DNA of 64,000 nucleotides. Source: Bispira polyomma. Its lineage: Eukaryota. The notes beneath the pieces are model-generated. The model was not told where the DNA came from. It was given only the letters and a program-made list of their open reading frames with translations, and ran no database searches. Below, piece by piece: positions 1-64,000 of the stretch; the stretch's first letter is position 1, and every line of letters begins with the position of its first letter. The stretch is taken from the NCBI GenBank assembly GCA_965649765.1, contig OZ287749.1, forward strand, positions 41,540,001 through 41,604,000, given 5' to 3'. A program made the translations under genes and the position numbers.

Positions 1-3
1 ATA

Positions 4-187
4 CAGTGGAACCTCTATTTTATGGACATCTTGGGAGAGTGAGAATTTGTTTGGATAATAGAAGGTCCATAAAATAGAAGTGGCATTTGAATATGAAACA
101 TAGCAAAAAATAGGTTTGGGGGAGTGAAATTAAAACCATAAAATCAATTATTCGGATACTAGAGGTCGGATATTAGAGGTTATACTG
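4..187. mobile_element. Tc1/mariner(pogo)-type MITE; related copies near 29430-29634, 47749-47923, 49469-49610, 59790-59979
   Basis: TA-CAGTGGAACCTCT...AGAGGTTATACTG-TA termini; shared internal GGATAATAGAAGGTCCATAAAATAGAA. Confidence 0.75.
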
Positions 188-579
188 TACTTTAAATGGC
201 CCCATATTTTAGGGTTTAGCAATATATTGCTGAGGAAAGACACTAGCTGATTAATACTTTGAATAGCCCCACATTTTAGGGTGTACAGTGTAACTAGAAC
301 TAGTGTAAATCAAATTTATCTCTAACAAGAACCATTTCTCTGGTCCTAACATTCAGAATCCTAGTTTAAATTAGGTATAAGTAGAAGTTAGCCAGAAGTA
401 GAACCAAATCTTGTAGATATTGAACTTTTGGCAGAGAGTCTACTGTATAACAACACATATTTAAAAAGTCCATTTGGTGGAAAAAAAAAAAAAAAAGAGG
501 ACAAAATATTCAAATATCTTTGCTCAATACATTTTTGGACAATCAGTTCACACTTGCAGGGATGTATTTCTGTTGACAG

Positions 580-734
580 GGTATTCAGCTGGTGTGGGAG
601 TCCTATAAACTAGACCCATACGTACAGAAGCTGGCAGAACACGTGTTCAACTTCCAGGAGAAAGTGGATGATTTGCTTGTTTCAGAGGAGGATATTGACG
701 GAGAAGTCCGAATGCTGGAGACCTGTGCCTATGG
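580..734 (+). CDS. DYNC1H1: Dynein HC exon (tail; [16 protein letters not shown]...)
   Basis: cag|GGT...TATGG|gtaagt; not in ORF track. Confidence 0.93.
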
Positions 735-1477
735 GTAAGTAGTGTTGCAATCAAATTTTTCAGTTATAACCAGTTTCCGAAAGAAGAGTCTGGTGAAATT
801 TGTTTTTTTGCGGTTCTTCACTTAAACATCTGGTTATACATAAAATGTGTACATAAGCCATAATTCCATACATGAGCCATAATTCTAAAGAGGATATGGA
901 TCTTTTCTAAAGTTTTAATGCAAAAATATATCAAATTAGCCCATCATAATATGGTTATGATGTAGATATGGTAAATTACCAGGATTTTGTACAATAATTC
1001 TTGCTAATTATCTACTTTTTGGTCAACCAGTAATTGCTTTTGCCTTGTGATAGATTGTTTTAGCATTTAAAAAGTATTTTCAACTTTCCAGCATCAGTGA
1101 GGTGGGCAGTGGCAATGTTTGACATTAGGAGGTCCCATATGGCCTAGTGGTTAGGGTGTTGGTCTGGTAATATGAAGGTTTGATTCCTGGTACCCGCCAC
1201 TAGTTTCATTGGTGGGGATAACACACGTTTGCCCAGTGGCTCGGATGACCACTTTAAATGGCGGTCTTATGTCAGTGACTCCTATCTCCTGTGGCAGGCT
1301 AAATAATAGTTAAGATTCTTGGGGATGTGGATAAATGGTCATCTGCAAGCCTCTCGCTTCAGTTAAAGGAATGACAATAACTGAAGCAGTTGACTGTTTA
1401 CAATCAGAAAAGGGTTAAATAGCATTTTGTGTACTAGAGCAATGTAGATATAGATAACAATCATTGTCACCTTTCAG

Positions 1478-1757
1478 TTTCAACACATTCACGGAGGTTC
1501 TGAAGAAGATTCAGAAGGCTGTGGATGACCTGAGCCTTCACCAGTATTCTAACCTGCCCCAGTGGGTGGCCAAGGTGGACAAGGAGGTGGAGAGTAAGCT
1601 AGCCTCTCGTCTACAGGCAGGCATCAAAGCCTGGATGGACGCACTGCAGGAAAGCTCTGACCTCACCGAGGGCAAGAGGAGTGGGATGGACATGAACATG
1701 GACACAGACGCACCAGTGGAGCAGGGCCATAAACTGGGAGGGGAACCACAGATTAAG
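1478..1757 (+). CDS. DYNC1H1: Dynein HC exon (FNTFTEVLKKIQKAVDDL...HKLGGEPQIK)
   Basis: ttcag|TTT...AAG|gtatgg; donor is reiterated downstream. Confidence 0.92.
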
Positions 1758-2513
1758 GTATGGCAGGGCCATAAACTGGGAGAGGAACCACAGAATAAGG
1801 TATGGCAGGGCCATAAACTGGGAGGGGAACCACAGATTAAGGTATGGTAAGGCCATAGACTGGGAGGGGAACCACAGAATAAGGTATGGCAGGGCCGTAA
1901 GCTGGGGAGGGAACCACAGAATAAGGTATGGCAGGGCCATAAGCTGGGGAGGGAACCACAGATTAAGGTATGGCAGGGCCATAAGCTGGGAGGGGAACCA
2001 CAGAATAAGGTATGGCAGGGCCATAAACTGGGAGGGGAACCACAGATTAAGGTATGGTAGGGCCATAAACTGAGAGGGGAACCACAGAATAAGGTATGGC
2101 AGGGCCGTAAGCTGGGGAGGGAACCACAGAATAAGGTATGGCAGGGCCATAAGCTGGGGAGGGAACCACAGAATAAGGTATGGCAGGGCCATAAACTGCG
2201 TGGGGAACCACAGATTAAGGTATGGCAGGGCCATAAACTGAGAGGGGAACCACAGAATAAGGTATGGCAGGGCCGTAAGCTGGGGAGGGAACCACAGAAT
2301 AAGATATGGCAGGTCCATAAGCTGGGGAGGGAACCACAGAATAAGGTATGGCAGGGTCATAAGCTGGGGAGGGAACCACAAATTAAGGTATGGCAGGGCC
2401 ATAAGCTGGGGAGGGAACCACAGATTAAGGTATGGCATGGCCATAAGCTGGGAGGGGAACCACAGATTAAGGTATGGTAGGGCCATAAGCTGGGAGGGGA
2501 ACCACAGATTAAG
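1721..2513 (+). repeat. 42-bp minisatellite (about 19 copies) made of the exon end plus the 5' splice donor
   Basis: Unit CAGGGCCATAAACTGGGAGGGGAACCACAGATTAAG|GTATGG. Confidence 0.97.
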
Positions 2514-2944
2514 ACAAAGCTCTTGATCCAGCCTTCTTGGTTGGTCTTACAGAGGAAACAGAAAATCTCTTTCACCTCTTAAGGTTGTAGTGGTTAACAC
2601 ACTCACCTCCCACCGCTAACGTTGTTGGTTTAAATCTTTATGTTGGAAAGTTGGCAGTTACTTGCTAATGCTCGGTGGGTTACAGTGCAGAATCTTGACC
2701 AACTAGTATGCACTGCTAGAAAAAAACTGCCTATTGTGATATGACCTATACAATACCCAAATGAATCAATCAAAATAACATTGTAAAATCTGTCTATACA
2801 AAAAACACATTAGAGGACCTCTGTGTAGTCTTTGAAGTAGAAAATCAGAAAAAGAGTACCCTCTTTTGGCTCATGCCTTAAAATTTCACCATATAATGGG
2901 TATTAAATTGATCATCATAATGATTTATTTTTATTCTCTTCTAG

Positions 2945-3091
2945 GATCTGATCCACGAGATCCGCATTACCAACCAGATGATGTATCTGCACCCACCTGT
3001 AGAAGGCGCCAGAGAGGCTCTCCATCAGGAACTGTTTGGATGGGAGGCTGTGGTGTTACAACTGCCACGTGTACAGCACTCCAGATACATG
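2945..3091 (+). CDS. DYNC1H1: Dynein HC exon (DLIHEIRITNQ...HSRYM)
   Basis: ctag|GAT...ATG|gtgag. Confidence 0.93.
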
Positions 3092-3414
3092 GTGAGATAC
3101 AAGTTGTAACAATATATAAAAGGCTACATTGTCTGAACTTCTGTCTGTGCAAAACATTCATCCCCAATACAATGTGGTCACTTGGCATAAATTGATTGTA
3201 CGGCTTACATTTAATTATTTACAAAGACTTTTGACAGTTTTTTGTGGAAAATATCAATATCTGAGTTAGTGAAATTATGTTTTATAAAACATATTTTAGT
3301 ATATCATCATGAATAAATACCAGCAAAAATTGACTTGAATTGAGTGTATTTGCTTTGTTCAATTATAATAATACTTTGATTTCTTTTGCAATATACTGTC
3401 ACTCCTTTGTGTAG

Positions 3415-3546
3415 GTTGTCCAAGAATCCGGCTCCGAGTCAGAGACGACCTACAAGACGCTGCTGTCTAAACTAGATACTGATGTTCTTGACAGCGCTTA
3501 CGGCGCAGTGGAGGATCTGATTGGAAAAGTCAACAGCTACGTGGCG
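3415..3546 (+). CDS. DYNC1H1: Dynein HC exon (VVQESGSESETTYK...NSYVA)
   Basis: gtag|GTT...GCG|gtcagt; in frame with neighbours. Confidence 0.88.
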
Positions 3547-4093
3547 GTCAGTAAATAAAGGAAATCACATTTTGCTTCTTTATTTTCTGACGGTCTTTGT
3601 TATATTGGCCAAAATGCTCAAGTTGTTTTTCCTGTGTCCCTTATACTTATTTAAAGAGTCAATGATATATATTTAGTGAACTAATGTAATCTGATGATAA
3701 TTGTTGTTGGAGTTTCTTGAAAAGTATAAATAATAATGGTTATTGTTTGTAGACCATTTTATCCTTCTGTTTTAAGTCATTTTTAGTACAAAATGTAAAT
3801 TACCTCTGTCATGATGCTTATGTTTTTGCCTGCGTCTGTTGGTTGCTTTGTTTGTCGCCAAAATTATAAAAAAAAAACACTACTGAACAGATTGACATGA
3901 AATTTAGTCCAGGGATAGGGAATGGGCCATGGAAGAAATAAATAAATTTTGAATTGAATCTAGGTAGAAGGTCCAATCAAGTTTTGTTGCTGTGTAGGAA
4001 TGCGGCACCTTGATTGAGGTATGCGCTCTATTGAGTGCCTTTCTTGTTATCAGTGTATTTGATCTAGACCTGGTTTATGTTTCTACTGTATAG

Positions 4094-4197
4094 AACTGGT
4101 TCAAGTACCAGACACTGTGGGACCTGCAGTCAGACATTATATATGGAAAGGTGTGTGAGAATATTGAGAAGTGGATGTCGCTGTTGGAAGAGATCAA
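4094..4197 (+). CDS. DYNC1H1: Dynein HC exon (NWFKYQTLWDLQ...)
   Basis: tag|AAC...AA|gtgagt. Confidence 0.92.
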
Positions 4198-5229
4198 GTG
4201 AGTTTACAAAATATATTAGCTTCTCTACTGTCTGATTGTCAAATTTTATGAACACAGTTTAACTCTGCAAAATATATATATTATCATATTGTTATTTTAT
4301 ATTGAGCTGTCTTTTCGCTTTTATATACCTTCTCTTATCCAAATTCAATCTTTCTCTCTTAACATGTTGAAATAAAGATGTTTTCCTGTATAGTAAACCT
4401 ATGTAGTTGTGAGATAATCAAAATTTTACCTCAAAAACAAAGTGCTTAATACACAGTAACGATTAAATTTTTGTGTTAAAAAGTGTGTGCTGGAATACTG
4501 CTGGAATATATTGGTTTGATGCTAATAAAACATGTTTAATAAGTAAATAATTTATAATGTTTCTATTTGTAAATGATGGCTATTAGTGTAAGCGGCTGCT
4601 TTACTATCGCAACCCTCTCACCTGAGCATAGTGGGTGTGACTCCCACTGCTTCCTTTATGTGAACAAAGTTGCCAAGTACTTGCAGTGGGTCAGTGGTTT
4701 GTAGTACAAATAGTCCTGGTTCCCTGCAAAAATAAATGTGGCCACCACAATATGACCAAAGATGTTGTAAGTGACATTAAGAAAATGAAGTCAAATTCAA
4801 CTTTTACATAAATGTGAATTCTTTGTAAAGTTGCAAATTAAAATGTTGGTAATTCATTTATTATACGTGTCAACATAAAGGATTAGAACTTACTGTACAT
4901 ATTAATAACATATCCTGAAAGGAGTAGATAATATTTTAAATATGGTCGTGCACAGAGTTTTCGATGCATGTACGTTTTCGTGGTACACGTAAATTAAGCA
5001 GCAATATGGTATCAAATTACTTAGTAAAATTTTTTTTAATTATGTGGTGTACTGCATTCATCTTGTGTGATTATCCTTTATTGTTTTCACATAAAACTCC
5101 TGTAATAAACATCTACCACGAAAACACAAGTGACACGAAAACTCCTGAAACTACGATAGCATAAGAATTCTACTGTATCACTGTAACAGCTGTTGAGGTT
5201 TGTCTAATTTTGATCCCCTGTGTACATAG

Positions 5230-5413
5230 ACAAGCAAGGAAGACGTTTGACACGACGGAGAGTTTCCGTAAGTTTGGCCCAGTCCACATTGACTACAGTA
5301 AAGTACAGTCCAAAGTGAGTCTCAAGTACGACTCTCTGCACAAAGAGGTGCTGTCCAAGTTTGGGAACATGCTGGGACGAGAGATGATGGACTTCCACAC
5401 CTCCGTCTCTAAG
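5230..5413 (+). CDS. DYNC1H1: Dynein HC exon ([17 protein letters not shown]...HTSVSK)
   Basis: tag|A...AAG|gtacac. Confidence 0.93.
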
Positions 5414-5981
5414 GTACACTTACTTGTAAAGCTGTAGTATCTGAACAGTTCAGGGGAGCAGTAAATTCATTCACTTTATAGACTACAGTCAAAATGTCTT
5501 CAAGTAGAACTCTGTCTAATCAACTTTTAAGTGGAGAAGAAGTTCTTGTCGCACAAAAGCCTTTTCTTTTAAAAATGTACCATGTTAAGAAATTTATATC
5601 CGGCTTAGAGGTATATTCCTTGGTCCCTTACTGTGACTTCAAGGGTTGAAGTGTATTTCTGCTCTTACCTGTTATAGAGTAAATCTGTCTGTTATAATAG
5701 TGATTATTTTAACTGATAGTTAATAACTTTTGTGCTTGGTTCCTGTCCAGTTAACAGTAAGTAAAATCAACAATAGAAAAGCAACTTGGATAATCCCTAT
5801 AAATATTCTAATTTTCCTCTACATATTCACCATATAGTAGTACACTTTTCTCTGTATTTTCAAGGGGCTAGATAATACAACACATTTGATATTCTGCTCC
5901 GTGTTGCATAGCAAGACATCATATCCCAAGATAATATTTAAAAAAAAGTGGATAATGTAAACATTATGTGTTGTGCTTCAG

Positions 5982-6101
5982 TCCCGTGGTGACCTCGAGC
6001 AGCAGAGTATTGAGGCTGCGGACACGTCTGATGCTGTGACCTTCATCACCTATGTCCAGTCTCTGAAAAGAAAGATGAAGAACTGGGAGAAAAATGTTGA
6101 G
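5982..6101 (+). CDS. DYNC1H1: Dynein HC exon (SRGDLEQQS...[15 protein letters not shown])
   Basis: cag|TCC...GAG|gtacag. Confidence 0.93.
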
Positions 6102-6976
6102 GTACAGAATGTTTTGTCACACTAAGGACACGCTGTGGTTAGATCAGTTATGATGGTGGCGAAAATTAAGGTCTGGGATATTGCATGTCAAAAAAAAACA
6201 TTCCGATTCCAGATACTGCAAAATAAACCCAACTACAGCAAATCGAACGATACCTTCACAATAGGAAGAAATCGAAATCAAATCGAAACAAAATAGGCAT
6301 ATTGTTTATAAACTACCAGAAAAGTACTAAAAACCCTCAAATTTTAGTAGTCTGTCAACATAAAACCTATTTTATGATTCAATAGATACAGTTTGTGATT
6401 TTTTTGCTGTAAAAAGCCTGCATTTTGGGAATTCTGGATACCGAAGACACCAGCAAAATGTTGCCAAAACCGAGATACCAGGACTACTATTTCAACTGGG
6501 CTTTGTGTTCTTACACTACCAATCTCTGCAAAATTCCTAATGTATCGCTGGTTGATCAAACCCATCAGCGTAATGCCTTATTGTGCTTGACAATTGTATG
6601 ACCACTGTAGTTTACACAATTTATATATGAAAATTACCATCCTCTTCATTTTATGTACAAAAAAAGCCAGTTGATCTTTTAGAGGCAACACTTGTAGTTC
6701 ACCTCTAGCTGGATGCACAGTGAAAAGATTACTTCTTAATGAGTGACCATGTGCTCTTTGACAGCTGTAGTAAAAATTCCCCTCATAAAACCATCTTCCT
6801 TCTTCATTTCACAGATACACAAAGAAGGCCAGTTTATCCTAGAAATTGAGCACTTCCAGTTCTCTCTAAACCGGATGAACAGTGAAACCTTTACTCTTTA
6901 ATATGTAACCATGTACACTTTAATAGCTTTAATACAAACTCCCCCAAATAAAACTCCCTTCGTTTTGATTTCTCAG

Positions 6977-7216
6977 ATGTTTAAGGAAGGTCAGTTCATC
7001 CTAGAGAGGCAGCGCTTCCAGTTCCCCTCTAACTGGATGTACAGTGACAACATTGAGGGTGAGTGGTCCGCCTTCACCGACATCCTGAGACGCAAGGACT
7101 CCTCCATCTCCACACAGGTGGCCAGTCTCCAAATGAAGATTGTGTCCGAGGACAAAGTGGTGGAGAGTAAGACATCTGACCTCCTCATTGAGTGGGACAA
7201 GGAGAAACCGGTAGAG
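6977..7216 (+). CDS. DYNC1H1: Dynein HC exon ([17 protein letters not shown]...KEKPVE)
   Basis: cag|ATG...GAG|gtgagt. Confidence 0.94.
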
Positions 7217-7910
7217 GTGAGTCTGAGATCATTAAAATGTAAATTATCATTTATATAGAGCTTTATTTCAAAGCGCGGTACACAGTTTACACCCCCAGCC
7301 TAGGTTCTTCCACTTTTCATCCAATTGTTTAGTCTCATGTCCCTAAAGAAACATACTAGCCATGCTGCCTCATACAGTGTACTGACACACACCCATTAAT
7401 AGCCAGATACTCATTTATTCTTGCGTGGATTGGGACGACTTTGTGTAAAGTACCTTATCCAAGGGTATAATCTCCAGGCCAACAGCGAGGATCAAACCTG
7501 GACTGTCGGATCGTTTAGATCCAAAGTCTAGCACTCAAACCGCTAGGCCACAGATACTACACTAGCTTAGTCATTACACTGTGCAAACAAAATCGATATG
7601 TTAAATCAATGACGGCTATGTGTTTATGTGATAGAAAAGTCGTGAAATGTTGTTTTTTTTTTTTCATTATTTGTGGGAACCTAGTTCTTGTAACCATTCA
7701 TAGAGCTATCAGCACTGAATTCAAATATATAAGAAGAATTTACTTAATTTTACTCTAATCTGAATTTGAGAAAAGCAGTACAATTTTACTGATTTTGACT
7801 GTAGGCAGAAATAAGGAGCTGAAAAAATACATTTACAAAATGTCCAATGTTGTGTGTACTTTTAACAAAAATTTTGGGGAGAGTAACAGATCCATTTTAA
7901 TGTACTACAG

Positions 7911-8034
7911 GGCAACCTGAAACCCAGTGAGGCAAGCAAGAACTTGGCCATATTTGAAGGAAGGTTCCAAAGGTTGAAGGAGGAAAGGGATAATGTGTGG
8001 AAAGCCAAAGAAGCTCTAGAACTAGCTGAACCAG
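7911..8034 (+). CDS. DYNC1H1: Dynein HC exon (GNLKPSEA...AKEALELAEP)
   Basis: cag|GGC...CCAG|gtaaat. Confidence 0.93.
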
Positions 8035-8765
8035 GTAAATATGTTAATGTATTAACTTTATAAATGGAAGAACTAACAGACACTATCAAGGAAGTAGCAC
8101 TGTGCTGTAACTAATACACTAGTCATGTTCGTTCCTTCATATGGAAGAGTTTGTCAGGTATGAGAGCCGCAATTAAATCTGGCTATCATGATCAGACCTA
8201 ACCTGTTCAAAATAATGTAAAACCCATGTAAAGTCAAATTTATTGATGCTGCATGGTTAAGCAATGATTTATTTACAATTAGTGGCAATAGTCTACAGAG
8301 AGGCACAAATACTGACAATAGAGAAGGTGCAAGTTGCAAAGAATGAATGGCCTTTCACAATGAATGTATGATTGCCTTATGTATGCATATATTTTGTTAT
8401 AATATACTATGGTTGGAACATAATTGTTGCCAAGCATAAAACTGTTCTATCTCATGATGATTAGCCAAGGTTCTTCTAGGTTGTCTACATAAAACTACGC
8501 CTTCCATTAAAAATTACCAAGGTTAACTACAGTTTCGAAATTGGGGTTGACTGTAACCCTGATTTGTGATAGTACTAGGCATAAAATCAAATCATTTGCA
8601 ATAGGTCGGTGATTTGCAGTGCTTTGGCACTGGTTTCCCCCACCACTAAACCTGGTCATCACAATATGACCAAACGGTTGAAAGTGACGTAAAACCCAAA
8701 TAAATTCAAGATCTGATCATTGTGTAGTTATATAATACCGTACTCAAAGTGTTCCGTTATTGTAG

Positions 8766-8911
8766 GAGACATGAGTCCCTCAGAAGATCGGGTCCTGGTG
8801 GCCATGGAAGAACTGCAGGACCTGAAGGGTGTGTGGAATGAACTGTCCAAGATCTGGGAACAAGTGGATGATTTGAAAGATAAACCCTGGCTGTCTGTAC
8901 AGCCAAGAAAG
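8766..8911 (+). CDS. DYNC1H1: Dynein HC exon ([10 protein letters not shown]...SVQPRK)
   Basis: tag|GA...AAG|gtaaaa. Confidence 0.94.
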
Positions 8912-9328
8912 GTAAAATACTGGGGCAACTTTACACACAATAAATCGTATTATAATAGCTGTTGGGTTTGGTTTGCTGGCTGTTATATAATGACCAAATA
9001 TGTTGAAGATGATTTAAAACCCCAATAAATTCATATTGATAGAGGTAGAATAAGTTGACATAAAAGGGGCGATCATAGCATGAAAGTTTGAATTTAGTGT
9101 AAAAGGAATAACGTAAGAAGTAATTTTTGTGATATAAGTTGGCCCTTATTACTTTATGGCTTAATAAATTGTTAAGTGTTTCCTTGTGCCTCTGTAGTTG
9201 GGAAGTAACTTCATTCTGATGTGAAACATGGATAGGTGATGAAACCATAGCACTAGCTTTGTTAGTGGTGTGGACAGTCGTAATATCAAAAGTTACTGAA
9301 TGGTTATGCTTTTGTGTTGTATTCATAG

Positions 9329-9439
9329 CTCCGCCAGTCACTAGATGCTCTTGTGAACCAGTTGAAGGAATTGCCAGCTCGTTTGAGACAGTATGCATCT
9401 TACGAGTATGTGAAGAGAACTCTGCAGACTTTTTGCAAG
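9329..9439 (+). CDS. DYNC1H1: Dynein HC exon ([26 protein letters not shown])
   Basis: tag|CTC...AAG|gtaagg. Confidence 0.94.
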
Positions 9440-9986
9440 GTAAGGATTTTTTGTCCAATTTGCTGAAGAACCTGTTACACATGGGTCGGGTTGCACTTAA
9501 TACACTTACCTTACTCTACAAGAAAATCTGTCAGTGCCAGACTCTGCTATTTACCTTTATTCACTATCAACTTGTAAGATAAATTCATTTCACACCATGT
9601 TACCATAAAAGTAACATTATAGACAAATGTGTTTTAGCATTTTATTTTGTGTTCATTGTTTGAGACTAAGATTTTGTTCATGTAATAAAAGGTTTATAAA
9701 ATGTAAGATGCATGTTAGTATGAAACAATAAGAAAATATATATTTGGAAGAGTAAAAATGAAGACTTAGGCTTAAATTTAAAGTCCACATACCTCTGGCT
9801 ACAGTGTAGTTAAGTCTAATCTGAGTGTATTTGAATTCAGCACTGAAAGCTCTATTAAAATGGTCATATAAGTACAGGTTATCTCCATATACAAGGACTT
9901 CCACATGGCCTTCATTTGAGTTTGAGTTTCTTTCGAGATTACAGGCCCTGGCACATAACTTGTAATATATTGATTCCAACCATCAG

Positions 9987-10196
9987 GTGAACATGATGAT
10001 TGTTGAGCTGAAGTCGGAGGCAGTAAAGGAGCGTCACTGGAAGCAGTTGATGAAGAAGCTGCGTGTGAAGTGGGTGTTGTCTGAGCTGACCCTGGGTCAC
10101 ATCTGGGATATTGACCTCCAGAAGAATGAGATGCTGGTGAAGGATGTACTACTGGTGGCACAGGGGGAGATGGCTTTGGAGGAGTTCCTCAAGCAG
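9987..10196 (+). CDS. DYNC1H1: Dynein HC exon (linker; [12 protein letters not shown]...[13 protein letters not shown])
   Basis: cag|GTG...CAG|gtaaca. Confidence 0.95.
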
Positions 10197-10736
10197 GTAA
10201 CACTTAGGACTAGGCTTTTAAAGGCATTGTGGTATTGCTGGGAGTTTTCAAGGCATTGTACTTGCCAATCCCGGTGGTTTACAGTGCAGAATCTTGCCCA
10301 ACTAGTATGCGCTGCTTTCCCCTACCAGTAATACTGCCCATCGTGATATGACCTATACAATGTGTTAATAGTGACGATTAAACCCCAATCAATGAGTCAA
10401 TCAATTACAGGTATTGTGGTATATTATTTTTTGGGCGTTTCTTGGTGTATACGCACAGGTACCAGGGTACCTGCGTCTTGGAATAATTAGTGCACACCAT
10501 CTGTATACTATGGGTAAGTTATATATATGGTACCGAAAAAAAAATAATAAAGTTTTGCACAAATTTTATCATGAAAATGTAGCTGATTTAGATAGTTGTA
10601 AATACAAGTATTACTTTCTGTGTCATAATCCATACATTTACATTGTTACAATATTACTGCAGGTACCTTAAGTAAAGTATATGTAAAAAGTGCAGGTATT
10701 TAGCAAGTGTGTGGTATCTTAACTAATTCCCCACAG

Positions 10737-10883
10737 GTGAGTGAGGTGTGGAAGACCTATGAGCTGGAAATGGTCAACTACCAGCAGAAGTGTCGCCTCA
10801 TCAGAGGCTGGGATGACCTCTTCACCAAGGTCAAAGAGCACATCAACAGTGTGACCGCCATGAAACTCTCTCCCTACTACAAG
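10737..10883 (+). CDS. DYNC1H1: Dynein HC exon (linker; [12 protein letters not shown]...KLSPYYK)
   Basis: cag|GTG...AAG|gtaatc. Confidence 0.95.
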
Positions 10884-11578
10884 GTAATCTCACTCTTACC
10901 ATATCAGGTGTATTTTTAAGTTTTAATTATTCCTTCACCATTATATGAAAATAGTTTATTGTTTAAAAGAGCTGTAATCTAGTTTATACAAAAATTGAGA
11001 AAATAAGTATGACACTTATGAGTACTTTAACCTGGACACTTTTTACAACTCCTTTCCCTGCCAAATATTATCCCTATCTAGTTATATATGATTATTCAAA
11101 TTAAACTAATGACATTTTGTCAATATTTAAGTGCTGGAAGCTTAAATAGTTACTATTGTGAGTATTAAGCCTGCAAACATGGATAAAGTTTAAATTGGGT
11201 GAACATAAGAATTGAATGAAGAATAAATCTAATGGAAAATTTTTGAGACTGTATAATTTTTTGTTAATTTGCTGTTTTGAATAAATTTAATGGATTTAAT
11301 TTCATTGTTGGATATAGAGTAAGGAATGTAAAATTCGCCACTGTATTTAAAATTCAATTTAAGCCAAATCCATCACAACTGGCAAAAATTTACCTAAATT
11401 TAGGCAACTAGGCAAAATATCACAAAATCTAATTTTCAGCAAATATTTCCAACAATTCTACCAAAAACACATAATTTTCTTGGTGGAGAATTTCAGATAC
11501 AATGGGGAATTGTTGATTCCTTACTCTTTTTTACATAATAGATTAATACAATGTATCTCGTGTATTGTGTCTGTGTAG

Positions 11579-11746
<168 letters not shown>

Positions 11747-12219
11747 TAAGAGGGTCTTCTGGTGTAAACCTTAAACTGTGTGTACGGGGTACTTGTGTGT
11801 GACTTGCTGTAAAGACTAGGTAGATCAATTTAAACAGAAATTTAGTGAGAGAAAAGGCCAATGAACAGTGGGTAGTTGTATATTGTTAGCCGAGTAATAT
11901 TGACACATCTAATGTTAGTGTTTGTTTATATCTGTTATTTCAAATCCGGTTAAAGTGCAAACTGTTTTCTGAAATGTTTATATATTTGCTACACACATGG
12001 GTAATATATTCTAACTTTTGCAAGGTATTTTTGCATTTTATTTGTAACCATTATTTCTGTGTGGGTAAAAAAAACCCCAAAACCAACAGTCAGACAATAT
12101 ATATTGATAAAGACACAAAAATAGGGTAGTATGATTATAAGTACAGTGATTAGTTTTCAGATTTTTTATAATGTGCCATTGTACCCATTGTTGTCTGATG
12201 TGTGTGTGTGTGGTTTCAG

Positions 12220-12393
12220 TGTGAGCACCGAGTTCCTAGGGCTGATGAAGAAGGTAGCCAGGTATCCCCTGGTGATGGATGTACTCAACATCCCCAATGT
12301 ACAGAGACAGCTGGAGAGACTGGCGGATCTACTCAACAAGATCCAGAAAGCCCTGGGAGAGTATCTGGAGAGGGAGAGGGCTTCATTCCCCAG
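12220..12393 (+). CDS. DYNC1H1: Dynein HC exon (linker; [18 protein letters not shown])
   Basis: cag|T...AG|gtaatg. Confidence 0.95.
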
Positions 12394-13131
12394 GTAATGG
12401 AGGGTGTTAGACTCTAAGTAAACTCTAGATCTAAGTATACAGTAAAGCCGCCGATAGTGAACACCCTGAAAGACATCACAGCTGCACAAAATTGTGAAGT
12501 TGACTGGTCATCTTAACACTTTTTCCCAGTCCTATTTTGCCACTGGTAAATTGTACAGTATATCCGAATTGTTTGGGCACCAGTATCTTTTTGGTGAAAA
12601 ATTTAGCTATTTCCCTTAAGCATTCAGGAGGTTTTACTGTATAGATCATATATGGCAAAAATAGAATAAAGATGTCTGCCGTTACTACCATGTCGAAAAA
12701 GTTATTTCTTAATGAAAATAAAAATAGACCAATGATTCAAAACTCTTTATGATATAGCCAAAGCTAATTAACAATATTTATCAAGTTTATCATGTTTCGT
12801 ATGGTTCCCGAATGAGTGAAATCTTGATATAGCCTTACATTATACAACGCTTTATTAATGCAAGCCTCAGAAAGTCTTGTTAAGAAAATCTTCAGCAGCT
12901 AATCTGTACTAGTTTAATCCACCAATAAGCGGTCAGTCGTAACCTCCAGGGAACTAAAAAAATACCTCTAATTAAGTAGGATTTTCACTTACCAGGGTAC
13001 ATTTTAAAAAAATACATATTTTTTCTTCAAAAAATATTAAAGTTCTACTTAAAGAAGGTTGAATGTAAAATGTTGATATTGAAAGTGATGTTTTTACCAT
13101 GACAAACCACATTATTCTTACTGTTGTGTAG

Positions 13132-13297
13132 ATTCTACTTTGTTGGAGATGAGGATCTACTGGAAATCATTGGTAACAGTAAGAACATAGGCCGGCTACA
13201 GAAGCACTTCAAGAAGATGTTTGCAGGAGTGCACTCCATCATAGTGGACGAAGACCAGACTCAGGCTCGGGGATTGGCCTCTAAGGAAGGGGAAGAG
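13132..13297 (+). CDS. DYNC1H1: Dynein HC exon (linker; [14 protein letters not shown]...SKEGEE)
   Basis: tag|A...GAG|gtcagt. Confidence 0.95.
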
Positions 13298-13849
13298 GTC
13301 AGTAGCAGCAATTCTATATGATCCATTTGATAGGATATAACAAATTTTAAAAGTACCTTATTGATTCCAGACATCTTCTAAAGCGCAACATTATTGACAA
13401 AATTGTTAAAATTGTAGTCCATTTCCAGTACAAGGTTTTCAGCTGTGAAATATGATGTCTTCATATGCAATAACACACTGGGATTTAAAATGTGTCCTTA
13501 TATGAATTGGTTCAGGGAACATGTAGTATTTACAGGATTACTAAGGTTTTCGTGTTGAATTAATTAATTTCTTTATCAGAAATCCAGCTAAATATGTGTT
13601 ACATACGAAAGGACTCTACTATTAACTGGATCAGTTATTTGTGTACACTCCACTTTTTCACTACGGTCATTGTGCAATCTAAAATTTGGTTCTTGTTTAG
13701 GAAGAATGAAGAAAGGGAGCTGAGGTGTGATCAAAATTTTAATAAAACATGCCTTTACCTACTGACGATGACCCAAATGACTATTTCTTATGATCATGAT
13801 TATTGATTTATGGATTCTGATGTTGCACTTTCTTATTGCCTATAAATAG

Positions 13850-14032
13850 GTGAAGTTTGTGAGCCCGATCATGATCAAGGACAAGAAGATCAATGAGTGG
13901 CTGACCATGGTGGAGAAAGAGATGCGTCTCACACTGGCCAAACTACTAGCTCAGGGTGTACAGGAAATCTCTGAGTTCAAGACCACAGCCATAGACCCCA
14001 GTAAATACCTTGAGTGGGTGGACAGGTACCAG
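13850..14032 (+). CDS. DYNC1H1: Dynein HC exon (linker; [14 protein letters not shown]...VDRYQ)
   Basis: tag|GTG...CAG|gtgagt. Confidence 0.95.
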
Positions 14033-14513
14033 GTGAGTTAAAACAAGGCTGTACAGGAAGTTAGAATATTAACCTTTTTTTTTTCTTTTTTTTTTTTTAT
14101 TCTTTTTGGTTTACATATATACAAGTTAAAAATATGACACAAATTCAACCTTAGTGAGAAAACACATTCAATATAATCACTTAATTACCAATTTTCTATA
14201 GTCATTTACTGGTAATTACATTCGAAAAGAGCAAAACATCAAATTACCTAGGTACATCTATAAACACATGTACATATATTTATATATACAGGCAAAAAAA
14301 CAATACTCTAACACATGTACAACAGTTCTTCTAATTTTAGGTCTATAAAGGGTTTACAATACAATACATTATTATACCACTAATTATAATTCTAAAAAGA
14401 TAGCATGCCATGTCAACCATTTTCTTTTAAATCCCTCGTATGTATTATTAACTTTTGACAACATCTCCTATTCAAAATATTTTGTTTCAGCAATTTTTTG
14501 TAAATGATATATG

Positions 14514-17500
14514 TTAAGATCTGTTTTTTTGGGCATTTGTAAAAATATAATGTCTCGTAATTGTTAAGATAAAATTTAGTGGCCAAAAGTTTTGATCTTG
14601 TTTTAAAGTACCTAATATTTTGACAGATTTTTTCAAATGGACTTTAATTCCAAGTTTTGATTTAATCCAGGATATTACATTATTCCATAACATGTTTGAT
14701 TTGATGCACTCCGAAAATAAGTGTACCATTGATTCAGTATTCTGATTACACAGCCTACATTGATCAGTATCAGACAGTTTTATTTTAAATAACAATTCTT
14801 TTGTCCCTAAAATTCTATGTAAAATTCGGTATTGGAACCATATAAATCCATTATCATTTATAGTATAAAAACAAACTTTATATATTATTTTCCATATGTT
14901 TGGAATTTCTTCAATATTTAAAACTAAGCGCCATTTTGTTTCATTTTTTGGTAAATTGTCACACGATTCTTGAATTTTTAAATAAATATTTTTACTTCTG
15001 GTATGGGAGTTTACTAAAATTCTTATATGAAATGGAATATATGGTCTTAAAAAAGGACAGACAATATTTTTCGCACTTTGCAGTAAAACTGGCTGAACAA
15101 AATGTTTTACTGTAAAGTAGTTAAGAATATTCACTGGAAAGTTATACCGAAACTTGATCTCTTCCAAGGTTAAGATGCAGCCCTCTAAGTTTACAATATC
15201 TCCAATAACATGAATACCATGCTTAAACCAATCTGGAAAGAAAAGTTTATCCGTACCAATATGGCTATTGAACCAAATACTGCTGCAGTATATGTCTTGA
15301 GTAGTCTGAACTTTTGAAATTTTACAAAGTTCTCTAAAATAAGTAAGAACTATTTTCCAAAAGGAGTTTAATCTTGATATTATAGTAGTACACCACTCGC
15401 CCCCTAGAGTAAATAATTTTGTTAGATCTCCAGCTACATGTTTAAGGAGGATAAGCCAGTTTTTTCTTCTTACTGAAATCATACGCTTTATCCAACTTAC
15501 TTTCAAAGATTTTTCAAAATTATATATATTAACCATGCTGAGCCCCCCCTGTAAATTATTTTTACACAGTTGTTTTCTGTTTATCTTGTCTGGTTTCCCA
15601 TCCCATATATATTTAAATAAGAGATTGTTGATGTCATTGAGAATCTCAACTGGTGTTGGGATTGATGAGAACAAGTGGATAAATTTTGATAATATTAGTG
15701 TCTTAATAATTGTGATTTTTCCAGTCGGTGTCAGGTATCTGGATCTCCATGATTGGAGTGTTTGTTGGGCTCTTGTCAATGCTTTCTCACATGAAAATTT
15801 TAGTCCTAAAAGATTAAACTTAGAGTCTCCCCAGTGTAGTTTTGATGTAACTTTCAATTTTTTTTTTGAGTCAATTTTACTACCAATCCAGACAAGTTGA
15901 GTTTTTTCAGTATTCATTTTTAGGCCCGACAAATTACCAAAAATTTCTAAAACATTCAAAGTTGCCTGCAAAGAATCTACATTGCCATCTAAAATCATTG
16001 TTGTGTCATCTGCAAATTGTATGAGCTTATAAATCTCTTTTCCAATTTGGAGGCCCTTAATTTTTGAAGATTTCTGAATGAGAAAGCTTAATATTTCGGC
16101 TACCAACAAAAAAAAGATACGGAGCAATTGGGTCGCCTTGTCTACAGCCCCTTTCTGCCGGTATTGGATTAGATAAAACTCCGCATTGTATTACGTATGC
16201 ATTTATATCTCTGTTGAAAAGTTTTATCCAGTTAATGAAATTTTCACAGAAACCAAAATAATTGAGTACTTTATAGAGGAAAGCCCATGAGACAGAATCA
16301 AATGCTTTCTCAAAATCAATTAGCATTAATAGTCCTGGAATTTTATTTTCTTCTGTATAGTTCATTAAATCATATATAAGTCTAGTATTTTCGCCTATGC
16401 ATCTGCCACTTATGAAGCCAGATTGGTTTGGAGAGATAATATCCGCTAAAAGTGGTTTTAATCTTTCGGCTATAGAGGCAGAAGCTAGGTTATAGATAAC
16501 ACACAATAGCGATATAGGGCACCAGTTTTTTAAAAGTTTTCGATCCTTATCACCCTTTGGTATACAGGTTATGATATTCTGTCTCATTGAGATAGTTAAA
16601 AGGCCTTTGGAGTAGCACAAATTTATAGCATTAGTTATGTAATATTTTAATTGACACCAAAACACTTTTAAAAAGTCAGCTGAAATACCATCGATTCCAG
16701 GTGACTTATTATTTTTCATTTTTTTAAGTGCATTGCTTAGTTCCATGACCGACAAAGCATTTCCTAGTTCTAACTTTGGAATTTGTTTCAGTCCGGCAAG
16801 ATCAATTTCTTTACTCAAATTATATTCATCAAGCGCATTGTCCCTACTTTTGAAGAGATTACGATAAAAAATTTCAATTTCTTCAAATATTTGCTTTTGA
16901 TCTGTAACAATAGAGCCATTCTTATTTTGCAGTTTTCTTATTGTTTTTTCAGTAAAATGTTTACTTTCCAATTTACAAAGAAGGAGGTTGGCTTTTCCCC
17001 TTCATTAAGCCACTGTATTCTATCTCGAGTCATGTATCCTTTTAATTTTTCTTTTCTAATATTTTCCAATTCTGTTCGCTTGTCATCCAATAAAGTTGTA
17101 CTATTCTGGTTCATTGGATTACTTTCTAGAATGGCTATGTCATTTATTAAATGTTTCTCAAGCAAATTTTGTTTCTTTTTAAAATTTGTTGCAAATTTTA
17201 TTGTTTAGCCTCGAAATCTTAAGAACAACATTTCTAAGAAAGTATCGTCGTCAATAGAAAACTTGATGTTATTATTATTTATTTTTAAGTAGTCCAAATT
17301 ATAAACAGGTAAAGCATATTTTAATTTCTCTTCCTCAATAACTGTGTTGATCAGATTTAAATATTCTTTGTTATTCAAATAGCTATTGTTAAATTTCCAT
17401 ATGCCACAGCCATTTTTGAAATTACAAGTATTTAGCTGCAATTCTACAATAGAATGATCTGATCTATAGCTCGGTTTTATAACACGTGATTCAACAATGT

Positions 17501-18146
17501 CAGTCATGGAACTCAATATTAAAAAGTAATCTAGTGTTGCTTGTTTTATAAGAGTTTTTTTTCTCCATGAAAATCGTTTAGCATAAGGATTTAAATATCG
17601 AAATATATCCACTAAATCTATTTCATTTAACATATCTATGACTTTAGCCCTGGCTTGGGGGTTATTTATATTGACATAATTGTAACAATCTTTTATAGGG
17701 TCCATAACAAGGTTGAAGTCCCCACAGATTACAACATAGTCAGCTTCATCATTTTTAGCCAATTGCAAGATTTTGCTAAAAAATTCTGGACTATCCTTAT
17801 TTGGAGTATAAATATTGATAAGATTTAATTTCATTGTGCCACATGTAATAAGTAATTGCAAAATATTTCCCTCTTTGTCCTTGTTCACTTCAGTTATCTT
17901 ATACTCAAAATTGTTGTTTAGCAAGATTAAGACACCACGGGAGTTGGTTTTTGTTCCATTAATATAGCAGTCATGCCAAACTTGTTTCAAAGAGGTCATA
18001 TCGCTTTCCAGGAGGTGGGTATCCTGCAGACATACAATAGAGGCATTTGTTTCTTTCAGTTAATTTAGAACATCAACTCTCTTTTTAAAGTTGCGAAGCT
18101 CTTGACAATTTGCAGACAACACTTTAATGTTAGATAGATTCTTCAT
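14514..18146 (-). pseudogene. LINE ORF2 (APE endonuclease, reverse transcriptase, CCHC), disrupted
   Basis: Starts MKNLSNIKVLSANCQ at 18146. In-frame TAA at 18060-18062 and frame breaks near 17200, 16950 and 16100. Motifs: CLQDTH, GDFN, LDYFL, SDH (APE); KSPGIDG, DFEKAFD, QGDP, FADD (RT); CRLC..E...HLF.EC. Confidence 0.93.
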
Positions 18147-19632
18147 ATTGAATTTTAAATTTCACTTGCAGACAACCAAAATTTTTAATATTTAGCAGAT
18201 GTACAACAATGTTCCAACATACCAAAAATATAACGGTACTCCTTAAAACTTTATCGTGAAAATCGATAAGAGAATGTTTGAAAATCATGTTATGTGAATA
18301 ACAACAACACTTACTATATTTTTCATGAATCTGTGTCAACATTTCTACATATATATACAAAATGACATACACACTACAGAAAACACATATATGTACAATC
18401 CACCTTTTGGTGGCAAGTTTCATTTTTATGAAACGAGAAAGACAAAAGGGGAACTATATACATTGAGAGTCTACAATATGCACTCAAAGCTATTTAGTAT
18501 TACAATTAAAGAGGACTGTCTAATGTTAATAATTATTACACACAATCTACGTGCTGCAAGAAATAACAATAGCTATTAGTTTATAGCTGTCTTACAACCC
18601 TATACTAGTAATAACTATACAACATATAGTGTTGAAATATTTTTTATTTTACTCAGTGTTTGTCACTGTAATATATATTTAATTTATAGTTGTTTATTCT
18701 AAGTGTAATACAGCTGCAGCAAAACTTGTTATTTAACAGATAATATGATGCAATAAAACTATAGCCACTGTTTGCCACCAAATGTCATACTACTAAGTTA
18801 AAGTTGCCATTCAAATTCAATATGTATTGTAAAAAACATACAGAAGAAAAAATGAGACAATAAAGTGTTAATAACAGCTAAGAATTTTAGGACTGTACTA
18901 AATAACACAACCAATCCCTGAATTCATATTCATAGTAATTTTCAAGTTTTCAAAATGTAATTTTACCACATCTTTTAACAAAGGTACATCATCAAAGATA
19001 ATGACATGAAATGATCATGTGTAAAAGTCAATAAATGTGATTTATTAATACGATAATATTTGCAATATGTGCTAAAAAAAGTAACACAGATTGTGACTTT
19101 AGCACAGTACTACATCCTCAGGACTGTCATACAGCCACTGTTAATATTAGTGGTAATTATGTTTAACAATTTACAATATGTGTTTGTGGATAAGGTCTGT
19201 TTCGTTTAATAATAATCGTTATATCACAGAAATTATGAGGCAGTACAAGATAATCATATGGCTATAAATTGTAATTATATGTTTTAACATATTATATTAT
19301 CATGCTGTCTTCCGACTGTCATTAAGATTGATAATACATTCGTCATTGAAATATATTCGTAAGATAAACATAATAATTATCACTTTTCAAATATATAATT
19401 GGACTACCCCTTAAGGCAGTCATACATTTGTTGGTAAACTTCTTATGTGAGGAACAATTGTGGTAAACAAATCAGCTAACCATATGTTAAGCAATTTAAC
19501 TCTAATTAGACAAAAATAAACAGCTACAAATAGACAGTAGTACTTAAGTAATTGAATTACAGCCAATAAGGTAAAGTATTACTGACATATAATATGCCAT
19601 CTGGACATATTAAGTTAGTATCATAGTATAGG

Positions 19633-20970
19633 TCAGTTTAGTGATGCTCTTACTTCCATTAATATTTCACCAAGTCTGTTTTTACCTTTCCACTTAGCAT
19701 TGTCCTAGATATCCTTGTCCTGTAGAGATAGTCCCACCCCCCAATACGAGTCTCTTGGATTTGCTTCAATTAAGGTTGATTGGCCTGTGTTCTTCAGAAA
19801 AGCAGCGAGCTCAGGATTCTGTGTGAATTTTGCATCAATTCCTAACTTCATATATCCGTCACCCACTTTATTCCATTCAGCACTGTTGAAATTTTCTACC
19901 TGGTGACCTAGTTTCTTGGCAGTCACCAGGTCATCCGTGCCTAAGATTGAAGTAGCGGTCACCTCATCTTTGAAGTATTTTGACTTTCTGAACATAAAAT
20001 ATTGTTCAGCAGAATCAAATTGCAGGCCATCTTTCATGAAGGATGATGGATAGTGGTTGGAAAGAATTGAGTGCTTGGTGAAAAAGGCTACAAAATTTCC
20101 ACTCTTAATTGTTGTCAAGGTATTTGGTTTCAATTCATCAGGTAGTTTATCCAACTCTTTACTGGTGTACTGCTTACCGTTTAAAACTAGCTTATCGAAA
20201 TTCAACCTTGCTTTGTACTTGCCATTTGAAGTATAAGCTGCTTGTAGGACAGGAATAAAGTTTTGGCGTCGCTTTCTTGTCTCAGATGGAAAATCCTCTG
20301 TGATAAAAATCTTGGAATGTTTAAACTTTTCCTTTTCCATCAGCACTTTTTGACGATCTTTGAAGTGATAAAATTTGACAATGATAGGGCTATCTTTCTG
20401 ACCAGTAATCCAGAGTCTGTGTGCACGCTCAATGTCTCTAGGTTGGAGTACAGTACTATGTTTGGAACACAAGTTAATGATTAAGTCCTCGCAATTCTCA
20501 GGTGCTCCTGTTGGGGTTGACTTCTTGACACCAAAAAACTTTAAGTTATTCCTTCTTGACCTTCCTTCCATTGAGAGAAGTCTTTCTTCTAACTCATTGA
20601 TTTTATCTTCATAAGTTTGTAGTTTGGCACTCATCATCTTGTTCTTGGACTCCATATGATTCAGTTTTTCTGTAAGCAGTGTAATTTGATGAACTTGTTC
20701 AGAAGTAAATTTTACAGTCTGCTTGACTTGGTCCAAGTCATTGGTCATTTGTTCCAGTTCTTGATGAAGTAGTAATTTTGTCTGTTCCCGTTCTTGTTGA
20801 ATTAGTGATTTCATACCCGTTAGTGTCACTGGAGAATCAGGAGAACCCGGGGAAACTAACTCATAATCTCTTTTCAACTGTTTGCTTATTACTCCATTGG
20901 TAGTACTAGTTTTGCTGGTGCTTCCACGATTTCCAGCACCCTTATTACTGTCTTTATTAGGCATTTTCAA
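19633..20970 (-). CDS. LINE ORF1p (coiled coil plus L1-type RRM/CTD) fused to a C-terminal NADAR/YbiA-like domain; premature TAG at 19705-19707
   Basis: ORF1 motifs RSRRNNLKFFGV, DIERAHRL, PIIVKF, IFITEDF. NADAR motifs SNHYPS, EQYFMFRK, AKKLG, AKFTQNPEL, LIEANPRDSYWGVG. Reading through the TAG continues in frame as DNAKWKGKNRLGEILMEVRASLN*. Confidence 0.88.
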
Positions 20971-23900
20971 TGGTGTTCTGCACTCTATTTGGGATTATTA
21001 CTGTACCAAGTCTTTATTCAATAAGCATATATATATATATTATCCTATTGTGTTATCCTTTTCTTATGTAACTATAAGACTTGTTTGTTACATTCAGTTG
21101 GTATTTCTTATCCTTTTAATCCTTTAAGCTGTTACCCCTGTTTGTTATGACACAAGGCATTCAAACGCAATATCACATCTGTTGAAAAGTGTACTTGATA
21201 AATGTGTTGAAAAGTGTACCTGATGAACCATAACATTCAAGTTTACAAAGGTCCATTTATTGTGCTGAAGAAATACCAGGTAGCACTCCACAATATTGAT
21301 AGACAGGTTCACACCCTCCACAGGTTCAATCAACAGAACACTAGTACATTTCTTTAAATCAAATTATCAAGCCAATTTGTGCCATATATGGAATCTGCTG
21401 TACACCTCTACTGTGTATTCAATATGGCTTGCATATTAATCATCCCAAATCATCAAACTTTTTCCTCTAATTTAAGCTGTAATATAGCTTATTTTTATTT
21501 ACTTTTAGTACCAGGGTAATCTATGCACATTTAAAAATCACATTATCTACAAATAATAGTCAATCCTCTTCAATTTCCCACATAAAATCTTATAGACTCC
21601 CACAGCCAAAAAATTCACATGTCTCTCTCAGACCTCTCCCAGCCAAATATTAACCTTTTTAACCATACATTTGGGACAGTAAAAATTACTTTATAAAATT
21701 TGGATAATAAAGGTTCCACTGTAAAAATAAATGCCGAACATACATGCGGTGGAACCCTTTAAGTAGAACTATGTTGACTCAATTTCCTGTAATGTGGAGA
21801 AAATCGGCAGTCCCACCGATGCTTATTTTATTTAAATCCACCCGGTCAAGTGAAAATCCTGCTTAAGTAGAAGTATTTGGTGAATAATGGACAGCACTTC
21901 CGGTGGAATAATAGAAGAGTGCACAACCCAAACAGCGTACAAGCTTGAGGACTTTACTTATAAAGAGTATTAAAGACTATGTTATGGTATTTCCTAGTTT
22001 CGTGGCTATTTTCCCATGTTCCTCCATCCACTAGCACCCTGATTTGATTTTTAATGAGTGAGTCTAGCAAGGCTAGTCTCACTCATTGATAGGATTGTGC
22101 AGATTTGGTGTTGTGACAGCATTTACTTGAAATCAGCCCGAAAATATAACTTGATACTTACCAGGTATTGTTTTTTAATTCTGGGATTAATGCAGTCGAT
22201 TCATTTTCTTAATAAAAACTACTTGATATACAGATTTTGTATATGCAGTACAGGTATGCTGCATATTTGTGGAGGTAATCCTTAACAAATTTTGTGCTTT
22301 GTATACTAAGAATAAAAAGTAAAACTGGCTCACTCTTTCTTAAATAAATTCTATAGATATACAAATAAAGAAATAGAATACTGTAAAAATGAGGTGTAGT
22401 TCATAATTTATAAGTACTATGTGTACCAATTTTTGTTCTGATGAGGAATTTAGTGAAGAAAACTTTTAGGAGGTTTTAAACCCTTATTTTTTGGAATCCC
22501 CAAATCCAATCAATTATATCATAACTCTTTTAGTGAAACAACTTCAGAAAGCAGTGAAAATGATTACATTCCAGCTGATTTGTGGGAAGTCATAAGGATG
22601 TATATTTAGAATTATTGCTTGGGTACACACTTACACTTTTACCACAAAGCTTTTAGTCTTAGAATAGTTTAGGTCATGTCTAATGCAGGGTTTCAAACAC
22701 TGGTGATATTAAATGTTATAACATTGTATAAATATATAAAAATGTTTATAATGAACCAAAATGTCTGTAACTTTATACAAGGTAATCAGCTTCACAATGA
22801 TAACTTTTATGAGTTATTCACCATTATGATTTTTTAACAAACAACATTTTTAAAAGCAATAACATAGTTGCTATTTATGACGTTTTAATATTTAAATACC
22901 ACAAATAGCTTTCAATAAAGAATTAAAAATATAGCAATTCGGTATTTTTAACTTGTAGCTTTCTGTTCAAACTGTGCCAGATACGTTTTCATATTTATAA
23001 TTATTTCACTTTGTCAAATGTTGTGAAAAACTAAATTTAAGGCCATTAAAGTCATTTTGACAGTTATATATTTAAATAATTATTTCATCTTAATCGGAAA
23101 TATTGTGGTGAACTTTGTTACAAGCAACGGTTTGTTCTGTTGAATTACCATTGATGTCAGTGATAGAGAAATTCAACCACTGTATGGATCTTTTTGTTTG
23201 GCTCTTTTATATGTAGGACATTGCTGCTGATGTTGTTGGACCATTCCATTAAAATGTTAAACATAATCAAAATTAGCTGACACTTTGACGTCTTGCACAT
23301 ATTAGTTTACCAGATTCAGATTTTGCTTGAGCTGTCAGAATTCTCATTAAAATGTAGGCAAGCTAATAGGATTTGGGGTTTCATAATAGAGCGAAGTAAG
23401 TGTATCATCTTTAGGGCAAAATAACAGAGAACACCATGGTACGCTTCAACTGAAGAGGTTTGACCCAAAATATGACAGTTTTCCAATATCTTTCAAAAAC
23501 ACCTTGTTATTGAGCAACATTTGTAATCATTTATGAGCCCTATAGAGCCATTCACTATCCAGTCTTTGTCACTGAGTAGGCCATGAACACAGATTTTCCA
23601 GATCTAGAATCATTCTTACAGTCTCAGACAAAGCAGTGTACTATTTTGAATTTGTATATATATAACTCCACTATAGCTCAATATAGAGTGATAATACACT
23701 AAATTAATGATATTTATACAATAAACTTTAGTGAAAACTAGCAGTAAACTATTTTGGTATACATGTAACAGGATATGTATCCAGATATATATAGAGAGAG
23801 AGAAATAAAAGAGAGAGAAGGAATGGAATTAAACTACATGTTGTATTGTATTCACCATCATTTATTGTCTATTTTAAAATATGCTAAAATAGTTTTTCTT

Positions 23901-24639
23901 TCCCATCTGCTTTAAGTGCGTGACACGTGTATGCATTTTCAAAACATCCAATATAAGAGTTTATTTTAGTAAATTATAAAGTTACATCAGACATTTTGGA
24001 AGTGACCCCAGCGCCCCTAGCGAGTTCTACCAAACAATAAAGTTCTACGTTTACAAAATAATTCGCAACGACCAGAAAACGAAAATCTCGAAGATCGTTC
24101 AAAATTATTATTAACTACATACAGCTGAAAAGGGAACCCAAATTTTGCCCACGTATTTTAAAGCCCCGTTTGTATATAATATTACAATAAAAATGGTTTA
24201 TTTAATATTATACTGCAATAAATGGTTCTATTTTTCATCAATATTTAACCTTAAATTTTCGATTTTATATCGCCAGAAAGCTATTATTTTCTGCTTTTTG
24301 ACAGTCCAAACAGTTTCCAAATCCAATGAATATTATTTGAGCTTTGTGAAGAAATCCTTGTAAAAATCTTAAAAGTGTAGTGATAATAGGCATTGATCAA
24401 ATTCTGATTTCTCTAATTACTTAAGCTAAAATTTTAAGATTTATATGTCATGAAGAGCAATTAATACACTTTTTGACCCTTCAAACATACTAGCGATCCT
24501 TTTTTAAATTCTGGGGATAATGCAGTCAATTCGTTTTCTTAATAAAAAATCTATAATAACAGTTTCAAAAATGTAGGTTGCATTGACATAAAGTTGAACT
24601 CAGGTTGACCTATATATTCACATATTTTATCTTCCATAT

Positions 24640-25100
24640 ACATCGTAAGCGCTTCATCTTTGTACAACAAATTCTAAGGCACGATAAACTTAAGCATTAA
24701 TCAAAAAATCAAAAATGGTGGACAGATGGTGGTCATAACCAGGAAGACTACTGGAATGGTTGCAAGGGCTAAGGCGGAAATGCCTGTTCAAAAAGGTAGG
24801 CCTTCAGCTTCCTCCTGAAAGAGGAGAACGTTTGAGCCAGGCGAACATGATCAGGCAGGCTGTTCCATATGAGGGGGCCATCATGAGCAAGGCAATGATT
24901 AAAATGTACTTTGGATTTGTGGATGCGAGGGGAAAGTGGGAATATTAAGATATATTTTATCAGGGCAACTGCGCCTAGTCCTGACTGAGCATGTATATTT
25001 GGATATATAGGGGCTGAAATAGGTGGGTAATCCAGAATTTAGAAATTTGTATAAAATTGTTGCAGTTTTGAAAGCAATATTTTATTGGGAGCCAGTGGAG
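24640..25100 (-). mobile_element. 5'-truncated L2/CR1-group LINE 3' end
   Basis: Minus strand translates to LHWLPIK..IAFKTATILYKFLNSGLPTYF...WNSLPDHVRLAQTFSSFRRKLKAYLFEQAFPP*, a typical L2 ORF2 C-terminus, followed by a short 3' tail. Confidence 0.78.
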
Positions 25101-25513
25101 CCTACCTAGGGGTCTTACTAAACTGTTTTCGAGAATCAATGAACTTACCATTAAAGCTACAATTTAAAGATTAATATGTCCATTAAGAGTAATTTATACA
25201 CTTTCTGAAACTTTTTACAAAATTAATTTCCGTCCTATACTTACCGAGATGTACACATTTTCGCATAAGTCTGTGACTTCATCAGCTGATGTACTTACTG
25301 TTGGTGAACGAATATGTGACTGATTTATCGGTCACTGATTGCTTGTTATTCAATGTACACTTCTGATGTTGTGGTCAGCTCTGCACATCATTAAATTTCC
25401 CGATCTCTCTGATACTATGTTTTTGTTTTACGCCCAGCTTGTTGTAGAAAGCCTGGAGAAAGGTCGGCACTATTAAATTTTCCTATCTTTCTAACACTAT
25501 ATTTCTGTTTTAG

Positions 25514-25714
25514 GCCCAGCTTGTTGTTCTCGCTGCCCAGATCTCATGGTCAGAAAGTCTAGAGAAAGCTCTGCACACCATTGAGCAGTCTGGGAAGTCT
25601 GACCTGGGTCCAGTACAGGGTGTGTTACAAGTGGTAGAGTCCACTCTCAATGTCCTCGCCGACTCTGTACTCCATGAACAGCCACCTGTCAGGAGGAGGA
25701 AGCTGGAGCATCTG
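25514..25714 (+). CDS. DYNC1H1: Dynein HC exon ([14 protein letters not shown]...RRRKLEHL)
   Basis: tag|GCC...CTG|gtacgt; not in ORF track. Confidence 0.94.
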
Positions 25715-26160
25715 GTACGTGAAAGACTGTAGAGTTTTGCTCACTTTATGACACCTCAAGTGTACTATGTAATATTGCATGTGTGTCATAGTTGTAAATT
25801 TATAGGGGGCAGAAGTCTAGAGTTCACAAGAAAAAAGTGTAACAATCGAGTTGTTTTCTTCTCGGAATATGATGTAAATTTATTTAAAATAAGTTGGAAG
25901 TCACCAACCTGAGCACCGAAAACTGTGCAAATAATTATGGCAGTAATTAACATTACTGTCGTGACTTCTACTTTACTTCAACCTTGTACACTAAAACAAC
26001 TACAACTGTATATTATTGCTTCAACTTCAGGGACGCTTTGTTTTTGTTTTCAAAAACCATTTTCTAGTTACAGTTTGTAAAATGTTCCAGAGGACTTTAA
26101 GTGACATGTAAGTTCACATTTAGTGACTACAAAGTGATAGGTATTTGTGACTTTGTTTAG

Positions 26161-26443
26161 ATCACAGAGCTGGTCCACCAGAGAGACGTGACACGTACCC
26201 TGGTACAGAACAACGTCAACAACTCCAAGAACTTCATGTGGCTCAGTCAGATGAGGTTCTACTTTGACCCCAAGAACCCTGAACCCCTGCGCCAGCTCTC
26301 CATACACATGGCCAACGCCAAGTTCAACTACGGCTTTGAGTACTTGGGGGTGGTGGAGAAGCTAGTCCAGACCCCACTCACTGACCGCTGTTATCTGACC
26401 ATGACCCAGGCATTAGAGGCCAGACTAGGGGGGTCTCCATTCG
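26161..26443 (+). CDS. DYNC1H1: Dynein HC exon ([10 protein letters not shown]...YGFEYLG...LGGSPF; start of AAA1)
   Basis: tag|ATC...TTCG|gtaggt. Confidence 0.96.
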
Positions 26444-27185
26444 GTAGGTGGAGACTGATCTATTAAAAACTGGCCAAAATAATAGTACCCCTACATGTTG
26501 GGGGAGCAAAATATTGTTTTGGATATTGGAAGGTTAAAAAATAATAATTCACCATGTTAAATATTCAGATATTAGAAGTTTAAATAATAAATGTAAAAGA
26601 GCTCTGTACACAGTTTGCACCCCCATACTGGGTTATTCCACTTGTCAACCAATTGTTCACTGTCGGCTCTTAAACACACCCATTAGCAGCCAGGTACCTA
26701 TTTATACACCTGGGTGGGGAGGGACAACTTTAGGTGAAGTATCTTTTCCAAGGGTACAATCTCTAGGCCTGCAGGTAGAATCGAACCTGGGACCCTCTCG
26801 GACCCTCTGATGCATAGTCAAACACTCTAACTGCTAGAACACGGAGACCACAGAGGTTTTGCTGTAATAGAATGTCAAATTCACTGTCAAAGGACATCAC
26901 GGCTGCAAAAATTTAAATTAGCTAGCTGCCATGTAAAATTCCAATTGGCTCCGAATAGAAGTTATATTAAAAAAAAATAATGAGACTGATATATTTTGCT
27001 ATTTTCATTATATAAGCGAACAATTCATTAAATTTAATTTGGGGGCCGGTAGTTGTCACTATTCTTATTGCCATGGATTAGCCATGACATTCCTAATTTC
27101 TATAGAAGTGTAAATTATAATAAAAATTAAATATTAGGATAATAGAGTTTTTATTTTGGAGTGTTATTAGGTTTAATTACATTGA

Positions 27186-27428
<243 letters not shown>

Positions 27429-27737
27429 TAATGTAACCTCCCATATTCTTGATTCTGGGTTGTCACAGCTTAGTGAGGATTGTGAATAATGGGGTGATGT
27501 GACTTGAACTCAATTAGGTAGAGGACTTACACTTGTAATTTATACGAAACATACATAACCTTGTCAACTTGTGACCCTGGTAAGTGATGTAAAGAGGATG
27601 ATAATAAAGTGAAACCTATTCAGAAGGATTCCTTATTGGTAAGGGGAGTATTGTGCCTGCAAATCAAATTAACGTCGTATTTCAAAAATAACCCACGACA
27701 AACCTGGTGTTTACCAATTGGAGGTGTAGGAACACAT

Positions 27738-28108
27738 GTATTGTGTTTCAGGCCATTAGGCGTATCTTTGTGGGTCTGTGTCAGGGGTTTGACTCTACTG
27801 TGTGTATGTGTTTTAGGCCATGGGGCGTATCTTTGTGGGTCTGTGTCAGGGGTTTGACTCTACTGTGTGTATGTGTTTTAGGCCATGGGGCGTATCTTTG
27901 TGGGTCTGTGTCAGGGGTTTAACTCTACTGTGTGTATGTGTTTTAGGCCATGGGGCGTATCTTTGTGGGTCTGTGTCATGGGTTTGACTCTACTGTGTGT
28001 ATGTGTTTTAGGCCATGGGGCGTATCTTTGTGGGTCTGTGTCATGGGTTTGACTCTACTGTGTGTATGTGTTTTAGGCCATGGGGCGTATCTTTGTGGGT
28101 CTGTGTCA
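27738..28108 (+). repeat. 65-bp tandem repeat of the 3' splice acceptor plus exon start (6 acceptors)
   Basis: AG ends at 27751, 27816, 27881, 27946, 28011, 28076. Confidence 0.96.
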
Positions 28109-28236
28109 AGTAGGAGCCTGGGGTTGCTTTGATGAGTTTAACCGTCTGGAGGAGAGGATGTTGTCTGCCTGCTCCCAGCAGATCCAGACGATCCAGGAGG
28201 CACTGAAGGAGCAGGCTGCTGTCTCAAAGGACAAAG
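28077..28236 (+). CDS. DYNC1H1: Dynein HC exon (AAA1 Walker [14 protein letters not shown])
   Basis: Uses the last of six tandem acceptors; AAAG|gttagc. Confidence 0.94.
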
Positions 28237-28825
28237 GTTAGCTTTACTATGGATGTGGTTGACTTTGCTAGATCTCTTTCCAGTAGAAACAACAAAATAT
28301 GTTGAATTAAAAATCAATACAGTTAGTTTGACAGTATTTTACTTCAACTACTGTTGCTTTGAATTTCTGATATGTTGGTAAATTGATGCGTCTCTTGGTC
28401 TCTGGAACATATTTTTATATATTTTTTATCCCTGCTGCAAAGCCTTGCACGGATGAACATATCGCAGTCTGCACATGTCAAATTATAAATGTATTTTTTA
28501 TCCCTGCTGCAAAGCTTTGCACGGATGTATAAGAACGGGCTGTGTCTGTCCGTCCATCCGTTCTCTCCACGCCTCTTTACAGAATACTGCTTAGCTTGCA
28601 ACTTTTATTTAATAGTAACACAGCCACATTGGCCTCCTAGTTACTCAAACTGGTGGAAGTAGACCACTTCAATTATTCACCTTTCAGAAATTCACTAAAT
28701 TCACCTACGTCTTGATCAATTTGGCAAACTCTGGCCACTCTACCACAACAGAGAAGTGTAACCATTGAGGTTTCTGGTTTTATCTTGTGCCATACACCTG
28801 CATATTTGATATTGGATGTTGTTAG

Positions 28826-29066
28826 GTGCTTTCATCCAAGTGGAGTTGGTTGGGAAGAATGTGAAGGTGAACCCAGACATGGCCATCTTTGTGACAATGA
28901 ACCCAGGCTATGCTGGCAGGTCCAACTTGCCGGACAACTTGAAGAAACTGTTCCGTAACCTGGCCATGACTTCTCCAGACAGACAGCTTATCGCCCAGGT
29001 CATGCTCTACTCTCAGGGGTTCAGGACCGCAGAGAAACTGGCCAGCAAAATTGTACCCTTCTTCAA
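28826..29066 (+). CDS. DYNC1H1: Dynein HC exon ([19 protein letters not shown])
   Basis: tag|GT...AA|gtaagt. Confidence 0.95.
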
Positions 29067-29711
29067 GTAAGTGCAGTGTGGATTGAGATTTGTAGTCCGT
29101 TTAAATCAGGGGCCATGGGTGCCTGGTTGTTATAAATGTCTGCTTTAATGTCACACACTTCTTGGGATAGTTGGTTCGGCAGTTATTTGCTGATGGTCAC
29201 TGGTTTCCAGTGTATTATCTTGACCCCCTAGTTTACACTAGTTTTCTCCAGCACTGCACATCATGATATGACCTGTACAATGTGTTGACAGAGACGTCAA
29301 ACCCAAAATCATAATAAAATAAAATCCCACTAATTCCCTTGTGTGGGAAAGTTTGCCAGGTACTTGCTGTAGGTTGGTGGTTTTGAGTGTAAATATTCAT
29401 AACTAGTGATTTCAAAGAATGGTTATATATAGTACAGTATCATTGTAACCTCTATTATCCAAACATAAATATTTTGAAAAAAGTGGTATTTTAGAATAAC
29501 AAAATGAACCCATTATTGAAAGGTTCATAAATAAAAGGCAATTCTGCAAACCACTTTTGGGGAGTGGAAATGAGTTCATAAAATCAATGATGTCTAAACG
29601 TTAGAGGTTTGTGTAACAGAGGAGTTCTACTGTAATTAGCTAACAAAAGACCAGAGAGAAGAGTGTCTACTGTTTGAGAGACTAAAGCACATTGCTGTGT
29701 GTGTGTTGTAG

Positions 29712-29895
29712 ACTGTGTGATGAGCAGCTGTCCTCGCAGTCTCATTATGACTTTGGACTACGTGCACTCAAGTCCGTACTCATCTCTGCGGGTAACGTAA
29801 AACGTGACCGTATCCTGGCAGTCAAGGAGGGAATGATCTCCAGGGGTGAGACTGTGGATGAGGCAGTCATTGCTGAGCAGCTACCTGAACAGGAG
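29712..29895 (+). CDS. DYNC1H1: Dynein HC exon ([19 protein letters not shown])
   Basis: tag|A...GAG|gtgata. Confidence 0.95.
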
Positions 29896-30332
29896 GTGAT
29901 ATACTTTACCCATCTTGGCTCTAATTTTTTTTAAATACAGAAGTTGAAATAGTTTACTATCTAATACAGTCTAACCTGCGAAGAACAAACCAACCACCCA
30001 AGGGAAATTCCCAAATTGGTTGTTATTCACAGGTGGTTGCTCTTCACAAAGAAAATTCTAGGTTCACCAATAAAATAGTCAAAGTCAACACCATAAAATT
30101 TGTAAAATATAATGGGATTCATTAGGAGGAAATATATGCTTATGAAATAGTCAGTCAACACCATAAAATTTGTAAATATTATAAAGGCTTTATTGGGAGG
30201 AAATACATGCTCATGTATAAGCACTAGAGATTCTTCTTGCTGACATATTTTTTACTTGCACTTTAAATTGAATTAGCTCAATTCTATTTGAAGACCTCAT
30301 TGTGTAAGCCTTGAAGTGCTCTTTATCTCCAG

Positions 30333-30545
30333 ATCCTGATCCAGAGTGTGATGGAAACCATGGTTCCTAAGCTGGTGGCCGAGGACATCCCTCTGTTGAA
30401 TAGCCTGCTGTCCGACGTGTTTCCTGGCATCCAGTACACCCCAGCAGAGATGACCCGTCTGAGGGAGGAAGTGAAGAAAGTCTGCACTGAGATGTTCTTA
30501 GTGTACGGAGATGGGGAAGAGCAGGGTGCAGTCTGGGTGGAAAAG
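30333..30545 (+). CDS. DYNC1H1: Dynein HC exon ([11 protein letters not shown]...VWVEK)
   Basis: cag|ATC...AAG|gtatgt. Confidence 0.95.
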
Positions 30546-31454
30546 GTATGTACTTAGAATATGTCTTAAGTATGAAGACTGAGCGCTGTATCGGTTTTAT
30601 TGAATTTAGCTATGTGGTGCTGGCTTGTTCTAAGGAGGGGCCTTGATGGTGTAGTGGCATCACACTCGCCTCCCACCACTGCAGTCATGCGTGGAGAAGG
30701 TGTGTGCTTGGAAATAGAGTATGAAAATGGGGCCCTGTAAGTTGCATTTGTAATATTGATTTGATTAAGCTTATGTGGTTCTGGACTAAGATACAAGTAG
30801 AGACAAAGGATGGCTAGTTTGGGGTGGGGTGTGTGTGAATGTGTTTGGAATGTGGCTGTTCTGGGACCCTTTTTATCATAACACTTAAACTCGCAATATC
30901 CTCAAAATATGCTGTGGTTGTGTATCTCTGTACACCGAAGATATCTGACAACTACTTGCATTTCTTACTGAAAGCTCTACTAAAATGTAGAAATAAAGTT
31001 CAAGGGCGAGTACTTTATTGGTGAATAAAGAACTGACTTACGGCAAAATAATGGACAAGGGCCGAGTCCATTATGCCGGAAGGCTGTCCTTTATTCGGCC
31101 ATAAAATACAAGCCTGTGTACTTTATTTCTGTTATAAAGACTGAAAATAATATATTTATAGCAAATAATAAGATATTTTCCAACTTACTGTTAACTATTT
31201 TTGTAGCTACTGATGGAACTATTTATCTTTGATCTATTCTCCCAGATAAAGTACGGCTATAAATTGCGCACTGACGGCTTTGTGTTGTATGCGCACTTCC
31301 GGTCTTAATAATGAATGGTAACTTGTCTAGGTTATTCCCATTAAGGAGGTAAGCTAAATCTGTGATATTTGAGTTCAAGACATTTGATAAATATGCCCAC
31401 TGTAACCCATTGTTTAAATCCTCTAATCCCACCTCTGACTGTATTTCGTTTCAG

Positions 31455-31607
31455 GTATTACAGCTGTACCAGATTGCCCAGATCCACCACGGTCTGATGA
31501 TGGTGGGGCCTAGTGGTTCTGGCAAGAGTACAGCCTGGCGTGTACTGCTGAAAGCCCTGGAGAGGGTGGAGGGAGTGGAAGGTGTGGCTCATGTCATTGA
31601 CCCCAAA
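31455..31607 (+). CDS. DYNC1H1: Dynein HC exon (AAA2 P-loop GPSGSGKS)
   Basis: cag|GTA...AAA|gtaagt. Confidence 0.96.
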
Positions 31608-32454
31608 GTAAGTACACACAGGACGCGTATACTGGATATATGGTGGTGGTACCACTTTCCAGTCTATTAGAAATGTTGTGTATGTCTTTTATATCATAGC
31701 AGTAAAAACATATGAGAGCTCACCAAAATGTGTATTTATATTAACTGACACTTCTATTTCAAAGAGTCAACAATTGTTTTGGCATTTTTATGTTTAAAAC
31801 ATCTTAATTATGAAGTCAAAAACGTTTGAACTTGAAATTCGAATGGACGGCATTTTTGAACCTTGACTATAAATAACAGTGAAAGATGCCTACAGGGCTA
31901 GGCAATGGCCCAGGGACTAGTAGTTAGGTTGAGTGGTAAAGACGTTTTTACCAGAGAAGGTGCTTGAAATATAGAATAATAATATAATACCATGAATGCT
32001 TTGTTTTAGTGACTTCTATTTCATGTCGCTGTATTTGCAATTGTTTTGCCCTTTATGATCCTTGTTATACAGTAAAACCTCCAAATAGTGAAAATGTCCC
32101 TGTAGTGAACACCACTTTTCTTGGTCCTCTTTTGACATTGGTGAATTAAACTACCTCAGAATAGTAAACGCCTTTTTATGATTGACAACTGGGTGATTTC
32201 CATGACTGTTTACTATATAGAAGTTTTGCTGCCTTTATTTTCTGTTCCAGTCCATCTATAAAGATGGTAGTCCTATGGCAGTCTGGAACCTAACACGATG
32301 GAGTGGACTGACAGTTTAGTTAATAGAGGTTCTACTGTATTTACTTTGTGTTCCAGTCCATCTATAAAGATAGTAGATCTATGGAAGTCTGGATCCTAAC
32401 GTGGGCAGACAGTTCAGTTAATAGAGGTTCTACTGTATTTTCTTTCTGTTTCAG

Positions 32455-32697
32455 TCCATCTCCAAAGATGCGCTGTATGGTAGTCTGGATCCTAACACCA
32501 GAGAGTGGACTGATGGCCTCTTTACCCACATCCTCAGGAAGATCATTGACAATGTGCGCGGAGAGATCAACAAGCGCCAGTGGATCATATTTGACGGAGA
32601 TGTGGATCCAGAGTGGGTGGAGAACCTGAACTCTGTGCTGGATGACAACAAGCTGCTGACACTTCCCAATGGGGAGAGGCTGGCTATCCCTCCTAAT
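32455..32697 (+). CDS. DYNC1H1: Dynein HC exon (AAA2; REWTDGLF...[21 protein letters not shown])
   Basis: cag|TCC...AAT|gtatgt. Confidence 0.95.
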
Positions 32698-33163
32698 GTA
32701 TGTACACTGTACTATGTACTGGCTATCCCTCCTAATGTATGTACTCTGTACTGGCTATCCCTCCTAAACCTTTGTGCTGTGATAGTTGGAAGAACTACAG
32801 TAACTGTCATGTAAATTCTGGAATTTAGTCGTTCTTTTAACCAAGTTATAAAGTTATTGCAGGTAAAAAAATACATTAAAGCTCTTTGAGATAGCACATC
32901 AGCTGACAAAGTTACAAACAATATCGTAGGTCTACATTCTTGTTTATCTATCCTAAAATTACTGTACATGTGTTTAATTTCTAATGTACATTAACATTTA
33001 GGTAGTCTTTTACCAAACCTAGGCACAATATTTTTGGTGAGTATACCCTTGGCCAGCACCTTTAATATCAATACATGTATTGTGTTAGTTTTACAATAAG
33101 TGTTCGCATAGAGATATTCTATTTTCCAGTTGCAAGTGTACACAGAGATGTTGTATTTTGCAG

Positions 33164-33382
33164 GTGCGTATCATGTTTGAGGTTCAAGACCTGAAGTATG
33201 CCACTCTGGCCACCGTGTCGCGTTGTGGTATGGTCTGGTTCAGTGAAGACGTCCTTAGTACAGAGATGATCTTTGAGAACTTCCTGATGAAACTCAGGAA
33301 CGTGTCTGTGGAGGAAGATGAGGACATGGGACATGTGGGTCGTGCAGAGCAGAAAGATGAGGAAGTCAACCCATCCCTACAG
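33164..33382 (+). CDS. DYNC1H1: Dynein HC exon ([19 protein letters not shown])
   Basis: cag|GTG...CAG|gtgagg. Confidence 0.95.
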
Positions 33383-34196
33383 GTGAGGGGTTAATGTTGG
33401 GTAAACTACAGGGTAATGTCAGGTAAGAGGCTAATGTCCGGTAACCCAGCTCTACAGGTGAGTCTGGTCACAGTGTCTGGAGGAAGATAAGGATTTGGGG
33501 CGTGTGGAGCAGAAAGATCAGGAATTGAACCCATCCCTACAGGTGAGGGGTTAGTGTAAGGTAACCTACAGGTAAGGGGTTAATATCGGGATTTAATGTC
33601 AGGTAACCCAGCCCTACAGGTGAGATGTTAATGTACAACTAACCCAGTTCTACAGGTGTAATGTCGGGTAACCTACAGGTGTTAATGAAAAGTAGTTACT
33701 AGTCACTACAGGTGTTAATGTCAGGTAAGCTACAATCTACTAGTGTTACTGCGGGTAACCTACAGGTGTTAAGGTCAGGTGAATCTGGGCTCTATTTGAT
33801 AACCCAGGGACACAAGTGAGTCTGGTCAGCGTCGGGTAACTAAGGCTTACAGGTCCATGTCAGTTATACTGTTAGGTCCATTGAAAGTCAAACAAATGAC
33901 TGCTACCCTTCTTATAGTAATAATAATAATAAAAGTTCTTCTATAGAAGGCAGGCACAGTCAAGTTACTTGCGCTGAATCTACTAATAGTCATGTCAGAA
34001 TCTGTAGAAATTCCAGCTTAGTTTATTTTAATTGTCCAGTATTGGGTGAACAGATAAATCAATAAATTGTGAGAAAATACTGTGTGTAATACAGGTACAT
34101 GTACATTTACATACCTTTGATAAATTTGATATTCATGTACTCCCTGATTCTACTATTTTCATTAAAGTAACCTTTCTTCCTTTCTTTATTCCACAG

Positions 34197-34400
34197 ATCC
34201 AGAGAGACTGTGCAAACAACATTCAGCCATACTTCTCTCCTGATGGCCTTGTCAACAAATGCTTGGACTACGCTGCCAATCTGGATCACGTGATGGACTT
34301 TACCCGATTGCGAGCTCTTGGCACGCTGTTCTCCATGTTGAACCAGTCTGTGAGGAATGTGTTCAGTTACAACAACAGCCATCCAGACTTCCCCATGCAG
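34197..34400 (+). CDS. DYNC1H1: Dynein HC exon ([13 protein letters not shown]...HPDFPMQ)
   Basis: cag|ATC...CAG|gtacag. Confidence 0.94.
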
Positions 34401-35258
34401 GTACAGTAGAATCTATTATCTGAACAGGTTCAGAACAAGATTGTCTTAAATAGTAGAATAGTTTTTTAAAAGCAAAAGGCATTGCTGTAAAGTGCAATTC
34501 TAAACCTAAATTTAGGACTGTTGAAAAAAGTTTCTAACCTCAAATAGTTAGATAATAAAGGTTTCGTATCTATCTAAAGTTAGAAAATAAGTCATTGGTG
34601 ATATATAAACTATATAAAATATCTGTAAATACATGCAAATATTACTCTGTTTCTGTAAACCAGGATATTGTTTCACATAAGAGAGGGGACAGGTAACAAT
34701 TTTTCTTTGTCGACAACTGTGCAAAATTTAAGGAAATACCATAATATATGGTCCTATAATAATAATAATGAAGTTTTTTCATGCTTGTTCTTTATTTGCC
34801 GAATAATGGACTGCCTTCCGGGTTAATGGATTCATCTATTATTTTACCGAAAGTGCCGTCTCTTATTTGCCTAATACAGTTTGCCTAATACAGTTAACAC
34901 CCTTAAAGGTAACTGTTGCAGACAGCCTCTTTCAGAATATGTTTACTGCTATAATATCTTGCTCCTGTTGAACTTTGGCCTGATTTTGGAAAACAAATGG
35001 CTGCAGCGACAACTTCTTTAAAAGTGGTTTTCTAAACCATTGCAGCTAGCCTCACCAAATTTTCAGGATATGTTTACTGCTATAATATCTGGCCTCATTT
35101 TGAAAATTCTCCTGATCAACAGTAAGAAAAGGAGTCATTTCTCAGCTGTGGGTGATAAAATATGCATTGGTCTACTTATACATTATTAGGCTAAAATTCT
35201 GTAAAAAAAAAAAAATATCTCCTGTACAAATTTTTGTATCTTGTTATTCACTTTTTAG

Positions 35259-35426
35259 CAAGATCAACTGGAACGCTACATGCCCAGGTCCCTGATCTAC
35301 TGCCTGTTGTGGTCACTCTCTGGAGATGGAAAGCTCAAATCCAGGCAGGAGCTAGGGGAGTTTATCAGAGGGGTCACTACCATCCCACTACCACCAAGTT
35401 CACAGGCTGCCATCATTGACTTTGAG
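35259..35426 (+). CDS. DYNC1H1: Dynein HC exon (QDQLERY...LWSLSGD...IIDFE)
   Basis: tag|CAA...GAG|gtaatt. Confidence 0.94.
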
Positions 35427-35966
35427 GTAATTAGCTGTAGTCAAAGTTCTTAAACTATTTGCTTCTGAGTTGTACAAGCATTTAATTCAGTAAATTATCT
35501 TAATTCAACAGTGAATATGCAGTATCATAACCACTAAATTAAAGGTCGGTTTCCATACTTGTGGTATCCGGCATTCGATTGTATGCGTCATGTGGCTACC
35601 CAAAGTCATTGGAGATGTTATTGGCCTTTTTGTGAACTCCGCCCCAGAGTTTTAGTTGTTCTGCAAGGCCACTGCCAAAGGGGATGCCTAATACCTTGTA
35701 TCTGGAAACCACTCTGAAATAAATTTTGAACAGGATTATTATAATTAGGTTGTAACCCTGTGAAAGTGAATTGTGAAGCCTTAACGGGGTTCAGCTGTAG
35801 CTAAACATATTTCCAATAGCATTTATTTGGTCGACATATACCAATAATCGGCTTCATATACAAGCCGGTATTCAGCAAGCGGCTTAATATAACTTTATTG
35901 TTACTGCCAATTGTCTAATAAAATATGGTTAAATCAATAATCAGTGAACATTCAATCTTTCCATAG

Positions 35967-36150
35967 GTTTCACCCACAGGTGACTGGCTTCCCTGGACAG
36001 CTAAGGTGCCTCAGATTGAGGTGGAGACTCACAAGGTGGCAGCACCAGATGTGGTGATCCCTACGATTGACACAGTGCGACATGAGTCCCTGCTCTACAC
36101 TTGGCTTGCAGAGCACAAACCCATGGTGCTCTGCGGTCCTCCTGGCTCTG
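35967..36150 (+). CDS. DYNC1H1: Dynein HC exon (AAA3; [16 protein letters not shown]...LCGPPGS)
   Basis: tag|GTT...TCTG|gtaaga. Confidence 0.95.
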
Positions 36151-37006
36151 GTAAGATTAATGTATTAATCTAATCTAATCAACTCTGTAGTTAATTTTAG
36201 CCAGGCAGCAGGTATTGTACATTGGTTGAAACATATTTTACACTAAGGCAACAATTGTACTACAATTCTATTGAATCCTAGTATTATCATCAAGTAAAAT
36301 GTAAATATTGTTAGGATGCTAGCTTGTAATGGACTTAAGAGATTAGTACAGTACTAATGTAATCAGAACCTTTTTCACTGCCGCTATAGTGTGATGTCAC
36401 GTCTACCTAGGGCTCAAATCCGTAGTAATTTTAGTATTCAAGTACTCATTCACCATTAGCTACTCTTAAAAGAATAATTCCTCCAATAGGAAAGACACTA
36501 AAGGCCCAAAGTTAGTCTTTATAAATTGGTATGACCCAGAAAAGTTTGTATTTTAAATAGTACATTACTGTAATCTTTATTAAGTACTCTTGAGTATATT
36601 CACAGGGGACGACATTAACTTTTTCACATACAAACCCATATTTACATTACCATTTGGACATTTCCAACACAATTTTCGACACCTTTGTGTCCCAACCCTC
36701 ACAACTCGGCCCAGTAGCTAGATTTTTTCATTGCTTCGGAAATGAAAGCTATTGTCCCTGGCAGTGCGAGATATTCATCAATAATCTTAATAGACCGCAG
36801 GGCCAGCAACTTTAAAACGCTACTGGCTGCAGGCTTTTAGTTCTGAAGAGTAGCTAGATCAGGGCAGAAGTTGCAAGCCCCAGGCTGTTGGGACCGCTGT
36901 GGTATCTAACCCTGGGCCACCGAGCCTATGTTCAGGTCGTACCCTGGACTCTTTAACAGCCCGGGACTTAAAGACCTATATACATTGCTGTACATTTGAC
37001 ACACAG

Positions 37007-37231
37007 GCAAGACCATGACGCTGTTCAGTGCACTGAGAGCACTACCAGACCTAGAAGTGGTGGGTTTGAACTTCTCCAGTGCCACCACCCCTGAGTTGAT
37101 GCTGAAGACCTTTGACCACTACTGTGAGTACAGGAAGACGCCCAATGGGGTGGTTCTCTCCCCAATACAGCTGAGCAAGTGGCTTGTACTCTTCTGTGAT
37201 GAGATCAACCTGCCAGATATGGACAAGTTTG
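37007..37231 (+). CDS. DYNC1H1: Dynein HC exon (AAA3; [10 protein letters not shown]...[13 protein letters not shown])
   Basis: cag|GC...TTTG|gtgagt. Confidence 0.95.
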
Positions 37232-37935
37232 GTGAGTAAGAAATTCTATTCTAGTAGTACTCAGGATGTTTTGTGCTGACAAAATTGTAAGGTGTAAAAA
37301 ATCTTGAATGTTATCAGAATTCATAGATTAAAAAACATGTACAAATGTATGAAATTACGATGTACAGAAAAACCTCTGTCAGTAAACACCTAAATGGTAC
37401 TTCGGCACCGGTTTCATCCATACTTAAATCTGGCCCTCATGATATGACCTAAGCTGTTGAACGTGACTTCAAACCCAACTAAATTTAAATAAATTCAATA
37501 GCAAACACAGTGGCCAAAGACACTTCAACCCCCAGACGACCTTGTCTGTTGGCTAGCAGTCTGTGGGTATTTCTATTCGCCAGTGCAATGTCCGTTAGCC
37601 AGCAGTTGACTGTATAAAAGATTATTGTATAGCTCCCTCAGCACTCAGGAATAAATTCTATGTCATATTCTGCATTTGACATAAAGAAAAAAATTGTTTT
37701 TTTTCGTTTGTGATGTAATCAGTTGTTGCAAAAACATAATTTTTGATGTCATCAAAGTGTGTTAAAGTATTCTACCCCGGTATAGTGCAAGTACACTCCA
37801 TTGGTGGTGAAGGGGTTAAACACATTTGTATTTTAATGGTATCGATATTATAAGCAGTTATAAGAGAGTGGTCTGTTCGTTCTATTGGGTCCTCTTAGGA
37901 GTTGCACTGACTGGGTTTTATCTATTCATCTCTAG

Positions 37936-38089
37936 GCACACAACGAGTGATCTCCTTTCTGAGGCAAATGGTTGAACATGGTGGGTTCTATCGCACTTCA
38001 GACCAGACATGGGTGAAGTTTGAAAGGATGCAGTTTGTGGGAGCTTGTAATCCACCTACTGATCCAGGCAGGAAACCCCTCACTCACAG
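37936..38089 (+). CDS. DYNC1H1: Dynein HC exon (AAA3; [13 protein letters not shown])
   Basis: tag|GC...AG|gttagt. Confidence 0.95.
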
Positions 38090-38157
38090 GTTAGTGTCTT
38101 GTCAAAGAGGATTGATGTCAAATACAGGACATTCATAGAATAATAATTGAAGCACCC

Positions 38158-38572
38158 TGGATTTAACTTCTATACGTGTCTTATCACTCTAGATTCCTGC
38201 GCCATGTTCCAGTGGTTTCCATTGACTACCCTAGATTTAACTTGTTTTCGTCTCCTTCCACTTTAGAATCCTGCGCCATGTTCCAGTAATGTATGTGGAA
38301 TGGATTTAACTTGTATACGTGTCCTATCACTCTAGATTCCTGCGCATGTTTTAGTGTTTCAATGGATTTAACTTGTATACGTGTCCTATCACTCTACATT
38401 CCTGCGTATGTTTTAGTGTTTCAATGGATTTAACTTGTATACATGTCCTATCACTCTAGATTCCTGCGCCATGTTCCAGTAATGTATGTGGACTAGGATT
38501 TAACTTTTATATGTGTCCTATCACTCTAGATTCCTGCGCCATGTCCCAGTGGTGTATGTAGACTACCCAGGC
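38158..38572 (+). repeat. 60-75-bp degenerate tandem repeat of acceptor plus exon start
   Basis: GGATTTAACTT...ATCACTCTAG|ATTCCTGCGCCATG repeated about 6 times. Confidence 0.92.
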
Positions 38573-38695
38573 CAGATGTCCCTCACTCAGATATACGGCA
38601 CCTTTAATAGAGCCATGCTGAGACTGGTACCTAGTCTGAAGCCCTACGCACAGCCTCTGACTAGTGCCATGGTGGAAGTCTACCTTATGTCGCAG
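38530..38695 (+). CDS. DYNC1H1: Dynein HC exon ([14 protein letters not shown]...YLMSQ)
   Basis: Uses the last of several tandem acceptors; CAG|gtaggt. Confidence 0.94.
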
Positions 38696-39290
38696 GTAGG
38701 TACGAGGGGGGGGTTTACAACCAACTCCTTGTGAAGGCAAGATGTTCTTCTGCTAATAATAAATGGTTGATTAAAATAAGAGGCATTATAGTAGAGAAAC
38801 AGAAGAAAAATGCAAGGTCACAGGTAATGTCAGGAATTAAAGTCCTTGTAAGAGCAAGATGTAATAGATCGTTAATTAAAATTTTAAGAAGAGGGATTAT
38901 CGTAGAATGAAAGAATTCTCAAGTGACCATTAGTAATGTAATGTTTTGTTACAGTGCTGTTTGATATCTTTAAGTAACAATTTCACTTTTAAATGTCTTC
39001 TTTCAGCTATGATTTTTCATCAAAATCTTAATTGTCAAATTTGTGGGTGGTTAATTGTGTTACAATCGGTAACACTTCTAAAGTAACTTGAAGTAGTAAT
39101 ATTGTTAAATTTTTGTCAGTTTTATTTTGGGTTGGCAGACATTAAAAGAAATGTTATAACAAAGACCGGATTTGTGTAATGACCCAACATTTTAACAGTA
39201 GTGTACAATTCTCTTTAAAAAAAAACAAAAAACAATTCTGTTTAGAACTACACACACGTTGACGGTATATGTTCTTCTCTTACCTCACAG

Positions 39291-39454
39291 GAGAAGTTCA
39301 CCCAGGATATCCAGCCCCACTACATCTACAGTCCCCGTGAAATGACGCGCTGGGTGCGTGGTATCTGTGAGGCTCTGCGACCACTAGAGACACTCAGTAC
39401 AGAGGGATTGGTGCGCATATGGGCACACGAAGCTATGAGACTCTTCCACGACAG
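39291..39454 (+). CDS. DYNC1H1: Dynein HC exon ([17 protein letters not shown]...[11 protein letters not shown])
   Basis: cag|GAG...AG|gtactc. Confidence 0.95.
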
Positions 39455-40285
39455 GTACTCCAACCTATATAGTCCCGGTTTGAATTTCAGCTTGGGCTTT
39501 AAGTAGGAAAGTTGGCAGCTACTTGCCAATGGTGGCTGGTTTACAGTGTAGAATCTGGACCACCTAGTACACACTGAATTGACTCTAGCACTAAATCTGA
39601 CCATTGGGATATGACCTATACGCTGTGTTGAAAGTTACGTTAAACCCAAAATCAAATCCATGACAGGTAAACAACACCGGAGTTTTAAAGGAGTGTAAAA
39701 TATGCCAAGATAGCAAGATATATTTCTTTTTGGGTGTATCGGAAATCAAAATCGAGCAAGATATATTTCTTTTGGCGTGTATGGGAAAAATCAAAATAAA
39801 GAATTAAATTGACCAAAACATATCTAATGAGCAAAATTATTGTACAAAATTTAGAACAAAACTTAGAACAAAACTTAAAAATCCTTGCAATTTCACAATA
39901 TTCACATGGCAACAATACTATCATGGGTTGCCTTGATAAAAAATTTTTTGTAGAACACTTAACCCTGATGCTGTGACCGTTGAAAGAACTACTTTCAATA
40001 TGGCCGCGCCCTGTTTACTTAGTTATAGAATTTAGCAGATGCAACAAAAAGAAAAATGTCAGTAATTGCTAGCATGAAATGTGTTAATAAAATGGACTTT
40101 TTATTGCGATAAATACACTTTCCGTTTAGCGAGGAAATATAAAATAAAAACACGAGAATAGTTATCGAAAAAAAGACTGTTGTGATTATTTAGGTTGAAT
40201 TTAAGATAAATCAAATGAATAGCATTAGTAAGGATAAGGGAAGTATTTATCTCCAAAAAAAATACTACAATAAAATGTTTGTCAG

Positions 40286-40472
40286 GTTGGTTGAGGATGA
40301 GGAGAGGATCTGGACTATTGAGAACATTGACACTGTGGCCCTCAAACACTTCCCTAACATCAACAGAGACACAGCCCTACAGAAGCCAATCCTCTACAGT
40401 AACTGGCTGTCTAAGGACTATATACCAGTGCAGCAGGAGGAACTCCGAGAATATGTTAAAGCCAGGCTGAAG
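40286..40472 (+). CDS. DYNC1H1: Dynein HC exon ([10 protein letters not shown]...YVKARLK)
   Basis: cag|G...AAG|gtaatg. Confidence 0.95.
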
Positions 40473-41061
40473 GTAATGTACAGGGGATTTTCTCAGGCTC
40501 CTCAGTGGAGTAGTAGTAACATATTCGCCTCCAACCTGTGCAATAAGTGGGTTGGCATCTCAGCCCTAGCTTGTATATGGAAAAATTAATAGTAAATTTC
40601 CTGAATGTCGTTGGTTTGCAGAGCAGAAAACTTTGACCAGCTGTACTTTTCTAATGTCCTCCACCAGTGAAATGTCTAGCATGATATGAATTTAGACGTG
40701 TTAAAAGCAATGTTAAACACACACTTAGCCAAACTCAGGGATTTTTATGTGGTATAATGTTGAACTAGTTTACAAATATATAAGTGTACATTGGTACAGA
40801 TCTAATATGTCGAGCAGAAGTGGAGAAATGTTTTTCTGAACAAAATGTCTAACTATTTTGTCGTTTTAGGTTAAGTTACAGTAAGATGAAGTTATTTACA
40901 CTGTTTTTTTTGTAAAGATATACATACACGTTGTATATGTTTGATTTAATATTTTGTTGCCCATTTACATAACCAGTATGTGTATTTTAGAGTACATTTT
41001 GACCGCCCTGAAAAAATAATACACTTCATAATCACAATCTCTGCTCTGTTCTATATCCCAG

Positions 41062-41325
41062 GTGTTCTATGAGGAAGAGCTGGACGTGCCTCTTGTCTTG
41101 TTTGACGAGGTTCTGGATCATGTGTTAAGGATAGACCGAATCTTCCGCCAGCCACAGGGACACTTGCTGCTGATTGGAACGAGTGGCGCTGGCAAAACCA
41201 CACTGTCGCGATTTGTAGCCTGGATGAATGGGCTGAGTGTGTTCCAAGTGAAAGTACATAACAAATACACAGCACAGGACTTTGACGAGGATCTGAGGGG
41301 AGTGCTGAGGAGAGCAGGGTGTAAG
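41062..41325 (+). CDS. DYNC1H1: Dynein HC exon (AAA4 P-loop GTSGAGKT)
   Basis: cag|GTG...AAG|gtaaga. Confidence 0.96.
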
Positions 41326-41801
41326 GTAAGAACCAAATAAAGGTATACTGCTTTGCCAAAAGAACCTGAGATCTGTAGATTTAGGATAGGGAAATATACG
41401 ATATGGAGAGAGATATGAAATAATTAACTTATTAATAGGAATAACCTAGACATGTTATCATTAATCATAATGTAGGTTTCAGTGAGAAACTCCAAAATGC
41501 AATTAGAATTATTTATCTTTACTGTATACAAAACTAAAGTATTGTGAGTTGAAGATCTTTGAGAAATACAAACTCAGTAGTAACGCCTTTCTCTAAATAG
41601 CCTGAGCTGGGACAATTTGGCTCATCAGAGAATATGAAATACCTGGCTGTTAATGTGTCACTAATACAAGTGACTATTTTGTCGCTGACATAGTGAGAAG
41701 ATCTAAATAGCCTTAGCTGGGACAATTTGGCTCATCAGAGAGTATAAAATACCTGCTTGTTAATGTGTCACTAACACAATTGTCTATCTTGCCTCTCACA
41801 G

Positions 41802-42014
41802 AGTGAGAAGATCACCTTCATCATGGACGAGTCCAATGTGCTGGACTCCAGTTTCCTGGAGCGTATGAATACACTGCTGGCTAACGGGGAGGTACCGGGT
41901 CTGTTTGAGGGCGATGAGATGACCACTCTGATGACCCAGTGTAAGGAAGGCTCACAGAGAGATGGACACATGCTGGACTCTCAGGAGGAACTCTACAAGT
42001 GGTTTACACAGCAG
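41802..42014 (+). CDS. DYNC1H1: Dynein HC exon (AAA4; FIMDESNV...[11 protein letters not shown])
   Basis: cag|AGT...CAG|gtaggt. Confidence 0.95.
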
Positions 42015-42113
42015 GTAGGTCTTAAGTCATCTCTAGAAGTGGTTTACACGGCAGGTAGGTCTTAGGTCATCTCTATAAGTGGTTTACACAGCAGGTAGGT
42101 CATCTCTATAAGC

Positions 42114-42425
42114 GGTCTCGCTGGTCTAGCGGTTAGAGTGTTTGACTTTGAATCAGAGGTTCCTAGATTCGATCCTCGCTTCAGGCCTGGAGATTTTACT
42201 CTTAGACAAGGTGCTTCACACAAAGTGGGGCCTCTCTGCCAATACGCTAATGGGTGTTAGTCTTTGTGCACTGCATGTGGCAGCACGATTAGTATGCTTC
42301 CTGAGGGTGCTGAGACTAAACAAATTGGTTGATAAGTGGTAGAAGTCCGCCCGGGGGGGGGGTGTAAACTGTAAGGTCGGATGAGACCTGAATAGAAGTG
42401 ATATCAGACTATAAATCTACACACA
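42114..42425 (+). mobile_element. tRNA-derived SINE-like element; SINE-like repeats also near 1135-1290, 2580-2770, 4580-4790, 7270-7555(-), 26600-26850(-), 29110-29320, 48410-48680, 55490-55710
   Basis: A-box-like TGGTCTAGCGG and B-box-like GATTCGATCC head; several other copies share the GGTACTTGC...ATATGACC...AAAGTGACGTAAAACC body. Confidence 0.6.
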
Positions 42426-42961
42426 TTGACATTTTAAGGAGGTATGAGAAATAAACTGGGAGTGTATTGTGATGGATCAAAAAAGGGTTCAGGCTTGAGC
42501 CAGTTTACGGTTTAAAATATTCTGAATTAAAGATAGATCCTTTTACATACTGTCTGCTAAAGTTGTAAATTGAAAATCTGTCAATGCAGTTTCAAATCTT
42601 TAAAACCACTTGTTGGTTTTAGATTAAATTAGGATATTTTGCATCACTGTACACAGCTTGTTTTAAATGATATATCACAGTTTTATGCTGTATTCTAACA
42701 AAGTTTACATTCAATCATTTTCTTACCACCTGGTTTATACACCAACAATCTTTAAAGGAAATGCAAATCAACTACAGCTCTAGTATCTTGTCTAGTACTC
42801 CAGGACTGACATTTACAGGACATAGAATGTGTGTCTTAAGTCAATAAAGTGTTAATACTTTGTTTTAACTAGTGATGCTGTAAATATTCTGCTAAAATAT
42901 GATGTCATCAAGTGTCCTACTATGTAGTTACTGTAGAGAGGGCCTGTTTACTTGTATAAAG

Positions 42962-43053
42962 GTGATGTACAACCTGCATGTGGTGTTTACCATGAACCCG
43001 TCATCAGATGGACTCAAGGACAGGGCAGCCACCTCACCCGCTCTCTTCAACAG
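42962..43053 (+). CDS. DYNC1H1: Dynein HC exon ([10 protein letters not shown]...SPALFN)
   Basis: Weak aag| acceptor; AG|gtcagc. Confidence 0.9.
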
Positions 43054-43548
43054 GTCAGCTACTAGCATCACAACTTGCACTTAAAATATTGATTTGTAGT
43101 AGCTTAAATTTAAGCCGAGATTTTATGAATTGCGCACAAATAAAAGATCTAGGGGTTAGATCTATGCAGAGATATATTGTTTTCCATTTTCCATAGTTAT
43201 TAGCCATTGTTTTAAAACTACTTTAATTTCACATGACTCCCAAAAATAAAGATTGACCCCCAAATTTGTTGTTAAAAGGTCAGTGTTATCCTTCCCTCCG
43301 AAAAAATATGTCATTGGAACCGCTGGTTAAAGTAGTGAAAATAATTACCTCCACCAAGAAGGTGTGGCCATTTCCCTTGGTTGGTTGGTTTGTTTGTTAC
43401 CAGGATTTAATGAATAGTACTGATCTGATTTGCATGGAATTTGGGATGGAGGCTGGACCAAGGAAGAACCCATTCCATTTTGAAATTGATCCAGGTAGAA
43501 GTGCAGATCTTGTAAGTCACTAGTTACAAGTGTCTGTTATTATTTCAG

Positions 43549-43642
43549 GTGTGTGTTGAACTGGTTTGGAGACTGGAGTACAGGTGCGCTGTATCAGGTG
43601 GGAAAGGAGTTTACAAACAAGATAGACCTGGAGAAGTCCAAT
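43549..43642 (+). CDS. DYNC1H1: Dynein HC exon ([10 protein letters not shown]...DLEKSN)
   Basis: cag|G...AAT|gtaagt. Confidence 0.95.
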
Positions 43643-44153
43643 GTAAGTAACTTCTTTTTAGGCAAAGAAATGTACAACAGTAGACTGTTTAGTGTCATGT
43701 ATGGAAAATTAATTTATATCGAGGAGTGAGTTGAATGCTTGGAATTAATAATGCTTTGAATTAATATTTAAAATAACCAAATGTTAAACTTTAGTTTCAC
43801 TTTGTGTCTATAAAAGTGCATTGTATGTTGAGGTTATGTGTAAAAGTATTTTTGTTTAATTCTCAATTAATATAAAAGTGCACACATGGTCTTGCATTTT
43901 ATGTGATTCTCATAAGGATGACTATAATAAATAGAAAACAAATTGCTATGGAATAGGTAGTTTTAATATAAAAGTAATTTGTACAGGATTATAATTTCTA
44001 GTTAAAATGGAAATACACAAAGTTTAATTTTTAATATAAAATTGTAAGTTATTTCAAACAATTCCTATTTGGTACAGTGCAATGATACCGGTTCTCTGTG
44101 ACTACATTTAACTACATTGCCCCATCTATCTTATTTACAGTTGAATGATACTA

Positions 44154-46928
44154 ATTATGTCCACCCCAGTGGGGGGTGGACATATTATTTTTGCTTTTTC
44201 CGGCGTCAGGCGTCCGTCGTCCGTCACGTTTGGTTTCCGGTCATTTCAAGGAAAATATTTATCCTATGTTTACCAAATTTGGTATGGGTGTTTATTGGGT
44301 TAATAGCTTGCATGGAATTGCTTTTGGTGAAGATAGCTTCATAGCTAACTGAGTAATAGCTACTTACTTACTTTTATGTACTTCTTTTGTTTCCGGGCAT
44401 TTTAAGGAAAAATATTTAACATACCTTTACCAAATTTGGTATGACCAATAGTTAGGTCAATAGCTTGCTTGGGATTGCTTTTAATGATAATAGCTATATA
44501 ACTGACTCAGCAATAGCTACTTGGCTACTTTTAGTAGTAATAGCTACATAGCAAAAAACATAAATATGTCTATCTCCTAAACCGTGCGAGATAGAGCGAT
44601 TTCGTCGAAATGTACTCTTGGCAATTTTGAAAAAAATTTTACTCTCCCCAAAAATGGCGGCCATTTTGAATTTTCGAATTTTTGCCAAAAATGGAAAAAC
44701 GTAAATTTGCTTCTATTTCCTTAACCGTGCGAGATAGAGCGCTTTCGTCGAAATTTTCGACCCACAGAGTATCTAAAGAATGTACTATAGGCAATTTTCA
44801 ACAAGTTTTCCTCTCCCCAAAATTGGCGGCCATTTTAATTTTTCGAATTTTTGCCCAAAATGGAAAAACACAAATTTGCTTCTATCTCCTTAACCGTGCG
44901 AGATAGAGTGATTTTGTCGAAATTTTCGACCCACAGGGTATCTAATCAATGTGCTCTTGGCAATTTTTAAAAAGTTTTCCTCTCCCCAAAAATGACGCCC
45001 ATTTACATTTTTTGAATTTTTGCCAAAACTGGAAAAACACAAATTTGCTTCTGTCTCCTTAACCGTGCGAGATAGAGCGATTTCGTTGAAATTTTAGACC
45101 CACAGGGTATTTAATCAATGTGCTCTTGGCAATTTTCAAAAAGTTTTCCTCTCCCCAAAATTGGCGGCCATTTTAATTTTTCGAATTTTTGCCCAAAATG
45201 GAAAAACACAAATTTGCTTCTATCTCCTTAACCGTGCGAGATAGAGTGATTTCGTCGAAATTTTCGACCCACAGGGTATCTAATCAATGTGCTCTTGGCA
45301 ATTTTTAAAAAGTTTTCCTCTCCCCAAAAATGACGCCCATTTACATTTTTTGAATTTTTGCCAAAACTGGAAAAACACAAATTTGCTTCTGTCTCCTTAA
45401 CCGTGCGAGATAGAGCGATTTCGTTGAAATTTTAGACCCACAGGGTATCTAATCAATGTGCTGTTGGCAATTTTCAAAAAATTTCCTCTCCCCAAAAATG
45501 GCGGCCATTTTGAATTTTCGAATTTTTGCCAAAACTGGAAAAACCCAAATTTGCTTCTATCTCCTTAACCATCCGAGATAGAGCGATTTCGTCGAAATTT
45601 TCGACCCACAGGGTATCTAATCAATGTGCTCTTGGCAATTTTCAAAAAGTTTTCCTCTCCCCAAAAATGGCGGCTATTTTGATTTTTCGAATTTTTGCCC
45701 AAAATGGAAAAATACAAATTTGCTTCTATCTCCTTGACCGTGCAAGATAGAGCGATTTCGTCGAAATTTTCGATCCACAGGGTACCTAAAAAATGTACTA
45801 TAGGCAATTTTCAAAAAAATTTTCCTCTCCCCAAAAATGGCGGCCATTTTGAATTTTCGAATTTTTGCCAAAACTGGAAAAACACAAATTTGCTTGTATC
45901 TCCTTAACTGTGCGAGATAGAGCGATTTCGTTGAAATTTTAGACTCACAGGGTATCTAATCAATGTGCTCTTGGCAATTTTTAAAAAGTTTTCCTCTCCC
46001 CAAAAATGGCGGCCATTTTGATTTTTCTAATTTCTGCCAAAAATGGAAAAACACAAATTTGCTTTTATCTCCTTAACCGTGCCAGATAGAGTGATTTCAT
46101 CGAAATTTTAGACCCACAGGGTATATAATCAATGTGCTCTTGGCAATTTTTTAAAAAATTTCCTCTCCCCAAAAATGGCAGCCATTTTGAATTTTTGCCA
46201 AAAATGGAAAAACACAAATTTGCTTCTATCTCCTTAACCGTGCGAGATTATACAACGAACAATAGCTTTTTCTTGATCTCGCCTGAGTAGACACACACCA
46301 TACACCCTTCCTTTGGTGTAAATAAAAAATTAGGAAACTTGTGCTCCCTTCTTTTGATACAAATAAAATAACATGAAATTTATGCACTATAGCTTTGATT
46401 TAAATAAATAAACTGATGAAACTTGAAAATAAACCTGAAAAAAAAAATGGACCTTAATCAATTGTAAATGTAGTTTATCATTACCTTACATCAGATTTTT
46501 ATGAATAATAGTTAAATTATCTGTTGTGAAGAAATTTTGCAAAATTGATGGCCAATTTTCCCACCCATCACTTTAGCTGATGGCCAATTTTGCTGATGGG
46601 ATTCACTTGATGGACATTTTTCCTGATGGGCTTTTTTCAGGAATCTGTTACATGGTGTACACTACTAGGCAGTGCTTGTGTAAATGTGTTCTGTACCATT
46701 TAGTTAGACAGAATTTTGTCCCCCTTGCAATTTTGACTGCCGTTTTGTCCCCTCGGTATTTTGTCCGACGACATTTTGTCCGTGCAGTTGAAATAATTTA
46801 CATGTATACTAATAAATTTTGGAGCATCGTTGATATATTTTACAAACAAAACATTCCTGTAAGACTACTGTGCAATTGTTTCAAAAGGTTCATGGGGTGG
46901 ACATTACACATGCTAATGTGTGTTCTTC
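44154..46928 (+). mobile_element. Non-autonomous Helentron/HINE (DINE-1-like) element carrying an internal tandem array
   Basis: 5' hairpin ATGTCCACCCC-agtgg-GGGGTGGACAT followed by a GTCC-like microsatellite. 3' subterminal GGGGTGGACAT (46894-46904) followed by hairpin ACACAT-gcta-ATGTGT. Confidence 0.65.
44570..46248. repeat. 169-bp tandem satellite-like array, about 10 copies
   Basis: AACCGTGCGAGATAGAG recurs at 44723, 44892, 45061, 45230, 45399 and onward (169-bp period). Confidence 0.95.
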
Positions 46929-47006
46929 TGTGCTATCCTGTTTCTTTTCATATGTTGCAGCTACTCTTAACAGGGCGTCCTATTTCTAGTTCTCTATACA
47001 TTTCAG

Positions 47007-47198
47007 TACATTGCCCCTGATGTCCTTCCCCTGGCCTTTGAGCGTCTACCTCAGCCCCCCACACACAGGGATGCTGTGATCAATGCCTTTGTGTACGTCC
47101 ACCAAACCCTTCACAATGCTAATGCCAGGCTGGTGAAGAGAGGAGGGAGAACCATGGCCATCACTCCCAGACACTACCTGGACTTTATACACCACTAT
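47007..47198 (+). CDS. DYNC1H1: Dynein HC exon ([12 protein letters not shown]...[13 protein letters not shown])
   Basis: cag|TAC...TAT|gtgagt. Confidence 0.95.
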
Positions 47199-47337
47199 GT
47201 GAGTGTGCCATCTGACCGACTGAAAGGTCAACTTAACTTACTGTACAGAAAAAGCAGATGTTATTTTTAAAGCAACATTTTTTAAATCATAAAAAATTAA
47301 TATTAACATAATTTACCATATATTTGTACATATGTTA

Positions 47338-47740
47338 CAGTCAATCTGTGAAACCAGTCATTACGCGTAATGGCTGAAAGTATATTAAGCAGGCAATAAT
47401 ATTATGTATCATGATCACATATTTGTAATAAGAATTATGACTTACTACATCTTTTCACAGTGAACTATTATAAACACCATTACACAGATTGACTGGAATC
47501 AAATTATACTGATTAGACAATCTATGTAAAATCTATTATCAACACCATTACACAGATTGACTGAAATCAAATTATACTGATTTGTCAAACTGTGTAAAAA
47601 TGAACCATCAATTTCAGTCATTACACGTAATGACTGGGAATTTTAGTCATTACACGTAATGACTGGTAGTTTCAGTCATTACGCGAAATGACTGAAAGTT
47701 TTAGTCATTACGCGTAATGACTGGTGTCACAGATTGACAG
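47338..47740. mobile_element. MITE with about 40-bp TIRs and repeated 22-bp palindromes
   Basis: TA-CAGTCAATCTGTGAAACCAGTCATTACGCGTAATG ... CATTACGCGTAATGACTGGTGTCACAGATTGACAG-TA. Confidence 0.8.
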
Positions 47741-48736
47741 TAACAAAAACAGTAGAACCTCTATTATCTGACTATTTGGTTATACAGATTCAATTTCATT
47801 CTCTCAAACTTATTTTTTTGCTATTGTTTTATACTAAAATGCCCCTTCTAGTTTACAGACCTTCTATTATCCAAACAAATTCTTACTCTCCTAATATGGT
47901 GGGATAATAGAGGTCTTACTGGATATTGTACTAGTCAACTATATTCCATAATCAGCTGACAATCAGCCCTGGTGTTTAGTGTATTTATCACAGCCTTTAC
48001 AGTTAAATTAATCGTGTAATCCCTGAGTTAGTCATTAAATATATACAGTTTCAGTAGATCCATATCTGTAAGTACACAGATTTAGTTTAACCTGTATATC
48101 TTGGTACAGAGGGAGTGAAGATGCAGTACAAACATCGGTTAGCCAAACTTGTATTTTTCGAATATGCAACTATATGTACACAATTTAATTCTCCTGAAAC
48201 ATTTTGCTATTGTTTACACACTAAAGTGCTTCTTCTATGTTATAAACCTTCTATTATCTGAGGTACATCTTACTCTCCTAACATGTTCACATAGTAGGAG
48301 TTTCTTCTGTAATTGTTATAAATCACTGGTGTCCCTCAAGGCTATGACACGTGTAACAATTGTTGTTTGAGGGTCTTCAAGTCGTATACAAGTATTTAGA
48401 GGAAACGATGGCCTTGTAATTAGAAGCATTGGCTTTACACTCACTGGCTTCTCACCAATGTGGGTTTGAATCCTGTTTGTTCCTTCATGCATGTGGAAAT
48501 GTTTTGTCAGGTACTTGCCGGTGATTTACAGTGCTTTAGCACTAATTTCTTTCACCCTTAAATTTAGTCGTCGCAATATGACCTAATGTCCGGGTCCCAA
48601 TTATGCGATTTAGAAAAGAGATTCTTTCAAATAGGTTGTGAAAGTGGGACTCTCCTCTTTAAGTGGTTGAAAGCAACGTACAGTTTAATGAAATTCAAAA
48701 TTAGTTTCAAATGTACAAGTCTCTATTGTGTTGTAG

Positions 48737-48916
48737 GTGAAGCTGTACACAGAGAAGAGGTCTGACCTGGAGGAACAACAGCATCACTTGAATGTGGGTC
48801 TGAGGAAGATCAGGGAGACTGTAGAACAGGTGGAGGAGCTCCAGAAGTCACTCTCCATTAAACGGAATGAGCTGGAGGAGAAGAATAACATGGCTAATGC
48901 TAAACTCAAACAAATG
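48737..48916 (+). CDS. DYNC1H1: Dynein HC exon (stalk CC1; [14 protein letters not shown])
   Basis: tag|GTG...ATG|gtgagt. Confidence 0.95.
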
Positions 48917-49281
48917 GTGAGTTAGTGATTAAGGGAAAGGTAAACAGATGGTGATTTAGTAAGGGAAACTGAAACAGGGGGTGAGTTAGTAAGTAAAGCA
49001 CAGTCTCTGTCACTGTCCATCAAACTCAATGAACTGGAGGAAAAAAGCAGCATGGAGCAGCACTAGGAATTGATGGGAGCCATTATATAAAGACCCGTCA
49101 AACCTATTTCAGTAAAATTCTGTTAGTTAATTCTTCATGTACACTTAATGTTGTAGATGGTTGGTCATTTCCTACCTTGTTCTACTTGTTCTCCACTAAT
49201 AAACTGTTCATCAGGTCATAATATACAGTTACTAAAATACTATTAAAACCCAAATAACTCAATTTAGAACAATTTTTCCAG

Positions 49282-49435
49282 GTCAAAGACCAGCAGGAGG
49301 CAGAGCGCAAGAAGGTGACCTCCCAGGAGATCCAGGTGGCGCTAGAGGACCAGAACAGGATCATCGCAGTGAAGAAGACAGCTGTACATGCAGACTTGGC
49401 TCAGGTAGAACCTGCAGTCATTGAGGCTCAGCAAG
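49282..49435 (+). CDS. DYNC1H1: Dynein HC exon (stalk CC1; VKDQQEAE...[10 protein letters not shown]), ends in phase 1
   Basis: cag|GTC...CAAG|gtaagg. Confidence 0.95.
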
Positions 49436-50067
49436 GTAAGGCCAATATAGTCTGTGTGTGTAGTAAACTACAGTAGAACCTCTATTTTACGGACATCGTG
49501 GGAGAGTGAAAATTTGTTTGGATAAAATAAGGTTTGTAAAATAGAAGTGGCATCGTAGTATGAAACACAACAGTAAAAAAGTTTGGGAGAGTGACATTTA
49601 AAAATACAGAGTTTTAATATAATTGTAGTTATTGATAACAATGTATGGTGTTCAGGCCTCAATGTTTTACTTTAAGTCAGTCTTAATGTTAATGGGATTG
49701 TTTGCCATTTAAAATTATATCCATACATATGTGTGAATTGTGTAGTTCTATGGGGTAAGGTCATGTGTGATTTTCTCCAGTTAAAAATATGTGTGATTTT
49801 CTTCAGTTAAAAATATATCTGTTACACGATGTTTGTTTCACTTTGTCTGGTGAAAGTCATTGAAATAATAAAACTATTCTTTTGGAAACTTCAGTACAGT
49901 GGGTTGCTAAAAGTTCATAATATTCTTTGCAATTTCTTTGAACATCTTCAGTTTGAAGAGAAGTGTCCTTAGTAGATTTGTTCAGAATGTTACCACATGT
50001 TGTGTTGAACAAATATACAAAAATGGTGCAATCTAACTGGACTAACTCTGTGGCCCATTTCTGCTAG

Positions 50068-50263
50068 CTGTGAAGTCCATTAAAAAGGAGCATTTACAAG
50101 AAGTACGCCGCCTCCCTAACCCTCCTCCAGGGGTCAAACTGGCCTTAGAATCCATCTGTACCTTACTCGGTGAGACAGAGATTGACTGGAAAGCCAGCCG
50201 CCAAGTCATTATGAGGGATAACTTCATTTCTACCATTGTCAACTTTGACACTGATAACATGCC
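50068..50263 (+). CDS. DYNC1H1: MTBD mutually exclusive exon A ([19 protein letters not shown]...NFDTDNMP)
   Basis: 196 nt, ctag|CT...CC|gtaagt, branch-point-like GACTAAC at 50040-50046, open frame. Confidence 0.9.
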
Positions 50264-51938
50264 GTAAGTGGTGGGCAGTGTTCTAGGAAAATCTAGTTCT
50301 TCCATTCCTCGACTGGTTTTCTGTGTTGCATTTTTATTTAGTCTTCCTTTGTGATTGTACCTTTTAGCATTTAGGTATTTTGGGTGACTGGTGTTACTAT
50401 ATTCCATTGTTTTTTTTAAAACCTGTGCATTTTTTTTCCAGAGCTTGTTTTAATTGTTCAGATTGCACTTGAATAAATGATGACTGCAATATCACTTGAG
50501 TTAAGTCATGCCAATTGCATAATATTTTCTACTGAAAATTTTTATCAGAAGATAAAATAAATGATGATAAAGTCTTGATTGTCTTTTAATTTTGTTCTAA
50601 CATTTTATTTAAAAAAACAAACTTAAACCAGTTATTGACCATAAAATTCTTTCATATCATCTCAATTTGCACACATCGTATATACAGGAGTGATTTGGGA
50701 AATATTAAGCATACCTGAAATGTGTTTTAAGAACTATATCTTTTAAATAAACCCAACCAATTCGAACGTAATTTTCACGTTCATTTTATAATACTTGCTA
50801 AAAAAAATGGTACAGTGTGTCATTATTTATTTATGTTTATCACATCAGAGTTACAGTGATGTACATATCTGTAACAAGAAGTGAATGTTTAGTTGTTTAC
50901 ACATTTGAGGTATGCGGCAATTCACCAGCAAGTCCTGTTTTGGAACTGCTTGTGTTCTTCGATAGTCCTAGTAGATTTTGATGCTGTTGTATAAATATGT
51001 AAATATGTGCAACCTGTTGCATTCTTGCGTTTGTATAAATACATAGTCTACTTTACAGCAGTGCCTGCCTTGTACATAGCATGTATTTATCCACAGTTCA
51101 CAGTTTTAGGATTGTAATGTCTGGTCTTGTTAAACGATGCCTTAGTTTCACTTCGTGTTAGGACCAATAACGAGGAAATCTGAGGATCAGTGGTAATATT
51201 CCAACTCAAATCTGGGAACTATGCAGTTTTCAACTTTTCGTATGGTTAATATTCTAAAAAATATCACATTTTCTGAGAATATGTGAAGAAATGGTTCTTG
51301 TTAGAGATAAATTTGATTTACACTAGTTCTAGTTACACTGTACACCCTAAAATGTGGGGCCATTCAAAGTATTAATCAGCTAAGTCTTGAACAGGAATTG
51401 ATGAACAAATTTTCTCTTTGGCTTCTGGGTTGAAATACTCAATAGGAAACAATTACCGATCCCTGGATTTGCATTCATGACATTAGTTTGTAGTTTACAG
51501 GGTATAAGTTGTCCATGGCTGTATTCCAGTTTAGAAAAAGTGGCCACTAATATGATTCTCTTAAAAAGTAATTTATACTGACACAGGAATTCTACAAAAT
51601 TTTAAGAACACTGCAATTTAAACATGTAGTTTAAAAAGATATTTAAATTGTTATACAGTATTTCTGTTTATGAAAATAGTTGCGGAGTTTACCCACTTTT
51701 TGATGTGTACTATGGCCAGTCGAACCTAAAGCTAACAACAGAAATAAATAACTTAAACTCAACTCAAATCTATGGTATTACAATCTCTGTCCACATTAAA
51801 CATGCATGTATATTAATTCTGACATAATTTTTAAATCCAGCATTCAAAGCTCTATTAAAATAACTGGTTACAAGTATGGGATATTTCTATGTACAGTAAA
51901 ACCTCTTGTGGTTAATATCTTCAAATAGTTAACACCTG

Positions 51939-52151
51939 GGGCCGTATTCACAAAAGGTCTTAGTCTTAACTTAGGCTTGAGCATAACATTTATGTCTAAA
52001 ATATTGAAGACCGCCAGATCTTTTGGTACGGGGTCTAAGACCAAATTTTTAACCTTTTCATCCAAATTCACAAAATCTTGACCTTCAGCCGAAAACAAAG
52101 ACCAAAATCTTAAGACTAAGTTAAGACTCCAACCTTTAGTGAATACGGCCC
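51939..52151. mobile_element. PIF/Harbinger-like MITE nested in a TA-flanked MITE (about 51894-52280)
   Basis: TIR GGGCCGTATTCAC...GTGAATACGGCCC with 3-bp CTG TSD; host element CAGTAAAACCTC...GAGGTTTTACTG. Confidence 0.78.
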
Positions 52152-52388
52152 CTGTCTATAATATACACTTCCTCCTGGTCCCGTTTGCGATCAGTATATT
52201 GTACAGTACATCCGAATTGGGAACAACTGTGTACACTTTGACTGGATCCGGTGAGTGTTCACTATATGGAGGTTTTACTGTAAAGAGAATTGCCCATAGC
52301 CTTGGTTTGAGTTGAGTATGGGTTTTATTTTGAGAGTACATCACTTTGTATAGTCACACTTTACACTCCTTGTACCACACACATGCAG

Positions 52389-52584
52389 CGGTCAAGGGGA
52401 TTACAAAAAAGCATTTGGTGGAGGTACGGTCATTGCCGAGTCCTCCCCCCGCAGTGAGAATGGCCCTCGAGTCCATTTGTACTCTACTCGGTGAAAAGGA
52501 CATCGCTTGGAAAACTCTCCGACAGCTCATTATGAAAGAGAACTTTATACCGAGCATTGTTAGCTTTGATACTGAGACGTTATC
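52389..52584 (+). CDS. DYNC1H1: MTBD mutually exclusive exon B ([19 protein letters not shown]...SFDTETLS)
   Basis: 196 nt, gcag|CG...TC|gtaagt, open frame. Confidence 0.9.
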
Positions 52585-53255
52585 GTAAGTTGGTCGGTGT
52601 GTGTCCAGTGATATATGGCCATCCTTAAATACCTGCACTCCATGTGTTGAGGTTTTTTTCAGTCTTGTTGTTTTCCTGATAATATTCTTACTGTTCTTGT
52701 ATGTTGAGATATTGTTGCTCTTTTTAAGGTCATTTTATGTTTTTGTGAATAATTCCCATGTTTTTGTTTACGGTCTGTGTATTTGTTGTTTTCATATATT
52801 CTTTACATATGTTTTTGTTTTCTGGAATTTTATTTTTGTGAACTGGAAACGATGAAATACAACAGTGACATCACAAAGAATCATGTACTTTAACTTATGG
52901 CAGCCCCAAAAGTATGGCCCAAGTAACTGCAAACGTATAACCGTCTCGAATCTGTGTATTCATTCATTTAGTTTTGAACCGATCCCAAGCTGATAAATAT
53001 ATCGGAGAAATGTGGCAAATAGCTGGGATAATATTGAGAATTATGAGAATAAATGTACACAAGGTACTAAAATTGGATTAAACTTATTTTGTTTTGACGA
53101 AGTGATTTATACCTTGAGGTGATAATGTTATATTTTAGCTATAAAGCATTACACGTTTTCGTTTTACTTTAAATATGTCTTTGTATGCCTGTATGCATGG
53201 TGATATTGTTGTGTCCGATTTGATTGCCTGCACGTTTCCATGTTATTTTTTCTAG

Positions 53256-53451
53256 CTGTAAGCAGTATCAAACGTCAGCAGTTGATGGAGGTTAAGTCCC
53301 TCCCCTCTCCACCCACTATGGTCAGGGTGGCCCTGGAATCCATTTGTGATCTCATGGGTGAATCTGACTTAGATTGGAAGGCTATGCGCAGTGTTATTAT
53401 GAGGGAAAATTTCATTTCCTCCATTGTCAATTTCAAGTCTGAGTATATTAC
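53256..53451 (+). CDS. DYNC1H1: MTBD mutually exclusive exon C ([19 protein letters not shown]...NFKSEYIT)
   Basis: 196 nt, ctag|CT...AC|gtaagt, open frame. Confidence 0.9.
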
Positions 53452-54063
53452 GTAAGTTTATTTGTCCCCTGAGGTGTAACTAGTTGAATGTGATGACAAG
53501 TAACTGTCTGCCTAATTAACACACATAAACTCCGTGTTTTTTTTTAAACTTTTCTGTCTTTTTACAGCACATGTATAACCATATAGATGCTCTTTTAATG
53601 TATGTGTGTATGTGTGTGTAGTTATTTTTTGGACTAGAATTTACTTTACTTGTACCATCAATATGGTCTCACACCGTTCTAACTTCTAATTCTGGATGTG
53701 GAGTTTTGGCACTTCGGCTGAAGTTGTGAAGCAACACTTTGCTAAATTTATACGCTTTGGATGTATTTTACATCACTCGAAAATAATTTTTATCGCTAAA
53801 TTTCTGCTATTTAAAAAAAAACCAGATTGTTCATAAATGCAGTTAGTGCACCAGTGAAGTAAATTTTTCTTCATCTAATTTTAACCTGTAACAAAAAAAA
53901 AAAAAAAATGGATTTAAACCAGCCATAACTTTGGTTATGTCTGAGGGTTATTTCAGTGAGACATGTACAGTTTATTGTACTCTGTGAACTCATAAAGCTA
54001 TTACTGGTCTCTGTATCTTTGTACACCAAACTAGTCCCCCTTTCATGTACCATTTATAATTAG

Positions 54064-54259
54064 CCGTGAAAAGCATCAAGAAACAGCATCTGGTTGAGGT
54101 GCGATCAATGGCCAATCCACCCGCACCAGTCAAACAAGCCCTCGAGTCGATATGTCTGTTGCTGGGTGAAACTGCATTCGACTGGAAAACCATCCGCTCC
54201 GTCATAGTGCGAGATAACTTCATTAGTACCATTGTCAATTTTTCGACTGACGATATCCC
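54064..54259 (+). CDS. DYNC1H1: MTBD mutually exclusive exon D ([19 protein letters not shown]...NFSTDDIP), closest to canonical dynein-1
   Basis: 196 nt, ttag|CC...CC|gtgagt, open frame. Confidence 0.93.
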
Positions 54260-55260
54260 GTGAGTGTTGTAGTAATAACATTTCTAACCGAAGAATGAGA
54301 TTAAATCATTGTTTGTGTACATACACTGTACTATTTATATGTGTGTCAAGATTTTAATGTTTAACCTACTTTAATTGGTGTATTATAGCAGTGATTACCA
54401 TTACATTTCAATTCATGGGTAGTATGTGTGTATGTATATCACCGCTTCATAGTTTGTGTTAAATGTGGGAGTAAAATCTTAAATGTTTTCAATTAGCTCA
54501 GCTTATTTTGAAAATATTTTTTTCCTTTTTATTTATACTCTGTTTTCATATTTGTATGGTCTTTGAGTGTTTTTTTTTTTTTTTTTTTTCCAATATTTTT
54601 TGATGCACTTATTTTATCCCTTATGTGGCAATGATTTTTGCAACCTAATTTCTGTTAATAATAACTTTCCTACTTTTTAAGTTTTCCAACATTTATCTTG
54701 TGAAGTATATATTAAATTCTGGCTTATTTTATCATTAAATGAACTTAAGTTGATTAGATTAATGGAATTTTCACTTAAAGTTAACATTTTGAAGCTATAT
54801 TAAAAACCATCTTAAAAAGTTTGTATAATTGACTATTACGAGATATAGTATTGTTACAAGTAATTGTGTAAAGTTGTAACATCAAGCAGTTTAAACAAAG
54901 AAAGATATGTGGACTTAGATTCAGATGTTTCTTGAATTTATTGCCTTTTGTTTTTCATTGCTTAACAATTCTTGTTTTGTGTAACCTTATGTTAAAGAAA
55001 CATGTGACATATTCTTTACTATGTTTGAAATCTTTTGAATTTGAACACCGAACATTTTCTGCAAAATATTAACTCTAAATTTTAAGAAAATACACCACCA
55101 CAGTGGAACCCGGACTATGCTGTTGGTTTAGTTTAATCTTGCATTGAAATGTTTGTAAATCTTATATCTGGGTAAGTATTTGAAGATTGATGATCTATAA
55201 TGTCCATGTTTAAGTCTGGTGAACTGTTTATATAAGTGCTGTTTTGTATGGTGTGATTAG

Positions 55261-55378
55261 GGATGACATTCGTCAGAAAATGAAGAGCAAGTATTTGGCA
55301 AATCCTGACTACAACTTTGAGAAGGTGAACAGGGCCAGTCAAGCCTGTGGACCCATGGTGAAGTGGGCCATTGCACAG
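55261..55378 (+). CDS. DYNC1H1: Dynein HC exon (MTBD second half; [18 protein letters not shown]), starts in phase 2
   Basis: tag|G...CAG|gtatgg. Confidence 0.95.
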
Positions 55379-55895
55379 GTATGGGAAACGTGTTCATCTT
55401 GTTATTGGTGAAATCGGGGGCCTAGTAGTTATAAGCATCTACTTTATTATCACTGGCCTTTTACCTCTGAGGACTGTGAAATAGACAGCCATCGGGGCCT
55501 AGTGGTTAAAAACATCTACTTTGATATCACTAGCCTCTCACCTCTGAGGACTGTGAGATTGATTCCTATTACCTCAAGTGAGAAAGTTTGCAGGTATTTG
55601 CTGTAGGTCAGTGGTTTCCAGTACAAGTATTACTAGTTCCCTTGACCAAATGAATGTGGCCATCATAGTAACACCAAAGATGTTAAAAGTGACGTAAAAC
55701 CTAAATAAATAGGCATTGCAAGTAATTTTTATATGTACATATTTTGGTAATTGGTATAACTGGTAAATATGGGGAATATATTACAGACATATCACAGCCT
55801 CAAATGTACCTTGGAGTTATTAGATAGTAAAGTATTTCAATATGTGTCATAGGAATTAGATATCGATGATATCAATTGAATCATTTCTTTGCCAG

Positions 55896-56111
55896 GTGAA
55901 CTATTCTGACATGCTGAACAGAATCGACCCACTGCGTAATGAGCTTAAGTCTTTGGAACACGAGGCCCTGGAGAACCAACACAAGCATGAGGAGGTGCAG
56001 AGGGTGATAGCAGAGCTAGAGAGGAGCATTGCCAAGTACAAGGAAGAGTATGCTGTGCTCATCAGTCAGGCACAGGCCATCAAAGCAGACCTGGCATCTG
56101 TAGAGGGCAAG
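55896..56111 (+). CDS. DYNC1H1: Dynein HC exon (stalk CC2; IDPLRNEL...[10 protein letters not shown])
   Basis: cag|GTG...AAG|gtaggt. Confidence 0.95.
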
Positions 56112-56730
56112 GTAGGTAGTGTGTAACATTTCGTGTAATCCAATGTGTATTCAGGTCTATTTGGTTGCTGTCGAGGCTAAAGTAGGGAGTGTGTAGTATT
56201 TCATTTAATCCAATGTGTATCCAAGTCTATTTGGCTTCTGTAGTGTCTAAGGTGGGGGTGTGTAGTATTTCCTCCAATGGGTATTCAAGACTAGCTGGCT
56301 TCTGTAGTGTCTAAGGTAGGGGAGTGTGTAGTATTTCCTCCAATGGGTATTCAAGTCTAGCTGGCTTCTGTAGTGGCTAAGGTAGGGGGTGTGTATTATT
56401 TCCTCCAATGGGTATTTAAGTCCATCTGGCTTCTATAGAGGCTAAGGTAGGGGTGTGTAGTATTTCCTCCAATGGGTATTTCAGTCTATCTGGTTTCTGT
56501 AGAGGCTAAGGTAGGGGGTGTGTAGTATTTCCGTCAATGGGTATTTAAGTCTATTTGGCTTCTGTAGAGGCTAAGGTAGGGGAGTGTGTAGTATTTCATG
56601 TGGTTCTATGTGTATTCAAGTCTATCCGACTGCTATAGAGGCTAAGGTAGGGAGTACGATGTACTCGTCAGTCAGACCCAGACTTTTAAAGCTAATCTGG
56701 CTCCTGTATATGCCTATGTAGTTAGTATGT
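56090..56730 (+). repeat. About 65-bp degenerate tandem repeat of exon end plus donor (about 9 copies)
   Basis: CTGGCTTCTGTAGAGGCTAAG|GTAGGGG-GTGTGTAG units derived from CTGGCATCTGTAGAGGGCAAG|GTAGGTAGTGTG. Confidence 0.9.
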
Positions 56731-57180
56731 AGTATGTCATCATGATTGCATTGCTTGTTTATGCCCAGGCTATAAATCCCATCTACAGCTGTAGATTTCT
56801 AGTATTTTAAAAAATTCACTGATCTCAGTTTTAAAGTTCGAAAAAAATTTTAATGCTCCCTTTTTAAAATATTATTTATCTTCAATTAAATTACATGTTT
56901 CACATTACACAAAGACTCGACCAAAAATATGTGTTAACACATAGCTGTAACAAATTGGCTTTAGATAAAGTACAATGTCTATTATTCAAAAGTGTTTGGG
57001 GAGCAACATATTGTTCAGATAATAGAAGATTCATAAAATAGAAGGTGCAATGTAGTTCAAAACCACTAAAAAACTTAAAAATGCAGAGAGTGACACAGTT
57101 TGTTACATTGAATTTTTGGATAACAAGTTTGGAACAAAGGAAGTCTTACTGTATGTGTAATATTTCCCTACCCACTGTAG

Positions 57181-57420
57181 GTGGAGCGCAGTGTGGCATT
57201 GCTGAAGAGTTTGGGTAATGAGCGTGAGAGGTGGGAGGCTGGCAGTCAGACCTTTAAAGCCCAGATGTCCACTATAGTTGGAGATGTACTCCTGAGTGCG
57301 GCCTTCATGGCATACGCTGGGTACTTTGACCAACACATGAGGCAGAGTCTTTTCATGGCCTGGTTTAACCACATGCAGGCAGCAAACATTGTATTCAAGC
57401 AGGACATTGCCAGAATTGAG
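57181..57420 (+). CDS. DYNC1H1: Dynein HC exon (ERERWE...[18 protein letters not shown]...DIARIE); last exon found in the window
   Basis: tag|GTG...GAG|gtacgt. Confidence 0.95.
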
Positions 57421-57781
57421 GTACGTTATATAATAATTATAATAATAATAATTGAATCATTTTTATTGCGCCAAATTGATGAAAAACATCCTTTAAGACG
57501 CTGATGCAATTAATGTTGAATAATGAGATAAATTATACGCGATTAATGTTTTTAATTCTGAAGTTTGTGGTTATGATTTATTTAAGAACTCAAATTTAAA
57601 AACTGCAGATTTGATACAGTGTTACTTAAATTAAGTACGGTAGTTTTTGTCATGTCTAAGGCTTAACCCCTATAACTGTAACCTTGTGTAGATTTGTGGG
57701 TTTACTGCAGGCATTTCAAGAAGTTTTTTGCTCAACCCTTTATAGTGCCAACTGGAAATATAATAAAAATTGTGTGCGCTA

Positions 57782-58200
57782 ATTAAGCGTCCCTTGTGGG
57801 ACGCTTGTTTGTATACAGGAGAAAATTCACGCGGAAGGGGGCCGCAGTAGCCCTAGGAAAATTTTTTCAATATTTTCATCACATTTAGGCAAATCAGAGA
57901 AGTCACATGACCAAAAACACGTTTTTTAAAGGGGTGTGCTTGTCCGGATGATAACTTTAAATGCGCTTCATCTATTCTCATGAAATTTGGTAAATAGGTT
58001 TCTCATATTGATTTCGGGACAACATTAACTTTTAGAAGTGATCCGATACAAAATGGTTGACTTATTAATGATTAAATAACAATAAGATTTTTTGAAACGA
58101 TGACAATGAAAAATCCTTAATATCTCAAAAAAGGTGCAAGATAGAGCGATTTCGGCTGAATTTTGGGTCCAGGTGGTATATGCAGAAAGTCGCGCAATGT
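57782..58200 (+). mobile_element. Helitron/Helentron-like non-autonomous repeat; second copy at about 59986-60450
   Basis: Both copies begin with an AAGCGTCCC-ttgt-GGGACGCTT-type hairpin and share about 400 bp, including GTGC(A/G)AGA(T/C)AGAGCGATTTCG, which is also in the 169-bp unit. Confidence 0.55.
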
Positions 58201-61200
58201 CTCATTGAGACGATTTGTTTTTCCTGTGCAAAAAACAATTTCCTATCATTTGCAAAGCAGTACTCTAGTTATCAATTTTGGTTAGATACATAAATAATGT
58301 TGACATATATCAATTATAAATGACATAAAAATTACAGAAATAAGAATTACAATGACGATAAGTCATAATGTACCAATATTTGTCCAAATAATCAGTGAAG
58401 TCTGTAATACCAGATCCACTCTCGTTTGTAACTCTTCTAACTGGTTAATAAAATTTTCCAAGAGGTCCCAGGGACTATAAAAATGGTGAAAAGTTGGTAA
58501 TAGCTATGTAGCAATGTGATAAAGGAAAAAAAAAATTGCTGAGATCATAGTAATAGCTATGCAAGTTGTTGTATAGTCAAAAAACGTATCTGTTTTCATT
58601 AATCTGTAAGTGATTTTCATTAATGTGTAAGTGGTTATCCCAGATCTGCAAGCAATATTTGAAATTATTTTTCGATCTGTAAGTGAATTTCTAATGTGTA
58701 AATGATTTTCTAATCTGTCAGTGATTTTTTAAAATGTAAGTGATTTTCGTAGATGTATAGTGATTTTCCGCTATGTAAGTGATATTTAAGTGATTTTCGT
58801 AGATCTCGTAGATCTAAGTGATTTTCCAATTTTTAAATAATTTTTACCGTCAGGTGTACGTCACTGAAAGTGACGTATTGCTGAGGTATTCCCATCTGTG
58901 GGGGTGAGGGGGGGTTATATATGGTAAATGCTTATGGTGGGCTGTCCACAAGATAATCTCAGAATCGGCCCAGAGTTGTGTGCTGAAATTTGCAGGGAAT
59001 ATTAGGCATGTTTTGTAGATGACTCAAAATTTTTTTCTTGTCAATTGGGAGTAGTAGAATAAAAGTTATGAACAACTATTTAAAGTTTACTATTTTGACA
59101 TGTGCTCTTTGTTATTCAGTGTTTTTCATCAGTTTGATTGACAGGCACTAATGCCCCCCCCCACCCCACCCCCACCCCCCCCCCCCCATGCCTCCACCAC
59201 ACACGCACACATATGCAGACTTCCCACTACATGTTAGTGCTTCTTTACAGGTCATGTAACATATATATATATATATACATACTTTGGTTGATGGGTAAAA
59301 TTTCCCACCATCTGAAATTTGCCACCTAGAAAATGTTGTGTTTTCGGTAGAATTGTCATTAATATTTGTTTAAATTGAGATTTTTATGACTAATTTGCCT
59401 TCCTTACCAGATATTTGTTGCCAGTTTTTATTTATTTGGCTTAAATTTTAGGGGTGGCAAATTTTAGATACAGGAGCAAATTTTAGATTCCTTACTGTAC
59501 TAAGCTGAGAAAAAAAATATATGGTAAACCCAATATATTACATTCAGGTTAACTGGAGTATTTAAAAGGATAAAAATTACAGAGGCTATGTGTGTCACAA
59601 TATGATCAAACCATATTGAGTCAGATGATTTTAATGCAGTAAATATTTTTGGGGGTTTGGTAACAATTATAATTGAACTAAGTGTACCGGTTTAGTGCCA
59701 AAAAAAGTGTGTGGGGATACAAAATCTTGCAAGGAGGCTTGCCAAATTTTTGTACCCCCTGGAAACAAATAAAATTTTAAACTATTTATATACTGTAGAA
59801 CCTCTATTTTACGGACATCTCAGGAGAGTGACAATTTGTTTGGATAATAGAAGGTCCATAAAATAGAATTGGCATTTATTATAAAACAATAGTAAAAAAT
59901 AAGTTTGGGAGAGTGAAACTGATTATTTAAAATTGAATATTTGGATATTAGATGGTCCGATAATAGGGGTTCTACTGTACGTGTATTAAGCACGTCCTGC
60001 AAGGGACACTTGTTTGTATACAGGAGAAAATTCACGCGGAAGGGGCCGCTGGCTCTTCCGGTTCCCCTTTTTGTGGGCGGATTCTCTTCAAATCTGGCAC
60101 ATGTATGCAGTAGCTCTGGGAAAAAAAAATTTAATATGGTGTCATCACATTTTCACCAATCAGAGAAGTCACATGACCAAAAACAAATTTTCTAAATGGC
60201 TGTGTTTGTCCGGATGGGAACTTAAAAAGCGCTTTACCTTTTCTTATGAAATTTGGCAAGTAGCTTTCTTATATAGATGTCTGGACAACATTAACTTTTT
60301 TTGGAAGTGATCTGATACAAAATGGCCGACTTATTGACGATTAATTAAACGTTAAGATTTTTCAAAACGATGCAAATGAAAAATCCCTAATATCTCGGAA
60401 ATAGTGCGAGACAGAGCGATTTCGGCTGAATTTTGAGTCCACAGGGTATATATTACATTTTTTTACATTTACATATATATGCACTCAAATTAAAATGTTT
60501 TTGTTTTTTTTTTCAATAATTTTTTTTTTTTTTCAAATTTTTTTTTCAAATAATTTTTACGTTAGTTGCCGGCAGACAATGGCAACTAATGTTATACCAT
60601 GGATAGACTGACTCCCTAGTGATAGCCTGGTTACCGTATGTCCGCAGAGGTCCATTCGTGGACATACATTAGCTCTGATTTTTAGTAGATATGTACATAT
60701 ACATGTCTAGATGGCCCAAAATTGAATTTGTGTTAAAATATGTATTCATTTCCGAGATAAAAGAAGTTTACGAATGTAAACAAACAACATTTTTGTCTGT
60801 AAATGATTGGCGTGACATCTTTCTTTTGAGGGAGGTGGGCCCTTTTTAATTCTGCGCAAGACAGATTATTCATAAAACCTTGCAAGTCATGTCGCCCCAT
60901 AAACAACTCGCCCTTTTATTTAAAACACAGTGCGCCAGGACTGCCCCGCCCGAAAACTCGCCCCCGAAACGAAAATTCTGCAAATACTGGTGTATCTCTT
61001 TGAATACTTTACCTAAAATTTTTGTTTTGGTATCAGCAGAAAGCTCTTACTATGTACTTTATGATTAGTGGATGAATTTCAATTTAAAATATATGGTTAT
61101 AGGACTTAAATTCGGACTACATACCCAAAATTGTTCAAAATATCAGTTTTCAGATTTTATACAGGTTATTGATTAAATGCCTACATCACAGTAAGTATAT

Positions 61201-61409
61201 ATAATACAGATTACATGACTTGATACTGATACTTTAGATGCATTTAACTTACTTGAACTATGTTTTTGTAAATCAAAAATACTGATATCAAACATGCACT
61301 TTAACATGAAAAGATATTTGATGGTTCTGTAACTTGTTAGTTCTTACAAGTATATTTATGTTAGTCAAAAACAATGATCTTAAACATGAAAGGATAATTC
61401 ATTCTTGCA

Positions 61410-63090
61410 TAACCGTGTTTCTTGGATACTGTCAAACTGTGGCTAACTCCCTTGTTAGCAGCCATGTAGACTACTCCAGTTCCCTTTCACTGAAAGAAAA
61501 TTCTGCTAGAGTGAAATAGATCACACAATGCAATCCCTTGGAAAAGAAATAAATGCAACTTACACTATAGCTCATTATTCTTCATCACATTACTTGGCAA
61601 TGATATACAGCCCTCTGAATAATCTTGGCGCGGTATTCACAAACAAGGATCATGATCAGATCAAGTAATTTTTCGAATGAATTGGTATTAACAAAGCAAG
61701 GAATCACTTGATATAAAATTTTAAATAATTGATCTGTTTTTGTATTCTACTTATTCCCTCAAACATCTCCTGTCAGCCTTGGGAGGTGACTGTAAAATCA
61801 CTAAAGGATCTGGTGGTGGATACTGTGGCTAACTCCTTGTTAAGTGCAGTATTCAAAAATAAGGATGAAGATCGGATCAAAGTTGAGAAAAAAATTTCAA
61901 ATAATTGGTATTAACAATGCAAGGAATCACTAGACTACTCTTTGTACAGTGATAGGTAACTGGTGAGGGGTTGTGGGAGCACTGGACTACTCTTGGTATA
62001 ATGATAGGTGCATGTAATTGGTGAGGGGTAACTGGAGCACTAGACTACTTTTTGTACAGTGATAGGTAACTGATGAGGGGTAGTGGGAGCACTAGACTAT
62101 ACTCTTTGTATTATAATAGGTAACTGGTGAACGGTAGTGGATCACTAGACTATGTTATCATTTCCTTCCATTTCTATTCAACTGGATGTTGCAGAAATAA
62201 AAGACCCACACCAAGCACATGGTGTACACTGAATAACAAATTTTTGACAACATTCTACCCCCATAAATGACTTTTTGACAATAATTTGTCTGCAATTTTC
62301 AGTGCACTTGAATTTGTTTTTGTATTCTACTTCTTCCTTCAAACATCTACTGTCAGCCATGGGAGGTGACTGTAAAATTATTAAAGGATCTGGTGGTGGA
62401 TACTGTGATCACTGGCCAACTCCCTCTTAAGTGAATTATTTAAAAACAAGGATCAAGATCAGATCAAAGTTGCAAAAAAAGTTTAACATAATCAGTATTC
62501 AAAAAGCAAGGAATCATTTTATCTGAAAATATTAAATAATTGATCTGTTTTTCGTATTTTTCTTTTCTCAAACATCTTCTGTCAGCCAAGATGAAGGTTT
62601 TACTCTGCAATCTCTAATATGAGACTCTCACTGAGGTCTGAAACAAGTGATAGGTGATACATAACTGGTGAGGGGTAGTGGGAACAGTACACTACTCTTT
62701 GTATTATGATAGGTAACTGGTGAGGTGTAGTGGGGGCAGAAGACTACTCTTTGTATAAGGATATAGGTAACTGGTGAGAGGTAGTGGGAACACTAGACTA
62801 CTCTTTGTATTATGATAGTTAAGTGGTGAGTTGTAGTAGCGCACTAGACTCCTCTTTGTACAGTGATAGGTAACTAGTTAGAGGTTCTATAAATGCAGCA
62901 TTCAAAAACAAGATCTAGATCAGATCAAAGTTATATCATAATAATTGATAATAATTAAAACATTTATAAAGCGCAAAAATGATGAGAACATCCTCTAACG
63001 TGCTGATATCCAAGAATATCTAAAAATATCAAATATTTGATCTATTTCTTTTGTATTCTTCTTCCCTCAAACATATCCTGTCAGCCATAT
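61410..63090. repeat. Composite degenerate tandem repeat region (about 50-bp units interleaved with longer blocks)
   Basis: CTAGACTACTCTTTGTA...GATAGGTAACTGGTGAGGGGTAGTGGG repeats; CAAACATCT(C)CTGTCAGCC recurs 4 times; begins with a decayed L2-like TVANSLVSSHVDY segment. Confidence 0.8.
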
Positions 63091-63269
63091 TTGATTTATG
63101 CTGATCCAAATTTAACCCACTAAGTTAGCTGTTCAAAGTTAAGAAAAATAGTTTTTTCTCAAATTCGATCTGATCTTACTATCAGGTTCGTGATATAAAA
63201 CACTCTTCCATTAAAAGAATCAAAAATCAATTGTCACTACCATCACTTCTTGTTAATGTCTCTACAATA

Positions 63270-63847
63270 CACCCGTGGACATTGATTGGAACGGACATTA
63301 ATTGGAACGATTATACAGTAAATTGCAATGTTATAGCTTAAATAAAACAATTGTAAAATAAAATTGTACTGGCATAAATATTATAACTAGTCGTAATAAT
63401 TATGTCCAATAAATGTCCCTGTTAAACAATAACAAATATTTTAAAGCAATTTTATTGTTTGCTAACCCGAAATATGACAACATGGATGCCTATTTGTTTT
63501 TCGGGCAGTTTATTCTAGATTTACTGTCACAATTTCCAGCAAATTGTGCAAAATAGCCAATTATGTAATTTACAATAATTTCATTGGTATTTATTGGTTA
63601 ATATCAAGAAGCATAGTAAAAAAATGAGAAAAGTGTTCCAATCAATGTCCACTTCGATTTTGAAAATTTGAAGAAACTATTTCATTTTTAGAATGATCAT
63701 CAAATGATTTGGACCTTTTTTATTATTTATTAAATGTGTTGTCATATAACCTATTTTATGAAGTACAAATACAAAATAAATGGCAGTTTTAAATAATAAA
63801 ATTTCAAGAAAAACTAAAAAAATCGTTCCAATCAATGTCCACGGGTG
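63270..63847. mobile_element. MITE with perfect 24-bp TIRs
   Basis: CACCCGTGGACATTGATTGGAACG ... CGTTCCAATCAATGTCCACGGGTG. Confidence 0.82.
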
Positions 63848-64000
63848 TTCAGTAATTCAGATGGGGTGGGCGATGTTTCCGCGTTTCAGATTCGAAACGG
63901 CGAGGTAGCGAAACGACTAGTAATCTGGTGCCATATGACGTCATAACGAAATGTATTCTGGCATTGGAGAGGCAGAATATACGATTGTGACACAAATAAA

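What the first reader, a model, noticed from the sequence alone, without database searches (positions are those of the whole stretch)
50068..54259. Four mutually exclusive exons swap the microtubule-binding face of cytoplasmic dynein-1
Seen in sequence: between the constitutive exons ending ...EAQQ (phase 1, 49435) and starting DDIRQK (phase 2, 55261) lie four homologous exons at 50068-50263, 52389-52584, 53256-53451 and 54064-54259. Each is exactly 196 nt with AG/GT ends and no stop or indel. Each enters in phase 1 and leaves in phase 2, so skipping all or joining two breaks the frame, and only one can be used per mRNA. The copies are heavily diverged at silent sites and their flanking introns do not look homologous, yet LESIC, G-E, W-K, R and NFI are retained. 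That points to old duplications under purifying selection rather than debris. Established knowledge: this segment is the end of CC1 plus roughly MTBD helices H1-H4, and H1 and H3 contact tubulin. The variants differ there. H1 reads [16 protein letters not shown] / [16 protein letters not shown] / [16 protein letters not shown] / [17 protein letters not shown]3 reads [11 protein letters not shown] / [11 protein letters not shown] / [11 protein letters not shown] / [11 protein letters not shown]. Exon D matches the canonical vertebrate sequence best. Inference: one dynein-1 gene yields four motors with tunable microtubule affinity, processivity or tubulin-code preference, probably by tissue. I recall that mutually exclusive exons have been predicted in some lophotrochozoan dynein genes, so novelty needs a literature check.
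Basis: partly seen in the sequence, partly recalled or inferred. Interest (0 to 1): 0.92.

Follow-up and report, generated by a model that had tools for sequence, protein, structure and literature searches.

The report
Four either-or dynein microtubule-grip exons
The single gene for this worm-like animal's main inward-transport motor (dynein-1) carries four old, intact copies of the exon that builds most of its microtubule-gripping foot, and each mRNA can use only one; snails, clams, ribbon worms, flatworms, ticks and flies have an either-or pair at the same exon, so many invertebrates probably make several dynein feet from one gene, though what the versions do differently is untested.

Summary
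Observation confirmed: four 196-nt, AG/GT, phase 1-to-2, stop-free exons, 56-72% identical, silent sites near saturation, encoding the CC1 end to H4 of the dynein-1 microtubule-binding domain (MTBD). They are the only copies in the genome, and any skip or double inclusion hits a stop. Either-or use is supported by relatives: about 20 mollusc, nemertean, insect and tick species have RefSeq isoforms that differ only, or almost only, in this segment, and seven protostome genomic loci hold two copies with the same borders. A hemichordate and a coral hold one. A, B and C group with the spiralian 5' 'L-type' copy and D with the canonical 3' type (99/98; all four as one clade rejected, p=0.004). So this is an ancient pair expanded to four. 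A mutually exclusive pair in Schistosoma DHC1 was published in 2011, probably this exon. I found no paper placing it on the MTBD, reporting its protostome spread, or reporting four copies. The scan had not noted it on other DNA of this genome.

The parts
49283..49435 (+). Constitutive upstream exon (CC1 of the stalk, includes the E3289 equivalent); ends in phase 1
50068..50263 (+). Alternative exon A, L-type (Leu at 3308, acidic + Ile at 3330-3331); Q3300E and S3307R unseen in 45 relatives; net charge 0
52389..52584 (+). Alternative exon B, L-type; K3298T with Lys at 3300, D3332A, Lys at 3329; net charge +2
53256..53451 (+). Alternative exon C, L-type; closest to nemertean 5' copies; K3295S, R3306K; net charge 0
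54064..54259 (+). Alternative exon D, canonical M-type (Met 3308), 3'-most as in other spiralians; net charge +1
55261..55379 (+). Constitutive downstream exon (H5, H6 with E3378 and R3382 equivalents, start of CC2); starts in phase 2
   Evidence: numbering checked against PMC4987762
577..57501 (+). Part of the host cytoplasmic dynein-1 heavy chain gene inside the window (about 49 exons, tail to start of AAA5); the gene continues beyond both ends

Best explanation
A functional cluster of four mutually exclusive exons in the single cytoplasmic dynein-1 heavy chain gene. An ancestral 196-nt exon (one copy in a coral and a hemichordate, same borders) was duplicated before the spiralian phyla split, giving a 5' L-type and a 3' canonical M-type copy; in this animal's lineage the L-type copy was multiplied to three. 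Each productive mRNA carries one copy. Skipping or double inclusion gives an early stop (shown) and is probably removed by nonsense-mediated decay, with the choice made by trans-acting splicing factors (inferred). The isoforms share the motor ring, stalk and H6 but differ in H1, the H1-H2 turn, the H2-H3 loop and H3-H4. The likely effect is modest tuning of microtubule affinity, release, run length and speed, set by cell type or stage (inferred, about 55% given that the exons are used). By net charge alone, B would bind tighter and A and C more loosely than D (weak inference).
For: Anatomy and frame logic. Purifying-selection signature. No radical change at 21 strictly conserved columns. Under neutral decay only 6-8% of copies keep both splice sites and an open frame at 0.3 changes per site, and 2% at 0.5. 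RefSeq either-or isoforms confined to this segment in about 20 species. Two-copy loci with identical borders in Tubulanus, Lottia, chiton, Echinostoma, Trichinella, Zootermopsis and Musca; it is the only duplicated range shared by all these loci. Tree split 98/98 and 99/98, and AU p=0.0037 against a single local origin. H1 is the helix that moves on binding and H2-H4 form the interface (PMC6629372). Charge changes in the MTBD alter speed and run length (PMC4987762).
Against: No close annelid locus was obtained, so conservation of A, B and C as separate exons is not shown. RefSeq isoforms are automatic models whose read support I could not inspect. Key basic contacts are conserved among the copies and net charge differs by only 0-2. 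No shared docking/selector pairing was found. The tree rests on 64 columns.
Confidence: 0.78

Rival explanations
1. The ancient L/M pair is functional, but one or two of the three L-type copies are redundant or have recently fallen silent; the animal makes two or three isoforms, not four.
For: Every other genome checked has at most two copies. A, B and C have longer branches (0.23-0.32) than D (0.08-0.10). A recently silenced exon would still look intact about 36% of the time at 0.1 changes per site. The donor-side and acceptor-side signals were not scored for strength.
Against: All three keep AG/GT, length and frame. Silent sites between them are near saturation while conserved columns show only conservative changes, so all three were under selection for most of their history.
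Confidence: 0.15
2. All four are used, but the variants are functionally near-equivalent (kept by splicing context or drift), or they change regulation (H1/stalk registry switch, binding of a MAP or regulator to the MTBD) rather than tubulin affinity.
For: Core contact residues are shared. The diagnostic L/M differences (3308, 3330-3331, 3336) are largely hydrophobic or in loops. Deuterostomes, cnidarians and the decapod isoform sets examined show one version.
Against: L and M signatures are kept separately across molluscs, nemerteans, flatworms and this animal (Leu 3308 in 15/15 L-type, Met in 12/12 M-type), which near-equivalent copies would not be expected to do. This argues against equivalence, not against a regulatory role.
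Confidence: 0.25
3. Assembly artefact, duplicated gene fragments or pseudo-exon debris.
For: This gene has many recent tandem repeats that straddle exon borders, so local duplication is common here.
Against: The copies are deeply diverged with non-homologous introns and no N; the gene is single-copy; D and A-C belong to two lineages older than the species.
Confidence: 0.02

Closest known systems
Mutually exclusive exon pair of Schistosoma mansoni DHC1 (Pillmann et al. 2011, PMC3228551; cited again in Kollmar 2016, PMC5100056)
   Same: Same gene family; an internal exon with split codons at both ends, equal length and strong homology. The trematode Echinostoma has such a pair at this MTBD exon, so it is very probably the same cluster.
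   Different: Two copies, not four. The text does not say which domain it encodes, gives no taxonomic spread or function, and is a software test case. I could not see the figure, so identity of the exon is inferred.
RefSeq automatic isoforms of dynein-1 heavy chain in molluscs, nemerteans, insects and ticks
   Same: Either-or alternatives over the same 64-65 residues.
   Different: At most two versions per species among the isoforms read; unnamed X-isoforms with no interpretation.
Muscle myosin heavy chain mutually exclusive clusters of arthropods (Daphnia, Drosophila)
   Same: A motor-domain element tuned by choosing among tandem exon copies in one gene (PMC3228551).
   Different: Actin motor with many clusters and shown mechanochemical effects; here a single cluster at the track-binding tip and no functional data.
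Dscam-type clusters with competing docking/selector RNA structures
   Same: More than two tandem homologous exons, one used per mRNA.
   Different: No shared docking site found here; exclusivity can be enforced by frame alone.

Membership tests
Cytoplasmic dynein-1 heavy chain | MTBD and motor closest to DYNC1H1/DHC1, no axonemal flap between H2 and H3 | tested here: met
   Exon D: E about 1e-27 to dynein-1 structures versus 1e-4 to 1e-7 for axonemal chains, ungapped; window exons map colinearly on spiralian DHC1 at about 73-76%
Cytoplasmic dynein-1 heavy chain | Single gene rather than tandem gene copies | tested here: met
   One strong hit for a flanking exon; the four exons are the only strong hits genome-wide
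Mutually exclusive exon cluster of tandem-duplication origin | Neighbouring internal exons of the same length, frame and splice-site type, homologous, same structural element | tested here: met
Mutually exclusive exon cluster of tandem-duplication origin | Combined inclusion or skipping is unproductive | tested here: met
   196 is not divisible by 3; stops in the shifted frames of B, C, D and of the downstream exon
Mutually exclusive exon cluster of tandem-duplication origin | Each exon seen spliced to both constitutive neighbours in RNA of this species | not testable with these tools
Mutually exclusive exon cluster of tandem-duplication origin | Either-or use at the orthologous exon in relatives | tested here: met
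   RefSeq isoform pairs and two-copy loci; met for the L/M pair, not tested for three separate L copies
Exclusion by steric interference or U2/U12 incompatibility | Donor to branch point under about 50 nt, or U12-type splice sites | tested here: not met
   Introns between copies are 612-2125 nt; all donors are GTAAGT or GTGAGT; criteria from PMC5740500
Dscam-type docking/selector cluster | One docking site that pairs with a selector beside each exon | tested here: inconclusive
   Only B has a notable pairing (17 bp, p about 0.01 among 8 post-hoc tests), and it joins two transposon-like ends; A, C, D at chance level. No close relatives for covariation

The most novel reading that the evidence does not exclude
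Most protostome lineages tune cytoplasmic dynein-1 at its microtubule-binding domain by regulated either-or splicing, giving cell-type-specific motors (for example neuronal versus mitotic or germline, or tubulin-modification-selective) from one essential gene; this animal has four such feet. That would overturn the working view of one invariant dynein-1 motor diversified only by adaptors and accessory chains, and it could be tested in flies, since muscid flies carry the pair.
Probability: 0.35. Interest if true: 0.85.

Novelty: new variant of a known kind. Interest (0 to 1): 0.62.

Why it matters
Dynein-1 is usually treated as one motor whose variety comes from adaptors and accessory subunits. 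Natural, selected variants of H1-H4 in one gene show where the track-binding domain tolerates change, give ready-made sequences to test how MTBD charge and loop shape set affinity and run length, and warn that invertebrate dynein work and annotation may mix or fuse isoforms (several public gene models join both copies). The four-copy state is the largest seen here. The wider point, a conserved protostome either-or exon on the MTBD, sits unremarked in public annotation and was not found in the papers searched.

Tried and rejected
The stretch was then only analysed locally (scripts, and a tandem-repeat scan of the whole window). Annelid genomic loci: three protein searches returned no named annelid gene model except a Platynereis sequence and an unnamed cluster mate, both M-type. 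Two locus look-ups were blank. Ten literature searches found only the Schistosoma mention; the Drosophila mutually-exclusive-exome paper is not held, and the Kassiopeia and WebScipio 2013 texts do not mention dynein. Docking/selector search was negative apart from a transposon-explained pairing. Two scripts returned nothing and were rerun lighter. Rejected: artefact, tandem gene copies, origin of all four copies within this lineage (AU p=0.0037). A, B, C as one clade is neither shown nor rejected (p=0.31).

Full report
Observation. Each is 196 nt, bounded by AG and GT, enters in phase 1, leaves in phase 2 and has no stop. They are 56-72% identical in protein. Third codon positions are 36-45% identical and second positions 77-83%; pS is 0.70-0.81 and dN 0.24-0.39, so divergence is old and constrained. 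The introns are 612-2125 nt and not homologous. No further copy exists in the window or the genome, and a flanking exon has one strong genomic hit, so the gene is single-copy. From the single-exon frames, a second copy entered in phase 2 contains a stop, and skipping all four gives a stop after six codons. Only single inclusion makes protein.

What it encodes. The window is the middle of a cytoplasmic dynein-1 heavy chain gene. Exon D matches residues 3296-3359 of mammalian dynein-1 structures without gaps. Exon position i corresponds to mouse residue 3293+i; this agrees with the acidic residues listed in PMC4987762 (E3320, E3328, D3332, E3343) and with K3299 and R3337 in PMC6629372. The exon covers the end of CC1 and H1-H4 (helix limits from my own knowledge of the fold). 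H1 is the helix that moves on binding, H2, H3, H4 and H6 form the interface, and the H2-H3 loop is where axonemal dyneins carry the flap. H6 with E3378 and R3382, and E3289, lie in the constitutive neighbours. All four copies keep E3304, K3334, R3337 and a basic residue at 3299, 3306 and 3342. They differ at 3295 (Ser in C), 3298 (Thr in B), 3300, 3307-3310, 3329-3332 and 3335-3338; net charge is 0, +2, 0, +1 for A-D. At 21 columns that are at least 90% conserved in 45 relatives, A and D never depart and B and C show only conservative changes. The binding face is therefore varied at its edges rather than replaced.

Relatives. Working from a flanking exon and then from choanoflagellate and nemertean proteins, I collected animal dynein-1 sequences and isoform sets. 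RefSeq isoforms carry one of two versions of this same segment in Babylonia, Littorina, Lineus, Tubulanus, Ostrea, Crassostrea, two Haliotis, Mercenaria, two Patella, two Mytilus, Physella, Biomphalaria, Zootermopsis, two Musca, Stomoxys, three Dermacentor and Rhipicephalus. In nine of ten informative same-length pairs compared end to end, all differences fall inside the segment; the Patella pair also differs further downstream. Genomic loci show two copies with the same phase 1 and phase 2 borders in Tubulanus, Lottia, a chiton (second copy absent from the isoforms read), Echinostoma, Trichinella, Zootermopsis and Musca, and one copy with the same borders in Ptychodera and Pocillopora. It is the only duplicated range common to the protostome loci, and it survives in Musca, which has few introns left. 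Gene models of Batillaria, Nymphon, Trichuris, Romanomermis, Macrostomum, Spodoptera and others wrongly fuse both copies. Echinoderm, Nematostella and decapod isoform sets show one version. These are automatic annotations; I could not inspect their read support.

History. On a 64-column tree, A, B and C fall with the spiralian 5' copies (Leu at 3308; acidic plus large hydrophobic residue at 3330-3331) and D with the 3' copies and the canonical single exon (98/98; 99/98 without long branches). A clade of all four is rejected (p-AU 0.0037); a clade of A-C is undecided (p 0.31) (Salpingoeca, Ephydatia and the second Trichinella copy were left out of the second tree). The 5'/3' order is known from DNA for Tubulanus, Lottia, chiton and Echinostoma and from fused models for Batillaria, Biomphalaria, Bulinus and Macrostomum; for the other species I assigned the label by similarity, so the clustering of labels is partly circular. 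The window's order (L, L, L, M) fits. Both arthropod copies fall on the M side and the Trichinella order is reversed, so a single protostome origin and repeated duplication of the same exon both remain open.

How it most likely works. Shown: only one exon per productive mRNA, long-term purifying selection, an ancient L/M pair, either-or annotation in relatives. Inferred: removal of mis-spliced RNA by nonsense-mediated decay, choice by trans-acting factors, and modest differences in affinity, release, speed or run length. Steric and U12 mechanisms are excluded by intron size and donor type (for criteria). No common docking site was found; one 17-bp pairing between 49469-49485 and 52266-52282 would loop out A and favour B, but both arms are transposon-like ends that recur elsewhere in the window. 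The link from MTBD charge to motility comes from mouse mutants and modelling; applying it here is a hypothesis. No evidence on tissue pattern or tubulin code was obtained.

What is known. Pillmann et al. 2011 (PMC3228551) used a mutually exclusive pair in Schistosoma DHC1 as a software test: mid-gene, split codons at both ends, equal lengths. The trematode locus here has such a pair at this exon, so it is very probably the same. Kollmar 2016 (PMC5100056) notes in one methods sentence that some genes have alternative motor-domain splice forms. Ten searches found nothing placing it on the MTBD, tracing it across protostomes, reporting more than two copies or testing function. Subscription papers and the CyMoBase and FlyBase annotations were not searchable, so prior description cannot be excluded.

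Limits. The organism is called an annelid in earlier scan notes; my own data show only that it is a spiralian-like gene. Earlier notes list several other either-or exon clusters in this genome but not this one.

Verdict. A real, conserved, very probably functional mutually exclusive cluster. The kind is known and a two-exon precedent in this gene exists; the four-copy state, the L/M orthology across spiralians and the spread to insects, ticks and nematodes appear undescribed. New variant of a known kind; interest 0.62.

Noticed in passing
window 51892-52282, 51938-52152, 49469-49485: Tc1/mariner-like miniature element in the A-B intron with a second inverted-repeat element nested inside; a third end of the same kind just after the upstream donor can pair with the end upstream of exon B, which has the geometry of a docking/selector pair but may be chance transposon complementarity.
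   Followed up: partly
window 14514-17999 (- strand): Broken LINE retroelement (endonuclease and reverse transcriptase in three ORFs) inside the 11.5-kb intron of the dynein gene.
   Followed up: partly
window 19705-20970 (- strand): Intact 421-aa ORF with a NADAR domain nested antisense in the same intron; whether it is a host gene or part of a mobile element was not tested.
   Followed up: partly
window 1721-2513, 6657-7054, 27737-28108, 32234-32513, 38234-38544, 41991-42101, 56139-56652: Recent tandem repeats that straddle exon-intron borders and multiply splice sites with partial exon ends; could give short alternative acceptors or donors.
   Followed up: no
L010:46974-47165: Chiton dynein-1 locus has an intact 3' M-type copy absent from the two RefSeq isoforms read.
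   Followed up: partly
L004:41959-42150, L009:17499-17690: The 3' copy in termite and house fly is one codon longer (extra residue near H4), a shared insect mark; both insect copies are M-type.
   Followed up: partly
L007:15434-15628: Trichinella's second copy is highly divergent and L-like but lies 3', the reverse of the spiralian order; Trichuris and Romanomermis models show the same.
   Followed up: partly
L001:16518-17138: A small GTPase gene is nested antisense in an intron of the Tubulanus dynein gene.
   Followed up: no
L001:2804/3364, L002:52950/53475: Other overlapping tblastn ranges (query 315-362 and 4458-4498) may be further duplicated exons or only alignment overhang.
   Followed up: no
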